Shown: positions 1 to 64,000 of the stretch, piece after piece
Layout of the letters: every line of letters starts with the position of its first letter
How positions within the stretch are numbered: position 1 is the stretch's first letter
Origin: Gammaproteobacteria bacterium
GTDB taxonomy: Bacteria > Pseudomonadota > Gammaproteobacteria > JAJFKG01
Length of the DNA stretch: 64,000 bases
Direction: 5' to 3'
Assembly (NCBI GenBank): GCA_965116795.1
Contig: OZ220716.1
Coordinates: 618,503 to 682,502, forward strand
Made by a program: the position numbers and the translations under genes
Notes under the pieces: generated by a model
What the model was told of the DNA's origin: nothing
The model's input: the letters and a program-made list of their open reading frames with translations, nothing else
Database searches by the model: none

Positions 1-46
1 TGGTCAAGTCACAGCTGCAACAACAATTAGCTGCGGAGTTTGATTA

Positions 47-715
47 ATGCGTGCAATGATTTTAGCCGCCGGCATGGGTAAACGCATGGGTAACTTAACC
101 CATAACACCCCTAAACCATTGCTATTACGCGATGGTAAACCATTAATTGTGTGGCAAATTGAAAATATCGTACGTGCTAACATCACTGAAATCATTATTA
201 ATGTTGCTGCAATATTCGCTAAATCATTGCAATCTGTACTGGGTGACGGCACTGCATTCGGTGCACACATTCATTATTCAATTGAAACTGAAACATTAGA
301 GACAGGCGGTGGGATCATTAATGCATTACCCCTATTAGGTAAACAACCGTTTATTATTACCAGTGCCGATCTTGTTACCAACTACCCGTTTGCAAACTTA
401 ACCCGTATTACGTTACAACCGCCACACACCTTAGGGCACTTAGTGTTAGTCGATAATCCACCGTATCACCCAACTGGCGATTATGGATTAGTCGATGGTA
501 TTGTTTGTTTAGATAGTACTGAAACATTCAATTACGCAGGGATTGGCTTATTGCATCCACAATTATTTACTAACCGTTCGTTAACTTGCTGCAAATTAAC
601 AGACTGTATTAACCCCGCCATTGCTAATAATCAGATCCGCGGTGAACATTATCGCGGACAATGGCATAATGTCGGCACGCCAGAGCAGTTAGCGGCGTGT
701 CAAACACTTGGATAA
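47..715 (+). CDS. murU: Nucleotidyltransferase, MurU-like (MurNAc-1-P uridylyltransferase)
   Basis: N-terminal MRAMILAAGxGxRM..LT...PKPLL, LETGGGI..ALPLLG and LVDNP.yHp.GD motifs; 222 aa. Confidence 0.8.
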   Translation: MRAMILAAGMGKRMGNLTHNTPKPLLLRDGKPLIVWQIENIVRANITEIIINVAAIFAKSLQSVLGDGTAFGAHIHYSIETETLETGGGIINALPLLGKQPFIITSADLVTNYPFANLTRITLQPPHTLGHLVLVDNPPYHPTGDYGLVDGIVCLDSTETFNYAGIGLLHPQLFTNRSLTCCKLTDCINPAIANNQIRGEHYRGQWHNVGTPEQLAACQTLG

Positions 716-719
716 TGCT

Positions 720-1397
720 ATGCGCCAACCTGACATCATTGCCCCATCGATTTTATCTGCTGACTTTGCCAAACTCGGCGCTGAAGCCAATGCGGTATTA
801 GCCGCAGGCGCACACTGGATCCATTTTGATGTGATGGATCAACATTACGTACCCAATTTAACCATTGGTCCGATGGTCTGCCAAGCGTTAAGAGATGCCG
901 GCATTAGCGCACCGATCGATGTACACTTAATGGTAACCCCAGTTGATCCGTTAATTGATGCATTTGCCAATGCCGGTGCCAGTATGATCAGCTTCCACCC
1001 GGATGCAACCGATGATCTCAATGCAAGCATTCAGCGTATCCGCCAACATGATATACAAGCTGGTATTGCATTAAACCCTGACATACCCAGTAATGTATTA
1101 GAACCAGTTCTAGATAAAATCGATTTAGTCCTATTAATGAGTGTATTCCCTGGCTTTGCTGGACAAGCATTTATTCCAGAGGTGCTCGATAAAATTGCTA
1201 ACGTACGTCAACGCATCGACGCACAAACACGTCCTATTCGTTTATCCGCCGACGGTGGGATTAATCAAAAAACGATTATTGATGTTGCTAACGCCGGTGC
1301 AGATACCTTTGTTGCTGGTTCAGCGATATTTAATCAGAAAGATTACGCGGCTGCGATCACTGCCTTACAGCAAGCGATTGCCAGTGTACGGGGTTAA
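720..1397 (+). CDS. rpe: Ribulose-phosphate 3-epimerase
   Basis: IAPSILSADF, HFDVMDxHYVPNLTIGP, DVHLMV and DGGIN motifs; start moved to the second Met. Confidence 0.95.
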   Translation: MRQPDIIAPSILSADFAKLGAEANAVLAAGAHWIHFDVMDQHYVPNLTIGPMVCQALRDAGISAPIDVHLMVTPVDPLIDAFANAGASMISFHPDATDDLNASIQRIRQHDIQAGIALNPDIPSNVLEPVLDKIDLVLLMSVFPGFAGQAFIPEVLDKIANVRQRIDAQTRPIRLSADGGINQKTIIDVANAGADTFVAGSAIFNQKDYAAAITALQQAIASVRG

Positions 1398-1460
1398 AGA
1401 CAACATGCCAGATACGGCGAAGCTGTAAACGAAGCCGTATCTGGCACAATAATAAAAACA

Positions 1461-2858
1461 TTACACAATCGTACAACTATTGCTAATGGTTTCAGATGCA
1501 CTTTGTGGTGATGGTTGTGATTGCCGGCTAGAACATGGAGCCGGCAGCAAGCTAAAACACGATCGACTGACTGATGGTGAAGTTGGGCTGTTAACAAAAG
1601 GAGCACGTTCAGTAACATCTTCCTCTGTTTTTTCTGCCTGCTCTTTTTCCTCTTTGGCTTTTTGCTCAGCCGCTTCTAAAATAGTTATTATTTCCGGCTT
1701 TTGATTGGAAATAGACTCTTCACCAAGCAGTTCTGCTTTTTCTTCTTCTTTTTTCGGTGTTTTTCTCTCGTTTTTTTCCGCTCCAGCAGATTGAGCATAA
1801 TATTGTTTGGCAATATCCAGCGGTGTTTTCCCTTCCTTATTAATCAGCAATGGATCAGCACCATTCTCTAACAATAATTGGCACATAGCGGCATCACCTT
1901 GCCTAGCAGCGTAGTGTAATGGTGTATTATTGTTAACATCTTGAACATTTATAGAATGACTTGCTGCTATTAACTGCTCTGCTAACTCAACTAACCCATG
2001 CTGTGCAGCAATGTGTAACCCTGCCTGCTTAGATAAACTTGCATGATGCACTCTACCTTCTATAAGCGTCAATAAAACCTGCGTACATTCTGAGGTGTTT
2101 AAGCCTTCTCCATTTTCCTTTGCTTTTGCTATAACATAATTTAATGCATTTTGTTTTATTTTTGTTGCTGGAGCTTCATAAAGTGTTGCCGGATTAACTT
2201 CGGCTTGATTCAATATCCATTGCAATATAGGTAACGCCTTATGTAAAGCAGCTATATGTAATAGTGGTACAGTTAGGCGTATTCCTTCTGCCAGCAAATA
2301 CCGTTTTTTACTAATAATATGTTTAAAATCATCCTCTTTTTTTTCTTCTATTGCTGTTACAGCGGCCTCATATCCTTCTGCTATTGATGCTTTTAAAATA
2401 GCGCACAGTTGCTCTCTCTTTTCTTCAGATGCGTGCTCAACTAACTTTAATGGTTCCACAGTCTTTGATTCAGCTAAACTGATTTTCTGTGGATCAAAAT
2501 TTAATTGATTAACTAATAAATTAACTACATTAACACAGCCTAATTTAATAGTAAGATGTAACACATCAGCATTGCTATTCAAATAAGTAGTGTTATTGTA
2601 ATCAATGCTATTCTCGAAGAGATTTGTTAGCTTACTAGTTTGTATGCTGCTAGAGTTTTGCTCTCCACCTAGGATTAATTCAAGCAAATTTAGTAATGCA
2701 TACCTCTGCTCAGAAGTATTTAATTTGTTAAAGATATTCTTAACGTCATTTTCTACAACAAGTTCTCTAAATACTTTGATCTGTTCGTCAGTGAACACAA
2801 GTTCTTTCACATTTAGTTTAGAAATAAACGCTACAAGTGGGATTTCACCATTATGCAT
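1461..2858 (-). CDS. Ankyrin-repeat protein with C-terminal CaaX motif; candidate host-translocated effector
   Basis: Ankyrin motifs (NTPLHYAARQGD, GKTPLDIA, LHIAAQHG); Glu/Lys-rich stretch; ends ...SCTIV-stop. Confidence 0.8.
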   Translation of the reverse strand: MHNGEIPLVAFISKLNVKELVFTDEQIKVFRELVVENDVKNIFNKLNTSEQRYALLNLLELILGGEQNSSSIQTSKLTNLFENSIDYNNTTYLNSNADVLHLTIKLGCVNVVNLLVNQLNFDPQKISLAESKTVEPLKLVEHASEEKREQLCAILKASIAEGYEAAVTAIEEKKEDDFKHIISKKRYLLAEGIRLTVPLLHIAALHKALPILQWILNQAEVNPATLYEAPATKIKQNALNYVIAKAKENGEGLNTSECTQVLLTLIEGRVHHASLSKQAGLHIAAQHGLVELAEQLIAASHSINVQDVNNNTPLHYAARQGDAAMCQLLLENGADPLLINKEGKTPLDIAKQYYAQSAGAEKNERKTPKKEEEKAELLGEESISNQKPEIITILEAAEQKAKEEKEQAEKTEEDVTERAPFVNSPTSPSVSRSCFSLLPAPCSSRQSQPSPQSASETISNSCTIV

Positions 2859-3104
2859 AACTTTTCTCCGTATTTGTTCTATCTTTTAAAAAAGGGGGGC
2901 TATTTTACCACAAACTGTAAAAAAAACCAACCGCCTTAATGATTTGAATTTACCCTTATTTTCTCTAGAATGTATGTATAGCTATGTCGTTTTATAAAAC
3001 CGATAATATCAATTAACATCCACATCAAAACAGATTGTAAAATGTCACTAACCTTGTATATTGCTTTTCTTTAGTAAGCTAATTCGAATTCCTGAAGACA
3101 CATC

Positions 3105-3689
3105 ATGTTACTGCTCATCGATAACTACGATTCATTCACCCATAACATTGCACGTTATTTTCGTCAGTTACAGCAAACTGTGGTAGTCAAACGCCATGAT
3201 GAGATCACCCTTGCCGAGATCGATGAATTACAACCGCAACGTATTGTGATTTCCCCTGGGCCGTGCACGCCTGATCAAGCTGGGATTTCATTAGCAACCA
3301 TTACTACGTTTGCCAATGCAATTCCGATATTGGGCATTTGTTTAGGACATCAAAGCATCGCGCAAGCATTTGGTGGGCGTATTGTGCGTGCCAAACAGGT
3401 GATGCACGGCAAAACATCTACTATCTACCATCAAGGACAAGGGATGTTTACTGATGTCAGTAACCCATTTACCGCAACGCGTTATCATTCATTAGTGGTT
3501 GCGCCAGACAGTGTGCCAGATTGCTTTACGGTAACCGCGTGGACACAAACAGCGACGGGTGAACAAGACTGCATCATGGGATTACAACACAACACCTTGC
3601 CATTATTTGGTGTGCAATTTCATCCGGAATCGATTTTAACAACTGCAGGTCACACGATGTTACAGCGCTTTTTAGCGATTACTGCCTAG
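3105..3689 (+). CDS. Anthranilate/aminodeoxychorismate synthase component II (glutamine amidotransferase, TrpG/PabA)
   Basis: [28 protein letters not shown] and GVQFHPES motifs. Confidence 0.9.
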
Positions 3690-4329
3690 GCTGCTGTGAT
3701 TGTTGTTCCTGAAGTAAATGGTTAACTTGCTTGCGCAATTGTTGTTGTTGATCGGGTGGTAATTTATTAATGGAATCTTCTAATTGCTGGCGTTGCTCCG
3801 GTGTTAAACTACGTAATTTATGCCGCAAGGCTTGTTCACGTGCTTGTTGTTGCGCCGACGTCATGGTTGATTGTGGTGGCATTGGGTTAGGTGCGGTTAA
3901 TTCAGACGGCTGTGGTGGCATTGATTGTTGCGATGGTGGAATTAATCTATTTACCGAATTGGTATTAATCGTTGGCGGTGGTGTTGGCATTGTATGTTTT
4001 GGTTGATTAGTTGGTGGTGCCATCATGTTATGCTGATTAGTTGGTGGTGTTGGTAGTACGCCTGGCTGTTGTTGAGTCGTCGGCATAGGTGCTGGTGGCA
4101 TAGTTTGCATGGTCGGCGCAGCAGCTGCCGGTGTATTTGTGGTTGTTGCTTGTGAAGCAGTTGTTGATGGCTGTGATGCTGTGGTATCTGCCCACCCATA
4201 CACTGGGGTTAATCCAACTAATAATCCTAAAATAACGACTTTGTTGATTGCCTTTGACCGAGATGGCGTTAACCCACAATATTGCATGGTGTATATCCTT
4301 ATCCTGTTATCCAGCAGTTGCTTAGTCAC
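3679..4329 (-). CDS. Secreted Pro/Gln/Thr-rich low-complexity protein with helical C-terminus
   Basis: Signal-like hydrophobic stretch ([17 protein letters not shown]), PQT-rich linker and LTPEQRQQL motif; start uncertain. Confidence 0.6.
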
Positions 4330-4503
4330 TATATTATAGATAACACTTAAAAAAGTGCCAATTTTTGTTTTAATTCATACTCTTATTGAGTGATATTACT
4401 GCCTACTGCTAAGAATGCTGTACAATAATTAAACCAAGCTGGAACTGGCTATTTAAAAATACGTATCAGAGAAATAACCTACTCTTTTCCAATATTATAT
4501 TTA

Positions 4504-5433
4504 TTAAATCGTCAGCATCACTGATAAAAACAACGGCACAGTAATCATTGCTACCGCAATACTTAGCATCACGGTTAGTGCCACCTTTTCAGGCTTTGTA
4601 CCCAATTGTGCAGCCACTACAACACAATTCCCAGCCAATGGCATCACTGACAACAGTAACATTGCATTAACAACCGCTGGCGTTAACCATTCGTTTGGAA
4701 ACAATGGTATGTACATAGCAGCTAAAATAACTAATGGCCATAAGACAAATTTAAATAAAAAAGTTGATCCTAGAAACCGCCAATCTAATTGAGATCGTGT
4801 TGTTGATAACCCGGTTAAACTGATCCCGATTAACATCATACCTAATACACTATAGGTTCCTTTGAAATGCGCTAACAATGTTGTTATTGGCGTTGGTAGC
4901 ACTATATGGAAATGTTCACATAGCAGGGCTAAGACAAAGACATACACTAATGGCAACTTGGCAAGCTTTCGCAAACTATCGTGCATGCTTGCATCTTGTC
5001 TAGCAACAAGATAATAACCATAGGTAAATTCATATAATGCCAAGCCAAATGTAGAAAATGCCACAATCGCAACCGATTGTGGACTTAATAATAAAATCGC
5101 TAACGACAATCCAAAATAGCCGGTGTTACCAGTCCCTGCAGAAAATGCTAATAAGTTCGCTTCAATTTGTTGTGGCCACAGATAACGTCCAACATGATAC
5201 GCAAGTGTCGCTAACACACAGGCAGTTACGTAAAAAAACACAGTAAATAACAAATAATGTAATTGAAATGGCACGCTATCGATGGCACTGAAAATTGCTA
5301 GTGGCGACACAATATAAATTAATAATGAGGCAATACTTTTAACATCGATCGATACATTACGCGCGAATACCGCACCTAATACCGCTAAACTTACCAATGA
5401 ACTAACGGTAATAAATAAATTGGTTAATACCAT
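4504..5433 (-). CDS. AEC (auxin efflux carrier) family transporter
   Basis: About 10 hydrophobic segments; GNTGYFG, GMMLIG and MPLAGN motifs. Confidence 0.85.
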   Translation of the reverse strand: MVLTNLFITVSSLVSLAVLGAVFARNVSIDVKSIASLLIYIVSPLAIFSAIDSVPFQLHYLLFTVFFYVTACVLATLAYHVGRYLWPQQIEANLLAFSAGTGNTGYFGLSLAILLLSPQSVAIVAFSTFGLALYEFTYGYYLVARQDASMHDSLRKLAKLPLVYVFVLALLCEHFHIVLPTPITTLLAHFKGTYSVLGMMLIGISLTGLSTTRSQLDWRFLGSTFLFKFVLWPLVILAAMYIPLFPNEWLTPAVVNAMLLLSVMPLAGNCVVVAAQLGTKPEKVALTVMLSIAVAMITVPLFLSVMLTI

Positions 5434-5499
5434 AGCTTATTCCTGACAGGCTAATCGAATAGTAATAAAACTATTAAGCAGCTCGCATACTCTCTAAGT

Positions 5500-6894
5500 C
5501 TATTTGCCACGCTGCCAATCATCTCGGATCTGCTGTTCTTGCCAAGTAATACTCAGTTGGTTACTACCGACATTGCGGCGAATAACAGCGCCGGCACCGG
5601 TGGTTGCATGATCACCAATAGACACCGGTGCACGCAACAATGTATTCGATCCAATAAACACATGATCACCAATTGTTGTTTCAAACTTATTAACACCATC
5701 GTAATTACAGGTAATAGTGCCTGCACCAATATTGGTATACGCACCAACGTTAGCATCACCTAAATAACTTAAATGACCCGCTTTACTGTGTTCACCAATG
5801 GTTACATTTTTTAATTCAACAAAATTACCAATGTGTACATGTTCAGCTAACTGAGTACCCGGACGGATCCGAGCAAACGGACCAATAGTACTGTGCGCTG
5901 CGATAGTCGCACCATCAATCACTGAATTAGCATATACGTTAACATTATCTGCTAATTGACTATGGCGAATAATCGTATTAGGCGCTATGTAACAGTTGTC
6001 ACCCAAACTAACATCGCCCTCAAATACGGTATTCACATCGATAACAACATTACGTCCAACACGCACCGTACCACGAATATCGATGCGGCTTGGATCGATA
6101 AGGGTAGCGCCTTGTTGCATTAACGCCTCTGCTTGGACACGTTGATAATGACGTTCGACATTGGCTAATTGCGCGCGGGTATTTACCCCTAACGCTTGCC
6201 ATTCATGTTCACACACAACAGGGTAAATCGTGTGGTTATCTTGATGCGCTAAGGCAATGATATCTGTTAAATAATATTCATCTTGTACATTGTCACTGTT
6301 CAGTTTTGGTAAATAACGTTGTAATAATGCAACTGATAATGCAAACACACCCGTGTTAATTTCGTGAATTGCATAAATATCAGCTGGGGTTAATTTATTA
6401 ATACGCGTATTAGCAATGTCTTTGTCTTCGATAATGGCTTGCACATGATGACATTGGCAATCACGGATAATGCGCCCTAAACCAGTTGGATCCGTTACAC
6501 AGGCAGTTAACACACCAATATCAGTTGGCGTTGTTAAGGTTGTTAATAAAGTTTGCAAACAAGCTGTAGCTATTAGTGGCATATCCCCTAATAAAATTAA
6601 TGCCCTATCATCTGCGTTTAATAGCGGCAATACTTGTTTTACTGCATCACCGGTACCTAATTGCTGCGTTTGGTGTACCCAGGTTATTGGCGTGGGATAA
6701 TCAACAAAGGCTTGTTGCAGTTGCTCACCATGATCACCATACACAACATACATATGATCCGGTGTCAGCGCGGCAGCGGTAGCTAACACATGCGACAAAA
6801 TGGGGTTATTGGCAACTGTGTGCAATACCTTTGGCTTATCTGAACACATCCGTGTACCTTGACCTGCCGCTAAAATGATAATGTGTAAGCCCAT
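5500..6894 (-). CDS. glmU: Bifunctional UDP-GlcNAc pyrophosphorylase/glucosamine-1-P acetyltransferase
   Basis: LAAGQGTRM, QLGTG, EYYLTD, hexapeptide repeats, GAGTITCNYDG; lies downstream of atpC. Confidence 0.97.
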   Translation of the reverse strand: MGLHIIILAAGQGTRMCSDKPKVLHTVANNPILSHVLATAAALTPDHMYVVYGDHGEQLQQAFVDYPTPITWVHQTQQLGTGDAVKQVLPLLNADDRALILLGDMPLIATACLQTLLTTLTTPTDIGVLTACVTDPTGLGRIIRDCQCHHVQAIIEDKDIANTRINKLTPADIYAIHEINTGVFALSVALLQRYLPKLNSDNVQDEYYLTDIIALAHQDNHTIYPVVCEHEWQALGVNTRAQLANVERHYQRVQAEALMQQGATLIDPSRIDIRGTVRVGRNVVIDVNTVFEGDVSLGDNCYIAPNTIIRHSQLADNVNVYANSVIDGATIAAHSTIGPFARIRPGTQLAEHVHIGNFVELKNVTIGEHSKAGHLSYLGDANVGAYTNIGAGTITCNYDGVNKFETTIGDHVFIGSNTLLRAPVSIGDHATTGAGAVIRRNVGSNQLSITWQEQQIRDDWQRGK

Positions 6895-7060
6895 CGTGGC
6901 TCCTTTATTTTCTGGTAACTATTCAGGCCCTATTTAAGAAAACGCCATCGTTGATGGATGTTGACAGAAAATATCAGCATGGAGGTTTTTTAGCAATATA
7001 AAGACTGACTGATTAGTTACATTTTCTGACATACCATAGGCGCATTGTAAGTTAGCGACG

Positions 7061-7483
7061 TTACTTTTTACGTACCCGTCTCACTGCACGAATTTGTGCG
7101 ACGGCTTTGGCAAGATCGGTTGCAAAGTGATAATAGTCTTTATCTGCTTTATGTGTTGTTAAGGCATCTTCAGCACGTTGTTTGGCTTCTATTGCCGCTG
7201 TTTCATCGATATCAGTTGCTCGCACCACCGTATCTGCTAATACAGTAACGACATACGGCTGCACTTCTAACATTCCACCTGAAATATAAAACACATCTTC
7301 TTGGTTGTTATGTTGTACACGTACCAATCCCGGCTTGAGCGCGGTTAACAACGGTGTATGTTGTGGGGTGATCCCAAGCTCACCTTCAGAACCGGTGACA
7401 AACACTGCATGCGCATCACCTGAAAAAATTTCAGCTTCGGCACTGACAAGGCTAATTCCAATAGTATGCTTTCCGGTTTCCAC
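7061..7483 (-). CDS. atpC: F1 ATP synthase epsilon subunit
   Basis: GELGI.P.H.PLLT and SGG.LEVQP motifs; operon position. Confidence 0.96.
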   Translation of the reverse strand: METGKHTIGISLVSAEAEIFSGDAHAVFVTGSEGELGITPQHTPLLTALKPGLVRVQHNNQEDVFYISGGMLEVQPYVVTVLADTVVRATDIDETAAIEAKQRAEDALTTHKADKDYYHFATDLAKAVAQIRAVRRVRKK

Positions 7484-7498
7484 TGTTTATCTAACCTC

Positions 7499-8911
<1,413 letters not shown>

Positions 8912-8939
8912 TTACCTCTACCTTTTTGCTTTTTGATCA

Positions 8940-9800
8940 TTACACTGCATCGGCACCGCCGACGATTTCCGATAACTCTTGGGTAATGCTGGCTTGGCGT
9001 GCCTTGTTGTACACCAATTGCAATTCATCAATTAAGTTATTTGCATTATCCGTCGCATTTTTCATTGACACCATGCGTGCGGCTTGTTCACAAGCAATAT
9101 TTTCCACTACTGATTGATACACTTGTGCTTCAATATAACGGGTAACCAATGCGGTTAATACCTCCCGTGCATCGGGTTCGTAAATATAATCCCAATAAAA
9201 ATTTAATTTATCATCATCAACGGGTACCAACGGTAACAAGCGTTCAATTCGCGGTTTTTGCACCATGGTATTAACAAATTCATTGTATGCGAGATAAATA
9301 CTATCAATTTTTTTCTCGCGATATAAATCTAACATCACTTTAACAATGCCAACAGTGTCGTTGACTGCAGGGGTATCACCAATATGCTCTGCTGTACCCA
9401 CAATCGTCGCGTTATTACGCCGAAATGCACCAATGGCTTTATGTCCAACCAAACATAAATCAACGTCAATATTATGTTGAGTTTTATCGCTCATCTCTTG
9501 CTGTGTTTGTTTAATTAAATTGGTATTCAACCCACCACACAAACCGCGATCAGTTGTTATGACAATATAACCAACACGTTGTTCTTCACGCACATCAAGG
9601 TATAAGTCATGGTATTCCGGATGCGCCTTGGCTAAATGACCGATTACTTCGCGTACTTTACGCGAATATGGCCGTGACGTTAGCATCCGCTGCTGCGCTT
9701 TACGCATTTTACTTGCCGCTACCATTTCCATTGCACGGGTAATGGTTTTGGTTTTGGTAATGCTTTTAATTTGCGAGCGTACTTCTTTGGCGTTTGGCAT
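8940..9800 (-). CDS. atpG: F1 ATP synthase gamma subunit
   Basis: [33 protein letters not shown]. Confidence 0.98.
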
Positions 9801-9809
9801 GTCACTCTC

Positions 9810-11354
9810 TTACCAAGTTTGTGTTTGTTTAAATTCTTCTAATAGGGTTTTCAACGTGTCTGCAATGTCATCGCTATAACTACCCTCTTTATTAATCGTG
9901 TCTAATAATGCTTGATGTTGTTCATGAACAAAACTATGCAAGGCTTGTTCAAATGCAGCAATCTTGTCGAGCGGCACATCATCTAAATACCCTTTTTGTG
10001 CAGCAAACAAACTCACTGCCATGTCAGCAACGCTTAACGGTTGATATTGTTTTTGTTTGAAGATTTCGGTAATGCGTTGCCCGCGCTCTAATTGCTTACG
10101 TGTGGCTTCATCTAAATCCGATGCAAACTGAGCAAATGCTTCTAATTCACGGAATTGGGCTAGCGCTAAACGTACCCCACCGACTAATTTTTTCATGATC
10201 TTGGTTTGTGCGGCACCACCAACACGCGATACCGATAACCCTGAATTAATTGCCGGACGCACCCCGGAATTAAATAATTCAGTATCCAAATAAATTTGAC
10301 CATCGGTAATTGAAATCACGTTGGTTGGTACAAATGCCGATACGTCACCGGCTTGGGTTTCAATGATTGGCAATGCAGTCAACGATCCAGTTTTACCCTT
10401 AACTCTACCGTTAGTTTTCTTTTCAACGTAATCGGCACTAACACGCGCGGCACGTTCTAATAAACGCGAATGTAAATAAAACACATCGCCTGGATACGCT
10501 TCTCGCCCTGGTGGACGACGTAACAATAATGAAATTTGGCGATACGCCCAGGCTTGTTTGGTTAAATCATCATAAACAATTAACGCATCTTCACCTTTAT
10601 CACGAAAGTATTCACCCATTGCACACCCAGAATATGGAGAAATGTATTGCAATGCGGCCGCTTCTGATGCACTGGCCGCGATCACGATGGTATGTGCTAA
10701 GGCATCGTGTTCTTCTAATTTACGCACCACATTAGCAATCGATGAGGCCTTTTGCCCAATGGCCACGTAAATACATTTTACCCCAGACCCTTTTTGATTG
10801 ATGATGGTATCGATCGCAATCGCGGTTTTTCCAACTTGGCGATCACCAATGATCAATTCACGCTGTCCACGACCAACTGGCACCATTGAATCCAATGATT
10901 TTAATCCGGTTTGTAAGGGTTGACCGACTGACTGACGGGTAATCACCCCCGGTGCTACCGCTTCAATGGGTAACCGCTCGCTAGCATTAATTGCTCCTTT
11001 ACCATCTACTGGATTGCCGAGCGAATCGATCACGCGACCTAATAATGCTTCACCGACGGGGACATCTAACATGCGACCCGTACATTTAACCACTTGCCCT
11101 TCGGCTAATTCCTCATCCGAACCTAATACCACTGCACCGACAGAATCGCGTTCTAAATTTAACACTAATCCATATAACCCGTTAGTAAACTCAACTAACT
11201 CTTGTTGCATCACATCGGCTAACCCGTGAATACGCACGATCCCATCTTTTAAGCTGACAATCGTACCTTCGGTACGTACTTCTTGAGTGATCTCAAAGTT
11301 ATCGATACGCTGTTTGATCAGCTCACTAATTTCACTGGGGTTTAACTGTTGCAT
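9810..11354 (-). CDS. atpA: F1 ATP synthase alpha subunit
   Basis: GDRQVGKT; [21 protein letters not shown]. Confidence 0.99.
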
Positions 11355-11379
11355 AGTCTATCCTCTTTAAAAAATCGTG

Positions 11380-11916
11380 TTATGCCATTAATGTGTTAGT
11401 TAAACGGGTTAATTGGCTGGCGAACGACCCATCAATAACGACATCACCAGCTCGCACAATCACACCACCTAATATTGTTGCATCGACGTGATATGTCACC
11501 TCAAGTTGTTGGGCAAATCGCTTATGCAGCGCCGCTATCAATTTATCAGCATCTGTTTTATCAAATGCAATCGCCGTGGTTACCTCTACCGGCAACACTT
11601 GCTGATGTTGGCGATATAACGCATCGAATAATTCACTGATCTGAGTTAATGCTTCTAAACGTTTATTTTCTGCTAATAGCTGCACGAATTGCTGACACGG
11701 TTGTTCAAGCAAATCATTCATTAAGGTCAATACGCGTTCACCGACTTGCTCTGGCGTATAGCGTGGTGATTGCAATACCCACTGCATTTTAGGGTGTTCA
11801 ATGCATTGAGCTAACCCTGACAATGCACGCTGCCAAGCAGGCAATTGCTGCTGTTCAAGCGCGTAATCAAACGCTGCTTGAGCATAGGGTCTGGCAATAA
11901 CATTGGCGTTGGTCAC
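11380..11916 (-). CDS. atpH: F1 ATP synthase delta subunit
   Basis: [10 protein letters not shown] and [16 protein letters not shown]; operon position. Confidence 0.96.
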
Positions 11917-12401
11917 GATGCTTCCTTGATATTCAGTTCATCAACAAACGTTGCCATTGCAGCACGTTGCGTGGCTGTATCGACTTCGTTACCTAAAAAT
12001 TTCACAACCCCTGCCATGGCTAGATCAGCGACCTGTTGTTGCAATTGATGACGTGCTTGTTCACGTGCTTGTGCAATGTCATTGTCAGCTAATTCCAATA
12101 ACCGTTTACCTTCAGCCTGTGCTTGCTGTTTAGCCGTTTCGATAATACCAGCCGCTTGTTGATTAACTTTTTCGATGATTTGCCTGGCATTTGCACGCGC
12201 ATCGCGTAAGATGTCTGCTGCTTTATGTTGTGCCATTTCCAATTCATGCACCCCTTTTTCAGCGGCAGCTAATCCATTGGCAATGGTTTTTTCACGTTCT
12301 TTAATCGCATTAATGATTAACGGCCACACAAAACGCATGGTAAACCACACAAAGATCGCAAACGTAATCATTTGCCCCAGCAATGTTGCGTTTAAATTCA
12401 C
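11913..12401 (-). CDS. atpF: F0 ATP synthase subunit b
   Basis: [26 protein letters not shown] followed by coiled coil. Confidence 0.96.
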
Positions 12402-12507
12402 TTAATTGTTGCTCCTATCACTAGACACGGCGTAGCCATAAGCAAAGTCGTGCCGTTTACCATCTTCTGACGTTCTCAAAATTTGGATTCAGTTCAGGGA
12501 CGTATCT

Positions 12508-12828
<321 letters not shown>

Positions 12829-12858
12829 TCATTATTAAACCATTAATACCATCACACA

Positions 12859-13647
<789 letters not shown>

Positions 13648-13676
13648 TTATGTTTAACCTTTAAAATAAAACTTAA

Positions 13677-14054
13677 TTATCGCATTAACCACGGCGCTAA
13701 CCATGCACACAATTGCACGCTTAGATAACCAACAAAAAATGCCATTGCATGCAATTCTGAATAATGAAAACATGCGATAAACAACACTACACTGGTTATT
13801 ATCTTTAACACTTGCGCTTTATACAGATTACGTACAACCTGCTTGGCGACACTGGCGCCAGTAATAGCAAACAATCGATTCGCAAAACACACATTGGGGA
13901 TGGTCGCCACCAAAACCCCTAGCAATACCGAATATGCTGTTTGCCAACCGGCTAACGCACTACTCGCACAGGCAATGGATAATCCCACGCCACACTGGAT
14001 AATAATGAAACGATACGCTCGCGACTTTGCTAGATGCGCGATCCCGACTGGCAT
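13677..14054 (-). CDS. atpI: ATP synthase protein I
   Basis: Small 4-TM protein, first in the atp operon; GGAGGAG RBS upstream. Confidence 0.85.
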   Translation of the reverse strand: MPVGIAHLAKSRAYRFIIIQCGVGLSIACASSALAGWQTAYSVLLGVLVATIPNVCFANRLFAITGASVAKQVVRNLYKAQVLKIITSVVLFIACFHYSELHAMAFFVGYLSVQLCAWLAPWLMR

Positions 14055-14073
14055 CGACTCCTCCTGATCACGA

Positions 14074-14199
14074 TATACTCAAAGTGTTTTGAATTTATGC
14101 TTTGTTGGCTACGCCCTCTCGTCAAAGTCATGTATTTCAATACACTCCTTTGACTCAAAGGCTTGCCGCCTCGCCTAAATTCAAAACACTTTGAGTATA
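14074..14199. repeat. ERIC/IRU-like 126-bp miniature inverted-repeat element
   Basis: Perfect 24-bp terminal IRs TATACTCAAAGTGTTTTGAATTTA / TAAATTCAAAACACTTTGAGTATA; internal GTTGGCT.CGC..AGTCA..CTCC..CTTGCCGCCT matches the ERIC layout; second copy at 36925. Confidence 0.8.
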
Positions 14200-14317
14200 T
14201 TGTGCCGTTTGTGGCCAGTGCAAACCTAGCCCGCGCCAAATTGAGCCGAATTATAGGGATTTCATTACCATAGTGCAATATTCGCACGTGAGTAATTACC
14301 GCATTGGAGTCTCTACA

Positions 14318-15718
14318 TCAACTTGACTCTGGTAATTGTGGCAATTGCGCTGCTATCAAGGCATCATTTTGTGTGCTTGTATTGTCTATTGCATTTGGAT
14401 TATCACTAGCTCCACACCTAAACAGTGTGCAGAAAGCTCCCCCCTGCTTATAGAATCGCACACAGATGCCTCCATCACGCTGTGATTCAATTTCTTCTGG
14501 TGATAGCTCTTCTCCCACTTCGTCTCGTTGTACCAAATCCATATCATTATCGTCAGGAGACAAAGCAACCCCATCATCTGCTTGCAAGCTGTCAGACCGT
14601 TCCAAAGGAACAGGCAGACACGCTGCCCGTTGAAAAGCAAAGCCGCTGATGGCCAACGGAATATAAGCCAACACTCTAAGCGCTGTGTTATCAACCTTAA
14701 CGCTGACTACCATAAAATATGTTTTATCAATTGCGGTTGAGCAACAAACTCCTCTTTCTAATCCATTAACTGTTTCATCTTTTTTTGCTAGCATTCCGTA
14801 TTCATTACCAAAACCAGGCCACATACGAATATATTCACCTGACATAATCAATAGTCCTTGAACACACAGCCAAGCTGTTTCAATTGGGTTTTTGCTCTTC
14901 GCCAGACTGGAGGGAAAATAAGTCGCTGCTGATGAAAATGCAAATAACCCTACTGGGATCCGTATCAACCCTTTTGCAACCCAATTATCAAACCACTTTG
15001 ATTGGTTTTTATGTGTGTGTTCAAAACCGAAATATAACGTTCTAAACACATAGTTCAGTGCTCCAACGATAGCACTAACAGCACCGGTTAGTATTACATT
15101 ATTAATTAACCCTGTTTTAGCGATTACCAAATGCGTTCCCATACCTGATATTACGGCTATCATGCCAATAGCAACTGTCAAGGACCCTTGCTTGGCTTGT
15201 TTAACAAACCACTGATAGCGTGTTTCTTCATCCTGATTTGTAATACTATTTTTTGCTTCTTTAGTAAGCCATGACTTTGAACTTTGTCCAAACATATCCC
15301 GGATCTTGTTATACACCAGCAATAGATACGCCGGAAAAAATACTAGATATATAAACAGAGATGAATAGAATTTTATTTCATCTTCGTGCTTGTAATCTTC
15401 CTCTAGCAACGCATCGTTCCAAATGAGTTGAATGTACGCATTTGCCGTATCTTTTAACAATTCAGCAGATGTCCACACATCGCCTAGACTCAACGCAATT
15501 AATATGGCTTCCTGCGAATACCACGACAACCCTTCAAATAATTCTTTACCTTTGTTTGTACACGTTGTTGCGACATCAATTGCAGTGTTAGCGACGCATG
15601 CCATACCACTGAAAACACTGTCAGTAACATACGTAGCGCTAGTGGAAAAAAAGCTAGGGCAATAGTTTTGCAGTGAACAACTAGAAGATTGGGAATTGGT
15701 AGACTCGGAGTCAGCCAT
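14318..15718 (-). CDS. Hypothetical multi-pass membrane protein, Ser/Cys-rich termini; effector-like orphan
   Basis: 466-aa ORF with GGGAG RBS, several hydrophobic helices and an acidic C-terminal region; no recognised family. Confidence 0.6.
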   Translation of the reverse strand: MADSESTNSQSSSCSLQNYCPSFFSTSATYVTDSVFSGMACVANTAIDVATTCTNKGKELFEGLSWYSQEAILIALSLGDVWTSAELLKDTANAYIQLIWNDALLEEDYKHEDEIKFYSSLFIYLVFFPAYLLLVYNKIRDMFGQSSKSWLTKEAKNSITNQDEETRYQWFVKQAKQGSLTVAIGMIAVISGMGTHLVIAKTGLINNVILTGAVSAIVGALNYVFRTLYFGFEHTHKNQSKWFDNWVAKGLIRIPVGLFAFSSAATYFPSSLAKSKNPIETAWLCVQGLLIMSGEYIRMWPGFGNEYGMLAKKDETVNGLERGVCCSTAIDKTYFMVVSVKVDNTALRVLAYIPLAISGFAFQRAACLPVPLERSDSLQADDGVALSPDDNDMDLVQRDEVGEELSPEEIESQRDGGICVRFYKQGGAFCTLFRCGASDNPNAIDNTSTQNDALIAAQLPQLPESS

Positions 15719-15875
15719 AATAGTTCTCCCTATAATTATTTGTTATTAAATGAATATACTGTATTTGGGTGCCAAAACAGTTTTACTCTAGCATGTCAAC
15801 AACGTGCTGACAACAAACACCATTGGCAAGATTTGCAGAAGAATAATGTGATATTAAAGTTGTTGAAGAAACAAT

Positions 15876-15911
15876 AACATAAGCGACACATGAAACTGTG
15901 TCGCTTATGTT
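15876..15911 (-). terminator. Hairpin, probable terminator of the outer-membrane protein gene
   Basis: 15-bp perfect IR AACATAAGCGACACA / TGTGTCGCTTATGTT, 13 bp past the stop at 15925. Confidence 0.7.
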
Positions 15912-15924
15912 GATACAAGAAAAT

Positions 15925-16566
15925 CTAGAGAGTGAATTTCAATCCAGCTGAGACAAGATACATTGATGCAATCATCGGATGGTTTCTATCATCAGTTGAG
16001 GAAAAGCGTATCACTGGTGCACCACCCGTAAACTGGGTATTAAATGCAATATGGCGCGTCATGTTGTATTCCACACCTAGCCCATAAATGAAACCATAAC
16101 CCGTGGCACTGGTTTTCATCGTAGGATCAACTGCTTTGGCTTCGTTGCTTAACGATACCTTGTGGAACATAATCGACGGCCCCACTTTGGCAAACACATC
16201 GAAATTATGTGGCAGTGGCGCAGTTAAACGTAAAGCAGCATCGATCATCCAATCGCGTTTACTTTTCGCTTTAAGTGACGGCGTATCTTCTGACTTAAAT
16301 TTTTGGGTGCCATAGCTAGAAACTCCAATCTCTGCCCCTAAATACTGAGTGAATTGGTAACCTACGTTGGTGCTAAACCCAAAACCACTGCGCGTACCTT
16401 TGACGGTATGAAATTCCAATGAACGACTAGAAGGTTCGCCATCACCGACAAAGCTGATACCAGCATTGGCTTCAACATATGGCCCAGTTGGGATAACGGT
16501 TGCAGCTGAACTAACGCTAACAACACCGATAAGTCCAATTAATAATGCTAAACGTTTGACTAACAT
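15925..16566 (-). CDS. Outer-membrane beta-barrel protein (OmpA transmembrane-domain-like)
   Basis: Signal peptide; GYQFTQYLGAEIG, FAKVG and YGLGVEY strands; terminal GLKFTL beta-signal. Confidence 0.8.
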   Translation of the reverse strand: MLVKRLALLIGLIGVVSVSSAATVIPTGPYVEANAGISFVGDGEPSSRSLEFHTVKGTRSGFGFSTNVGYQFTQYLGAEIGVSSYGTQKFKSEDTPSLKAKSKRDWMIDAALRLTAPLPHNFDVFAKVGPSIMFHKVSLSNEAKAVDPTMKTSATGYGFIYGLGVEYNMTRHIAFNTQFTGGAPVIRFSSTDDRNHPMIASMYLVSAGLKFTL

Positions 16567-16662
16567 TGCATACCCCTTTTTGTATTTAAATGAAGCGTCG
16601 CACTGTAACGTTAAAGCACGACGATGTCTATATTCTTTGCCGGTAAATACAGGTTTTGTTTG

Positions 16663-17595
16663 TTATTGATTAATACGTTCAACAATGCCGGCTAACTCCT
16701 CAACTGAATGATAGGTAATCACAATCTTACCTTTACCGGTTGCATTACTGTGTTGCACTTTCACTGATGCAACCAATTTATCAGTCAATAAGTGTTTTAC
16801 TTGCTCAACAAGTTGATTAGACTCGCGTTTTTGTACTTGTTTTGGTGCCAATATTTGTTTGACTAAGCGTTCTGTTTCGCGAACAGATAAGTTATTTGTA
16901 ACTACTCGTTTGCCTGCATCAACTTGTTCACTCCCCCCATCTAATGCAAGCAAGGCTCTGGCATGCCCCATTTCCAGCTCTCCTTGTTCAACCAGTTGCT
17001 TTACTGCTGGGTGTAATTCAGTTAACCGTAGCAAATTAGACACAGCTGATCGTGACTTACCAACAACATCTGCAATTTCTTGATGGGTTAAATCAAATTC
17101 GGTTAGCAACCGTCGCAATGCATTGGCTTCTTCCATCGGGTTTAAATCTTCACGTTGAATATTTTCGATCAACGCAATGGCTAACGCATCTTTATCACTA
17201 ATTTGCTTAACCAAGGCTGGGATGGCGTGTAATCCTGCCAATTGTGCGGCACGCCAACGCCGTTCACCGGCGATTAATTCATACGTATTAGCACGATCAG
17301 TCTGACGTACGGTTATTGGTGAAATCACCCCTTGTTGTTTGATCGAATCGGCCAACTCTTGCAATGTCGTATCAGCAAATGCCTTACGCGGTTGGTAATG
17401 CCCTGGCTCAATGGCATCGATTGCTAATGACACCACGTGATCTGAGGATTGGGTTGTTGGATGAGAGCTCTCTGCTATTGGGCTATCAATATTTGCAGCT
17501 GTAGCTGATTGCTCAACAACACTACGTGCCCCACCGAGTAACGCATCTAAGTTTCGGCCTAACCCACGTCGTTTAATCGCCATTGATTCCCTCAC
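16663..17595 (-). CDS. parB: Chromosome partitioning protein ParB
   Basis: RGLGRNLDALL, YQPR, AGERRWRAA, IENIQREDL, HTH. Confidence 0.97.
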   Translation of the reverse strand: MRESMAIKRRGLGRNLDALLGGARSVVEQSATAANIDSPIAESSHPTTQSSDHVVSLAIDAIEPGHYQPRKAFADTTLQELADSIKQQGVISPITVRQTDRANTYELIAGERRWRAAQLAGLHAIPALVKQISDKDALAIALIENIQREDLNPMEEANALRRLLTEFDLTHQEIADVVGKSRSAVSNLLRLTELHPAVKQLVEQGELEMGHARALLALDGGSEQVDAGKRVVTNNLSVRETERLVKQILAPKQVQKRESNQLVEQVKHLLTDKLVASVKVQHSNATGKGKIVITYHSVEELAGIVERINQ

Positions 17596-17611
17596 TTACT
17601 AAACGTTATTG

Positions 17612-18424
17612 TTATTCATTTACTGTCTCTATAGAAACAGGCTCTTGTTGTTTTACACGTTCACCTTGTTCTCGCCGTAAAAACTCACCCACCAACGCTG
17701 TGTACGCATTCGCGCCTTGAGAACGTTTGTCATATAGTAATACTGGTAACCCATAACTGGGGGCTTCTGCTAAACGCACATTGCGTGGGATCACCGTATT
17801 AAATACGCGATCTCGAAAATGGGTATACAGCTCTTCGGATACATCTCGACATAATCGACTGCGTCCATCGTACATGGTGCGCAACAAGCCATCTATGTAA
17901 AGTGTTGGATTAAGCGTTTGCGTAATTTGCTCAATGGTATCCATTAATGCTGACAACCCCTCTAGCGCATAATACTCACATTGCACCGGGATAATCACAC
18001 TATTGGCAGCCACTAATGCGTTAACCGTGAGCATGTTTAACGACGGTGGGCAATCAATAATAATGTAGTCATAATCAGAGGTAATTGATGATAATCCATT
18101 ACGTAATGTATCCTGGCTATCCGGTTGTTGTAGCAAAGCCACTTCGGCAACGGTTAAGTCACTATTGGCAGGCAATACATCAAACCCCGCTGACGATGAA
18201 ACAATCCCATCTGTTGGCGTCGATGTTCCTAAAAAAACATCGTTAATTGATGACGTTAGTTTATATTTATCAACACCACATCCCATGGTGGCATTACCTT
18301 GTGGATCTAAATCGATTAACAATACACGATAGTGTTCTGCTGCTAATGCTGCCGCAAAATTAACAGCGGACGTGGTTTTACCAACACCACCTTTTTGATT
18401 GGTTAATGCAATTACTTTTGCCAC
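17612..18424 (-). CDS. parA: Chromosome partitioning ATPase ParA/Soj
   Basis: NQKGGVGKTT, DLDPQGN, DCPPSL, PRNVRLAEAPS. Confidence 0.97.
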   Translation of the reverse strand: MAKVIALTNQKGGVGKTTSAVNFAAALAAEHYRVLLIDLDPQGNATMGCGVDKYKLTSSINDVFLGTSTPTDGIVSSSAGFDVLPANSDLTVAEVALLQQPDSQDTLRNGLSSITSDYDYIIIDCPPSLNMLTVNALVAANSVIIPVQCEYYALEGLSALMDTIEQITQTLNPTLYIDGLLRTMYDGRSRLCRDVSEELYTHFRDRVFNTVIPRNVRLAEAPSYGLPVLLYDKRSQGANAYTALVGEFLRREQGERVKQQEPVSIETVNE

Positions 18425-18533
18425 GGATTACTCACATCTATTTTTTCAGTGTCTCCTACTGTAATGCATTATACCGATTGATCGACAATACGCTACTGAT
18501 TTTTATCAGCCAAAAAATACTTAAATGTGGGGT

Positions 18534-19184
18534 TTATATTGATATCTTTTTAATTTGAACTAATCGTCGCTGTTGTTCAACCCCAGGAACGGTTAACGTA
18601 ATAATCGAATCAAACTGCGTATTTTTAGGCAAATTAGTATATTCATCCGCAGCAACAGCGCCTTTTAATAATAACCATTGACCTGTTTTAGCAAGCAATC
18701 TATTTGAAATACTGACTAATTCAGCACAGCTAGCAACGGCTCTGGCAGTTACCGCATAAAACAATGTATTGGATTGGTAGGTTTCAATGCGTTGATTAAC
18801 TACTTGAACATTGGCTAAAGAGAGTGTTGCCACCACTTGATTTAAAAACCGTGTGCGTTTTTGCTGACACTCTAACAATACAAATTGATGCTGTGGCAGG
18901 GCGATTGCCAGTGGGATCCCGGGCAATCCAGCCCCCGAACCAATATCCAATAACGGTGATCGAACAACATAAGGCATGATTGCCAAACTATCTAGCAGAT
19001 GCATTGATACCATTTTGTGTATATCACGCACAGCCGTTAAATTATAAATTCGATTCCACTGTTCTAATAACACCAGATAATCAATTAATTGTTGATATTG
19101 GTAATCGGATAAGGTTAACCCTAACTGATTAGTTCCTGCAGTTAAGTTTGTAATAAGTAATTCACGCTGTTTTAGAGGAAGCAT
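18534..19184 (-). CDS. rsmG: 16S rRNA m7G527 methyltransferase
   Basis: [29 protein letters not shown]; follows mnmG; start set at ATG 19184. Confidence 0.95.
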
Positions 19185-21072
19185 GATGTGTGCGTCGTAA
19201 TTGGTGTTTTTTAACATGCAGCAGCAATAACGAAATTGCCGCGGGCGTCATCCCAGGAATACGCCTAGCATGATCAATTGTAGTAGGCTTAATACTGGTT
19301 AACTTTTCAATTAATTCTGCTGACAATCCAGAAACCTGATGATAGTCAATGGTGTCAGGCAATGCTGTCGCATATGCACGCTGCTGTTTGGCAATATCGT
19401 GTTGTTGGCGGGTAATATACCCTTCATATTTAGTTTGAATCTCTACTTGTTCTGCCACATTTGCAGCAATCGTTACCTGTTCGATACCTGCCAACCCCAC
19501 AACATCTTGGTAAGTTAACTGTGGACGACGCAATAGATCTAATGCGTTAACACCTTTTGTCAGTGACTGGCCCAGTTTATTAGTTAATGCCTGATCAGCT
19601 GTATCACCTGGGTTTATCCAAATCGTACGTAATCGCGCAGTTTCGGCATCAATTGCATCGCGACGTGCACAAAAGGCTTGCCACTGTTGATCGCCAACCA
19701 AATCCAATTCTCGTCCTGTTTCGGTTAAACGCAAATCGGCATTGTCTTCGCGTAACAATAAACGGTACTCAGCTCGACTGGTAAACATGCGGTATGGCTC
19801 TTGTGTGCCACGCGTAATTAAATCATCGATTAACACACCAATATAGGCTTGATCGCGACGCGGATACCAAGGTGCCTGTTCGCGCGCTTGTCTAGCCGCA
19901 TTGATTCCCGCAATTAACCCTTGTGCTGCCGCTTCTTCATAACCTGTGGTTCCGTTAATTTGACCCGCGAAAAACAATCCTGGTAACGGTTTGGTTTCAA
20001 GCCACGGGTGTAATCCACGCGGGTCAAAAAAGTCATACTCTATGGCATACCCTGCGCGAGTGATCACAGCACACTCAAACCCAATAATACTGCGTACAAA
20101 GGCTTGTTGTACGCTAAACGGTAAACTAGTAGATATCCCATTAGGATACACTTCATTAGTGTACAACCCTTCTGGTTCAACAAAAATTTGATGTGATTCT
20201 TTATCAGCAAAACGCACGACCTTATCTTCAATCGATGGGCAATAACGCGGACCAACGCTTTGAATATCACCTGAATACATCGGTGATTCGTGCAAATGCG
20301 ACCGAATAATTTCATGGGTTTTTTCAGTGGTGCGAGTAATATGACAAACCACTTGCTGTGGATGATCAGCAACATCACTTAACACTGAAAATACCGGGGT
20401 AGGGACATCGCCTGGTTGTACGGTCAACTGGCTATAATCAATCGTTTTACCATCAATGCGTGGTGGGGTGCCTGTTTTTAAGCGATCAATATTAAATGCT
20501 AATTCACGCAACCGTGTTGCTAATGCATTCGCTGGTGGATCGCCAGCGCGTCCACCTGGATAATGGGTTTTACCAATATGAATATGACCACCCAAAAAGG
20601 TTCCCACAGTTAATACTACCGTCTTTGCATAGAAACGTAATCCCATCTGAGTAATCACACCAATCACGCGATTGTTGTCGACGATTAAGTCATCGACACC
20701 TTGTTGGAATAAACGTAAATTAGGCTGTGACTCAAGGTATTGGCGAATAGTTTGTTTGTATAATTGCCGGCAGGCTTGGGCACGTGTAGCACGTACTGCA
20801 GGCCCCTTACTCGCGTTTAACCGTCGAAAATGGATCCCGGCGTGATCCGCTGCACGTGCCATCACCCCGCCGAGCGCATCAATTTCTCTAACCAAATGGC
20901 CTTTTCCAATCCCACCGATCGCAGGATTGCATGACATGTGTCCTAATGTGTCGAGATTATGTGTCAACAGTAACGTGTTAGCGCCACTGCGTGCTGACGC
21001 CAACGCCGCTTCAGTACCGGCATGACCACCACCAACGACAATAACATCTAAACCATCTAAATTTTCCGACAT
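19162..21072 (-). CDS. mnmG: tRNA uridine-5-carboxymethylaminomethyl modification enzyme (GidA)
   Basis: [46 protein letters not shown]. Confidence 0.98.
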
Positions 21073-21108
21073 AATTTGTTGCTCACATTAAAAAACAATG
21101 CCTTTTGG

Positions 21109-22458
21109 TTACTTTCCTATACAAAAACGGCTAAAAATCTCACCCAATAAATCATCCGAATGAAACACGCCGGTGATGTTATCTAATGCCAACTGTGCCT
21201 GGCGTAACTCTTCAGCAATTAATTCTACACCCGCATGTTGTTGTAACTGAACCTGCGCATTTAATAATGCTTGATTGGCTGCTGACAACCCGGTTAAGTG
21301 GCGCCGCCTAGCCAAATAAATTCCTTCCGTCTGCGCATTATAACCTGTAATAGCAAGCAAATGTTGACGCAATAAGTCGATGCCTTCACCAGTCTTTGCT
21401 GATAAGCCAATCGTCGTATAATCATCATGTTGGCTAACAAACGTAGGCTCATCAATTAAATCAATTTTATTGTTGATGATAGTAATTGGTAACCTTTGAT
21501 TATTATCGATGGTTAACGTTGCAGCTATGTCAGCATATTTTTGCGGTTGCTGACTATCTTGCACCCACAATACATGATCAGCCTGACTAATTTCCGTATG
21601 CGCTCGCTTGATCCCTTCTACTTCTATACGATCGGGATCAGCACGCAACCCAGCGGTATCGATAATATGTAACGGAACCCCCTCAATATGAATATATTCA
21701 CGTAACACATCACGAGTTGTTCCGGGAATATCGGTAACAATCGCACTGTCGCGACCGCTTAAGCGATTTAATAAACTGGATTTTCCGGCATTCGGCTTGC
21801 CGGCAATAACCAGCGTTAACCCTTCTCGCAAACAATGGCCTTGCGTAGCTTGTTGTCGAATTAAGTGTAATGTCGCTAACAATTGCGTTAATCGTTGTGC
21901 CACATTACCACGTTCTAACCAATCGACATCTTCATCGACAAAGTCAATGGCGCCTTCGATATATAAACGCAATTCAATTAATTGCTGTTTAAATTGATTA
22001 ATCGTATTAGCAAACTCACCTTGCAACGAACGAACGGCTAACTTGGCTGCTTGCACCGATCCACTATCGATCAAATCAGCAATTGCTTCGGCTTGGGTTA
22101 AATCTAACTTGTCATTTAAAAATGCGCGTTTAGCGAATTCACCGGGTTCAGCTAAGCGTGCACCCAATGATAATACCCGTTTTAATAAACTATCGGTAAC
22201 AATCACCCCGCCATGACCATGTAACTCAATCACGTCTTCACCAGTAAATGAGTCTGGCGCCTTAAAATACAGGCATAAACCAATATCGATCGGTTGATTA
22301 TCATCCGCTAAAAAAGACGTGTATTTAGCAACTCGAGGGGTAAACTCACCTACCCCCAGCCGTTTAGCAATGTCATAGGCTTGTTCACCTGATAAGCGTA
22401 ATATGCTAACAGCGCCTCGCCCTGGCGGGGTAACCGGTGCAACAATCGTATCTAACAT
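21109..22458 (-). CDS. mnmE: tRNA modification GTPase (TrmE)
   Basis: GKPNAGKSS, GTTRD, DTAGLR, NKID; C-terminal FCIGK. Confidence 0.98.
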   Translation of the reverse strand: MLDTIVAPVTPPGRGAVSILRLSGEQAYDIAKRLGVGEFTPRVAKYTSFLADDNQPIDIGLCLYFKAPDSFTGEDVIELHGHGGVIVTDSLLKRVLSLGARLAEPGEFAKRAFLNDKLDLTQAEAIADLIDSGSVQAAKLAVRSLQGEFANTINQFKQQLIELRLYIEGAIDFVDEDVDWLERGNVAQRLTQLLATLHLIRQQATQGHCLREGLTLVIAGKPNAGKSSLLNRLSGRDSAIVTDIPGTTRDVLREYIHIEGVPLHIIDTAGLRADPDRIEVEGIKRAHTEISQADHVLWVQDSQQPQKYADIAATLTIDNNQRLPITIINNKIDLIDEPTFVSQHDDYTTIGLSAKTGEGIDLLRQHLLAITGYNAQTEGIYLARRRHLTGLSAANQALLNAQVQLQQHAGVELIAEELRQAQLALDNITGVFHSDDLLGEIFSRFCIGK

Positions 22459-22463
22459 ACGTG

Positions 22464-24188
22464 TTACATCTTAGATTTAAACAACGACTTTTTACTTGAT
22501 TTAAAGCTTCCTTTTTGTTGTTCTAAATCAAGTTTACGCATGATATACCACTGTTGCGTAATTGAAATAGTATTGTTAGTTACCCAATACAACACTAATC
22601 CTGCAGGGAAATATAAGAATAATACGGTAAACACAATGGGTAACATCATCATCATTTTGGCTTGCATTGGATCCGGTGGTGGTGGGCTTAACTTTTGTTG
22701 TAAAAACATGGTTAACCCCATAAACAAAGGCAAAATGTAGAATGGATCTTTGGCGGATAAATCATGGATCCAGAATATCCACGGTGCTTGTCGCAATTCA
22801 ACACTTTCAATTAACACCCAATATAACCCTATAAACACCGGGATTTGAATTAAGATCGGCAAGCATCCGCTTAGTGGATTGACCTTTTCTTTGCGATACA
22901 GCTCCATTATTGATTGACTAAACTTTTGTTTATCATCGCCATAACGCTCTTTTAAGGTTTGAATTTTAGGTTGTAACAACCGCATTCTACCCATCGAGCG
23001 GTAACTGATAACTGACAGTTTATAAAAAACTAAGCGCACAAACAGGGTTAATAATACGATTGACCACCCCCAGTTGTTAACTAACACATGAATTTTACGC
23101 ATCAACCAGAACAGCGCACTGGAAATCACCCAGAAAATCCCGTAATCGATAGTCAAATCTAAATTCAGTGCAACTTGCTCTAAGCGTTGTGCGCTTTCAG
23201 GGCCAGCATAAAGTGTTGCTGTTTGCTGTAATACGGTATTAGGCTGCACCGTCATTTCAGGACCAATTGCTCCTAACGTATATACCCCATTGTTCACGTG
23301 GCTATAAAAGTGATTGACTTGTCCAGTCGGTGGCACCCATGCAGTTAAGAAATAATGTTGCTGAAAGGCGAGCCAGCCATCTTTACTACTAATATCAACA
23401 TTCTTTTTGCCTAGTGAACCGTAACTTAATTTGTTGTATTTTTTATTGGTTGTTGAAGTTGCCGCCCCAGTAAACGTATGCAACCCTAAAAATGATGCAC
23501 CTGTCTGCGCTGGTTTTTGTTGTATTTGAGTGTATAAATGCCCTTGCCACGGTTTTCTAGCGTTATTGTGGATGGTATAACGCACATCAACCGCGTATTT
23601 ACCGCGAGTAAACTCATACGATTTAGTGATCGAAACACCTTTACTATCCTTCCACATTAAATCAACAGTTAATGTATTGTGATCATCGGCTAAGTTATAG
23701 TGACTTTTTGCAGCTTTATACTGCGCCAACTTAGTCGGCGTATCAGGCCCCTGAGTTCCAGTTAAACCGCTTTGTGCAATATACAAGGTGTTTTGCTTAT
23801 CGTTTAATAAGGTAAAGGCGGTCGAGCTGCCTAAACTATCTGGAAAATTGAGTAATCGTACATTAATGACATTGCCACCTAAGGTATCAATGGTAACCTG
23901 TAGCATATCGGTGGTTATGCTGATTGTTCGTGCGGTTGGTGTCAGCGCAGTTGGCTTACTACTATTTACAGCGGGCACTGCTGTTGAACCAGCTGTCATT
24001 GCTGATTGAGTAGCGACTTGCTTTGCGGGAATAGTTGGAACATGGGTATTACCAGACGATGCCACAGTAGACGCTTCTGCATGAACAGTATTACTTATCT
24101 GTTCATGCTGCCAAGCCGTCCATAATTGCAAACCAATAAATAGTAATGCACCCAGTAAAATAACACGTTTTATATCAGTTCGTCCCAT
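22464..24188 (-). CDS. yidC: Membrane protein insertase
   Basis: Periplasmic domain, then NWGWSI, VNPLSGCLP and GLVLYWVTNN. Confidence 0.97.
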   Translation of the reverse strand: MGRTDIKRVILLGALLFIGLQLWTAWQHEQISNTVHAEASTVASSGNTHVPTIPAKQVATQSAMTAGSTAVPAVNSSKPTALTPTARTISITTDMLQVTIDTLGGNVINVRLLNFPDSLGSSTAFTLLNDKQNTLYIAQSGLTGTQGPDTPTKLAQYKAAKSHYNLADDHNTLTVDLMWKDSKGVSITKSYEFTRGKYAVDVRYTIHNNARKPWQGHLYTQIQQKPAQTGASFLGLHTFTGAATSTTNKKYNKLSYGSLGKKNVDISSKDGWLAFQQHYFLTAWVPPTGQVNHFYSHVNNGVYTLGAIGPEMTVQPNTVLQQTATLYAGPESAQRLEQVALNLDLTIDYGIFWVISSALFWLMRKIHVLVNNWGWSIVLLTLFVRLVFYKLSVISYRSMGRMRLLQPKIQTLKERYGDDKQKFSQSIMELYRKEKVNPLSGCLPILIQIPVFIGLYWVLIESVELRQAPWIFWIHDLSAKDPFYILPLFMGLTMFLQQKLSPPPPDPMQAKMMMMLPIVFTVLFLYFPAGLVLYWVTNNTISITQQWYIMRKLDLEQQKGSFKSSKKSLFKSKM

Positions 24189-24191
24189 TAT

Positions 24192-24464
24192 CTATTTCTC
24201 AATCGTTGTCGTTAATGACAGTGGATGTGTAGGCACGGGATCAATCCCACACCCTCCCCAAGGATGGCAACGACTCAATCGTTTTAGAGTTAGCCACAGA
24301 CCGCGAACAATGCCATGCCGATTAATTGCTTCTGATGCATAAGCAGAACAACTCGGATAAAAACGGCAGTGTTGGCCTAACACCGGGCTAATCAATAGCC
24401 GGTATAGTTGAATAATACCAATTACGCTGTATTTTATTGCATTTTGGTAACTAATCGTTGCCAC
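24192..24464 (-). CDS. yidD: Membrane protein insertion efficiency factor
   Basis: [11 protein letters not shown] and [14 protein letters not shown]. Confidence 0.93.
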
Positions 24465-24835
24465 AATTTATCAATGTCCTTACGTAATCGTTGCTTGATA
24501 ATCAATGCTTGCTCTGCTGTCTGATCACCATGCTTACTAAAACAGTATTGATTGGCAATCACAATGATATCGACATTACTAAACACGTGCTGTTGCTGGC
24601 GAAAACGTTCACGCACAATACGTTTAACCAGGTTACGCCTTACCGCCAACTTAGAACAACGCTTAGAGACAATAACCCCCAAACGTGCATGCGTGAATGA
24701 GTTTGGTAAACTCAGCAAACGAAAACATCGGCCAGTTATTGATAAAGGCTTCCCTTTAAATACGCGTTGGTATTGCGCTGGTCGACGTATCCGGTATTGC
24801 GGCGAAAATGTATACTCTTCCACCTTAATTAACAC
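24434..24835 (-). CDS. rnpA: Ribonuclease P protein component
   Basis: [24 protein letters not shown] (RNR motif); between rpmH and yidD; start may be GTG 24823. Confidence 0.92.
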
Positions 24836-24847
24836 GTTTCACCGTCA

Positions 24848-24982
24848 CTATACAGTAAGCTGCTTGCGTCCTTTGGCTCGACGACTTTTTAATATATCGC
24901 GCCCACCTTTGCTTGCCATACGTGCTCGAAAACCGTGCTTACGATTACGTTTTAAGTTGCTGGGCTGAAATGTTCTTTTCAT
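24848..24982 (-). CDS. rpmH: 50S ribosomal protein L34 (44 aa; absent from the ORF track)
   Basis: Translated by hand: [44 protein letters not shown]. Confidence 0.97.
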
Positions 24983-25149
24983 GATTCACTATTACCTAGG
25001 TTGTCATTTACTTGCAATCAACGCCTGTTACTTATCTATACCGATAAGGGCGCAGATAATAGGTGATCTATCTACCCATTTCAAATCATTTTTGGTTAAC
25101 TTATTACCGACTGGTGTTGCTTGGGTACATTGTTCTGTGGTGACTCAAG

Positions 25150-25580
25150 CAGTAACTATATTATCTTAAAGAATATTTATTATTTTATGGTTATTATTAA
25201 GGGCTACTTTTCCTGTTAATACCCTTGGTTTATCCATAAATAACAATAAGTTAGCGTGTTATTATCTTTGTGGATAAGGTGCTGGTTTTTTGGGTAACCG
25301 TTGTGAATCTGTCTGGATAATATATGACTATTGCGAGTAGGCATCGGTCATTCAAGCAATCACCCCCAATTAGTCTCATGGTTATTCACAGGTTTTATTA
25401 AATCTAAAATCCGCAGTTCGGAGTTTCTTGACCATTTGATTGCTTATTCACCAATCCTGTTTGTTTGCAGATTTTTAGGGTTAATGATTATTCCCAGCAA
25501 TGGAGTGTCTGAGTGTTTGTGCATTGCTCAATAACAATGTTATTTTTTTAAGCGTCAATATATTTGCTGTGGATAACATG
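25150..25580. promoter_or_regulatory. oriC: Probable oriC (rpmH-dnaA intergenic region)
   Basis: DnaA boxes TTATCCATA 25230, TGTGGATAA 25269, TCTGGATAA 25312, TTATTCACA 25382, TGTGGATAA 25568; AT-rich tract 25155-25200; flanking genes diverge from here. Confidence 0.75.
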
Positions 25581-25666
25581 GTTAAAGCGAGATACACTGA
25601 CAAGCTGTTTGCGTCATGATGTGAAGCGATGCGCCCCTAATAAAATGAAAGATAAGTTTTAGTATC

Positions 25667-25690
25667 TATGCTCAAAACGTTTTGAGTATA
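25667..25690. repeat. 24-bp palindrome matching fused ERIC-like termini
   Basis: TATGCTCAAAACGTTTTGAGTATA resembles the ends of the 14074 and 36925 elements. Confidence 0.5.
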
Positions 25691-25740
25691 TTTGTCCCAC
25701 GATTGTGTTAATCAAGAGGGAAAATAAAGGAGAAAAGTAC

Positions 25741-27132
25741 GTGGCTGTGGTTGTACCCGTGTCAGCGCCCGCACCATTATGGGACACCTGTTTGGATAGA
25801 CTTCGCGATGAAGTACCTATAGAACAGTTCAATACGTGGATAAGGCCGTTACAAGTCGATCATTGTACCGAGCAAAACACGTTAACCTTGCTAGCACCTA
25901 ATCGTTTTGTCTCTGACTGGGTGAGTGAGAAATACATAACAAAAATTACTGCACTGTTAAGCGATATTGTTGGCAATGATCCGCCTAAAATAATCTTACA
26001 AATTGGCTCCTCATCGGTACGTGAAATTGAAGCCAACGCTATGGTGAGTGCACTAGCAATCGATGGAGTAAGTGACGCAACCGTATTAGATCCGCCAGCT
26101 GTTGCTGCGTTTGATAGCAGTTTAAACCCAGGTTTTACCTTTGATAACTTTGTTGAAGGAAAGTCAAATCAATTGGCGCGCGCAGCGTCACAACAAGTCG
26201 CGGAAAACCCTGGGGAGGCCTATAACCCGTTATTTATTTACGGAGGCGTGGGGTTAGGTAAAACGCATTTAATGCATGCGGTCGGTAATTTAATCCAGCA
26301 GCGCAAACAAGGTGCGCAAGTGTTGTATCTCAACTCAGAACGGTTTGTTGCAGACATGGTAAAGGCATTGCAAACTAATCGCATGAATGAGTTTAAACGG
26401 CTATATCGCACTGTGGATGCTTTATTAATCGATGATATTCAATTTTTCGCGGGTAAAGATCGTTCTCAAGAAGAATTTTTTCACACCTTTAACCACCTAT
26501 TAGAAGGCCAACGCCAAGTTATTTTAACCTGTGATCGCTATCCCAAAGAAATTAATGGGCTAGAAGAGCGATTAAAATCGCGTTTTGGTTGGGGGTTAAC
26601 GGTTGCTGTTGAGCCGCCGGAATTGGAAATGCGAGTGGCGATTTTGATGAGCAAAGCTGAACAGTTACAACTCAGTTTACCCTATGAGGTTGCGTTTTTT
26701 ATCGCAAAACGGATTCGTTCAAATGTTAGAGAATTAGAAGGCGCATTGCGGCGTGTGATGGCGAGTGCGCATTTTACCGGCAAACCGATTACCTTAGACT
26801 TTGTCCGAGAAGCATTAAAAGATTTATTATCGTTGCAAGCTAAGTTGGTTACAATAGACAATATTCAAAAAACGGTTGCTGAATATTACAAAGTTAAAAC
26901 AGCGGATTTATTATCAAGTAGGCGCAGTCGCTCGATTGCCCGTCCGCGGCAAATGGCAATGGCATTAGCAAAAGAATTGACCAACCACAGCTTGCCTGAA
27001 ATCGGCGATACGTTTGGCGGACGCGATCATACAACGGTATTGCATGCGTGTCGCAAGATTAAAGAATTGATCAACGCTAATTCAGATTTGGCGGAAGACT
27101 ATACCAATTTGTTACGGATTTTATCAACGTGA
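25741..27132 (+). CDS. dnaA: Chromosomal replication initiator
   Basis: [36 protein letters not shown]; GTG start chosen after the GGAG RBS. Confidence 0.98.
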
Positions 27133-27153
27133 TAGACAGTTAGGTAGGGAACT

Positions 27154-28272
27154 ATGAAATTCAGTATAAATCGTGAAACCATGCTAAAACCGCTGCAATT
27201 AGCAGCGAACGTCGCCGAAAAGCGACAAACGTTACCGATCTTATCTAATGTCTTGTTGGTGTTAAAAACACAAACGTTGCAAATGACGGCAACTGACTCA
27301 GAGGTCGAGGTGGTAAGCCAGCTCGGTTTAGATGAGCCAGCCGAGTTAGGCGAAATCAGCGTCCCTGCGCGCAAAATGTTAGATATATGTAAGAATTTAC
27401 CGTCATCTGCCGTGATTTGCTGTGAACTTGCTAAAGAACGTATGGTGGTTAAGTCAGGTAAAACCCGGTTCACGTTATCTACCTTGCCCGCATCTGATTT
27501 TCCTCACTTTAGTGATGGCCCGGGTAAGTGTGAATTCCAAGTAGATAGCCGTGCATTGAAGCAAATGATTGAGAATACCCAGTTTGCTATGGCACAACAA
27601 GATGTGCGTTATTACCTAAATGGGATGTTGTTAGAGGTGACTGCAGAAAATAGCCTGCGCGCAGTAGCAACTGATGGACATCGGTTAGCCATGAGTTCGG
27701 TAGCGTTATCCCAGCCAGTTGCTCCGATCCAAGCCATTATTCCGCGCAAAGGGATTTTAGAATTGTCACGTTTATTAAGTGATGGAGACGAAACCTGCAT
27801 GGTGACGATTGGGGATAACTTTGTACGAGTTGGTTGTGGTGAAGTTACCTTTACTTCGAAGCTAGTTGATGGCCGTTTCCCCGACGTTCAAAGCAAATTG
27901 CCTAAAGCGGGCGATTCGGTGGTTGCCGCATCGCGAGATTTACTAAAGCAAACATTGCAGCGGGCAGCGATTTTAACCAATGAAAAATACCATGGAGTCC
28001 GCCTGCAACTGGCAGAAAACACACTGACAGTGTTGGCGAATAATCCAGAACAAGAAGAAGCTGAGGAAGAGTTAGCGGTGTCTTACAGCGGTAATTCATT
28101 GGAGGTTGGCTTTAATGTTACCTACTTGTTGGATGCGCTTAGCGCATTACCCGAAGGTGATGTTGAAATAGCCCTTGTTGAGGGAAATAACAGCGCCTTA
28201 ATTCGCAGTTTGCAGACCGATGATCCGATCGCAGCAAACAGTTTGTATGTGGTGATGCCGATGCGAGTATGA
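27154..28272 (+). CDS. dnaN: DNA polymerase III beta clamp
   Basis: TLPILSNVL, QDVRYYLNGML, ATDGHRLA, YVVMPMRV. Confidence 0.98.
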   Translation: MKFSINRETMLKPLQLAANVAEKRQTLPILSNVLLVLKTQTLQMTATDSEVEVVSQLGLDEPAELGEISVPARKMLDICKNLPSSAVICCELAKERMVVKSGKTRFTLSTLPASDFPHFSDGPGKCEFQVDSRALKQMIENTQFAMAQQDVRYYLNGMLLEVTAENSLRAVATDGHRLAMSSVALSQPVAPIQAIIPRKGILELSRLLSDGDETCMVTIGDNFVRVGCGEVTFTSKLVDGRFPDVQSKLPKAGDSVVAASRDLLKQTLQRAAILTNEKYHGVRLQLAENTLTVLANNPEQEEAEEELAVSYSGNSLEVGFNVTYLLDALSALPEGDVEIALVEGNNSALIRSLQTDDPIAANSLYVVMPMRV

Positions 28273-29381
28273 GCATTGAGTCCCTCGAAATAGCTCATTT
28301 TCGTTGCTTTTCGACGCATAAACTGCACTTATCTCCAGGTTTTAATCTGTTTGTTGGCCAAAATGGTAGCGGCAAAACATCGCTGCTGGAAGCAGTTTAT
28401 TATCTTGGGCGTGCCAAATCCTTTAAAACCCATTTACCACGACGTTTGATCCAACGTGATCAGGCAGCATTTTCATTGTTTGCTCGGGTAACTGAGCAGC
28501 AAGATGATGCTGGCTCCATGCCGATTGGGGTACGGTATTCGACAAACGGTGAGTCTTGTCTGCGAATCAATGGGGAAACGGCGTCTTCGCGAGCTGAATT
28601 AGCCTCGTTATTGCCAATACAATTAATTAATACCGAAAGTTATCGCTTGATCGATTCTGGGCCGACGCCGCGCCGCGAATTCTTAGATTGGGGTGTGTTT
28701 CACGTGAAACATGACTTTTTACCCCTGTGGCGACGATTACGCCACCACTTAAAACAGCGTAATGCAGCGATTAAGCTCAATGATCGTCGCCATATGCTGG
28801 CTTGGGACACTGGTTTGGTCGACATTGCGAACGCATTGGATGCGTTGCGCCAAATGTATTTTACCCAATGGTTGTTGGTATTAACCCCATTATTAGATCA
28901 ACTATTACCTGATATGCCCATTGACTGGCAATATTATCGAGGTTGGTCAGCTGAGCGGTCATTAGCAGACGCATTGGCGATGAATGTTGAGCGTGATCTG
29001 AGACTGGGTTATACCACTGTCGGTCCGCAACGTTGCGATATCGTGTGTCGAATTCACGGTGTGCCTGTGGACGATGTGTTATCCCGTGGACAGCAAAAAT
29101 TACTGGTGATTGCGATGCGCTTAGCGCAAGGGATCATGTTGTATCAACAATTGGGGCGCCAAGTGATTTATTTGGTGGATGATGTGGCTGCAGAGTTGGA
29201 TCCTCGACATCGAGCCTGGGTATTGGAAGTATTGCAATCATTGCATGCCCAAGTGTTGTTAACAGCGATTGAGCGAGATGATTTAACCTTGTCTGTGCCG
29301 GTAACCGAAACACAATTGTCTATTTCCAATGTTTCACGTGAAACCTCAGTAAGCTCAAGTGAGCCACTGAGCAGTGATTAA
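28269..29381 (+). CDS. recF: DNA replication/repair protein RecF
   Basis: GQNGSGKTSLLEA, LSRGQQK, DDVAAELD. Confidence 0.97.
   Translation: MSIESLEIAHFRCFSTHKLHLSPGFNLFVGQNGSGKTSLLEAVYYLGRAKSFKTHLPRRLIQRDQAAFSLFARVTEQQDDAGSMPIGVRYSTNGESCLRINGETASSRAELASLLPIQLINTESYRLIDSGPTPRREFLDWGVFHVKHDFLPLWRRLRHHLKQRNAAIKLNDRRHMLAWDTGLVDIANALDALRQMYFTQWLLVLTPLLDQLLPDMPIDWQYYRGWSAERSLADALAMNVERDLRLGYTTVGPQRCDIVCRIHGVPVDDVLSRGQQKLLVIAMRLAQGIMLYQQLGRQVIYLVDDVAAELDPRHRAWVLEVLQSLHAQVLLTAIERDDLTLSVPVTETQLSISNVSRETSVSSSEPLSSD
28696..28711. promoter_or_regulatory. parS: parS site (perfect) inside recF
   Basis: TGTTTCACGTGAAACA equals the canonical parS palindrome. Confidence 0.92.
29330..29345. promoter_or_regulatory. 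parS: parS site (15/16) at the 3' end of recF
   Basis: TGTTTCACGTGAAACC. Confidence 0.88.
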
Positions 29382-29527
29382 GCATGATTCTCTGTTTTTT
29401 TTTTGCCCGTGGCGGGCATTGTTAGCACAATAAAGGGCTAACAATTAACGCCATGTTCGATGTTATCTAAAAAAACCAAATAAATTTATCTTCAAAACCA
29501 ACTTAATAGAACCTCTGTGCGTTGAGG

Positions 29528-29565
29528 CGTTATCCCAGAAGCCGTGGAACGGCTGTCTGGGATCT
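29528..29565. repeat. REP-like palindrome (CGTC-tagged family, degenerate)
   Basis: ATCCCAGA-GCCGTGGAACGGC-TCTGGGAT nested hairpin; the same GCC(C)GTGGAAC(G)GGC core occurs at 50154. Confidence 0.55.
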
Positions 29566-29652
29566 GAATAATCAAATAGTTATGCTATTACATCGAAAGC
29601 CGAACATCACGTTAATTAACTGCATAGTGACTAAGAGGAGACTGTTAAGTGC

Positions 29653-30072
29653 TTATTCTGTTGTTGTGATGGTAAACGCGTCGTAACGAATGGGATTGGT
29701 CACTATCAAATAACAGGTACGGTCTTGGCCGGGTGAGCCACCCATAGGCCAAGCAATTGGCCAGACAATGTAATTATCGGGTAATCCGCCATCCAATAGT
29801 AAATTGGTTGCGGTTAAGCAGGACATGCTGGTTGGTATGGCAACACCTTTGTTCAAGTTTAACTTGGTTGTTTTGTTAATTGAATTAGCTGATTCTAATG
29901 ATCCTAAAACAGACTGAAAACTATTTTTTTTGGCCTCATCACTGATATCAATGAAGTTGACGAACACGACAATGGATAGAATAGATAGCAACACAATGAC
30001 CATAATAAGTTCAATTAAGGTAAAGCCGCGGTTGCTGGGTAAAGTAGGTAATCTAGACATATTTTTATCCAA
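29653..30072 (-). CDS. Type IV pilin / prepilin-cleavage domain protein (MSHA-like)
   Basis: G|FTLIELIMVIVLLSILS class III signal; two Cys in the C-terminal part. Confidence 0.85.
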   Translation of the reverse strand: MDKNMSRLPTLPSNRGFTLIELIMVIVLLSILSIVVFVNFIDISDEAKKNSFQSVLGSLESANSINKTTKLNLNKGVAIPTSMSCLTATNLLLDGGLPDNYIVWPIAWPMGGSPGQDRTCYLIVTNPIRYDAFTITTTE

Positions 30073-30261
30073 TTATACACTGATTAAAGGTTAAGTATAG
30101 AAGGCAAATTCAATTCGTGTGGTGATGCCAATAGCCTTATTATCTTTTTTGATTGGCAAGATAAATTAAGTGCAGACAAGCCTGTTAAAAAACCAACACA
30201 TATCCCTAGATTTTTTAGTATGGTAGGGTTGTTATTTCTGTTACAATATTGCGTTTTTTAA

Positions 30262-32733
<2,472 letters not shown>

Positions 32734-32750
32734 TCGCCTATTTTATGGCG

Positions 32751-33554
32751 TTATTTTACCCGCCTACACACGATAAACGATATATCATCATCTTTTAAAA
32801 AAGCTGCTTGTTTAACAGGATTAACCATTTGTTGACAACATTGTGTTAAGCGTTGGCTGACTTTTGCGACTGTGCCAGCACGCACGGTATTAATGAGATC
32901 CTCATCTAACACATTATCAAATAAACCATCTGAAGCCAGTAGCAACGTATCGTAACGTGTTAATGTATTTAATGGCCCAATTTCAATCATCATGCTGCTA
33001 TCGCCGACGACATTATCTACAAAATGGTTGTGAGGATGTTGTTGACCTTCGGCACGACTCAACAAGCCGGCTTGCACAGCATAACCTACAGGCGATTGCG
33101 TAATGGTGCGGTATTTCTGTTTGCCACGTAGCCCACAATGCAATAAACCAGAATCACCAATTTGCAAGGTACAATACTGTTGTTTATGTAGGATGCAAAC
33201 AGTTAATGTGGTTTTTTTATTGCCATCTGTTGCTAATTGGTGATTGGTTTTTTCAATGGTAGCGATTACATGATTGCGTAGTGTGCTCATATCATTTGTT
33301 TCGGTAGGTAGGCGCGTTAATTGTTTATCTAAGGCATTTACGATAGCGCGTGCGGCTAAATGTCCGAGCGTGGAACCTACCCCATCAGCAACGGCTAATA
33401 CTAACGTGTGTGGATTAACTGAGTTGACCAATAGTGCATCTTGATTGGGTGGAAGTTTGTCGCATGCGCATTGGGTATAAACTCCCACAGTGAAAGTGTC
33501 TGTATCGATAATTTGAGAGGCAGTTAAGTTGTCGTCACAATAGATTGCAGTCAA
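32751..33554 (-). CDS. PP2C/PPM-family Ser/Thr phosphatase
   Basis: NQDA, VADGVG, IGDSG, LLASDGLFDN and DDISF motifs. Confidence 0.85.
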   Translation of the reverse strand: MTAIYCDDNLTASQIIDTDTFTVGVYTQCACDKLPPNQDALLVNSVNPHTLVLAVADGVGSTLGHLAARAIVNALDKQLTRLPTETNDMSTLRNHVIATIEKTNHQLATDGNKKTTLTVCILHKQQYCTLQIGDSGLLHCGLRGKQKYRTITQSPVGYAVQAGLLSRAEGQQHPHNHFVDNVVGDSSMMIEIGPLNTLTRYDTLLLASDGLFDNVLDEDLINTVRAGTVAKVSQRLTQCCQQMVNPVKQAAFLKDDDISFIVCRRVK

Positions 33555-33575
33555 TCGATTAATCCTCTTTGCACA

Positions 33576-34319
33576 TCATTCACGATATGCGCTTGTCCAT
33601 TCAATATTTTCCAAGTAATTACGTAATGCCGTGGCAGATTTAAATTTTTTCTGGATCAAGGTGCGTTTTAATCCGCAACAAATGGCTTTGACTTCCGGTG
33701 GCAATACCATATACCAACGCTGTCCGCCGATTGCGCTGTAAAAGACATTAATTGCTTCACAGACATCGTCTTTGGTGTAGCTACGCTTATCACCCACCCA
33801 ACGGTACATATCTAATAATTTTAACTCAAATCCTAGACCATAGCGTTTAACGATAATGTTTTCTGCGTGCAAGTCACCGTGATGTATCTTTAAGTTGTGC
33901 ATTGATTCAAGCCCAGTGGCTAACGCATGTAATAATTGCAGGCCACGAAAGACACCAAGCCGTTTTCCCGGTTGACGTTTTAAAAAGTCGGTAAGCAACA
34001 TGCCGTCAACGTATTCAGAAATCAAACAACATACTTTATGACCATTGAACTCAATGAATTCATGGGTTTGATAATGAATAACAATGGGGCAACTTGCGAG
34101 TTTGTGTAGTAACTTAGCGTAACGTGTTGCGGTACGATTGCTAAGATTACGATGTGGAAAAAAGCATTTAAGGGCGCGTTCTATTTTGGTGTAATCTTCG
34201 ACGACTTTATAGACTTCACTTTCAAAGCCTTCTCCCAATTTTTCGATCACCGTGTATTTGTCAGCGATCTTCTGTCCAGGTTTAAAGTTAAAAGCAGTAA
34301 TGCGTTGTCGTTTTGTCAT
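33576..34319 (-). CDS. Stand-alone Hanks-type Ser/Thr protein kinase
   Basis: LGEGFESEVY Gly loop, ALK catalytic Lys, HGDLHAENI catalytic loop, LLDMY in the DFG position. Confidence 0.85.
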   Translation of the reverse strand: MTKRQRITAFNFKPGQKIADKYTVIEKLGEGFESEVYKVVEDYTKIERALKCFFPHRNLSNRTATRYAKLLHKLASCPIVIHYQTHEFIEFNGHKVCCLISEYVDGMLLTDFLKRQPGKRLGVFRGLQLLHALATGLESMHNLKIHHGDLHAENIIVKRYGLGFELKLLDMYRWVGDKRSYTKDDVCEAINVFYSAIGGQRWYMVLPPEVKAICCGLKRTLIQKKFKSATALRNYLENIEWTSAYRE

Positions 34320-34646
34320 AGAAATAACCTACCACTTTATAGGCTAGCTTTTCTCATGCCTATTAATTTTTGGCAGAGTATACACCAAATAAATTGTTGA
34401 TGTATAACCAAAATAAAAGCAACAAAATAAGTCCAGCAAAAGCCGACAGTTTATTAGGAAATAACATCTTGCAATTTACTGCAGAACCTTTTAATTTGTG
34501 CTGCCTGTATGCTTCACGTTTTAACGGTATGGTGTATTGGTTACACTTAATATCAAAACACTTTAAGTATAGTTTGCATGATAAACTTTCTAAAACAAAA
34601 CATAAGACAAATGTTACTGTTAAATTAAACCAGGTCGAGGATAAGA

Positions 34647-36923
34647 ATGAATAATACGATTAACACCATTGTCAAACGTAATGGGGATGTTGTCCCATTT
34701 GACTTAACCCGTATTGTACAAGCAATTAAAAAAGCGATGCATGTTGCTAATGAAGGTTCGTCAACAGCAGCCAATCAAGTCGCCAATACCGTATTATTTA
34801 AGCTGGAAAAGTTAGCTGGTAGCCACGCGCACTTCATGCCAAATGTCGAAGGGGTACAAGATGATGTTGAAGATGCATTAATTAATGCGGGGTTTGCGCG
34901 TACTGCTAAAGCGTATATTTTATATCGTAAACAACACAGCGATTTGCGCCAACAACGACATACATTACCTGAACACGTTAAACAATTGGCGCGTGACAGT
35001 GCTCAGTATTTCCGTAATAAGTTAAATGAATTTGTGTATTTGCGTACGTATGCACGTTGGATTGACACGGAAAATCGTCGTGAAACTTGGATTGAAACCG
35101 TTGATCGTTATATTAATTTTATGCGTGATAATGTAGGTGAACAGTTAACAGATGACGAATATGCTGAGATACGCGAAGCCATTTTAAAGCAAGATGTGAT
35201 GCCATCAATGCGCTTACTGCAATTTGCAGGTAAAGCTGCAGCAACAACTAATGTGTGTGCCTACAATTGTTCTTATATCGCACCAAAAACATTACGTGAT
35301 TTTGCGGAAGTAATGTATGTATCAATGTGTGGTACCGGCGTGGGTTTTTCAGTGGAAACCCAAAACATTCAAACGTTGCCAATCGTAGGTTATCAAACCG
35401 GTGAAACACTACCAACGCACATTGTTGATGACAGTAAAGAAGGTTGGTGTGATGCCTTATTATTAGGCTTAGAAACCTGGTATGGTGGTAAAGACATCGC
35501 GTTTGATTATTCTAAATTACGTCCTGCCGGTGCGCGCTTAAACACAATGGGAGGGAAGAGTTCTGGCCCTGAACCGTTGCGTACGTTATTGCAATTTGCT
35601 AGACAAAAGATTTTATCACGCCAAGGACGTCGGATTGCTAACATCGATGCGCACGATATTTTGTGTAAAATTGGCGAAATCGTTGTTGCTGGTGGCGTAC
35701 GCCGTAGCGCGATGATTTCTTTATCTGATTTAGATGATGAAGCGATGCGCGATGCGAAAAAAGGTCCGTTTTATTATACCGATCCGCAACGTGCGTTAGC
35801 GAATAATTCAGCAGTATACGATAACAAACCGAGTAACCAACAATTCTTAGATGAATGGATCGCATTAATGAAAAGCGGTTCGGGTGAACGTGGGATCTTT
35901 AATCGTTATGGTTTGCGAAAAACATTACCTAAGCGGCGCGTTGATGTATTAGATAAGGCAGGCTATGTACAAAACGATCGTATTGTCGGTTGTATTGGTA
36001 CTAATCCGTGTGGCGAAATTATTTTGCAATCTAAGCAATTTTGTAATTTATCTGAAGTGGTCGCGCGTGCTGAAGATGATTTGGCATCATTAAAGCGTAA
36101 ATTACGTGTTGCCACGTTGATAGGGACATTCCAAGCAACGCTAACCCATTTCCCGTATTTATCCGAACAATGGCGTACTAATTGTGAAGCAGAACGCTTG
36201 CTTGGGGTATCGATTACTGGGCAATGGGATTGTGTGGCAGCGCGTGATGGTGATGTGTTAAATACATTGCGCGACATGGCAGTTGATGTTAATCAAACCT
36301 ACGCTAAGCGTTTTGGTATCAATCCATCAACGTGCATTACGTGTGTAAAACCATCCGGTACAGTGTCACAAACTGTGGATTGTGCCTCTGGTATGCACCC
36401 GCGACATGCACCGTATTACATTCGTCGTATTCGCATTTCCGCTACGGATGCCTTGTATAAAATGTTAAAAGACCAGGGGGTCCCAACTCATCCTGAAGTA
36501 GGACAAACCGCCGCTGAAGCCACCACATTTGTACTGGAATTTCCGGTCAAATCACCTGAGGGTGCGATTTGTCGTGATGATTTAACCGCATTAGATCAAT
36601 TAGAACATTGGAAGACAGTGAAATTACATTACACCGAACACAATCCATCGGTAACTGTGTCAGTCGGTGATGATGAATGGATCCCAGTTGCCAATTGGGT
36701 GTACGCCAATTGGGATATTGTTGGTGGATTATCATTTTTGCCGCGTTTAAATCACGTTTATCAATTAGCGCCTTATGAAAGCATTGATAAACAAACCCAT
36801 GAAAAATTGTTAGATACGATTAAAAATATCGATTTTTCCCAGCTATATAAGTATGAAATCACTGACGAAACTGAAGTAAAACGGGAATTGGCTTGCATGG
36901 GTGGGGCATGTGAAATTGTGTAA
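34647..36923 (+). CDS. nrdJ: Class II (adenosylcobalamin-dependent) ribonucleotide reductase with N-terminal ATP cone
   Basis: ATP cone (IVKRNG..VPFD..RI..AI); YNCSY, VRRSAMIS, TNPCGEI, CVKPSGTVS; C-terminal CMGGACEI; no nrdB nearby. Confidence 0.88.
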   Translation: MNNTINTIVKRNGDVVPFDLTRIVQAIKKAMHVANEGSSTAANQVANTVLFKLEKLAGSHAHFMPNVEGVQDDVEDALINAGFARTAKAYILYRKQHSDLRQQRHTLPEHVKQLARDSAQYFRNKLNEFVYLRTYARWIDTENRRETWIETVDRYINFMRDNVGEQLTDDEYAEIREAILKQDVMPSMRLLQFAGKAAATTNVCAYNCSYIAPKTLRDFAEVMYVSMCGTGVGFSVETQNIQTLPIVGYQTGETLPTHIVDDSKEGWCDALLLGLETWYGGKDIAFDYSKLRPAGARLNTMGGKSSGPEPLRTLLQFARQKILSRQGRRIANIDAHDILCKIGEIVVAGGVRRSAMISLSDLDDEAMRDAKKGPFYYTDPQRALANNSAVYDNKPSNQQFLDEWIALMKSGSGERGIFNRYGLRKTLPKRRVDVLDKAGYVQNDRIVGCIGTNPCGEIILQSKQFCNLSEVVARAEDDLASLKRKLRVATLIGTFQATLTHFPYLSEQWRTNCEAERLLGVSITGQWDCVAARDGDVLNTLRDMAVDVNQTYAKRFGINPSTCITCVKPSGTVSQTVDCASGMHPRHAPYYIRRIRISATDALYKMLKDQGVPTHPEVGQTAAEATTFVLEFPVKSPEGAICRDDLTALDQLEHWKTVKLHYTEHNPSVTVSVGDDEWIPVANWVYANWDIVGGLSFLPRLNHVYQLAPYESIDKQTHEKLLDTIKNIDFSQLYKYEITDETEVKRELACMGGACEIV

Positions 36924-36924
36924 C

Positions 36925-37096
36925 TATACTCTTCGCGTTTTAACTGTATGCTTTGTTGGCTGCGCCCTTGGATCAAGCTTGTCCTGAACTCGATTCAGGA
37001 TCTGGGCAAGCCTTTTTATAAAAGTCATGTGTCACTATACACTCCTTTTATTCGATGGCTTGCCGCCTCGCCTACAGCCAAAACGCTTTGAGTATA
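36925..37096. repeat. ERIC-like element with a ~46-bp nested palindromic insertion
   Basis: Co-linear with 14074-14199 (TATACTC...GAGTATA ends, TATGCTTTGTTGGCT.CGCCCT, AAAGTCATG, ATACACTCCTTT, GGCTTGCCGCCTCGCCTA) plus an insert at ~36970-37015. Confidence 0.8.
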
Positions 37097-37145
37097 GCAA
37101 GCCAACAGAAAAGTTTAGCCTCAATAAAACTTAGCCCTTAGCTGA

Positions 37146-37643
37146 TCAAGAGCAAGTTTGGCGTTCATACACACAAAAACAATAATCAAAAGGATTGTTA
37201 GCATCGGCTTGATGAGGTTTTCGTTGGACTTCATCCCACTCTTGTTGGTCCCATTCAGGAAAGTAAGTATCGCCATTAACAACGGTGTCGACATACGTAA
37301 TGTATAACCGTGTTGCTAAAGGCAATGCTTCGTTATACACATGATTACCACCGATAATCATAATTTCTGTGTCATCACCGGCTTGTTGCAATGCCTCTGT
37401 TAGACTATGTGCCACGCTCACATCAGCAGCTGTCCATTGTTGATTACGGGTGATCACAATATTGTGTCTACCCGGTAGCGGTTTGCCGATTGATTCGAAG
37501 GTACCCCGCCCCATAATAATCGGTTTACCTAGGGTGATCTGTTTGAAATGTTTTAAATCAGCAGATAAATGCCAGGGAATTTGATTATTGTTGCCGATCA
37601 CACGGTTGTTAGCCATAGCGACGATCAGCGCGATGTTACCCAT
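37146..37643 (-). CDS. folA: Dihydrofolate reductase
   Basis: IVAMANNRVIG, IPWHLSADLKHFK, MGRGTFESI.KPLPGR, IIGG, GDTYFP; start ATG 37643 after GGGAGAG. Confidence 0.96.
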   Translation of the reverse strand: MGNIALIVAMANNRVIGNNNQIPWHLSADLKHFKQITLGKPIIMGRGTFESIGKPLPGRHNIVITRNQQWTAADVSVAHSLTEALQQAGDDTEIMIIGGNHVYNEALPLATRLYITYVDTVVNGDTYFPEWDQQEWDEVQRKPHQADANNPFDYCFCVYERQTCS

Positions 37644-37718
37644 CTTCTCTCCCGATACATTGTTAGCGTGAACGCGATTATCGCCAGTTATATGACTGAC
37701 GTCCACTATCAGCAAAAC

Positions 37719-37910
37719 TGTGGATAACTTTGTGGTTAATTTTGTTGGTAATACCGTACTGGTTGACAAATAAAATGGGTTACATTAACGGCGTTGATTA
37801 ATTGCCCAAAAACTAGCCGAAATACAATGCATTAGCGGTACTAAATGCTTGATGAGTGGCTGAATAACTGATCCACACACCAGACAATCACTGACAACGG
37901 CTGTGGATAA
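37719..37910. promoter_or_regulatory. Second DnaA-box cluster upstream of folA
   Basis: TGTGGATAA 37719 and 37902 (perfect), TGTGGTTAA 37731, TGATCCACA 37869, plus degenerate boxes. Confidence 0.6.
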
Positions 37911-37955
37911 ATGCAGTCACTAATATAAAAATACGCGTGTTTTAGATGCTATTGA

Positions 37956-38519
37956 TTAAAGCCAGTCATCAACAAAGGCTGCCAGATCAGCATATACTAA
38001 TGCTTGTTTTACTAGCGGATCATCTGCATGTTGAGCAAGTGTTTGTGCCCCATTTCCTGTTTTAACCAATACCCACTGTTGGCAGCCAGCAGCGTGTGCT
38101 GCTTGCAAGTCACGCAAGGAGTCGCCAACCATGATGATGTCAGTTGGTTGGCAGCCAGATTGTTTCATTACGTGTTGTAATAACCCGGGCTTGGGTTTAC
38201 GACAATCACAGTTATCCCTTGGGGTATGCGGACAATAAACAATGCCGTCAATGTGGCCTTTTGCAGCGGTGATTGCGAGTTGCATTTTTTGATGGATAGA
38301 ATGTAACGTTGCTACATCAAATAAACCACGACCAACTCCAGATTGATTCGTTACAATAAATACACGGTAACCGGCTTGGTGTAATCGTGCAATTGCTGCC
38401 AAACTGCCTGGAATGGGTTGCCATTCATCAGGTGATTTAATGTAATTATCAGCATCGTGATTGATCACACCATCGCGATCCAATGCAATAACAGGATGTT
38501 TTAGTGTTGTTTGTTGCAT
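37956..38519 (-). CDS. gmhB: D-glycero-D-manno-heptose-1,7-bisphosphate phosphatase
   Basis: LDRDGVIN, VTNQSG, CPH...CDCRKPKPG, VGDS.RD. Confidence 0.92.
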   Translation of the reverse strand: MQQTTLKHPVIALDRDGVINHDADNYIKSPDEWQPIPGSLAAIARLHQAGYRVFIVTNQSGVGRGLFDVATLHSIHQKMQLAITAAKGHIDGIVYCPHTPRDNCDCRKPKPGLLQHVMKQSGCQPTDIIMVGDSLRDLQAAHAAGCQQWVLVKTGNGAQTLAQHADDPLVKQALVYADLAAFVDDWL

Positions 38520-38556
38520 GTGTGATAACCTTCCCTTCGCTTACTGCTGCGCCGGG

Positions 38557-40635
38557 TTATTGTAATAGCGAAATATCTGCCACATTTAAGAATAAATCTC
38601 GTAATTGAGTTAATAACGCCAATCGATTGTGTTTTTGTTTAGGATCGTCGGCCATGACTAACACGCTATCGAAAAAATCATCTACCGGTTGTTGTAAGTT
38701 TGCTAACAAAGACAACACATCAGCATACTGTTTTTGTTGTAATAAAGGGGTAATTTGTCTTTGTTTTTCACTAATGTGCTGCGCCAATTGTTTTTCTGCT
38801 GGTTCGCTTAGTACATTAAGATCTAATGTTGTTGGCTCTTCACTGCCAGATTTTTTCAATAAATTACTCACGCGTTTATTTGCCGCAGCTAGTGCTGCTG
38901 CTTGTGGTAATTGACGAAAGTGATCAACTGCGTGTAACCGTTGCCACGTATCGGTTGGGTTGGTCGATGCGCGCGCTAATACGGCAGCAAACACATCAGC
39001 CTTACCGCCTTGTTCAAGATACCAAGTACGCAATCGTTCTGATAAAAATTGAATGATATCGTCAACAGTTGATTGATTAGATAACGGTGTTTGATATTGT
39101 TCTAATGCGTACACTAATAACGATTCTAAGTTGATGTCGTATTGGTTTTCCACGATGATCCGCAACACACCCAAGCCAGCACGGCGCAACCCAAACGGGT
39201 CTTTATCGCCAGTTGGCGCTTGATTAATGCCAAAATGGCCTACTAATGAATCAATTTTATCAGCAAGCGCAACAATGCAACCGATAGTGGCGTTTGGGAT
39301 TGCATCATTAGCAAAACGTGGTTGGTAATGTTGTTTGATTGCATTAGCAACTTCTGGCGTTTCACCGTCATGTAATGCATAGTAATATCCCATGATCCCT
39401 TGTAATGCCGGGAATTCACCAACCATATTGGTTTTTAAATCGCATTTGGCTAGTAACCCAGCGCGCTCCGCAGCTTGTGGATCGGCTTTTAATGGTAATG
39501 CCAAGTGTTTTGCCAACATACTGATCCGTTGCACACGGTCACGCAAATTACCTAGTTTTTGTTGATAGATAACATGCGCTAATGTTGCTAAATGACTGGC
39601 TAAGCGTTGCTGTTTATCCGTTTCGAAAAAGAAAGCGGCATCGGCTAAGCGTGCATACATCACCCGTTGATTGCCTAAAATCACTGCCTGTTGATCACGA
39701 CTGTCGATGTTACAAACCGTAACAAAATACGGTAATAATTGATTGAGATCGGTTTTGCTAACAACAGCAAAACATTTTTGATGTGATTGCATCGCACAGA
39801 TTAATGCTTCTTTGGGTACACTCAAAAAATGCGGATCAAATTCAATCGATAATGCAACTGGCCATTCGACAATGGCGGCAACTTCATCGAGCAACGCATC
39901 ATCAATTAACACGTCACCATCGCTTAATTTAGCGTTAATTGCTTCGATTTGTTGGCAAATACGCAAACGACGTAGTGCTGGATCAGCGATTACATAGCCG
40001 GTTTTTTCAAGGATTGTGGCATATTCATCAGCGTGCTTAATCACTAATGCGTGTGGGTGATGAAAACGGTGACCATAGGTTTTATTACCGGTGTTAATGC
40101 CTAATATCGTGGTATCGATCACCTGACTACCATATAACAAAGTTACCCAATGCACTGGACGTGCGAATTCAGTTGTGTGCGAACCCCAACGCATTGGTTT
40201 AGGGATCGGTAATTGGGTGATCGCATGGTTAATGATGTTAGGTAATACGGTTTCAATCGATTCACCACCGGCTTGATAACGGTGCATTAACCAGGTGCCT
40301 TTATCAGTTTTAACGTGTTCAAGTGCATCCACTGCAACACCACACGACTTTGCAAACCCTAAACAAGCTGGCGTTGGGTTACCATTATTATCAAATGCAC
40401 GTTCAAGTGACGGCCCTTTACGTTCCATGCGTTGCGTTGGTTGTTTGGCGATGACATCACGCACAATTACCGCTAAACGTCTAGGGGTTGCATAGGTTTG
40501 CAACTCACCATGAGTAAACTGTTGTTGATCTAAACCAATACCAATCTGTTTTGTGAGAACATTAGCCAATGTTGCCAATGCCTTTGGTGGCAATTCTTCG
40601 CAACCAATTTCAAATAAAATATCATCTTTATTCAT
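38557..40635 (-). CDS. glyS: Glycine--tRNA ligase beta subunit
   Basis: FEIGCEELPP, TPRRLA, MRWG, DPFGLRR, FFD.V.VM..D...NRL. Confidence 0.97.
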   Translation of the reverse strand: MNKDDILFEIGCEELPPKALATLANVLTKQIGIGLDQQQFTHGELQTYATPRRLAVIVRDVIAKQPTQRMERKGPSLERAFDNNGNPTPACLGFAKSCGVAVDALEHVKTDKGTWLMHRYQAGGESIETVLPNIINHAITQLPIPKPMRWGSHTTEFARPVHWVTLLYGSQVIDTTILGINTGNKTYGHRFHHPHALVIKHADEYATILEKTGYVIADPALRRLRICQQIEAINAKLSDGDVLIDDALLDEVAAIVEWPVALSIEFDPHFLSVPKEALICAMQSHQKCFAVVSKTDLNQLLPYFVTVCNIDSRDQQAVILGNQRVMYARLADAAFFFETDKQQRLASHLATLAHVIYQQKLGNLRDRVQRISMLAKHLALPLKADPQAAERAGLLAKCDLKTNMVGEFPALQGIMGYYYALHDGETPEVANAIKQHYQPRFANDAIPNATIGCIVALADKIDSLVGHFGINQAPTGDKDPFGLRRAGLGVLRIIVENQYDINLESLLVYALEQYQTPLSNQSTVDDIIQFLSERLRTWYLEQGGKADVFAAVLARASTNPTDTWQRLHAVDHFRQLPQAAALAAANKRVSNLLKKSGSEEPTTLDLNVLSEPAEKQLAQHISEKQRQITPLLQQKQYADVLSLLANLQQPVDDFFDSVLVMADDPKQKHNRLALLTQLRDLFLNVADISLLQ

Positions 40636-40648
40636 TGAATTATGCTCG

Positions 40649-41743
40649 TTATAAAATGCCGGTTAAACGAATATCACGTTTAAAATACCCTTGCGACATC
40701 GCTTGTTTGGCTTGCAATAATGTTTGTTCAGCAATTGCATTGGCGTGTGCCGTGCCGTCACGTAATATTGATAACACTTGAGCACGATCATCAGCAAAGT
40801 CAGCACGTCGTTGTTGCATTGGTGTTAATAAGTCAACTAATACGTCAACTAATGCTTTTTTACAGGCAACATCACCGATGGCACCGGCTTGGTATTGTGT
40901 TTTAGCCTGTTTGACCCATTGTTTATCTGAGTTAAAGGTATCGTGAAAGATCCACAATGGATTGTTTTCAACCGTGCCTGGATCGCTGGCACGTAAGCGT
41001 TTTGGATCGGTATACATCTTCATGACTTTGTCACGGATTACATCGGGTGGATCACTTAAAAAAATCGCATTATTTAACGATTTGCTCATTTTCACTAACT
41101 GTCCTTGTGAATTGGGTCCACCGGTACCGACTAAACGACGTGTGCGACCTAATTTAGTTTGTGGGATTGGAAATAACCCACCGTTGGCAACGTAATCAGC
41201 ATCTGCTGTGTGTGGATCAACATTGCAATACAATTGATTAAAACGTCGTGCTACTTCGCGGGTTAATTCCATATGCGGTTCTTGATCTTCACCAACGGGC
41301 ACAATCTCAGTGCGAAATGCGAGAATGTCAGCTACTTGATTAACCGGATACATTAAAAAACCGATCGAGTAATTATCCCCTAACCCTTTATTGCGAATTT
41401 CATCTTTGATGGTTGGGTTGCGCATTAAGCGTGGTAGTGGCACCAACATGCTAAAAAAGTGGGATAATTCTGCTAATGCCGGCACTTCGGATTGAATAAA
41501 TATTGTAGCTTGTGTTGGATCAATTCCGCATGCTAAATAATCTAACGCAACTTCTAACGTATTATCACGCAATATCTGTGGCTGTTGTACGCACGTTGTG
41601 AGTCCTTGCACGTCGGCAATAAAGAAAAAACACTCGTATTGTTGCTGCAACGCGACACGATTTTCTAATGAACCTACCCAATGCCCTAAATGCAGCTTGC
41701 CAGTAGGCGTATCGCCAGAAACTAATCGAGGTTTGTTTGCCAT
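40649..41743 (-). CDS. trpS: Tryptophan--tRNA ligase (TrpRS-II/Chlamydia-like type)
   Basis: GDTPTGKLHLGHWVGS (HIGH), VPVGEDQ..H.ELTR, KMSKS, MYTDP...PG.VE.NP. Confidence 0.93.
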   Translation of the reverse strand: MANKPRLVSGDTPTGKLHLGHWVGSLENRVALQQQYECFFFIADVQGLTTCVQQPQILRDNTLEVALDYLACGIDPTQATIFIQSEVPALAELSHFFSMLVPLPRLMRNPTIKDEIRNKGLGDNYSIGFLMYPVNQVADILAFRTEIVPVGEDQEPHMELTREVARRFNQLYCNVDPHTADADYVANGGLFPIPQTKLGRTRRLVGTGGPNSQGQLVKMSKSLNNAIFLSDPPDVIRDKVMKMYTDPKRLRASDPGTVENNPLWIFHDTFNSDKQWVKQAKTQYQAGAIGDVACKKALVDVLVDLLTPMQQRRADFADDRAQVLSILRDGTAHANAIAEQTLLQAKQAMSQGYFKRDIRLTGIL

Positions 41744-41755
41744 TGCGATATCCTA

Positions 41756-42676
41756 TTATGTTGTTTGTGTCGTATTTGTTTGTAATGGGAAGCCCAATGC
41801 TTCGCGTGCTTGATAATAACAAGTTGTTACCGCACGAGTTAATGTGCGTACCCGTAAAATATAGCGCTGGCGTTCCGTCACTGAAATGGCGTGACGTGCA
41901 TCGAGTAAGTTAAATGTATGTGATGCCTTTAATGCCATTTCATATGCCGGCAAGGGTAGTGACAATTCAATTAAGTGTTGGCTTTGTTGTTCATAGGCAT
42001 CGAATTGTTGGAATAACATGTGTGTGTTAGCGTGCTCAAAATTATAGGCCGATAGTTCTTTTTCATTTTGTTTGAACATGTCGCCATAGGTAATCGTACC
42101 GATTGCAGTATTTGCCCAGACTAAATCAAACATGCTATCAACATTTTGTAAATACATGGCAATGCGCTCTAAACCGTAGGTTAATTCGCCAGTAACCGGT
42201 TGGCATGTTAAGCCACCGACTTGTTGAAAGTAAGTAAATTGCGAAATCTCCATACCGTCTTGCCATACTTCCCAACCTAATCCCCATGCGCCTAATGTAG
42301 GCGATTCCCAATTGTCTTCAACAAAACGAATGTCGTGTACCAGTGGATCGATGCCAAGTGCACGCAACGAGTCCAAGTATAAGTCTTGAATATTGTCAGG
42401 AGACGGTTTGATTATCACTTGAAATTGATAATAGTGTTGCCCGCGATTTGGGTTGTCAGCATAACGGCCGTCAGTTGGGCGCCGTGATGGCTGCACATAG
42501 GCGCAATACCATGGTTCTGGGCCAATTGCGCGTAAAAAAGAACATGGATGAAATGTTCCAGCGCCGACTTCCATATCCAATGGTTGTACTAATAAACAGC
42601 CTTGCGCTTGCCAAAATTGTTGTAGTGTTTGGATTAACCCTTGAAACGTGGTGACATCCGGGGTGTGATTAGACAA
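41756..42676 (-). CDS. glyQ: Glycine--tRNA ligase alpha subunit
   Basis: [45 protein letters not shown]. Confidence 0.98.
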
Positions 42677-42799
42677 AACGCCTCCAACCTGTCGCGTAAA
42701 TCGCGCTATTCTAACATTGAATGGGCAGTTGCTAACAATGAATTAGTAGTATTTCTTCGTCTGTTACCAACTATTGAGTCACTTATTTTCTAAAAACCG

Positions 42800-42842
42800 C
42801 GTCATTCTGGACTCACTCGCAAGCTCGTTCTCCAGAATGACG
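42800..42842. repeat. CGTC-tagged REP-like palindrome
   Basis: CGTCATTCTGGA...TCCAGAATGACG 12-bp IR; shares CAAGCTCG..CTCCAGAATGAC with the 50139 element. Confidence 0.65.
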
Positions 42843-42885
42843 GAGTTCTCAGTAATAATATGCGGCATAGTTGATGATGTTGTAT

Positions 42886-43410
42886 TTAACCCTGATGCTG
42901 ATTTTTTAAAGTAACATAGTGTTGTGCGCTATATAAAATGCTGGCCTTTTCATCAGCAGTGAGTGGGCGTATTTGCCGTGCTGGACTACCCATCCACAAG
43001 TAACCGCCTTTAATAATTTTCTTGCTAGGGATCAAACTCCCCGCTGCAACAATGGTATCAGATTCAATCACTGCATCATCCATGATGATGCTACCCATGC
43101 CGATTAAACAACGCGATTGCACAGTGCAACCGTGCAAAATAACTCGATGACCGATGGTCACATCGTCGCCGATTGTTAACTGTGAACTGGGATGGTACGG
43201 GCTACCGATGTGATTCACATGTCCAATACTGTGATCTTGAATGTTTGTTCGATCACCAACGGTGATCGTATTTACATCGCCGCGTAATACTGTCATTGGT
43301 AAGATAAAACAATCTTGTCCTAAGGTGACATTGCCTAACACTAATGCGGTTTCATCGATATGAGTACCGCGACCGATGTGTGGTGTACTATTGGCAAATG
43401 CTCGAATCAT
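42886..43410 (-). CDS. Gamma-carbonic anhydrase family protein (YrdA-like)
   Basis: VLRGDVN.I.VG.RTNIQD, TIGH.VILHGC, hexapeptide repeats. Confidence 0.9.
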   Translation of the reverse strand: MIRAFANSTPHIGRGTHIDETALVLGNVTLGQDCFILPMTVLRGDVNTITVGDRTNIQDHSIGHVNHIGSPYHPSSQLTIGDDVTIGHRVILHGCTVQSRCLIGMGSIIMDDAVIESDTIVAAGSLIPSKKIIKGGYLWMGSPARQIRPLTADEKASILYSAQHYVTLKNQHQG

Positions 43411-43718
43411 GTTGATGCCGTTTTGTAATCATTGGCTAATTGGTACAAGTATTCCCAGGTAAATAAGCCAGTGTTATGTCCATCATCAAATGCAAATTTG
43501 ATTGCGTAATTGCCCACAGGCGTTATTTCAATAATATTAATGCATTGTTGATTATTTGCTGATGCTGAGTCATTAGTACGTTGTTGTTGATTATCTGCTG
43601 ATGGTGAATTAATTCGTAAATAAGCGCACGGTAATTTAACGTGTAGCCCATTACTAAAGGTAATCTGCACACAACGTGATTTTTGTAATACTTGAATGTC
43701 AGTAGGAATGGGGTGCAT
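43407..43718 (-). CDS. DUF971 / gamma-butyrobetaine hydroxylase N-terminal-like protein
   Basis: YLRINSPSA, VGNYAI..FDDGH.TG.FTW.YL; typical position after hslU. Confidence 0.85.
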   Translation of the reverse strand: MHPIPTDIQVLQKSRCVQITFSNGLHVKLPCAYLRINSPSADNQQQRTNDSASANNQQCINIIEITPVGNYAIKFAFDDGHNTGLFTWEYLYQLANDYKTAST

Positions 43719-43741
43719 TATTTTATCCTAAATAAACGTTT

Positions 43742-45097
43742 CTAAAGAATATAACGACTCCAATCTTCATCATCCGCCAACGCTTTTAATGCTTCATTAA
43801 CGTATTGTTTATCAATATTGACTTGTTCGCCTTCTTTATCCGCAGCGTTAAATGATAGTTTCTCAAGTAACCGTTCCATCACTGTGTGTAATCTGCGTGC
43901 ACCGATATTTTCGGTTTTTTCGTTAACGTGTGCAGCAATTTCAGCTAAGCGTTCGATCGCATCATCAGTAAATGATAACGTCACACCTTCGGTTGCCATC
44001 AAGGCAATGTATTGTTTAGTCAACGATGCATCTGGTTCAGTTAAGATCTTAATAAAATCTTGTTTTTTTAACGCGGCCAATTCAACGCGAATCGGTAAAC
44101 GGCCCTGTAATTCAGCGACCAGATCAGACGGTTTAGTCATGTGAAATGCGCCAGAAGCAATAAACAAAATATGATCTGTTTTTATCATGCCGTATTTAGT
44201 TGATACCGTGCAGCCTTCAACCAAAGGTAATAAATCGCGTTGTACGCCTTCACGTGATACATCACCGCCACTGACATTATCAGCACGTCGACACACTTTG
44301 TCGATTTCATCGATAAACACAATGCCGTTTTGTTCAACATTATGTAACGCATTTAATTTAACCTCATCATCATTGACTAATTTTGCGGCTTCTTCATCGC
44401 GCTTTACCCGCAACGCATCTTTGATGCGCATTTTGCGTTTTTTAGAACGTGATGGCCCCATGTTTTGTAATAAATCTTGTAGTTGGTTAGTCATTTCTTC
44501 CATGCCTGGCGGTGCCATGATTTCAACACCGACTGAATTAGCTACTTCAATTTCAATTTCTTTATCATCTAAGTCACCTTCACGTAACTGTTTGCGAAAT
44601 AATTGACGCGTGCTGTCATCAGTTGTCTTATTATCAGTTGGTGCATTTGCGAAACCTTTGGGTTGTGGTAATAAGGCATCTAAGATCCGATCTTCTGCGG
44701 CCTCTTCAGCAAGGTAATGCACTTTTTTCATCGCTTGTTCACGCCCATGTTTCACCGCCGCTTCGACCAAATCACGAATAATCGATTCGACTTCGCGTCC
44801 AACGTAACCTACTTCAGTGAATTTAGTTGCCTCAACTTTAATAAACGGTGCATTGGCTAATTTAGCAAGTCGTCTGGCAATTTCCGTTTTACCCACACCA
44901 GTTGGACCAATCATTAGAATGTTTTTCGGCATGATTTCATGGCGCAATGCTTCATCGTCAATTTGTGTGCGTCGCCAACGGTTACGCAATGCAATAGCAA
45001 CCGCACGTTTTGCGTCATCTTGTCCGATGATAAAACGATCTAGCTCGTGAACGGTTTCTTTGGGTGTCATTACTGATGATTCAATAGGAATAGCCAT
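43742..45097 (-). CDS. hslU: ATP-dependent protease ATPase subunit
   Basis: [37 protein letters not shown]. Confidence 0.98.
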
Positions 45098-45126
45098 GGT
45101 ATTACTCTCTTGTTGTGTGCGTGTTA

Positions 45127-45660
45127 CTATAATTCTTCAATAACGAAATTATGATTAGTGTAAATGCAAATATCGCCGGCAATGGTTAAGGCTTTTTCAA
45201 CGACATTGCGCGCACCTAATTTAGTATTATCCAATAAGGCGCGTGCTGCTGCTCGTGCAAATTCACCACCGGAGCCAATCGCGATTAAACTGTCTTCTGG
45301 TTCGATCACATCACCGTTACCGGTAATCACTAACGATGTGGTTGCATCGGCGACGGCTAATAATGCTTCTAAACGACGTAACATCCGATCAGTGCGCCAA
45401 TCTTTGGCGAGCTCGACCGCAGCGCGGGTTAAATTACCGTGATGTGCTTCTAATTTTCCTTCAAAGCGTTCAAATAAGGTAAATGCATCGGCAGTACCAC
45501 CAGCAAATCCGGCAATCACTTGATTATTATATAAACGACGCACTTTACGCGCATTGCCTTTCATGACGGTATTGCCTTGGGTTACTTGGCCATCACCACC
45601 GATCACGACATTGTTGCCACGACGTACCGACAAGATAGTTGTTCCGCGATATTGCTCCAC
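45127..45660 (-). CDS. hslV: ATP-dependent protease peptidase subunit
   Basis: [36 protein letters not shown]. Confidence 0.98.
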
Positions 45661-45731
45661 TTACTGTTCCTCATTTATTAACTACGCGAACCATGCCATA
45701 TGGGGGTGTTGGCGTAAAGTTCAAGCCGGTC

Positions 45732-46304
45732 CTACCCGACTTTACGTAATAAACTATTGATATGCTGTTTAGTTAATTCAGCTTGTGCACGACGTGCAGA
45801 CTGTGCAGAGGCATAAGGGCCTACCCAAACGCGATACCATTGTTGTTGTGCCTGTTGATAATGACGCACATTGACGTCAAAACCAAGCAAGCTTAAACGG
45901 GCTTTTAATGCATCAGCATCTGTACGGTTTTTAAATGAAGCAACTTGCAACACATATTGTGTGCTCGCTGGTGTTGCTTTGTTTGGTGCAGTCGTAACAG
46001 GCACAGGCCGTTTGGTTTTGGGTGCTGATTCTGTGACAGGCACTTCTACAGCAGGCAACATTTGATAAAAATCAAACGTTGGCTTTATCCGTGGTGTTGT
46101 TTCTGATGTTGTTATAGGTTGTTTGCTGAATACGCCTTGACGTTGCAAATAAATCACTGTCGTTATTACCACCAAGGCCAATAATCCGAATAGCCACTTC
46201 ATCCACGGTGCTGTACTGGTTGTTGTCGCTTGTGTCGTGCGAGTTGATGCACGACGTTTTTTATTTGATGTTTTTGTCGCACGTTTTTTGGTTGTTTTTG
46301 CCAT
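45732..46304 (-). CDS. SPOR-domain cell-division protein (FtsN-like)
   Basis: Basic N-terminus, single TM, FDFY..LP, SPOR motifs LQVASF and WYRVWVGPY; argS-SPOR-hslVU synteny. Confidence 0.85.
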   Translation of the reverse strand: MAKTTKKRATKTSNKKRRASTRTTQATTTSTAPWMKWLFGLLALVVITTVIYLQRQGVFSKQPITTSETTPRIKPTFDFYQMLPAVEVPVTESAPKTKRPVPVTTAPNKATPASTQYVLQVASFKNRTDADALKARLSLLGFDVNVRHYQQAQQQWYRVWVGPYASAQSARRAQAELTKQHINSLLRKVG

Positions 46305-46314
46305 GATTAATTAC

Positions 46315-48075
46315 CTACATTTTTTCTGGTGCACTAACCCCAATTAATGATAATCCATTTTGCAGCACAATTTGTACTGCATTAACTAAACACAAACGCG
46401 CATCGCGCACAGCATTATCATCTACAATAAACTGCTGTGCATTGTAATACGCATGAAAGCTGGCGGCTAATTCACGTAAATAATGCGCGATCCCATGTGC
46501 TTCTAATGTGCTAGCACCATGAACAATCATCTCAGGATAACGGGCTAACAAGGGTAACAATGCTTTTTCAGTTGGATCTGATAACGCCGCTAGATTTGCC
46601 AAACCGTTACGCATATCGTGACGGATGCCTTTCTCGGTCAATTGTCGCCAAATGCTGCAAATCCGCGCATGTGCATACTGAATATAATACACTGGATTAT
46701 CGTTGGTTTTTGATATTGCCAATGTCAGATCAAAATCCATGTGTTGTTCGTGTTTGCGCATCACATAAAAAAATCGTGCAGCATCATTACCGACTTCTTG
46801 ACGCAATTGACGCAACGTCACGTATTCACCACTGCGCGTTGACATCGATACCTTTTGTTTATCACGCCATAAAATCGCAAACTGTACGAATGAAACAATA
46901 AAGCTGTCATCAACTTGTTTACCCATTGCGGTTAAAAATGCACGTAATCTAGCGACATAACCGTGGTGATCTGCACCAAATATGTTGATCACTTTAGTAA
47001 AGCCACGGTTATATTTATTCATTTGATAAGCGACATCAGAAGCAAAATACGTGGTCTGACCGTTTTCACGCACCAATACCCGATCTTTGTCATCACCAAA
47101 TGCAGTTGATTTAAACCACAGTGCACCATCACGTTGGTAAGTGTGTCCACCGTCAGTTAATTGTTGAATACCCGTTTGAATATCACCGCTGTCGGTTAAA
47201 CTGCGTTCAGAAAACCATTGATCAAATGTCACACCAAATTCAGCCAAATCATCGTGAATGTCTTGTCGTAACGTATCTGCTGCTATGGTTTGCAATTGCC
47301 AATAGGCATCACTAAGACTGTTCTTAGCATACGCAATTAATGCATCGATATACTGATCGTTAGTCTTTTCTGTGTCTGCTGGTAATGTAGCTGTTATCTC
47401 AGTTGCTGATCGTTGTAATACAGTGCCAATATCATTAAATAACAACTTGGCAATGGTGTGAATGTAATCGCCTTGATAGCCTGCACTCGGAAATGGCATG
47501 GCTTCATTACACAATTGTAAATAACGACACCATACACTGACTGCCAAGATCGACATTTGTCGACCCGCATCGTTAACATAATATTCACGATGCACTTGAA
47601 AATCAGCAGCAGTTAAGATATTTGCAAGCGTTGCTCCGTAAGCTGCTCCACGCCCATGCCCAACGTGTAATGGACCAGTAGGATTAGCAGAGACATATTC
47701 AATATGTATACGTTGTTGTTTGCCATAATCGCTGTGACCGTATGTATGTTTACGTTCAAGAATCTCAGTGATTATTTGCAAGTTAGCATTGTCAGCTAAA
47801 TAAAAATTAATAAAACCCGGTCCAGCAATATCAACCTTAGCAACGTTGGCGATCACAGGCAGTTGTGCAATGATTTTAGTTGCAATTGTGCGTGGTGGTT
47901 GTTTGAGGATCTTAGCTGCTAATAATGCAATGTTAGATGTCCAGTCACCAAATTGACTATCACGTGTGCGTGTTAGTTGAACATTGCATTGTGTAGTGAC
48001 ATCACTTGCAAAATCACCGTTGTCATGCAATTCGGTTAACGCGTTGGTGATGTGCTCAGTTAATTGGGTCTTCAT
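46315..48075 (-). CDS. argS: Arginine--tRNA ligase
   Basis: SANPTGPLHVGHGR, GADHHGY, MSTRSG, YIQYAHARICS, APEKM. Confidence 0.98.
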   Translation of the reverse strand: MKTQLTEHITNALTELHDNGDFASDVTTQCNVQLTRTRDSQFGDWTSNIALLAAKILKQPPRTIATKIIAQLPVIANVAKVDIAGPGFINFYLADNANLQIITEILERKHTYGHSDYGKQQRIHIEYVSANPTGPLHVGHGRGAAYGATLANILTAADFQVHREYYVNDAGRQMSILAVSVWCRYLQLCNEAMPFPSAGYQGDYIHTIAKLLFNDIGTVLQRSATEITATLPADTEKTNDQYIDALIAYAKNSLSDAYWQLQTIAADTLRQDIHDDLAEFGVTFDQWFSERSLTDSGDIQTGIQQLTDGGHTYQRDGALWFKSTAFGDDKDRVLVRENGQTTYFASDVAYQMNKYNRGFTKVINIFGADHHGYVARLRAFLTAMGKQVDDSFIVSFVQFAILWRDKQKVSMSTRSGEYVTLRQLRQEVGNDAARFFYVMRKHEQHMDFDLTLAISKTNDNPVYYIQYAHARICSIWRQLTEKGIRHDMRNGLANLAALSDPTEKALLPLLARYPEMIVHGASTLEAHGIAHYLRELAASFHAYYNAQQFIVDDNAVRDARLCLVNAVQIVLQNGLSLIGVSAPEKM

Positions 48076-48304
48076 CGATGTGTTGGTAGTTTGCTATTGA
48101 GTTGGCGATATTCAAATCACCAACGATATCAACGGGCTGCTATTGTCCCATCCTGATTAAATTTGGCAAGAATTTCTTATATTGTTCAATAAGTTATCGT
48201 CCTTAACCTAATTTTACCCTGAAAAAGAGTAGATTTTGTCCATAATTAAAGGAATGGGTGTACCTAATATTAATGTGGATTGCACGAAGGAGATTTCCCC
48301 GCCT

Positions 48305-49498
48305 ATGCATTTTGATGACTACTTACAGCAAATGGTCGTGCGTGATGCCTCGGATTTATATTTAAGTGGCGGCGCAAAGCCGTCAATGCGAATTCATGGC
48401 GTCGTTCAATCAATTATTGAACAACCTATTTCAAGCGAAACCATCGCCCAATTTGCGCGTGATGTGATGACGCAAACTCAATGGCAGGATTTTGAAGCAC
48501 GCCCTGAAATGAATTTAGCGGTGACTAGCAGTGATGGTAATCGTTTTCGGGTGAATATCTTTCGCCAACGCGATGAAGTTGCCATGGTATTACGCCGCAT
48601 TCAAATCACGATTCCTACTTTTGAAGAATTAGGTTTACCAGATATTTTTTCCGATTTGGCTATGATGAAACGTGGTTTGATTTTAGTAGTGGGTGCAACC
48701 AGTTCAGGTAAGTCGACAACGTTGGCATCGATAATTGACTACCGTAATCAACATTGTGCTGATCACATCATTACAATTGAAGATCCAATTGAATTTATTT
48801 ATGAACATAAACGATCAGTAGTCAATCAGCGTGAAGTTGGGATTGATACGATTGATTATGCAGATGCCTTGCGCAATACATTACGCCAAGCGCCAGATGT
48901 GATTCAAATCGGTGAAATCAGAGCACGTGAAACCATGGAACATGCGATTTCGTATGCAGAAACCGGCCACTTATGTTTGTCAACATTACATGCTAACAAT
49001 GCATCGCAAACAATCGATCGGATTATTAACTTTTTCCCGGCAGAAAGGCATGACCAATTACTATTAGACTTATCACTTAATTTACGTGCCATTGTCTCGC
49101 AACGGTTAGTAAGTTCTAAAGATGGTAAACGTTTGCTGGCGTTAGAATTATTATTAGTTACGCCAACTGTCAGCAAAATGATTAAACAAGGTGAGATTGA
49201 AAAAATTAAAGAAATCATGCAAAAATCCACAGAAGTAGGCATGAAAACATTCGATATGTCCCTTGTGGAATTATGTCATGCTGGTAAGATCACCCGCGAA
49301 GAAGCATTGCATAATGCAGACTCACAAAACAATGTGCGTTTGAGTTTGTCGTTAGCAGAAGGTGTCAAAGATAAAAATGAACGTGTTAAATTATCAGTAC
49401 AAGGTCTTGCGACTACTGATACTGATACTAATACTGATCGCGGTAAATTCTTAGATTGGACGGATAATAATGGCGGAGAACAGACAAAGTTCGATTAA
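48305..49498 (+). CDS. pilU: Type IV pilus retraction ATPase, PilU-like
   Basis: ASDLYL, GATSSGKSTT, TIEDPIE, LRQAPD, ETGHLCLSTLHANN, LSLNLRAIVSQRL; start set at ATG 48305. Confidence 0.85.
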   Translation: MHFDDYLQQMVVRDASDLYLSGGAKPSMRIHGVVQSIIEQPISSETIAQFARDVMTQTQWQDFEARPEMNLAVTSSDGNRFRVNIFRQRDEVAMVLRRIQITIPTFEELGLPDIFSDLAMMKRGLILVVGATSSGKSTTLASIIDYRNQHCADHIITIEDPIEFIYEHKRSVVNQREVGIDTIDYADALRNTLRQAPDVIQIGEIRARETMEHAISYAETGHLCLSTLHANNASQTIDRIINFFPAERHDQLLLDLSLNLRAIVSQRLVSSKDGKRLLALELLLVTPTVSKMIKQGEIEKIKEIMQKSTEVGMKTFDMSLVELCHAGKITREEALHNADSQNNVRLSLSLAEGVKDKNERVKLSVQGLATTDTDTNTDRGKFLDWTDNNGGEQTKFD

Positions 49499-50105
49499 GC
49501 TTACCCAATTTAAACACATCGTTTTAGCCAGTGCCAATCCAGGAAAACTCCACGAACTACAACAGCAATTAGCACCGCTTGCCATTGAGGTGACAGCACA
49601 ATCACACTATGGTGTGACTAGTGTTGCTGAAACGGGTACAACTTTTATTGAAAATGCCCTATTAAAAGCACAGCATGCTGCGCGCGTTACTCAATTACCC
49701 GCATTAGCAGATGATTCTGGTTTGCAAGTTGATGTATTACAAGGTGCGCCCGGTATTTATTCGGCGCGCTATGCTGGTGAACATGCCAGTGATGCAGATA
49801 ACATCAATGCATTGTTGCGTGCATTAGCTGATGTACCGGAACAACAGCGTCAAGCTAGTTACTATTGTTGTTTGGTGTTGTGTCGTCATGCTGCCGATCC
49901 AACGCCGATCATTTGCCAAGGTCGTTGGCATGGACGCATTTTGTTTGAACCGCAAGGCACACAAGGATTTGGTTATGATCCGATTTTTTTCGTCCCAGAC
50001 TATCATTGCAGTGCTGCCCAATTAGATCCTGCCAAAAAAAATGTTATCAGCCATCGCGGTCAAGCGATGCAGCAATTGCAGCAATGTTTACGAGAAATTT
50101 GTTGA
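49470..50105 (+). CDS. rdgB: dITP/XTP pyrophosphatase (Ham1 family)
   Basis: LASANPGKL.E, ETGTTFIENA..KA, DDSGL, GFGYDPIF, SHRGQA. Confidence 0.95.
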   Translation: MAENRQSSIKLTQFKHIVLASANPGKLHELQQQLAPLAIEVTAQSHYGVTSVAETGTTFIENALLKAQHAARVTQLPALADDSGLQVDVLQGAPGIYSARYAGEHASDADNINALLRALADVPEQQRQASYYCCLVLCRHAADPTPIICQGRWHGRILFEPQGTQGFGYDPIFFVPDYHCSAAQLDPAKKNVISHRGQAMQQLQQCLREIC

Positions 50106-50138
50106 TAATAATGTAGTAGCCAAGTAACACTAAAAAAA

Positions 50139-50377
50139 CCGTCATCCTTGAGAGCCCGTGGAACGGGCGAGTCAAGGATCCAGTCTTTAAAATTTTGTAA
50201 AATAACAGAAATAAAGTTTAACATTTTTGAACACACATAAAAATAATAGTCTCATTTACTAGTTAGATAAGACAAAAGACTAGATTCTGGATCCTTGACT
50301 ACTCAAGGACAAGCTCGCATCCCTGGATAATCTCCGATTTCCAGGGCAAGGTTTTATACATGCTCTCCAGAATGACA
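50139..50377. repeat. Inverted REP doublet (REPIN-like) with nested hairpins
   Basis: AGTCAAGGATCCAG / CTGGATCCTTGACT arms around an AT-rich spacer; CGTCAT...ATGAC outer ends; internal CCCTGGA..TCCAGGG module. Confidence 0.6.
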
Positions 50378-50436
50378 GCCACCCACTATACTCAATATAT
50401 TTATGCATGAAACAACGCAACAGGGATTAGGTTAAC

Positions 50437-51798
50437 ATGCACCAACAACGTCAATCGCAACATGGATTATGGTCGTCGCACTGGGTATTTGTATTAGCAG
50501 CAACCGGTGCGGCGGTTGGATTAGGTAATGTGTGGAAATTCCCGTATATCACCGGTGAAAATGGCGGTGGTGCGTTTGTGATATTGTATTTGATTTGCAT
50601 TGTGATCGTTGGCATTCCATTAATGATGGCAGAAGTGTTGTTGGGTCGACGCGGACGGCAAAACCCAATCGCAGCGGTGCGAACGATTGCATTAGAAAAT
50701 AACCGTAGTCATTGGTGGAAAATAGCAGGTGCAACCGGTGTAATAGCCGGTTTTTTAATTTTATCGTATTACAGTGTGATCGCGGGTTGGGCATTATCCT
50801 ATGTGTTTCGCGCGATGTTTGGTGACTTTGTTGATGCCAGTGCAACACAAATTACCGACATGTTTAATCAATTCATTGCTAGTCCGTGGCGTTTATTACT
50901 ATGGCATTCGATCATTGTATTAACCACTGGCATTGTGGTTGCTCGCGGGGTTAAACGTGGCATTGAAGAAGCGATCTTAGTCATGTTTCCACTCATGTTG
51001 TTATTGTTGTTGGTGTTAGTGGGTTATGCAGTGGAAAGTGGTTATTTCATGCAAGGTGTACGCTTTTTATTTTCACCTGACTTTTCTAAGTTATCAACAG
51101 AAGGGGTGTTAGATGCATTAGGCCATGCCTTTTTTACGTTAAGCTTATCAACCGGTGGCATTATGATGTACGGTGCGTATTTACCACAGAATGCATCGGT
51201 GATCAAAGCCTCTATTGCGATTGCTGTTGCTGACACCGGGATTGCATTACTTGCTGGGTTAGCTATTTTTCCAATTGTATTTGCTAATCAATTATCACCT
51301 GGTGCTGGTCCTGGTTTAATCTTTCAAACCTTACCGATTGCATTTGCACACATGCCTTACGGTAGTTTGTTTGCAACCTTATTTTTTGTGATGTTGGTGT
51401 TTGCTGCATTTACATCAACGGTATCATTGTTAGAACCACCCGTCGCTTGGTTTATTGAGCGTGTAAAAATAAGCAGACAGCAAGCAGCATTATTTGTTAG
51501 CATTGGTGTGTGGTTATTAGGTATTATCACCATATTATCATTTAATAAGTGGCAACACATACGTGTGTTTGGCAAAGATCCATTTGATTTATTAGATTAC
51601 ATCACTGCCAATATCATGTTGCCATTAGGCGGCTTTTTAGTGGCATTGTTTACTGGTTGGTTTCTGTGTCGTGAAGATGCACTCGATGAATTGCAATTAC
51701 CCGATCGCTGGTTGTTTGCTAAATGGCGTTTCACCATTCGTTATTTAACCCCAGTGGCAATTTTAGCCGTATTTTTCAAGGTGATTGGGGTTTTTTGA
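50437..51798 (+). CDS. Sodium-dependent transporter, NSS/SNF family
   Basis: GAAVGLGNVWKFPY..GENGGGAF, AFFTLSL, GPGLIF. Confidence 0.93.
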   Translation: MHQQRQSQHGLWSSHWVFVLAATGAAVGLGNVWKFPYITGENGGGAFVILYLICIVIVGIPLMMAEVLLGRRGRQNPIAAVRTIALENNRSHWWKIAGATGVIAGFLILSYYSVIAGWALSYVFRAMFGDFVDASATQITDMFNQFIASPWRLLLWHSIIVLTTGIVVARGVKRGIEEAILVMFPLMLLLLLVLVGYAVESGYFMQGVRFLFSPDFSKLSTEGVLDALGHAFFTLSLSTGGIMMYGAYLPQNASVIKASIAIAVADTGIALLAGLAIFPIVFANQLSPGAGPGLIFQTLPIAFAHMPYGSLFATLFFVMLVFAAFTSTVSLLEPPVAWFIERVKISRQQAALFVSIGVWLLGIITILSFNKWQHIRVFGKDPFDLLDYITANIMLPLGGFLVALFTGWFLCREDALDELQLPDRWLFAKWRFTIRYLTPVAILAVFFKVIGVF

Positions 51799-51889
51799 TT
51801 TACCCTACCCTAAATAACTGCATAATTCCGGTTGATCCTTCATCCAATAATCGTCATGATAGATCCTTTGGCTAAAAGACGAGGGGCAT

Positions 51890-53932
51890 ATGACATCCAA
51901 AGGCGTGCAACCGACCAAGGCATCGCATCACTATTTTATTTCTCCAAAAACAACACTTCCTGAAATCACCATTAAAGTCACGTTGATTTCGTTGGTATTA
52001 ACCATTGTGTTGGCGGCGGCAAATGCGTATTTGGGATTAAAAGTTGGGTTAACCATCACCGGTTCAATTCCTGCGGCGATCATCGCAATGGGGTTGTTGC
52101 GTTTATTTAAACATTATAATGTTTTAGAAAATAACATTGCACAAACCGCCGCATCTGCCGGGGATACCTTAGCTGCGGGGATTATTTTTACCTTACCGGC
52201 TACATTAATCATCGGTGCGTGGACGGATATTGCCTATTGGCCAACCGTCATGATTGGTTTATTAGGTGGTGTATTAGGTGTGTTGTTTGCCGTTCCTTTG
52301 CGTCGCGTATTACTTGATGATCCAAATTTACATTTCCCAGAAGGTGTTGCTATTGGTGAAGTGTTAAAACACACTGCTGGTGGCGATACCACCGGTTTAG
52401 GCACATTAGTCAAAGGCAGCTTGTTTGGTGCAATCATCAGTGTTGCTCAGATTGGTTTTAAACTGATTGCTGACGGGTTATCGTATTGGGTAAAAATCGG
52501 TAGTAGTTTATGTGGCATTGGTTTAGGGTTTTCACCAGCATTAATTGGTGCGGGTTTTATTGTTGGTTTTGGTGTGAGTTTCAGTATCTTAATCGGTGTG
52601 ATCTTGGGGTGGATCATCGGTGTGCCGATTATTAGTGCGCATCAAGGCGTGCCTGATTTATTACATGATAATACGCAAATTGCTTATTACTACTGGATGC
52701 ATTACATCCGTTATATTGGGATTGGTACGATGATTGTTGGTAGTGCCTCGGCAATTATCTGTTTATTTAAACCAATGTTTCGCGGCATTCGTGCATCGAT
52801 AGGTGCAATGAGTCAACACGATGATTCAATTTTACGTACTGAACGTGATATCCCATTTAACCAAGTGTTAATTGGCAGTGTTGTCATTACCTTAGCGATT
52901 TTTGTGATGATTTACTTATTTGCGCAACATAACATGCCAGAATTTTCGTTGACTCAACATATTATTTTTGCTGCCATCAGTGCATTATTAATTTATGGCT
53001 TAGGGTTTTTAGTCGCGGCTATTTGCGGTTATTTTGCAGGATTGGTTGGATCATCGATCAGCCCGATCTCTTGCATGATTTTAATTGCCACTATCAGTGT
53101 GAGCTTAGTGTTATTAGTGCTTGCCTCGGTTTGGCATTTACCCAAAACCCAATTAGCCAGTTTTGCAGTGCTAGCGGTGTTGATCAATGCTGTCATCGCA
53201 GCGGTTGCGGCAATCAGTAACGATACCATTCAAGACTTAAAAGCAGGACAAATTATTGGAGCAACCCCGTGGAAACAACAAGTAATGTTGTTTTTTGGGG
53301 TGGCAGTCGCTGCATTTGTGTTACCGTTTATCATTAAATTGTTATATCACGCTTACGGCATTGCCGGCGTGTTTCCGCGCCCGGACATGGATCCCAGTCA
53401 AATGTTATTGGCACCACAAGCAACGTTGATCGCAACCGTAACCAAAGGGGTGTTTACCTTGTCATTGCCGTGGACCTTGTTAGGGATTGGGATGGCGATT
53501 GGGTTACTGGTTATTGTGTTAGATAAGTGGTTAAAACCACGTGGATTGCATTTGCATATATTAGGTGTCGGTACCGGTATTTACTTGCCATTTAGTGCGA
53601 CGGTGCCGTTAATCATCGGTGGGTTTACCGCTGGTTTTGTCGGTTATGTGTATCGCAAACGTAAAGCAGCATTGGCATTGGCTGATGACAGTGACCATAC
53701 CGTCAAACAAACGGGTTTATTAGCCGGTTGTGGATTAGTGGCCGGGGCGTCGATTTCTGGGGTATTACTTGCCATTCCCTTTGCTATGTTCGGGTCATCT
53801 GATGTGTTACGATTGGTCGGTCCAGGCTTTGGGCCGTATGCCAGTGTATTAAGTGTGCTTACCACAATTGCATTAGTCTATTGGATTTACCGCGTCACGT
53901 TATCGTCGGTTTTCAATAAAAAACCATATTAA
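51890..53932 (+). CDS. OPT-family oligopeptide transporter
   Basis: NAYLGLKVG, ENNIAQT.ASAG, FPEG.A, QDLKAG..GATPWKQQ, APQA. Confidence 0.92.
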   Translation: MTSKGVQPTKASHHYFISPKTTLPEITIKVTLISLVLTIVLAAANAYLGLKVGLTITGSIPAAIIAMGLLRLFKHYNVLENNIAQTAASAGDTLAAGIIFTLPATLIIGAWTDIAYWPTVMIGLLGGVLGVLFAVPLRRVLLDDPNLHFPEGVAIGEVLKHTAGGDTTGLGTLVKGSLFGAIISVAQIGFKLIADGLSYWVKIGSSLCGIGLGFSPALIGAGFIVGFGVSFSILIGVILGWIIGVPIISAHQGVPDLLHDNTQIAYYYWMHYIRYIGIGTMIVGSASAIICLFKPMFRGIRASIGAMSQHDDSILRTERDIPFNQVLIGSVVITLAIFVMIYLFAQHNMPEFSLTQHIIFAAISALLIYGLGFLVAAICGYFAGLVGSSISPISCMILIATISVSLVLLVLASVWHLPKTQLASFAVLAVLINAVIAAVAAISNDTIQDLKAGQIIGATPWKQQVMLFFGVAVAAFVLPFIIKLLYHAYGIAGVFPRPDMDPSQMLLAPQATLIATVTKGVFTLSLPWTLLGIGMAIGLLVIVLDKWLKPRGLHLHILGVGTGIYLPFSATVPLIIGGFTAGFVGYVYRKRKAALALADDSDHTVKQTGLLAGCGLVAGASISGVLLAIPFAMFGSSDVLRLVGPGFGPYASVLSVLTTIALVYWIYRVTLSSVFNKKPY

Positions 53933-53998
53933 GAAAACGTTAATAAAACTGGGCGTAGCATGGCAATGACGATTGGGCAGACCAACGAGGAGTCAATA

Positions 53999-55381
53999 AT
54001 GAAACAACTTAGAATTACAACCAGGTTAAACCGTTTTGGTCTATGCATGGCCGTATTATGTGCCTTGGTAAGCCATGCTGCATGGGCAGCAACTACTAAT
54101 GCAACCGACAAAGGCATTTTCAATTCTGGTGTGTTTGACGTGGGTGCGTATGGTAATACCGAGTTTGGCTTCATCCTGCAAACTAAGCTATCTGGCTATT
54201 TAGGCGACAGCGGTCGTCAAGCAATGGCGCTGGAATTAAGTGGTGGCCCTAAAACAATGCGGGTTAATGCAACCTATGGATTAGCATTAACATCAAAGCA
54301 ACGCCTTAAATTAACCTTTGAACGCTTAGATCAAGAACTTGATTTTGACTTTGATTCTGGCAACGTAAGCCGTTGGGTCGGGCAAAATGCAGTGGGTGCC
54401 GGTTATGCATATTTATTTGATAACCCGTATATTAATGCATTTAATCTGGGTGGTTATTTCTCAAATTCGCCAAGTAGACACCTTTCTTCGAAAGATAAGC
54501 CATTTGATGATGAGACTAACACCGGTTATTTAGAACCGGAAAAACGTCATATCGCCGGTGCTAACAGTGGTAATGTGCATGCTGATCTAACCGTGACTCC
54601 ATGGCCGTACGGCCGTTTAACCGGCGGTATGGATTACGACATTGTACGCTTTGATACCAAGTATCGTGATTATGATGTCGATGGCTTAGGTGGCCACGTG
54701 AGATTAACTCAGCGTATCTTCCCACAATTAAAAGCCACCTTTGCGTCTGAGTTTCGCCAAAATCAACGTGAATACCTAGGTGAAATTGGTTGGTTGTTAC
54801 CATCACCACGTGGCACACAGTTAGAGTTGGTAGCATTATTAGATTATGTCGATAATTTAGCAACTGAACGTGACTTTTACACCAGCGGTGCACGTTTGAA
54901 TTTATCACTCAATCCAGGCGATGGCACTTATAGTGAGTTAGCTAAACAACGTCATGCTGATCTATTAACGTGGACACGTACTCCAGCAGTACGTATGTCG
55001 ACTGTGTTGGCTGTGACGGATAACAAAGTGTCGGCGTATATCCGAGGGTTGTATGTGTCAGAACTTGTTGATGGGCCTGTTGGTAGAGTTGTGCGTGGTT
55101 GGACAGTAACGGAAGCGCAAGGCTTCAATCTTAACGAAGCTATTGCGATAGATTTATTTAACTATAATAGCAATTCTGGAGAGGCAGTTATAGAGTACAT
55201 AGACTCGCCAACTGGTGGAATTCAAAATCTCAGAATCACCCGTTCGGATGTTAGAGGAGTGGTAATAGACTCTAATTCTGCGTGGGTAGCCACTAGTACA
55301 GGATTTAGGTGTGATGTGCCAGCTGTTGAAGTTGATAACGCTATAAATAGATGCCGTTTCCTCGCAGCAAAGCAGCATTAA
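53999..55381 (+). CDS. Secreted protein: conserved beta-barrel-like N-domain plus variable Cys-containing C-domain (paralog 1)
   Basis: Signal peptide; amphipathic beta strands; co-linear with 60634-62175 up to W.RTPAVRM..VLA..D; start ATG 53999 after GAGGAG. Confidence 0.65.
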   Translation: MKQLRITTRLNRFGLCMAVLCALVSHAAWAATTNATDKGIFNSGVFDVGAYGNTEFGFILQTKLSGYLGDSGRQAMALELSGGPKTMRVNATYGLALTSKQRLKLTFERLDQELDFDFDSGNVSRWVGQNAVGAGYAYLFDNPYINAFNLGGYFSNSPSRHLSSKDKPFDDETNTGYLEPEKRHIAGANSGNVHADLTVTPWPYGRLTGGMDYDIVRFDTKYRDYDVDGLGGHVRLTQRIFPQLKATFASEFRQNQREYLGEIGWLLPSPRGTQLELVALLDYVDNLATERDFYTSGARLNLSLNPGDGTYSELAKQRHADLLTWTRTPAVRMSTVLAVTDNKVSAYIRGLYVSELVDGPVGRVVRGWTVTEAQGFNLNEAIAIDLFNYNSNSGEAVIEYIDSPTGGIQNLRITRSDVRGVVIDSNSAWVATSTGFRCDVPAVEVDNAINRCRFLAAKQH

Positions 55382-55438
55382 GCAACACTCTGTGATGTGT
55401 GTTAGTTAAGAATAGAATTCACATCCCTCAACTCAGAC

Positions 55439-55472
55439 AAACCCCAGAAAGGTAACTTTCTGGGGTTTTTTC
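55439..55472 (+). terminator. Rho-independent terminator
   Basis: AAACCCCAGAAAG-GTAA-CTTTCTGGGGTTT followed by a T-rich tract. Confidence 0.85.
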
Positions 55473-55480
55473 TTTCTTTT

Positions 55481-55680
55481 CCATCATCCCAGCGGCTTGA
55501 CCCAAAGGTTTTTATACAAGTAATACACCGACCTTGCTCTCCCCAGCCATCACCTCGCGGCTTGACTCAAAGGCCTCTACGCAAGTAACGCAACTATCTC
55601 CTCCCATGGTCGTAACCACAAGTAATGCACCTATCCCCTCCCTACGGCCGTCACCCCGCGATCAAGTCGCGGGGTGACGG
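55481..55680. repeat. Degenerate tandem (~65-70 bp) REP mosaic ending in a perfect CGTC hairpin
   Basis: Repeated CCATCA.C..GCGGCTTGAC.CAAAGG and CAAGTAA..CA blocks; CCGTCACCCCGCGA-TCAAG-TCGCGGGGTGACGG at 55648-55680. Confidence 0.65.
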
Positions 55681-56198
55681 TTGTAAGAAAGCGACAGATA
55701 CTTGCATTAATAGATTTTTTGTGCAATAAGTATAGGAAATTCCTATACAGCTCTATAAGATAATCTTACATACCCATGAAAGAAATTACGCGACATCTCG
55801 AAAGCTATATTATTCAATCACTTACGTCATTTCCGGCGGTATACATTGCTGGCCCTAGGCAATCCGGCAAGACCACCCTGGTACGACATATTGCCGCCAA
55901 TCACCATCCGGCACGTTATATTACCTTTGATGATTTACAAATGCGTTCAGCAGCGGAGCACGATCCAGACGCATTTTTACGCAGTCTAACCGGTGCAGTG
56001 GTATTAGATGAAGTGTATGCTTCCAGTACCGTTGCGTGACAGCCATCAATCTGTCAATTATTCTGTGTAGGGGCAATTTATTTTTTTGATTTTGCCATTG
56101 TGCTTTTTTCCGACTTGCAATTTGAAAATAATGGGATCAGACTTGTTTCCAGGTCAGGTTATTTCTGACTGACCAATGGATGAAACAAGGATTATGTT

Positions 56199-57832
56199 GT
56201 GAAGAAACCGGAAACGATTGATTTAAGCCATGCAGAAGCAGAGTCATTACTGTCACGACTTGAAACAGGTAATCTATCAGACACCGATCGCAAGCTATGC
56301 AGCAGTGCACTACGCATGGTATTTTGGTTGCAAGGTCAATTAACCGAAGCCAAACTCAGTATCCGTCGATTGAAGAGAATATTTGGGATCTGCAGCGAAA
56401 AACAGGGGTAAAAGGTACATCAACGTCGGCAAGTTCTTCTGACAAAGTGCCAAAAGACACTGACAACGTTAAGGAAGATGATGTATCTGAGCAATCAAAC
56501 AAAGGGCATGGACGCTATAGCGCAGATGATTATGTTGCAGCAGAAGTTCACAAAGTGAGTGATGAACGTTACTACCCAGGTGCACATTGCTTACATGTTG
56601 ATTGTAAAGGCCGTTTATATTTATGGAATAAACCATCAAAAGTGATCCGTTTGTTAGGCCAACCAATGGCGCGGGTTGTACGTTATGACAGAGAGGTCTA
56701 TCGTTGCGGATTGTGTTTAACGTTATTTACAGTGCCGTTACCAAAAGAAAGCGGCAAAGATGTCTATAGCGATAGTTTCAAAGCGGTATTGGCGGTGAAT
56801 CACTATGTATTTGGTTTGCCATTTTATCGGATAGCGAAGTATCACGAAGCGCAAGGCATTCCATTACCGACATCGAATCAATTTGCGTGCATGGAGACGG
56901 TGTTTAATCACGTACTTCCTGTTTATCAAGCATTGCAACGTACTGCGGCCAACGGCGAGTTGGTCCAATACGATGACACCACAGCGAAGGTCCAAAGCCT
57001 CGTGTTAGAAAACCAGGCGCTAGAAGAAAAAGCACGTCGTGGCATATTTACAACAGCGGCACTATCAAAAGTAGGTGATAACGAAGTGGTATTAGTCTTT
57101 ACAGGTCGCTCACATGGTGGTGAGAATATCACAGCGTTATTGCGCAAACGTGATACTGAGTTAGGGTCTGTTATTTTAATGTCAGATGCGCTGAGTCGAA
57201 ACCGCATCAAAGACGAGTCGATTGCCGAACAGACGCAAGTTAGCTATTGTTTAACCCATGCCAGACGCTATTTTTTCGAGTGCAAAGACGTTTATCCGAA
57301 GGTATGTCAGCCAGTACTAAACTGGATTGGGCAAGTGTATCGACACGAGCGTCATTGTAAAACATACGGCTATACACCAGAGCAACGCCTGCATTATCAT
57401 CGTCGTCATTCGAAACCGATAATGAAACAGCTACGGCGATTTTTAGAACAATGTGTTCGAAAACGCTGGGCGGAGCCTAACAGTAGTGCTGGCAAAGCTA
57501 TCAATTATATGCGCAACCATTTTCGAGAGTTAACGTTATTTTTATCTGTTCTTGGTGCAGTGCTAGATAACAATGATTCTGAGCGTTTAATTAAGATTGC
57601 ACCCGTGATGTATCGTAAGAATTCACAACAATATCGTACCACTTATGGTGCTATGGTTGGCGACGTGTTGATGAGTGTATTATTCACGGCGCAATATGCT
57701 GGTGTTGACCCAGTGGATTATTTACAAAGTTTATTGTTGCATAAAGATGAGTTACAACAGCGTGCTAACGATTGGTTACCTTGGCATTATAAGGACACAC
57801 TCAACACCAAGGCATTAGCCAAAGCGGCCTAA
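56199..57832 (+). CDS. tnpC: IS66 transposase TnpC, split by a -1 frameshift near 56400
   Basis: ORF 56199-56411 gives the N-terminal helix ending LKRIFG..SEK; the -1 frame gives zinc-finger Cys, DDT, CLTHARRYF and LDNN.SER motifs. Confidence 0.85.
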
Positions 57833-58191
57833 GCCGCTTTGGCAGGTAGAGACTTCCAGTTTTGTTGACAATTAGCGGTAATGGGATTGCCGTTATACAG
57901 TAAGATATTCAGTGTGCTGGCAGTTAATTCAATCGTCGTGCAATTATCTTGTGGCCACCACTGAAGTCGTCCTCTGGACAGTCGTTTATGACATAGCCAG
58001 AAACCTTGGCCATCGTAGGTCAGCAGTTTGATGGCGTTACGACGACGATTGGTAAAGACAAATACCGTGCCATTAAAGGGGTCATTGTACATGTTAGCTT
58101 GGCAGACTCGACACAAACCTTCGATACCGGCTCTGAAGTCCACCGGTTCTTTGGCTAATAAAATGCGGTGTTGAGGCGTTATTTGCAACAT
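57829..58191 (-). CDS. tnpB: IS66 accessory protein TnpB
   Basis: PVDFRAGIEGL, FVFTNRRR..IKLL.YDGQGFWL..KRL..G. Confidence 0.93.
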   Translation of the reverse strand: MLQITPQHRILLAKEPVDFRAGIEGLCRVCQANMYNDPFNGTVFVFTNRRRNAIKLLTYDGQGFWLCHKRLSRGRLQWWPQDNCTTIELTASTLNILLYNGNPITANCQQNWKSLPAKAA

Positions 58192-58201
58192 CCGTTTATC
58201 C

Positions 58202-58639
58202 TCAGCACAGTGTTTTCAATAGTTGGGCTGTTGATGTGACATCCGCTAGACGAATAGCCACATGCAGACCATGTGGGTAATGGATAGTCAACTCACACGC
58301 GGCCGTTTGTATTGCGATGTTGGTTTGAGGTGCTTTGTTCTTAATTGGTTTGACGGTGACAAAGTGTGGTGTTGTTTTACTTGATACGGCTTTTTGCTCA
58401 CGCCAGCGTTTTAGTTGAGAATGATTTATTCTTAATGACTTCAGTTTTGAGAATGGTATGCCGTTATTAAAGGCGCGAACAGTTGCTTGGCGTAACGCTA
58501 GTGGCACAGGCGCATTGCTAGATTTGTTAGCCCGCCATTGTTCAAACTGTTGTTGCAATTGATCGAATGATGACGAATTTGCAATCTGTTTTTTACTACG
58601 TAAAGTTGTGCTGTGCGTTTTTGATTTCCTTGTTCCCAT
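58202..58639 (-). CDS. tnpA: IS66 accessory protein TnpA-like (HTH)
   Basis: Inside the IS, directly upstream of tnpB; F..WR...P..L, QLKRW, FV.V and C-terminal IHYPHG pattern. Confidence 0.7.
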   Translation of the reverse strand: MGTRKSKTHSTTLRSKKQIANSSSFDQLQQQFEQWRANKSSNAPVPLALRQATVRAFNNGIPFSKLKSLRINHSQLKRWREQKAVSSKTTPHFVTVKPIKNKAPQTNIAIQTAACELTIHYPHGLHVAIRLADVTSTAQLLKTLC

Positions 58640-59934
58640 TAAAATGTCCTCTTGATACTGTTAGCAACTTCAGGCTAAACCATCAAAAAACACTATGCAC
58701 GCACTTTTGCGGGAAGCATACGATGAAGTGCAATTAGTGCCAGAGATCTTCAGGCCATTAAAAATCATGATTGATCATTATCGTGGTGATGCTGATGGCG
58801 GTCGCGGAAAGTTTTTATTAACCGGTTCAGCCAGCATTATGGCATTGCCTGCATTATCAGATGCCTTAGTTGGACGCATGGCATTACATACCCTCTTACC
58901 ATTTTCTATGCGCGAAATTAGTGTGTGTGGTGCAAATGATTTTATTGAACAAGTGTTTGCGGCTGATTGGGATGTTACCCAAACTGATACCACTGATCTC
59001 AATACCATGTTAACTAGAGCATCATTTCCCGAGTTGTTATCATTAAATACAGTAGAAGCACGCCATACATGGTGTGATAGTTATTTAAATACATTGTTGC
59101 AACGCGATGTGCGCACTTTATTAGAAGTTGATAAACTCGCAGTTTTGCCCAATTTATTACGTTTAATAGCAACGCATAGCGGTAGCATATTAAATACTGC
59201 ATCGTTATCTCGTACTATTGGTTTAAATCATGTTACAACTAAAAAATATTGCCTATTACTGAATAGTTTATTTCTAACCTTATCTATACCGGCATGGTCG
59301 GTTAATCTTGGTAAGCGCTTAGTGAAATCTCCAAAGATATATTTAACAGACATCAATTTATTAGGGTATTTACTTAATATTCACCTCAATGAATTACATC
59401 AACAAAACCCGATGTTATTGGGCCAAGTCTTAGAAAATGCGGTTGCCATTGAATTAAGTAAACAAATTGCATTCTCAAAAACACGCGTGCATTTGTACCA
59501 TTACCGCACCAGTGCTGGGCAGGAAGTCGATTTTATTCTAGAAGATAGTCGTGGTCGTGTGGTTGCTATTGAAGTTAAAGCTAGCAGCAAAGTAACGGCC
59601 AATGATTTTCGGCATGTATTAACCTTAAAAGACGCATTGGGTAAACGCTTTCATCGAGGTTTTATTATTTATCAAGGCGCTGATAGCGTGGCATTTGCTA
59701 ATGACTTATTTGCTATTCCGTTTAATGCGTTGTGGGCGTGATGTATGCGGTATGCTTGAATTGGCTTTGTTGGCTGTGTGATGTTGTCACGGTTATGTAT
59801 GTCCACTCCACACTAAATTGCACTAAGTGCAACCTACTGTAGAGTAGATTGCTAGGAACTCCGATAACATCATCATGTTATGGGATTTTTTATGCTGGGG
59901 CGTTGTTCCTAAACCCCGCAAACCAAGCCTATAG

Positions 59935-60005
59935 ATCTCTACACAAGTAATGCAACTACCTCCTCCCGATGGCTATCACCCCGCGGCTTGATCGCGGGGG
60001 CCAGG
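59935..60005. repeat. Further copy of the 55481 REP mosaic unit
   Basis: CTCTACACAAGTAATGCAACTACCTCCTCCC..TATCACCCCGCGGCTTGATCGCGGGG. Confidence 0.65.
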
Positions 60006-60633
60006 GAATCGTGTGTATTTTCTGATGCTTACTATGGTTTTATCTCTGAGCTTGATCCAGGAACGGAAAAAGAAAGAGTCATAGGGTGACGCCAATCAGA
60101 GAATGATCGAGCCACAGATGCTTATTCTGAGTGTGGATTGGGAACAAGCGCCAACAAGAAATCATAATCTTCATTTTATCCCATAGTTACGCTCACTTAG
60201 ACGTTAACAGGCTCGTCAAAAATGCCTCGAGAAACTTCAGAATAGTGCTTATTTTGACCAGAAAAGGTGTGTTTTGGTCATAACTATTGCAATTGTGTTT
60301 ATTTTTTGATACCTTTCCTCTCCGCTTAGACAAGCGATTGTCATTACGGACAACACGATAAATCTGCTCACAATGGAGCCATTGCAGATACAAAGCAGCA
60401 GAAGTTGCTTGGGATATTAGATAGCAAGGTTGCATATCACTCGCGCAGGCAAGCGCACGTTAAAACATTATAAAACAGCAATTTGACACAATACTGAATA
60501 GATAAATCAAGATGATTTGTTTTTAATTAAAACTAATACCAATAGTGTATTTGGTTTTAATGGATAATTATTCACAGTGAATAATCATCCAGCAATAATT
60601 TTATTTTAATAATTATTATATAAGGGGTTAATA

Positions 60634-62175
60634 ATGAAAACAGGCAATGCTTGTAGTAAGCAATTTATTTTCGGCACATTAATCGCAGCAACTATCATGG
60701 CAGTTGGTTTGATATCAAGCCAAGTAATCGCTGAGGTAGCAGAACAATCGGCGATCCAACCAGCACCGATCCAAGCAAATTACAGTGATACTGGCAGCCA
60801 TTTATTTAGTTCAGGCACATTAAGTACGGGTGGTTATTACGATACGACATTGGGCGCGTTTGCCGATGGTAAGTTGTCAGCCTATCTTGGTGGCAGTGAC
60901 CAACATGCTGTAGCGTTAGAATTTGTCGGTGGTGCTAACCAATACCGAGTGAATACAACGTACGGTTTTGCATTAACCGATAACCAACGAATTAAACTCA
61001 CCTACGATTATCTAACCCAATACCACAATTTTAAGTTTGATTTAGGCGACACTAATCGTTGGGTAAAACAACATGCAGTGGGTGGTGCGTACGCGTACTT
61101 GTTTGATAACCCCTACGTAGAATCGATTGAAGTAGGTGGTTACTACTCGACATCACCAAGCCAAGGCTTATCAACTCAAACTGAAACAACAGACACAACT
61201 ATCAAAACCAATGAACGTCGTATTGCCGGTGCTACCAGTTGGCATGCCTACACTGATTTAGCATTACGTTTATGGCCGCACAGTCGTTTGATCGGTGGTA
61301 TGGACTATGACTATGTCAATTTTGATACCCAGAACTCCAACACGAAAACGGTTAACGGCGTTGGTGGTCACGTACAAGTGGAACAACGTGTACTACCACA
61401 AGTTAAAGTGACTGGTATGGCACGTTTCCAACAACAACAACGCGAGTACCTGGGTTCAGTAGGTTGGTTATTGCCATCACTACACGGGATGCAATTGGAG
61501 TTAGCTGCGGTGACGGATTACATTGACAGCATTGCTACCAAACGTCATTTCTTTATTAATGGTGCACGTTTAAGTGTGGCATTAGGTACATCAAATGGTC
61601 GTTATGCTGAGTTAGATGATAACGGTAAACAAAGTCTATTAGCCTGGGTGCGTACCCCAGCTGTGCGTATGAATGATGTGTTAGCAATTGCAGATGGGAA
61701 AAGCCAGTTCCTAGATATTGATCCACAGTATGAATCAAAAACACTCATACCAGAAGCAAATCGGATTCGGTGTAGTGCTAACAAAGATGGAGACGGAAAT
61801 GTAACTAGCATTACTTGTATAAGTGATGATGGACTTTGGAAAGGAACGGTAACTGAAGTGGATTATGAGGGTTTAGATGCTCTTGTTGATGAAGAAACAG
61901 GTGAAGTGTTGGTGAATTTGAAATTCATAGAAGCAATCTACATCCCTGATGGTACAGAACATTTATTAATGGCTAAATATAAAGATCCAGGAACTCTTTT
62001 CGAAGCAACTTTAACATCGAATTCTAACAGTTATTTACAGGTTATTGATGTTGATAAAGAAAGTGATAGTAGTCTATGGACTCCTACTGATGAAGTAGAT
62101 GGCCATCTATCGTGTTCTTTTGGAGAGAATATCACTGTTGACCAATGCCAATTCCTCGTACCAGCAGGTAGTTAA
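60634..62175 (+). CDS. Secreted protein: conserved beta-barrel-like N-domain plus variable Cys-containing C-domain (paralog 2)
   Basis: Signal peptide; shares RVN.TYG.ALT..QR.KLT, AVG..YAYLFDNPY, GGMDYD, QREYLG..GWLLPS and W.RTPAVRM with paralog 1. Confidence 0.65.
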   Translation: MKTGNACSKQFIFGTLIAATIMAVGLISSQVIAEVAEQSAIQPAPIQANYSDTGSHLFSSGTLSTGGYYDTTLGAFADGKLSAYLGGSDQHAVALEFVGGANQYRVNTTYGFALTDNQRIKLTYDYLTQYHNFKFDLGDTNRWVKQHAVGGAYAYLFDNPYVESIEVGGYYSTSPSQGLSTQTETTDTTIKTNERRIAGATSWHAYTDLALRLWPHSRLIGGMDYDYVNFDTQNSNTKTVNGVGGHVQVEQRVLPQVKVTGMARFQQQQREYLGSVGWLLPSLHGMQLELAAVTDYIDSIATKRHFFINGARLSVALGTSNGRYAELDDNGKQSLLAWVRTPAVRMNDVLAIADGKSQFLDIDPQYESKTLIPEANRIRCSANKDGDGNVTSITCISDDGLWKGTVTEVDYEGLDALVDEETGEVLVNLKFIEAIYIPDGTEHLLMAKYKDPGTLFEATLTSNSNSYLQVIDVDKESDSSLWTPTDEVDGHLSCSFGENITVDQCQFLVPAGS

Positions 62176-62273
62176 GCGATAAACCAAACTGGTCATAACT
62201 ATAAAAGGATATAGGTTAGTTTAGGTTACACAATTTATTTTTTAGTAATTAGATAACAACAAGGGTGAAAATA

Positions 62274-64000
62274 ATGAGTCGCAAAAATAGCAAGCAATTA
62301 AATAAAGAGTTAAAGTTTCAGACAAAAAAACAGCGATTACATGGTGGCAGAAACCAATTTGGTCCTGCGAAAAAACGTGACATACAACGTATGGAGCAGC
62401 AACAATTTTTCAGCTCAACGCCTTGGAAACATACTCCACCTGCTGGAGTGACTTTGTTGTTATTGTCGATGATGGTGGGTTCAGCTGCAATCCAGGCAGG
62501 CCGAGAAATGTCAGAACGAGGGAATAGCAATTTATCATCTAGAGAACGTCGCCCTCGTCAGTTTGACTCAATGATAAGTCCTTCACCGAGCCCCTCATTG
62601 AGCCCATCGCCGAGCCCGAACTCACGAGAGTTGACATCTGAAGAACAAATCGTATTACAAAGTGTTAACGATTGTTTGGACGCTGAGCCGAGTCAAGCCA
62701 ATTATACCTCTGTTGTGTGTGATGATGCAGCTGAAAAGTGTATTGAATATATGACAGATGCTGATTCTGCGGGTGAGCTCGGTGATGTAGGTTCTACTAG
62801 TATAACTTCTACAGACATAGGTAAACTTTGTGATAGGTTTGTAGATGGCTATAATGGTAATTCGGGTTTAACGAGTCAGAGTTTAAGTTTATCACCAAGC
62901 CCGAGTGTGAGTCCGAGTCCGTCGCTGGTTCCAAGTTTGAGTCCGTCGCTGGTTCCAAGTTCGAGTCCGTCGCCGGTTCCAAGTTCGAGTCCGTCACCGG
63001 CTCCAAGTTCGAGTCCGTCACCGGTTCCAAGTTCGAGCCCATCGCCGGCTCCGAGTTCGAGCCCATCGCCGATTCCAAGTTCGAGTCCGTCACCGGCTCC
63101 AAGTTCGAGTCCGTCACCGAGCCCCTCATTGAGCCCATCGCCGATTCCAAGTTCGAGCCCGTCACCGATTCCGAGTTCGAGCCCATCGCCGAGTGTGAGT
63201 CCATCGCCGGTTCCAAATCCGAGTCCGTCGCCGGTTCCAAGTTCGAGTCCGTCACCGATTCCAAGTTCGAGCCCATCGCCGATTCCAAGTTCGAGTCCGT
63301 CGCCGGCTCCAAGTTCGAGTCCGTCGCCGAGTTCAAGTCCGAGCCCGTCACCGGCTCCGAGTTCGAGCCCGTCACCGATTCCGAGTTCGAGCCCATCGCC
63401 GAGTGTGAGTCCATCGCCGGTTCCAAGTTCGAGTCCGTCACCGGTTCCAAGTTCGAGTCCGTCGCCGGTTCCAAGTTCGAGTCCGTCGCCGGTACCAAGT
63501 TCGAGTCCGTCGCCGGTTCCGAGTATGAGTCCGTCGCCGGTTCCAAGTATGAGTCCGTCGCCGAGCCCAAGCCCAACTCCGTTATTGCCATGTATAGAAA
63601 CAGGAAAAGAGCTATCTGATCAGATGATGAGACTGACTATTGCTAGGGATCAGAAGGTTTCCGTGAACAAAGTTTGCGTCAATGGAGAAAATGGTCCAAT
63701 TACCGATGAGCAATTGGAGAAGTTCTTAACAACTTCCGAAAGACCTCAATTAGGTACATTGCTACGGTCTAACGGTGTGACTATGGTTGGTACAGTAAAT
63801 GGTCAAATAGTATATCAACCAGGTACACCCTATTTAGCAGGTAATTTTATTACAAGAGAATCGATTGGTGACAAATCCTTAGATGCAAGTGGATTGCTTT
63901 CCGTAGGTGCAGAATGGGTACGGGGGAGAACTCAACCAATAGAGGGTAGTGATTTTAGTAATGCTACCTTTTTAGGAGGGACGTTACCTGGCGGCCATAG
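62274..64000 (+). CDS. Large Ser/Pro-repeat protein, 3'-truncated by the window end (absent from the ORF track)
   Basis: Translated by hand, open from ATG 62274 to the window end: basic N-terminus, hydrophobic [16 protein letters not shown], Cys-containing segment, (SSSPSP[V/A/I]P)n, then globular sequence. Confidence 0.8.
62893..63575 (+). repeat. Coding 24-bp tandem repeat (about 27 units)
   Basis: Unit AGTTCGAGTCCGTCGCCGGTTCCA and variants; a longer block is duplicated near 63160 and 63370. Confidence 0.92.

Follow-up and report, generated by a model that had tools for sequence, protein, structure and literature searches.

The window, as we call the whole 64,000-nt stretch of gammaproteobacterial DNA analysed here, contains an insertion sequence of the IS66 family that interrupts an ATPase gene and in which the transposase gene tnpC converges on tnpB and tnpA. 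The features of the locus are as follows.

55776..56014, plus strand: 5′ part of an AAA_14/DUF4143 ATPase gene (PF13173), interrupted by the element
56007..56014, plus strand: target-site duplication, left copy, 8 bp
56015..58721, no strand: IS66-family element of 2707 bp with tnpC facing tnpB and tnpA (tnpC rightward, tnpB and tnpA leftward), supported by Pfam matches and copy comparison
56199..56411, plus strand: N-terminal part of TnpC, a 70-aa ORF out of frame with the DDE part, recognized by homology to intact TnpC
56297..57832, plus strand: DDE transposase frame of tnpC (PF03050, E 2.5e-45), C-terminus KALAKAA, stop TAA
57818..57843, no strand: palindrome; A-K-A-A is encoded by either arm together with one base of the loop, and both stop codons lie in the loop
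57829..58191, minus strand: accessory gene tnpB (IS66 Orf2, 120 aa; PF05717, E 2.3e-29), C-terminus SLPAKAA, stop TAG
58202..58639, minus strand: ORF of 145 aa, called tnpA by position only, with the same position in annotated relatives
58722..58729, plus strand: target-site duplication, right copy, 8 bp
58722..59741, plus strand: 3′ part of the AAA_14/DUF4143 gene (PF13173 and PF13635)

The two ends of the element have in common a perfect 10-bp and an imperfect, roughly 24-bp inverted repeat with the termini GTA...TAC; tnpC reads inward from one end and tnpA–tnpB from the other. IS66 elements have terminal inverted repeats starting with GTA and an 8-bp target duplication, and we take the present element to belong to the three-gene group of the family, presumably the IS679/ISEc8 type. 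It shares with that group a PF03050 TnpC, a PF05717 TnpB and a third small ORF, for which, in the place of the family's accessory HTH protein TnpA, no Pfam family scored above cut-off, as well as GTA...TAC ends, short inverted repeats, the 8-bp target duplication, a length of 2.7 kb and multiple copies. It differs in three respects: tnpC converges on tnpA–tnpB, whereas canonical elements carry tnpA, tnpB and tnpC on the same strand; the tnpC coding sequence is divided between two frames; and a single palindrome gives both TnpB and TnpC an AKAA end. The host genome holds 11 copies, nine at 98–100% identity and two at about 81%, and 8-bp target duplications flank the window copy and at least four others. 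Judging by the nine near-identical copies, the element is active. TnpB matches were found in neither of the two other genomes of the host's own order and in 7 of 60 relative genomes, all of them distant; single-protein scans returned only two loci from genome contigs and one from viral contigs. One of the nine copies (C1:2165146-2168415) is interrupted within tnpC by an insert of about 560 bp, whose 161-codon frame has, by eye, the look of an IS200-type transposase. A second, distant IS66 is present in the host in three copies (C1:1326895, 1370364, 2084741), with a TnpB 36% identical to that of the window; a 528-aa ORF adjoining one of these copies ends ILTA.

The DDE frame of tnpC is preceded by the 70-aa ORF, which matches the N-terminus of an intact TnpC (P0259) at 36% identity over 69 aa (E 4e-12). 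Joining the two would need a −1 shift near an A-run at about 56398–56402, and tnpC probably does not truly begin at 56297. The gene is split in all 11 host copies, and P0124 (71% identity) begins with the same out-of-frame peptide; the split is therefore conserved in the clade. The motif A-AAA-AAG is a classic −1 slippery pattern. The window's subtype has a run of only A5, whereas the run of the 81% subtype is A7 and follows the A-AAA-AAG pattern; subtype 2a also has GGGAG about 9 nt upstream. The split is likely a case of programmed frameshifting, which may be weaker in the commonest subtype.

The tnpC and tnpB frames meet in a perfect 11-bp inverted repeat with the loop CTAA at 57829–57832. 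An earlier note on this DNA had stated that one palindrome encodes AKAA ends for both converging proteins and that its loop contains both overlapping stops, and this is what we find: TnpC ends LAKAA and TnpB ends PAKAA, and the stops, TAA on the plus and TAG on the minus strand, overlap by 4 nt. The folding energy of the 26-mer is −20.6 kcal/mol on one strand and −21.7 kcal/mol on the other (z about −6). Arms of 11 bp at a named site have a chance probability of about 4^-11, and among 221 convergent gene pairs in the host, nine show a 4-nt overlap, with arms of 0–1 bp. At the DNA level the palindrome is not due to chance. Once AKAA is given on both proteins, however, a match at the three free third positions has p = 0.048 under host codon usage, and most of the symmetry thus follows from TnpB and TnpC having the same peptide end. 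Across the host genome, 74 sites have arms of at least 11 bp with loops of at most 8 nt, and 10 of these are the tnpC/tnpB junction in copies of the element.

The palindrome sits exactly at the tnpB/tnpC junction, where the breakpoint of an inversion that turned tnpC round must have been; the earlier note had proposed it as a possible scar of that event. We merged loci with identical TnpB and set aside host-genome and broken-tnpB loci; two of 50 distant convergent loci were dropped for a broken tnpB. The resulting set comprises 48 convergent loci (annotated Legionella and Megaera plasmids among them), 52 tandem loci (for example in Thiodictyon, Vibrio, Burkholderia and Bradyrhizobium) and 14 of undetermined layout. 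In a quick-search tree of 72 rows built on TnpB and the TnpC core (L114 and L027 excluded for their long branches), 40 convergent rows, including that of the window, lie on one side of a branch with SH-aLRT 100, and the layout changes twice overall. The convergent rows have 42–63% TnpB identity and gene overlaps between −101 and 164 nt. The palindrome occurs in none of the 48 distant convergent loci: their best perfect arms near the stops are 3–7 bp (8 bp in L108), and in the seven with the same 4-nt overlap the arms are 0–1 bp. On this comparison, the convergent layout is far older than the palindrome. Because a large, old convergent clade lacks it, the palindrome is neither an inversion scar nor a requirement of the layout; the scar interpretation is largely refuted by the sequence comparison, and we consider it very improbable. 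L108 and L079 make up a small convergent group that lies among elements of tandem layout and may stem from a second inversion, a second origin of the layout, but a single origin is not rejected (p-AU 0.378). In L108 the two proteins both end in AA, the gap is 31 nt, and a stem of 8 bp spans the tnpC stop.

Conservation of the palindrome in related elements, which the earlier note had proposed as a check, is thus divided by distance: it is absent from all 48 distant convergent loci and present in the subclade at 80–100% identity. Within that subclade we compared three subtypes and short marine contigs at the DNA level. Between subtype 2a and the window, 4 of the 26 bases differ, as many as in a coding stretch on average (mean 4.4), and every one of these changes preserves symmetry: a G-C pair is exchanged in both arms by synonymous changes, and the loop is turned round, so that TAA and TAG trade places between tnpC and tnpB. 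In subtype 2b the loop is inverted too, and the stem has a G-G mismatch. A marine variant, seen in low-depth contigs from two runs of one study, has C → T at 57819 (giving TnpC LVKAA); the palindrome was covered in only two of eight runs (X11 and X12), and two of the eight yielded nothing. P0125 (AKVA) and P0002 (AKAA), if they belong to one element, imply a further stem mismatch, their pairing being deduced only from a shared 2846 contig size. Conservation of the 26 bases does not exceed that of the remainder of the genes, with 4 and 3 differences where the means are 4.4 and 4.7. By our own arithmetic, a perfect stem would be expected to survive the divergence of subtype 2a about 1 time in 10 under protein constraint alone.

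These changes resemble the products of template switching at short inverted repeats, which include arm homogenization and spacer inversion; in yeast, spacer inversions were seen only where the arms exceeded 9 bp (both as described in the accessible part of PMC8604942). Perfect arms, symmetric changes and a flipped loop are all present between subtype 1 and subtype 2a, in an 11-bp-arm repeat within coding DNA, a signature that comes from one comparison and is imperfect in 2b. Unlike the repeats of that study, as far as its available text describes them, the arms here are the last codons of two genes, and a switch would copy the C-terminal signal of one protein onto the other. Template switching between the arms would account for the flipped loop as well as for the compensated pair, whereas selection acting on an RNA stem would explain the swapped pair and leave the loop unexplained.

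A role in RNA had been suggested by the earlier note, which took the 26 bp for a possible bidirectional hairpin. The hairpin itself might be under selection, as a pause site, 3′-end protector, processing site or bidirectional terminator, with the identical peptides following from it. The stem is stable on both strands, it is the only one of at least 8 bp in the element, one of its pairs is compensated, and of the three disruptions known, two are C-to-T changes, after which the tnpC mRNA would still have a U-G wobble at that place; L108, alone among the distant elements in having two AA-ending proteins, has its own 8-bp stem across the tnpC stop. The GC-rich stem at a convergent junction is also what a bidirectional intrinsic terminator would have, but here both coding sequences include the stem, no U-tract adjoins it on either strand, and a terminator scan made no call. 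Because the U-tract is missing and the stops are within the loop, an intrinsic terminator is unlikely; in E. coli, terminators at or just behind a stop codon were almost fully repressed by translation (PMC4824070, in the part available). Against a selected RNA element stand the lack of the palindrome in 48 of 48 distant convergent loci, including the seven with the same overlap, the G-G mismatch of subtype 2b and the breaks in other close variants, the ordinary level of conservation of the 26 bases, and an Rfam search that gave no meaningful match and one chance match elsewhere. As a terminator, the hairpin is therefore not supported; a pause site or 3′-end protector is conceivable, but the palindrome is probably unimportant as an RNA element, and we regard selection for one as improbable.

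We took TnpC relatives as 149 representatives of 50%-identity clusters, 137 of which have a readable tail after the PW motif. Of these, 47 end in AA, on tails of widely differing length. AA dipeptides inside the same tails amount to 42 of 2043 (2%), and the host background, from crude ORF ends, is 20 of 1483 (1.3%). The frequency of Ala is 0.53 and 0.44 at the last two positions and 0.10–0.18 before them. Nine of the 47 AA-ending TnpCs end in KAA, one of them independently in AKAA, and the KAA-ending proteins with identities near 40% do not form the direct sister group. In a nearer, more redundant TnpC set, 16 of 117 end in AA. Among the convergent loci, 23 of 48 have a TnpC ending in AA without the palindrome (17 among the 23 loci of one family-level group and 6 among the other 25), and among complete TnpCs of tandem layout the count is 1 of 13. 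Since 90 of 137 representatives and 12 of the 13 complete tandem TnpCs have no AA end, the tag is not essential. Elsewhere in the host genome, an IS110 transposase and two Wadjet JetD-like proteins (L151-L153) also end in AA.

In TnpB, AA ends are rarer: 12 of 120 homologues, three of which are the close clade (9 of 117 outside it), and 4 of the 48 convergent loci, where VA or LA occurs in another 11. Within the close clade, TnpB at 80% identity or more ends in AKAA in 10 of 10 cases, and the three TnpCs at 69–71% identity end in AKAA, AKVA and AKVA after variable residues; the change from AA to VA keeps an ssrA-like end and breaks a base pair. The conserved part, on these comparisons, is the protein end (AA in the TnpC group, AK(A/V)A in the close clade) and not the DNA palindrome. 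When AA, VA and LA ends are counted together in the 48 convergent loci, TnpC alone has one in 24, TnpB alone in 14, neither in nine and both in one, L108 being the only distant convergent locus with AA on both proteins. A pattern of one tag per element was considered and was not significant in a test on independent pairs that allowed for kinship. In L129-L149, tnpB reads 34–43 nt through the end of tnpC, and the antisense of the ...LAA stop gives TnpB an AAND-like internal motif, which resembles the SspB-binding start of the ssrA tag and is probably a by-product of the gene overlap.

Both tails resemble the tag that ssrA (tmRNA) adds to proteins. They share its terminal AA (E. coli ...YALAA, H. 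pylori ...YAKAA), and their last four residues are those of the H. pylori tag, which ends in AKAA (PMC2584231; also Table 1 of PMC12493166; both cited from the portions available). In contrast to the ssrA tag, they are encoded in the genes and not added by tmRNA, they are without the SspB-binding part, and they have Lys for Leu at −3. The host genome has clpX, clpP and sspB above cut-off and a tmRNA whose tag ends in AAA, so that two traits of an ssrA-like degron, a free C-terminal AA behind favourable residues (LAKAA, PAKAA) and ClpXP in the host, are present. Published data from the DEtox screen (E. coli, VapC reporter; PMC10862746, as given in the accessible text and table) bear on these tails. 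AA ends make up 91% of the top 100 tags there, and 39% of Ala-Ala 5-mers are poorly enriched. LAKAA has 18 reads, 17 of them in induced ClpXP-positive cultures (three of four replicates) and none across four clpX or clpP deletion replicates, compared with 379 for LLKAA and 282 for YALAA, counts that are prone to jackpots; PAKAA is absent from the table. Four of the five residues of LAKAA agree with the DEtox consensus, and the Pro at −5 of PAKAA falls outside it. Our analysis of these data points to LAKAA as a weak or moderate ClpXP tag for TnpC; they say nothing on TnpB. The resemblance to an ssrA/ClpXP degron on both proteins, pointed out in the earlier note, gains support from comparison and published data for TnpC and from conservation in the close clade for TnpB. 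A double ClpX-type tag is likely on this comparative evidence, and the TnpB tail could be a neutral mirror copy, given how rare AA is in TnpB outside the close clade.

We therefore favour, with a probability of about 0.58, the interpretation that the AKAA tails are an ssrA-like ClpX(P) tag on both proteins and that the symmetry of the palindrome is a by-product kept by template switching. ClpX would bind the tails of TnpC and TnpB, and ClpXP would shorten the life of both proteins and so restrain transposition, together with the split tnpC frame. Two Ala-rich tails meeting at a 4-nt stop overlap would form a near-palindrome, and template switching by a polymerase would copy one arm onto the other; the TnpC tag would be the older and the TnpB tag its mirror copy. 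Against the symmetry as a by-product, the compensated pair would also be expected from RNA-stem selection, and the argument rests on one sequence comparison.

A ClpX tag could be put to two uses: one would be to limit transposition, as the earlier note had it, and the other to disassemble the transpososome. In the latter case the tails would be handles by which ClpX dismantles the post-transposition complex, as for MuA, and they would promote transposition, the palindrome again being a by-product. ClpX dismantles Mu transpososomes via a C-terminal motif and raises CAST integration without ClpP (PMC10055298, in the part seen), and those systems, like the present one, have a DDE transposase with a C-terminal ClpX-type motif. 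Retention of the AA end across many active lineages, the apparent activity of the window's element and the recurrence of basic residues before AA (the 9 of 47 with KAA) would all suit such a role. The IS66 tails, however, are of a different motif class and family, so that for IS66 the likeness to disassembly is by analogy with MuA and CAST; 90 of 137 TnpCs do without the tail; and the AA ends of the host's IS110 transposase and JetD-like proteins fit a general turnover of risky enzymes. We consider disassembly possible and clearly less probable than the turnover tag set out above.

The kinds of components involved are already known (the IS66 family, tags of the ssrA kind, transposases acted on by ClpX, and template switching), and the element is a variant IS66 layout. 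The termini of IS66 TnpB and TnpC have been described as bearing host-interaction motifs (beta clamp) in PMC3971601, the available part of which mentions neither a convergent layout nor an AA tag. In the literature searched, to which the main IS66 reviews did not belong, there was no account of AA-ending IS66 TnpC, of the convergent clade or of a palindrome encoding two C-termini. A bolder proposal, which we hold only tentatively, is that a group of IS66 elements uses a gene-encoded ssrA-like ClpX tag to control transposition and that in one subclade the stop-centred repeat acts as a self-correcting device, with template switching keeping TnpB and TnpC co-tagged from one 26-bp sequence. IS66 transposition has been little studied, and a third of the nearest TnpC representatives end in a ClpX-type signal. 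The AA tails may offer a simple way into host-protease control of a widespread family of insertion sequences, be it as a limit or for disassembly, and the palindrome illustrates in natural, compact form how a slip of replication could carry a C-terminal signal over to a converging neighbour gene.

The sequence around the element has repeats of its own. A REP-like palindrome family with 14-bp arms, a 5-nt loop and many genome copies occurs at 55546-55682 and 59972-59999, where the palindromes are preceded by a repeated unit of about 65 nt. Two paralogous outer-membrane-like ORFs (53960-55381 and 60634-62175) flank the region, and an ORF of 260 aa on the minus strand (62809-63591) is built of repeats of about eight residues (xTDSNLEP-like).
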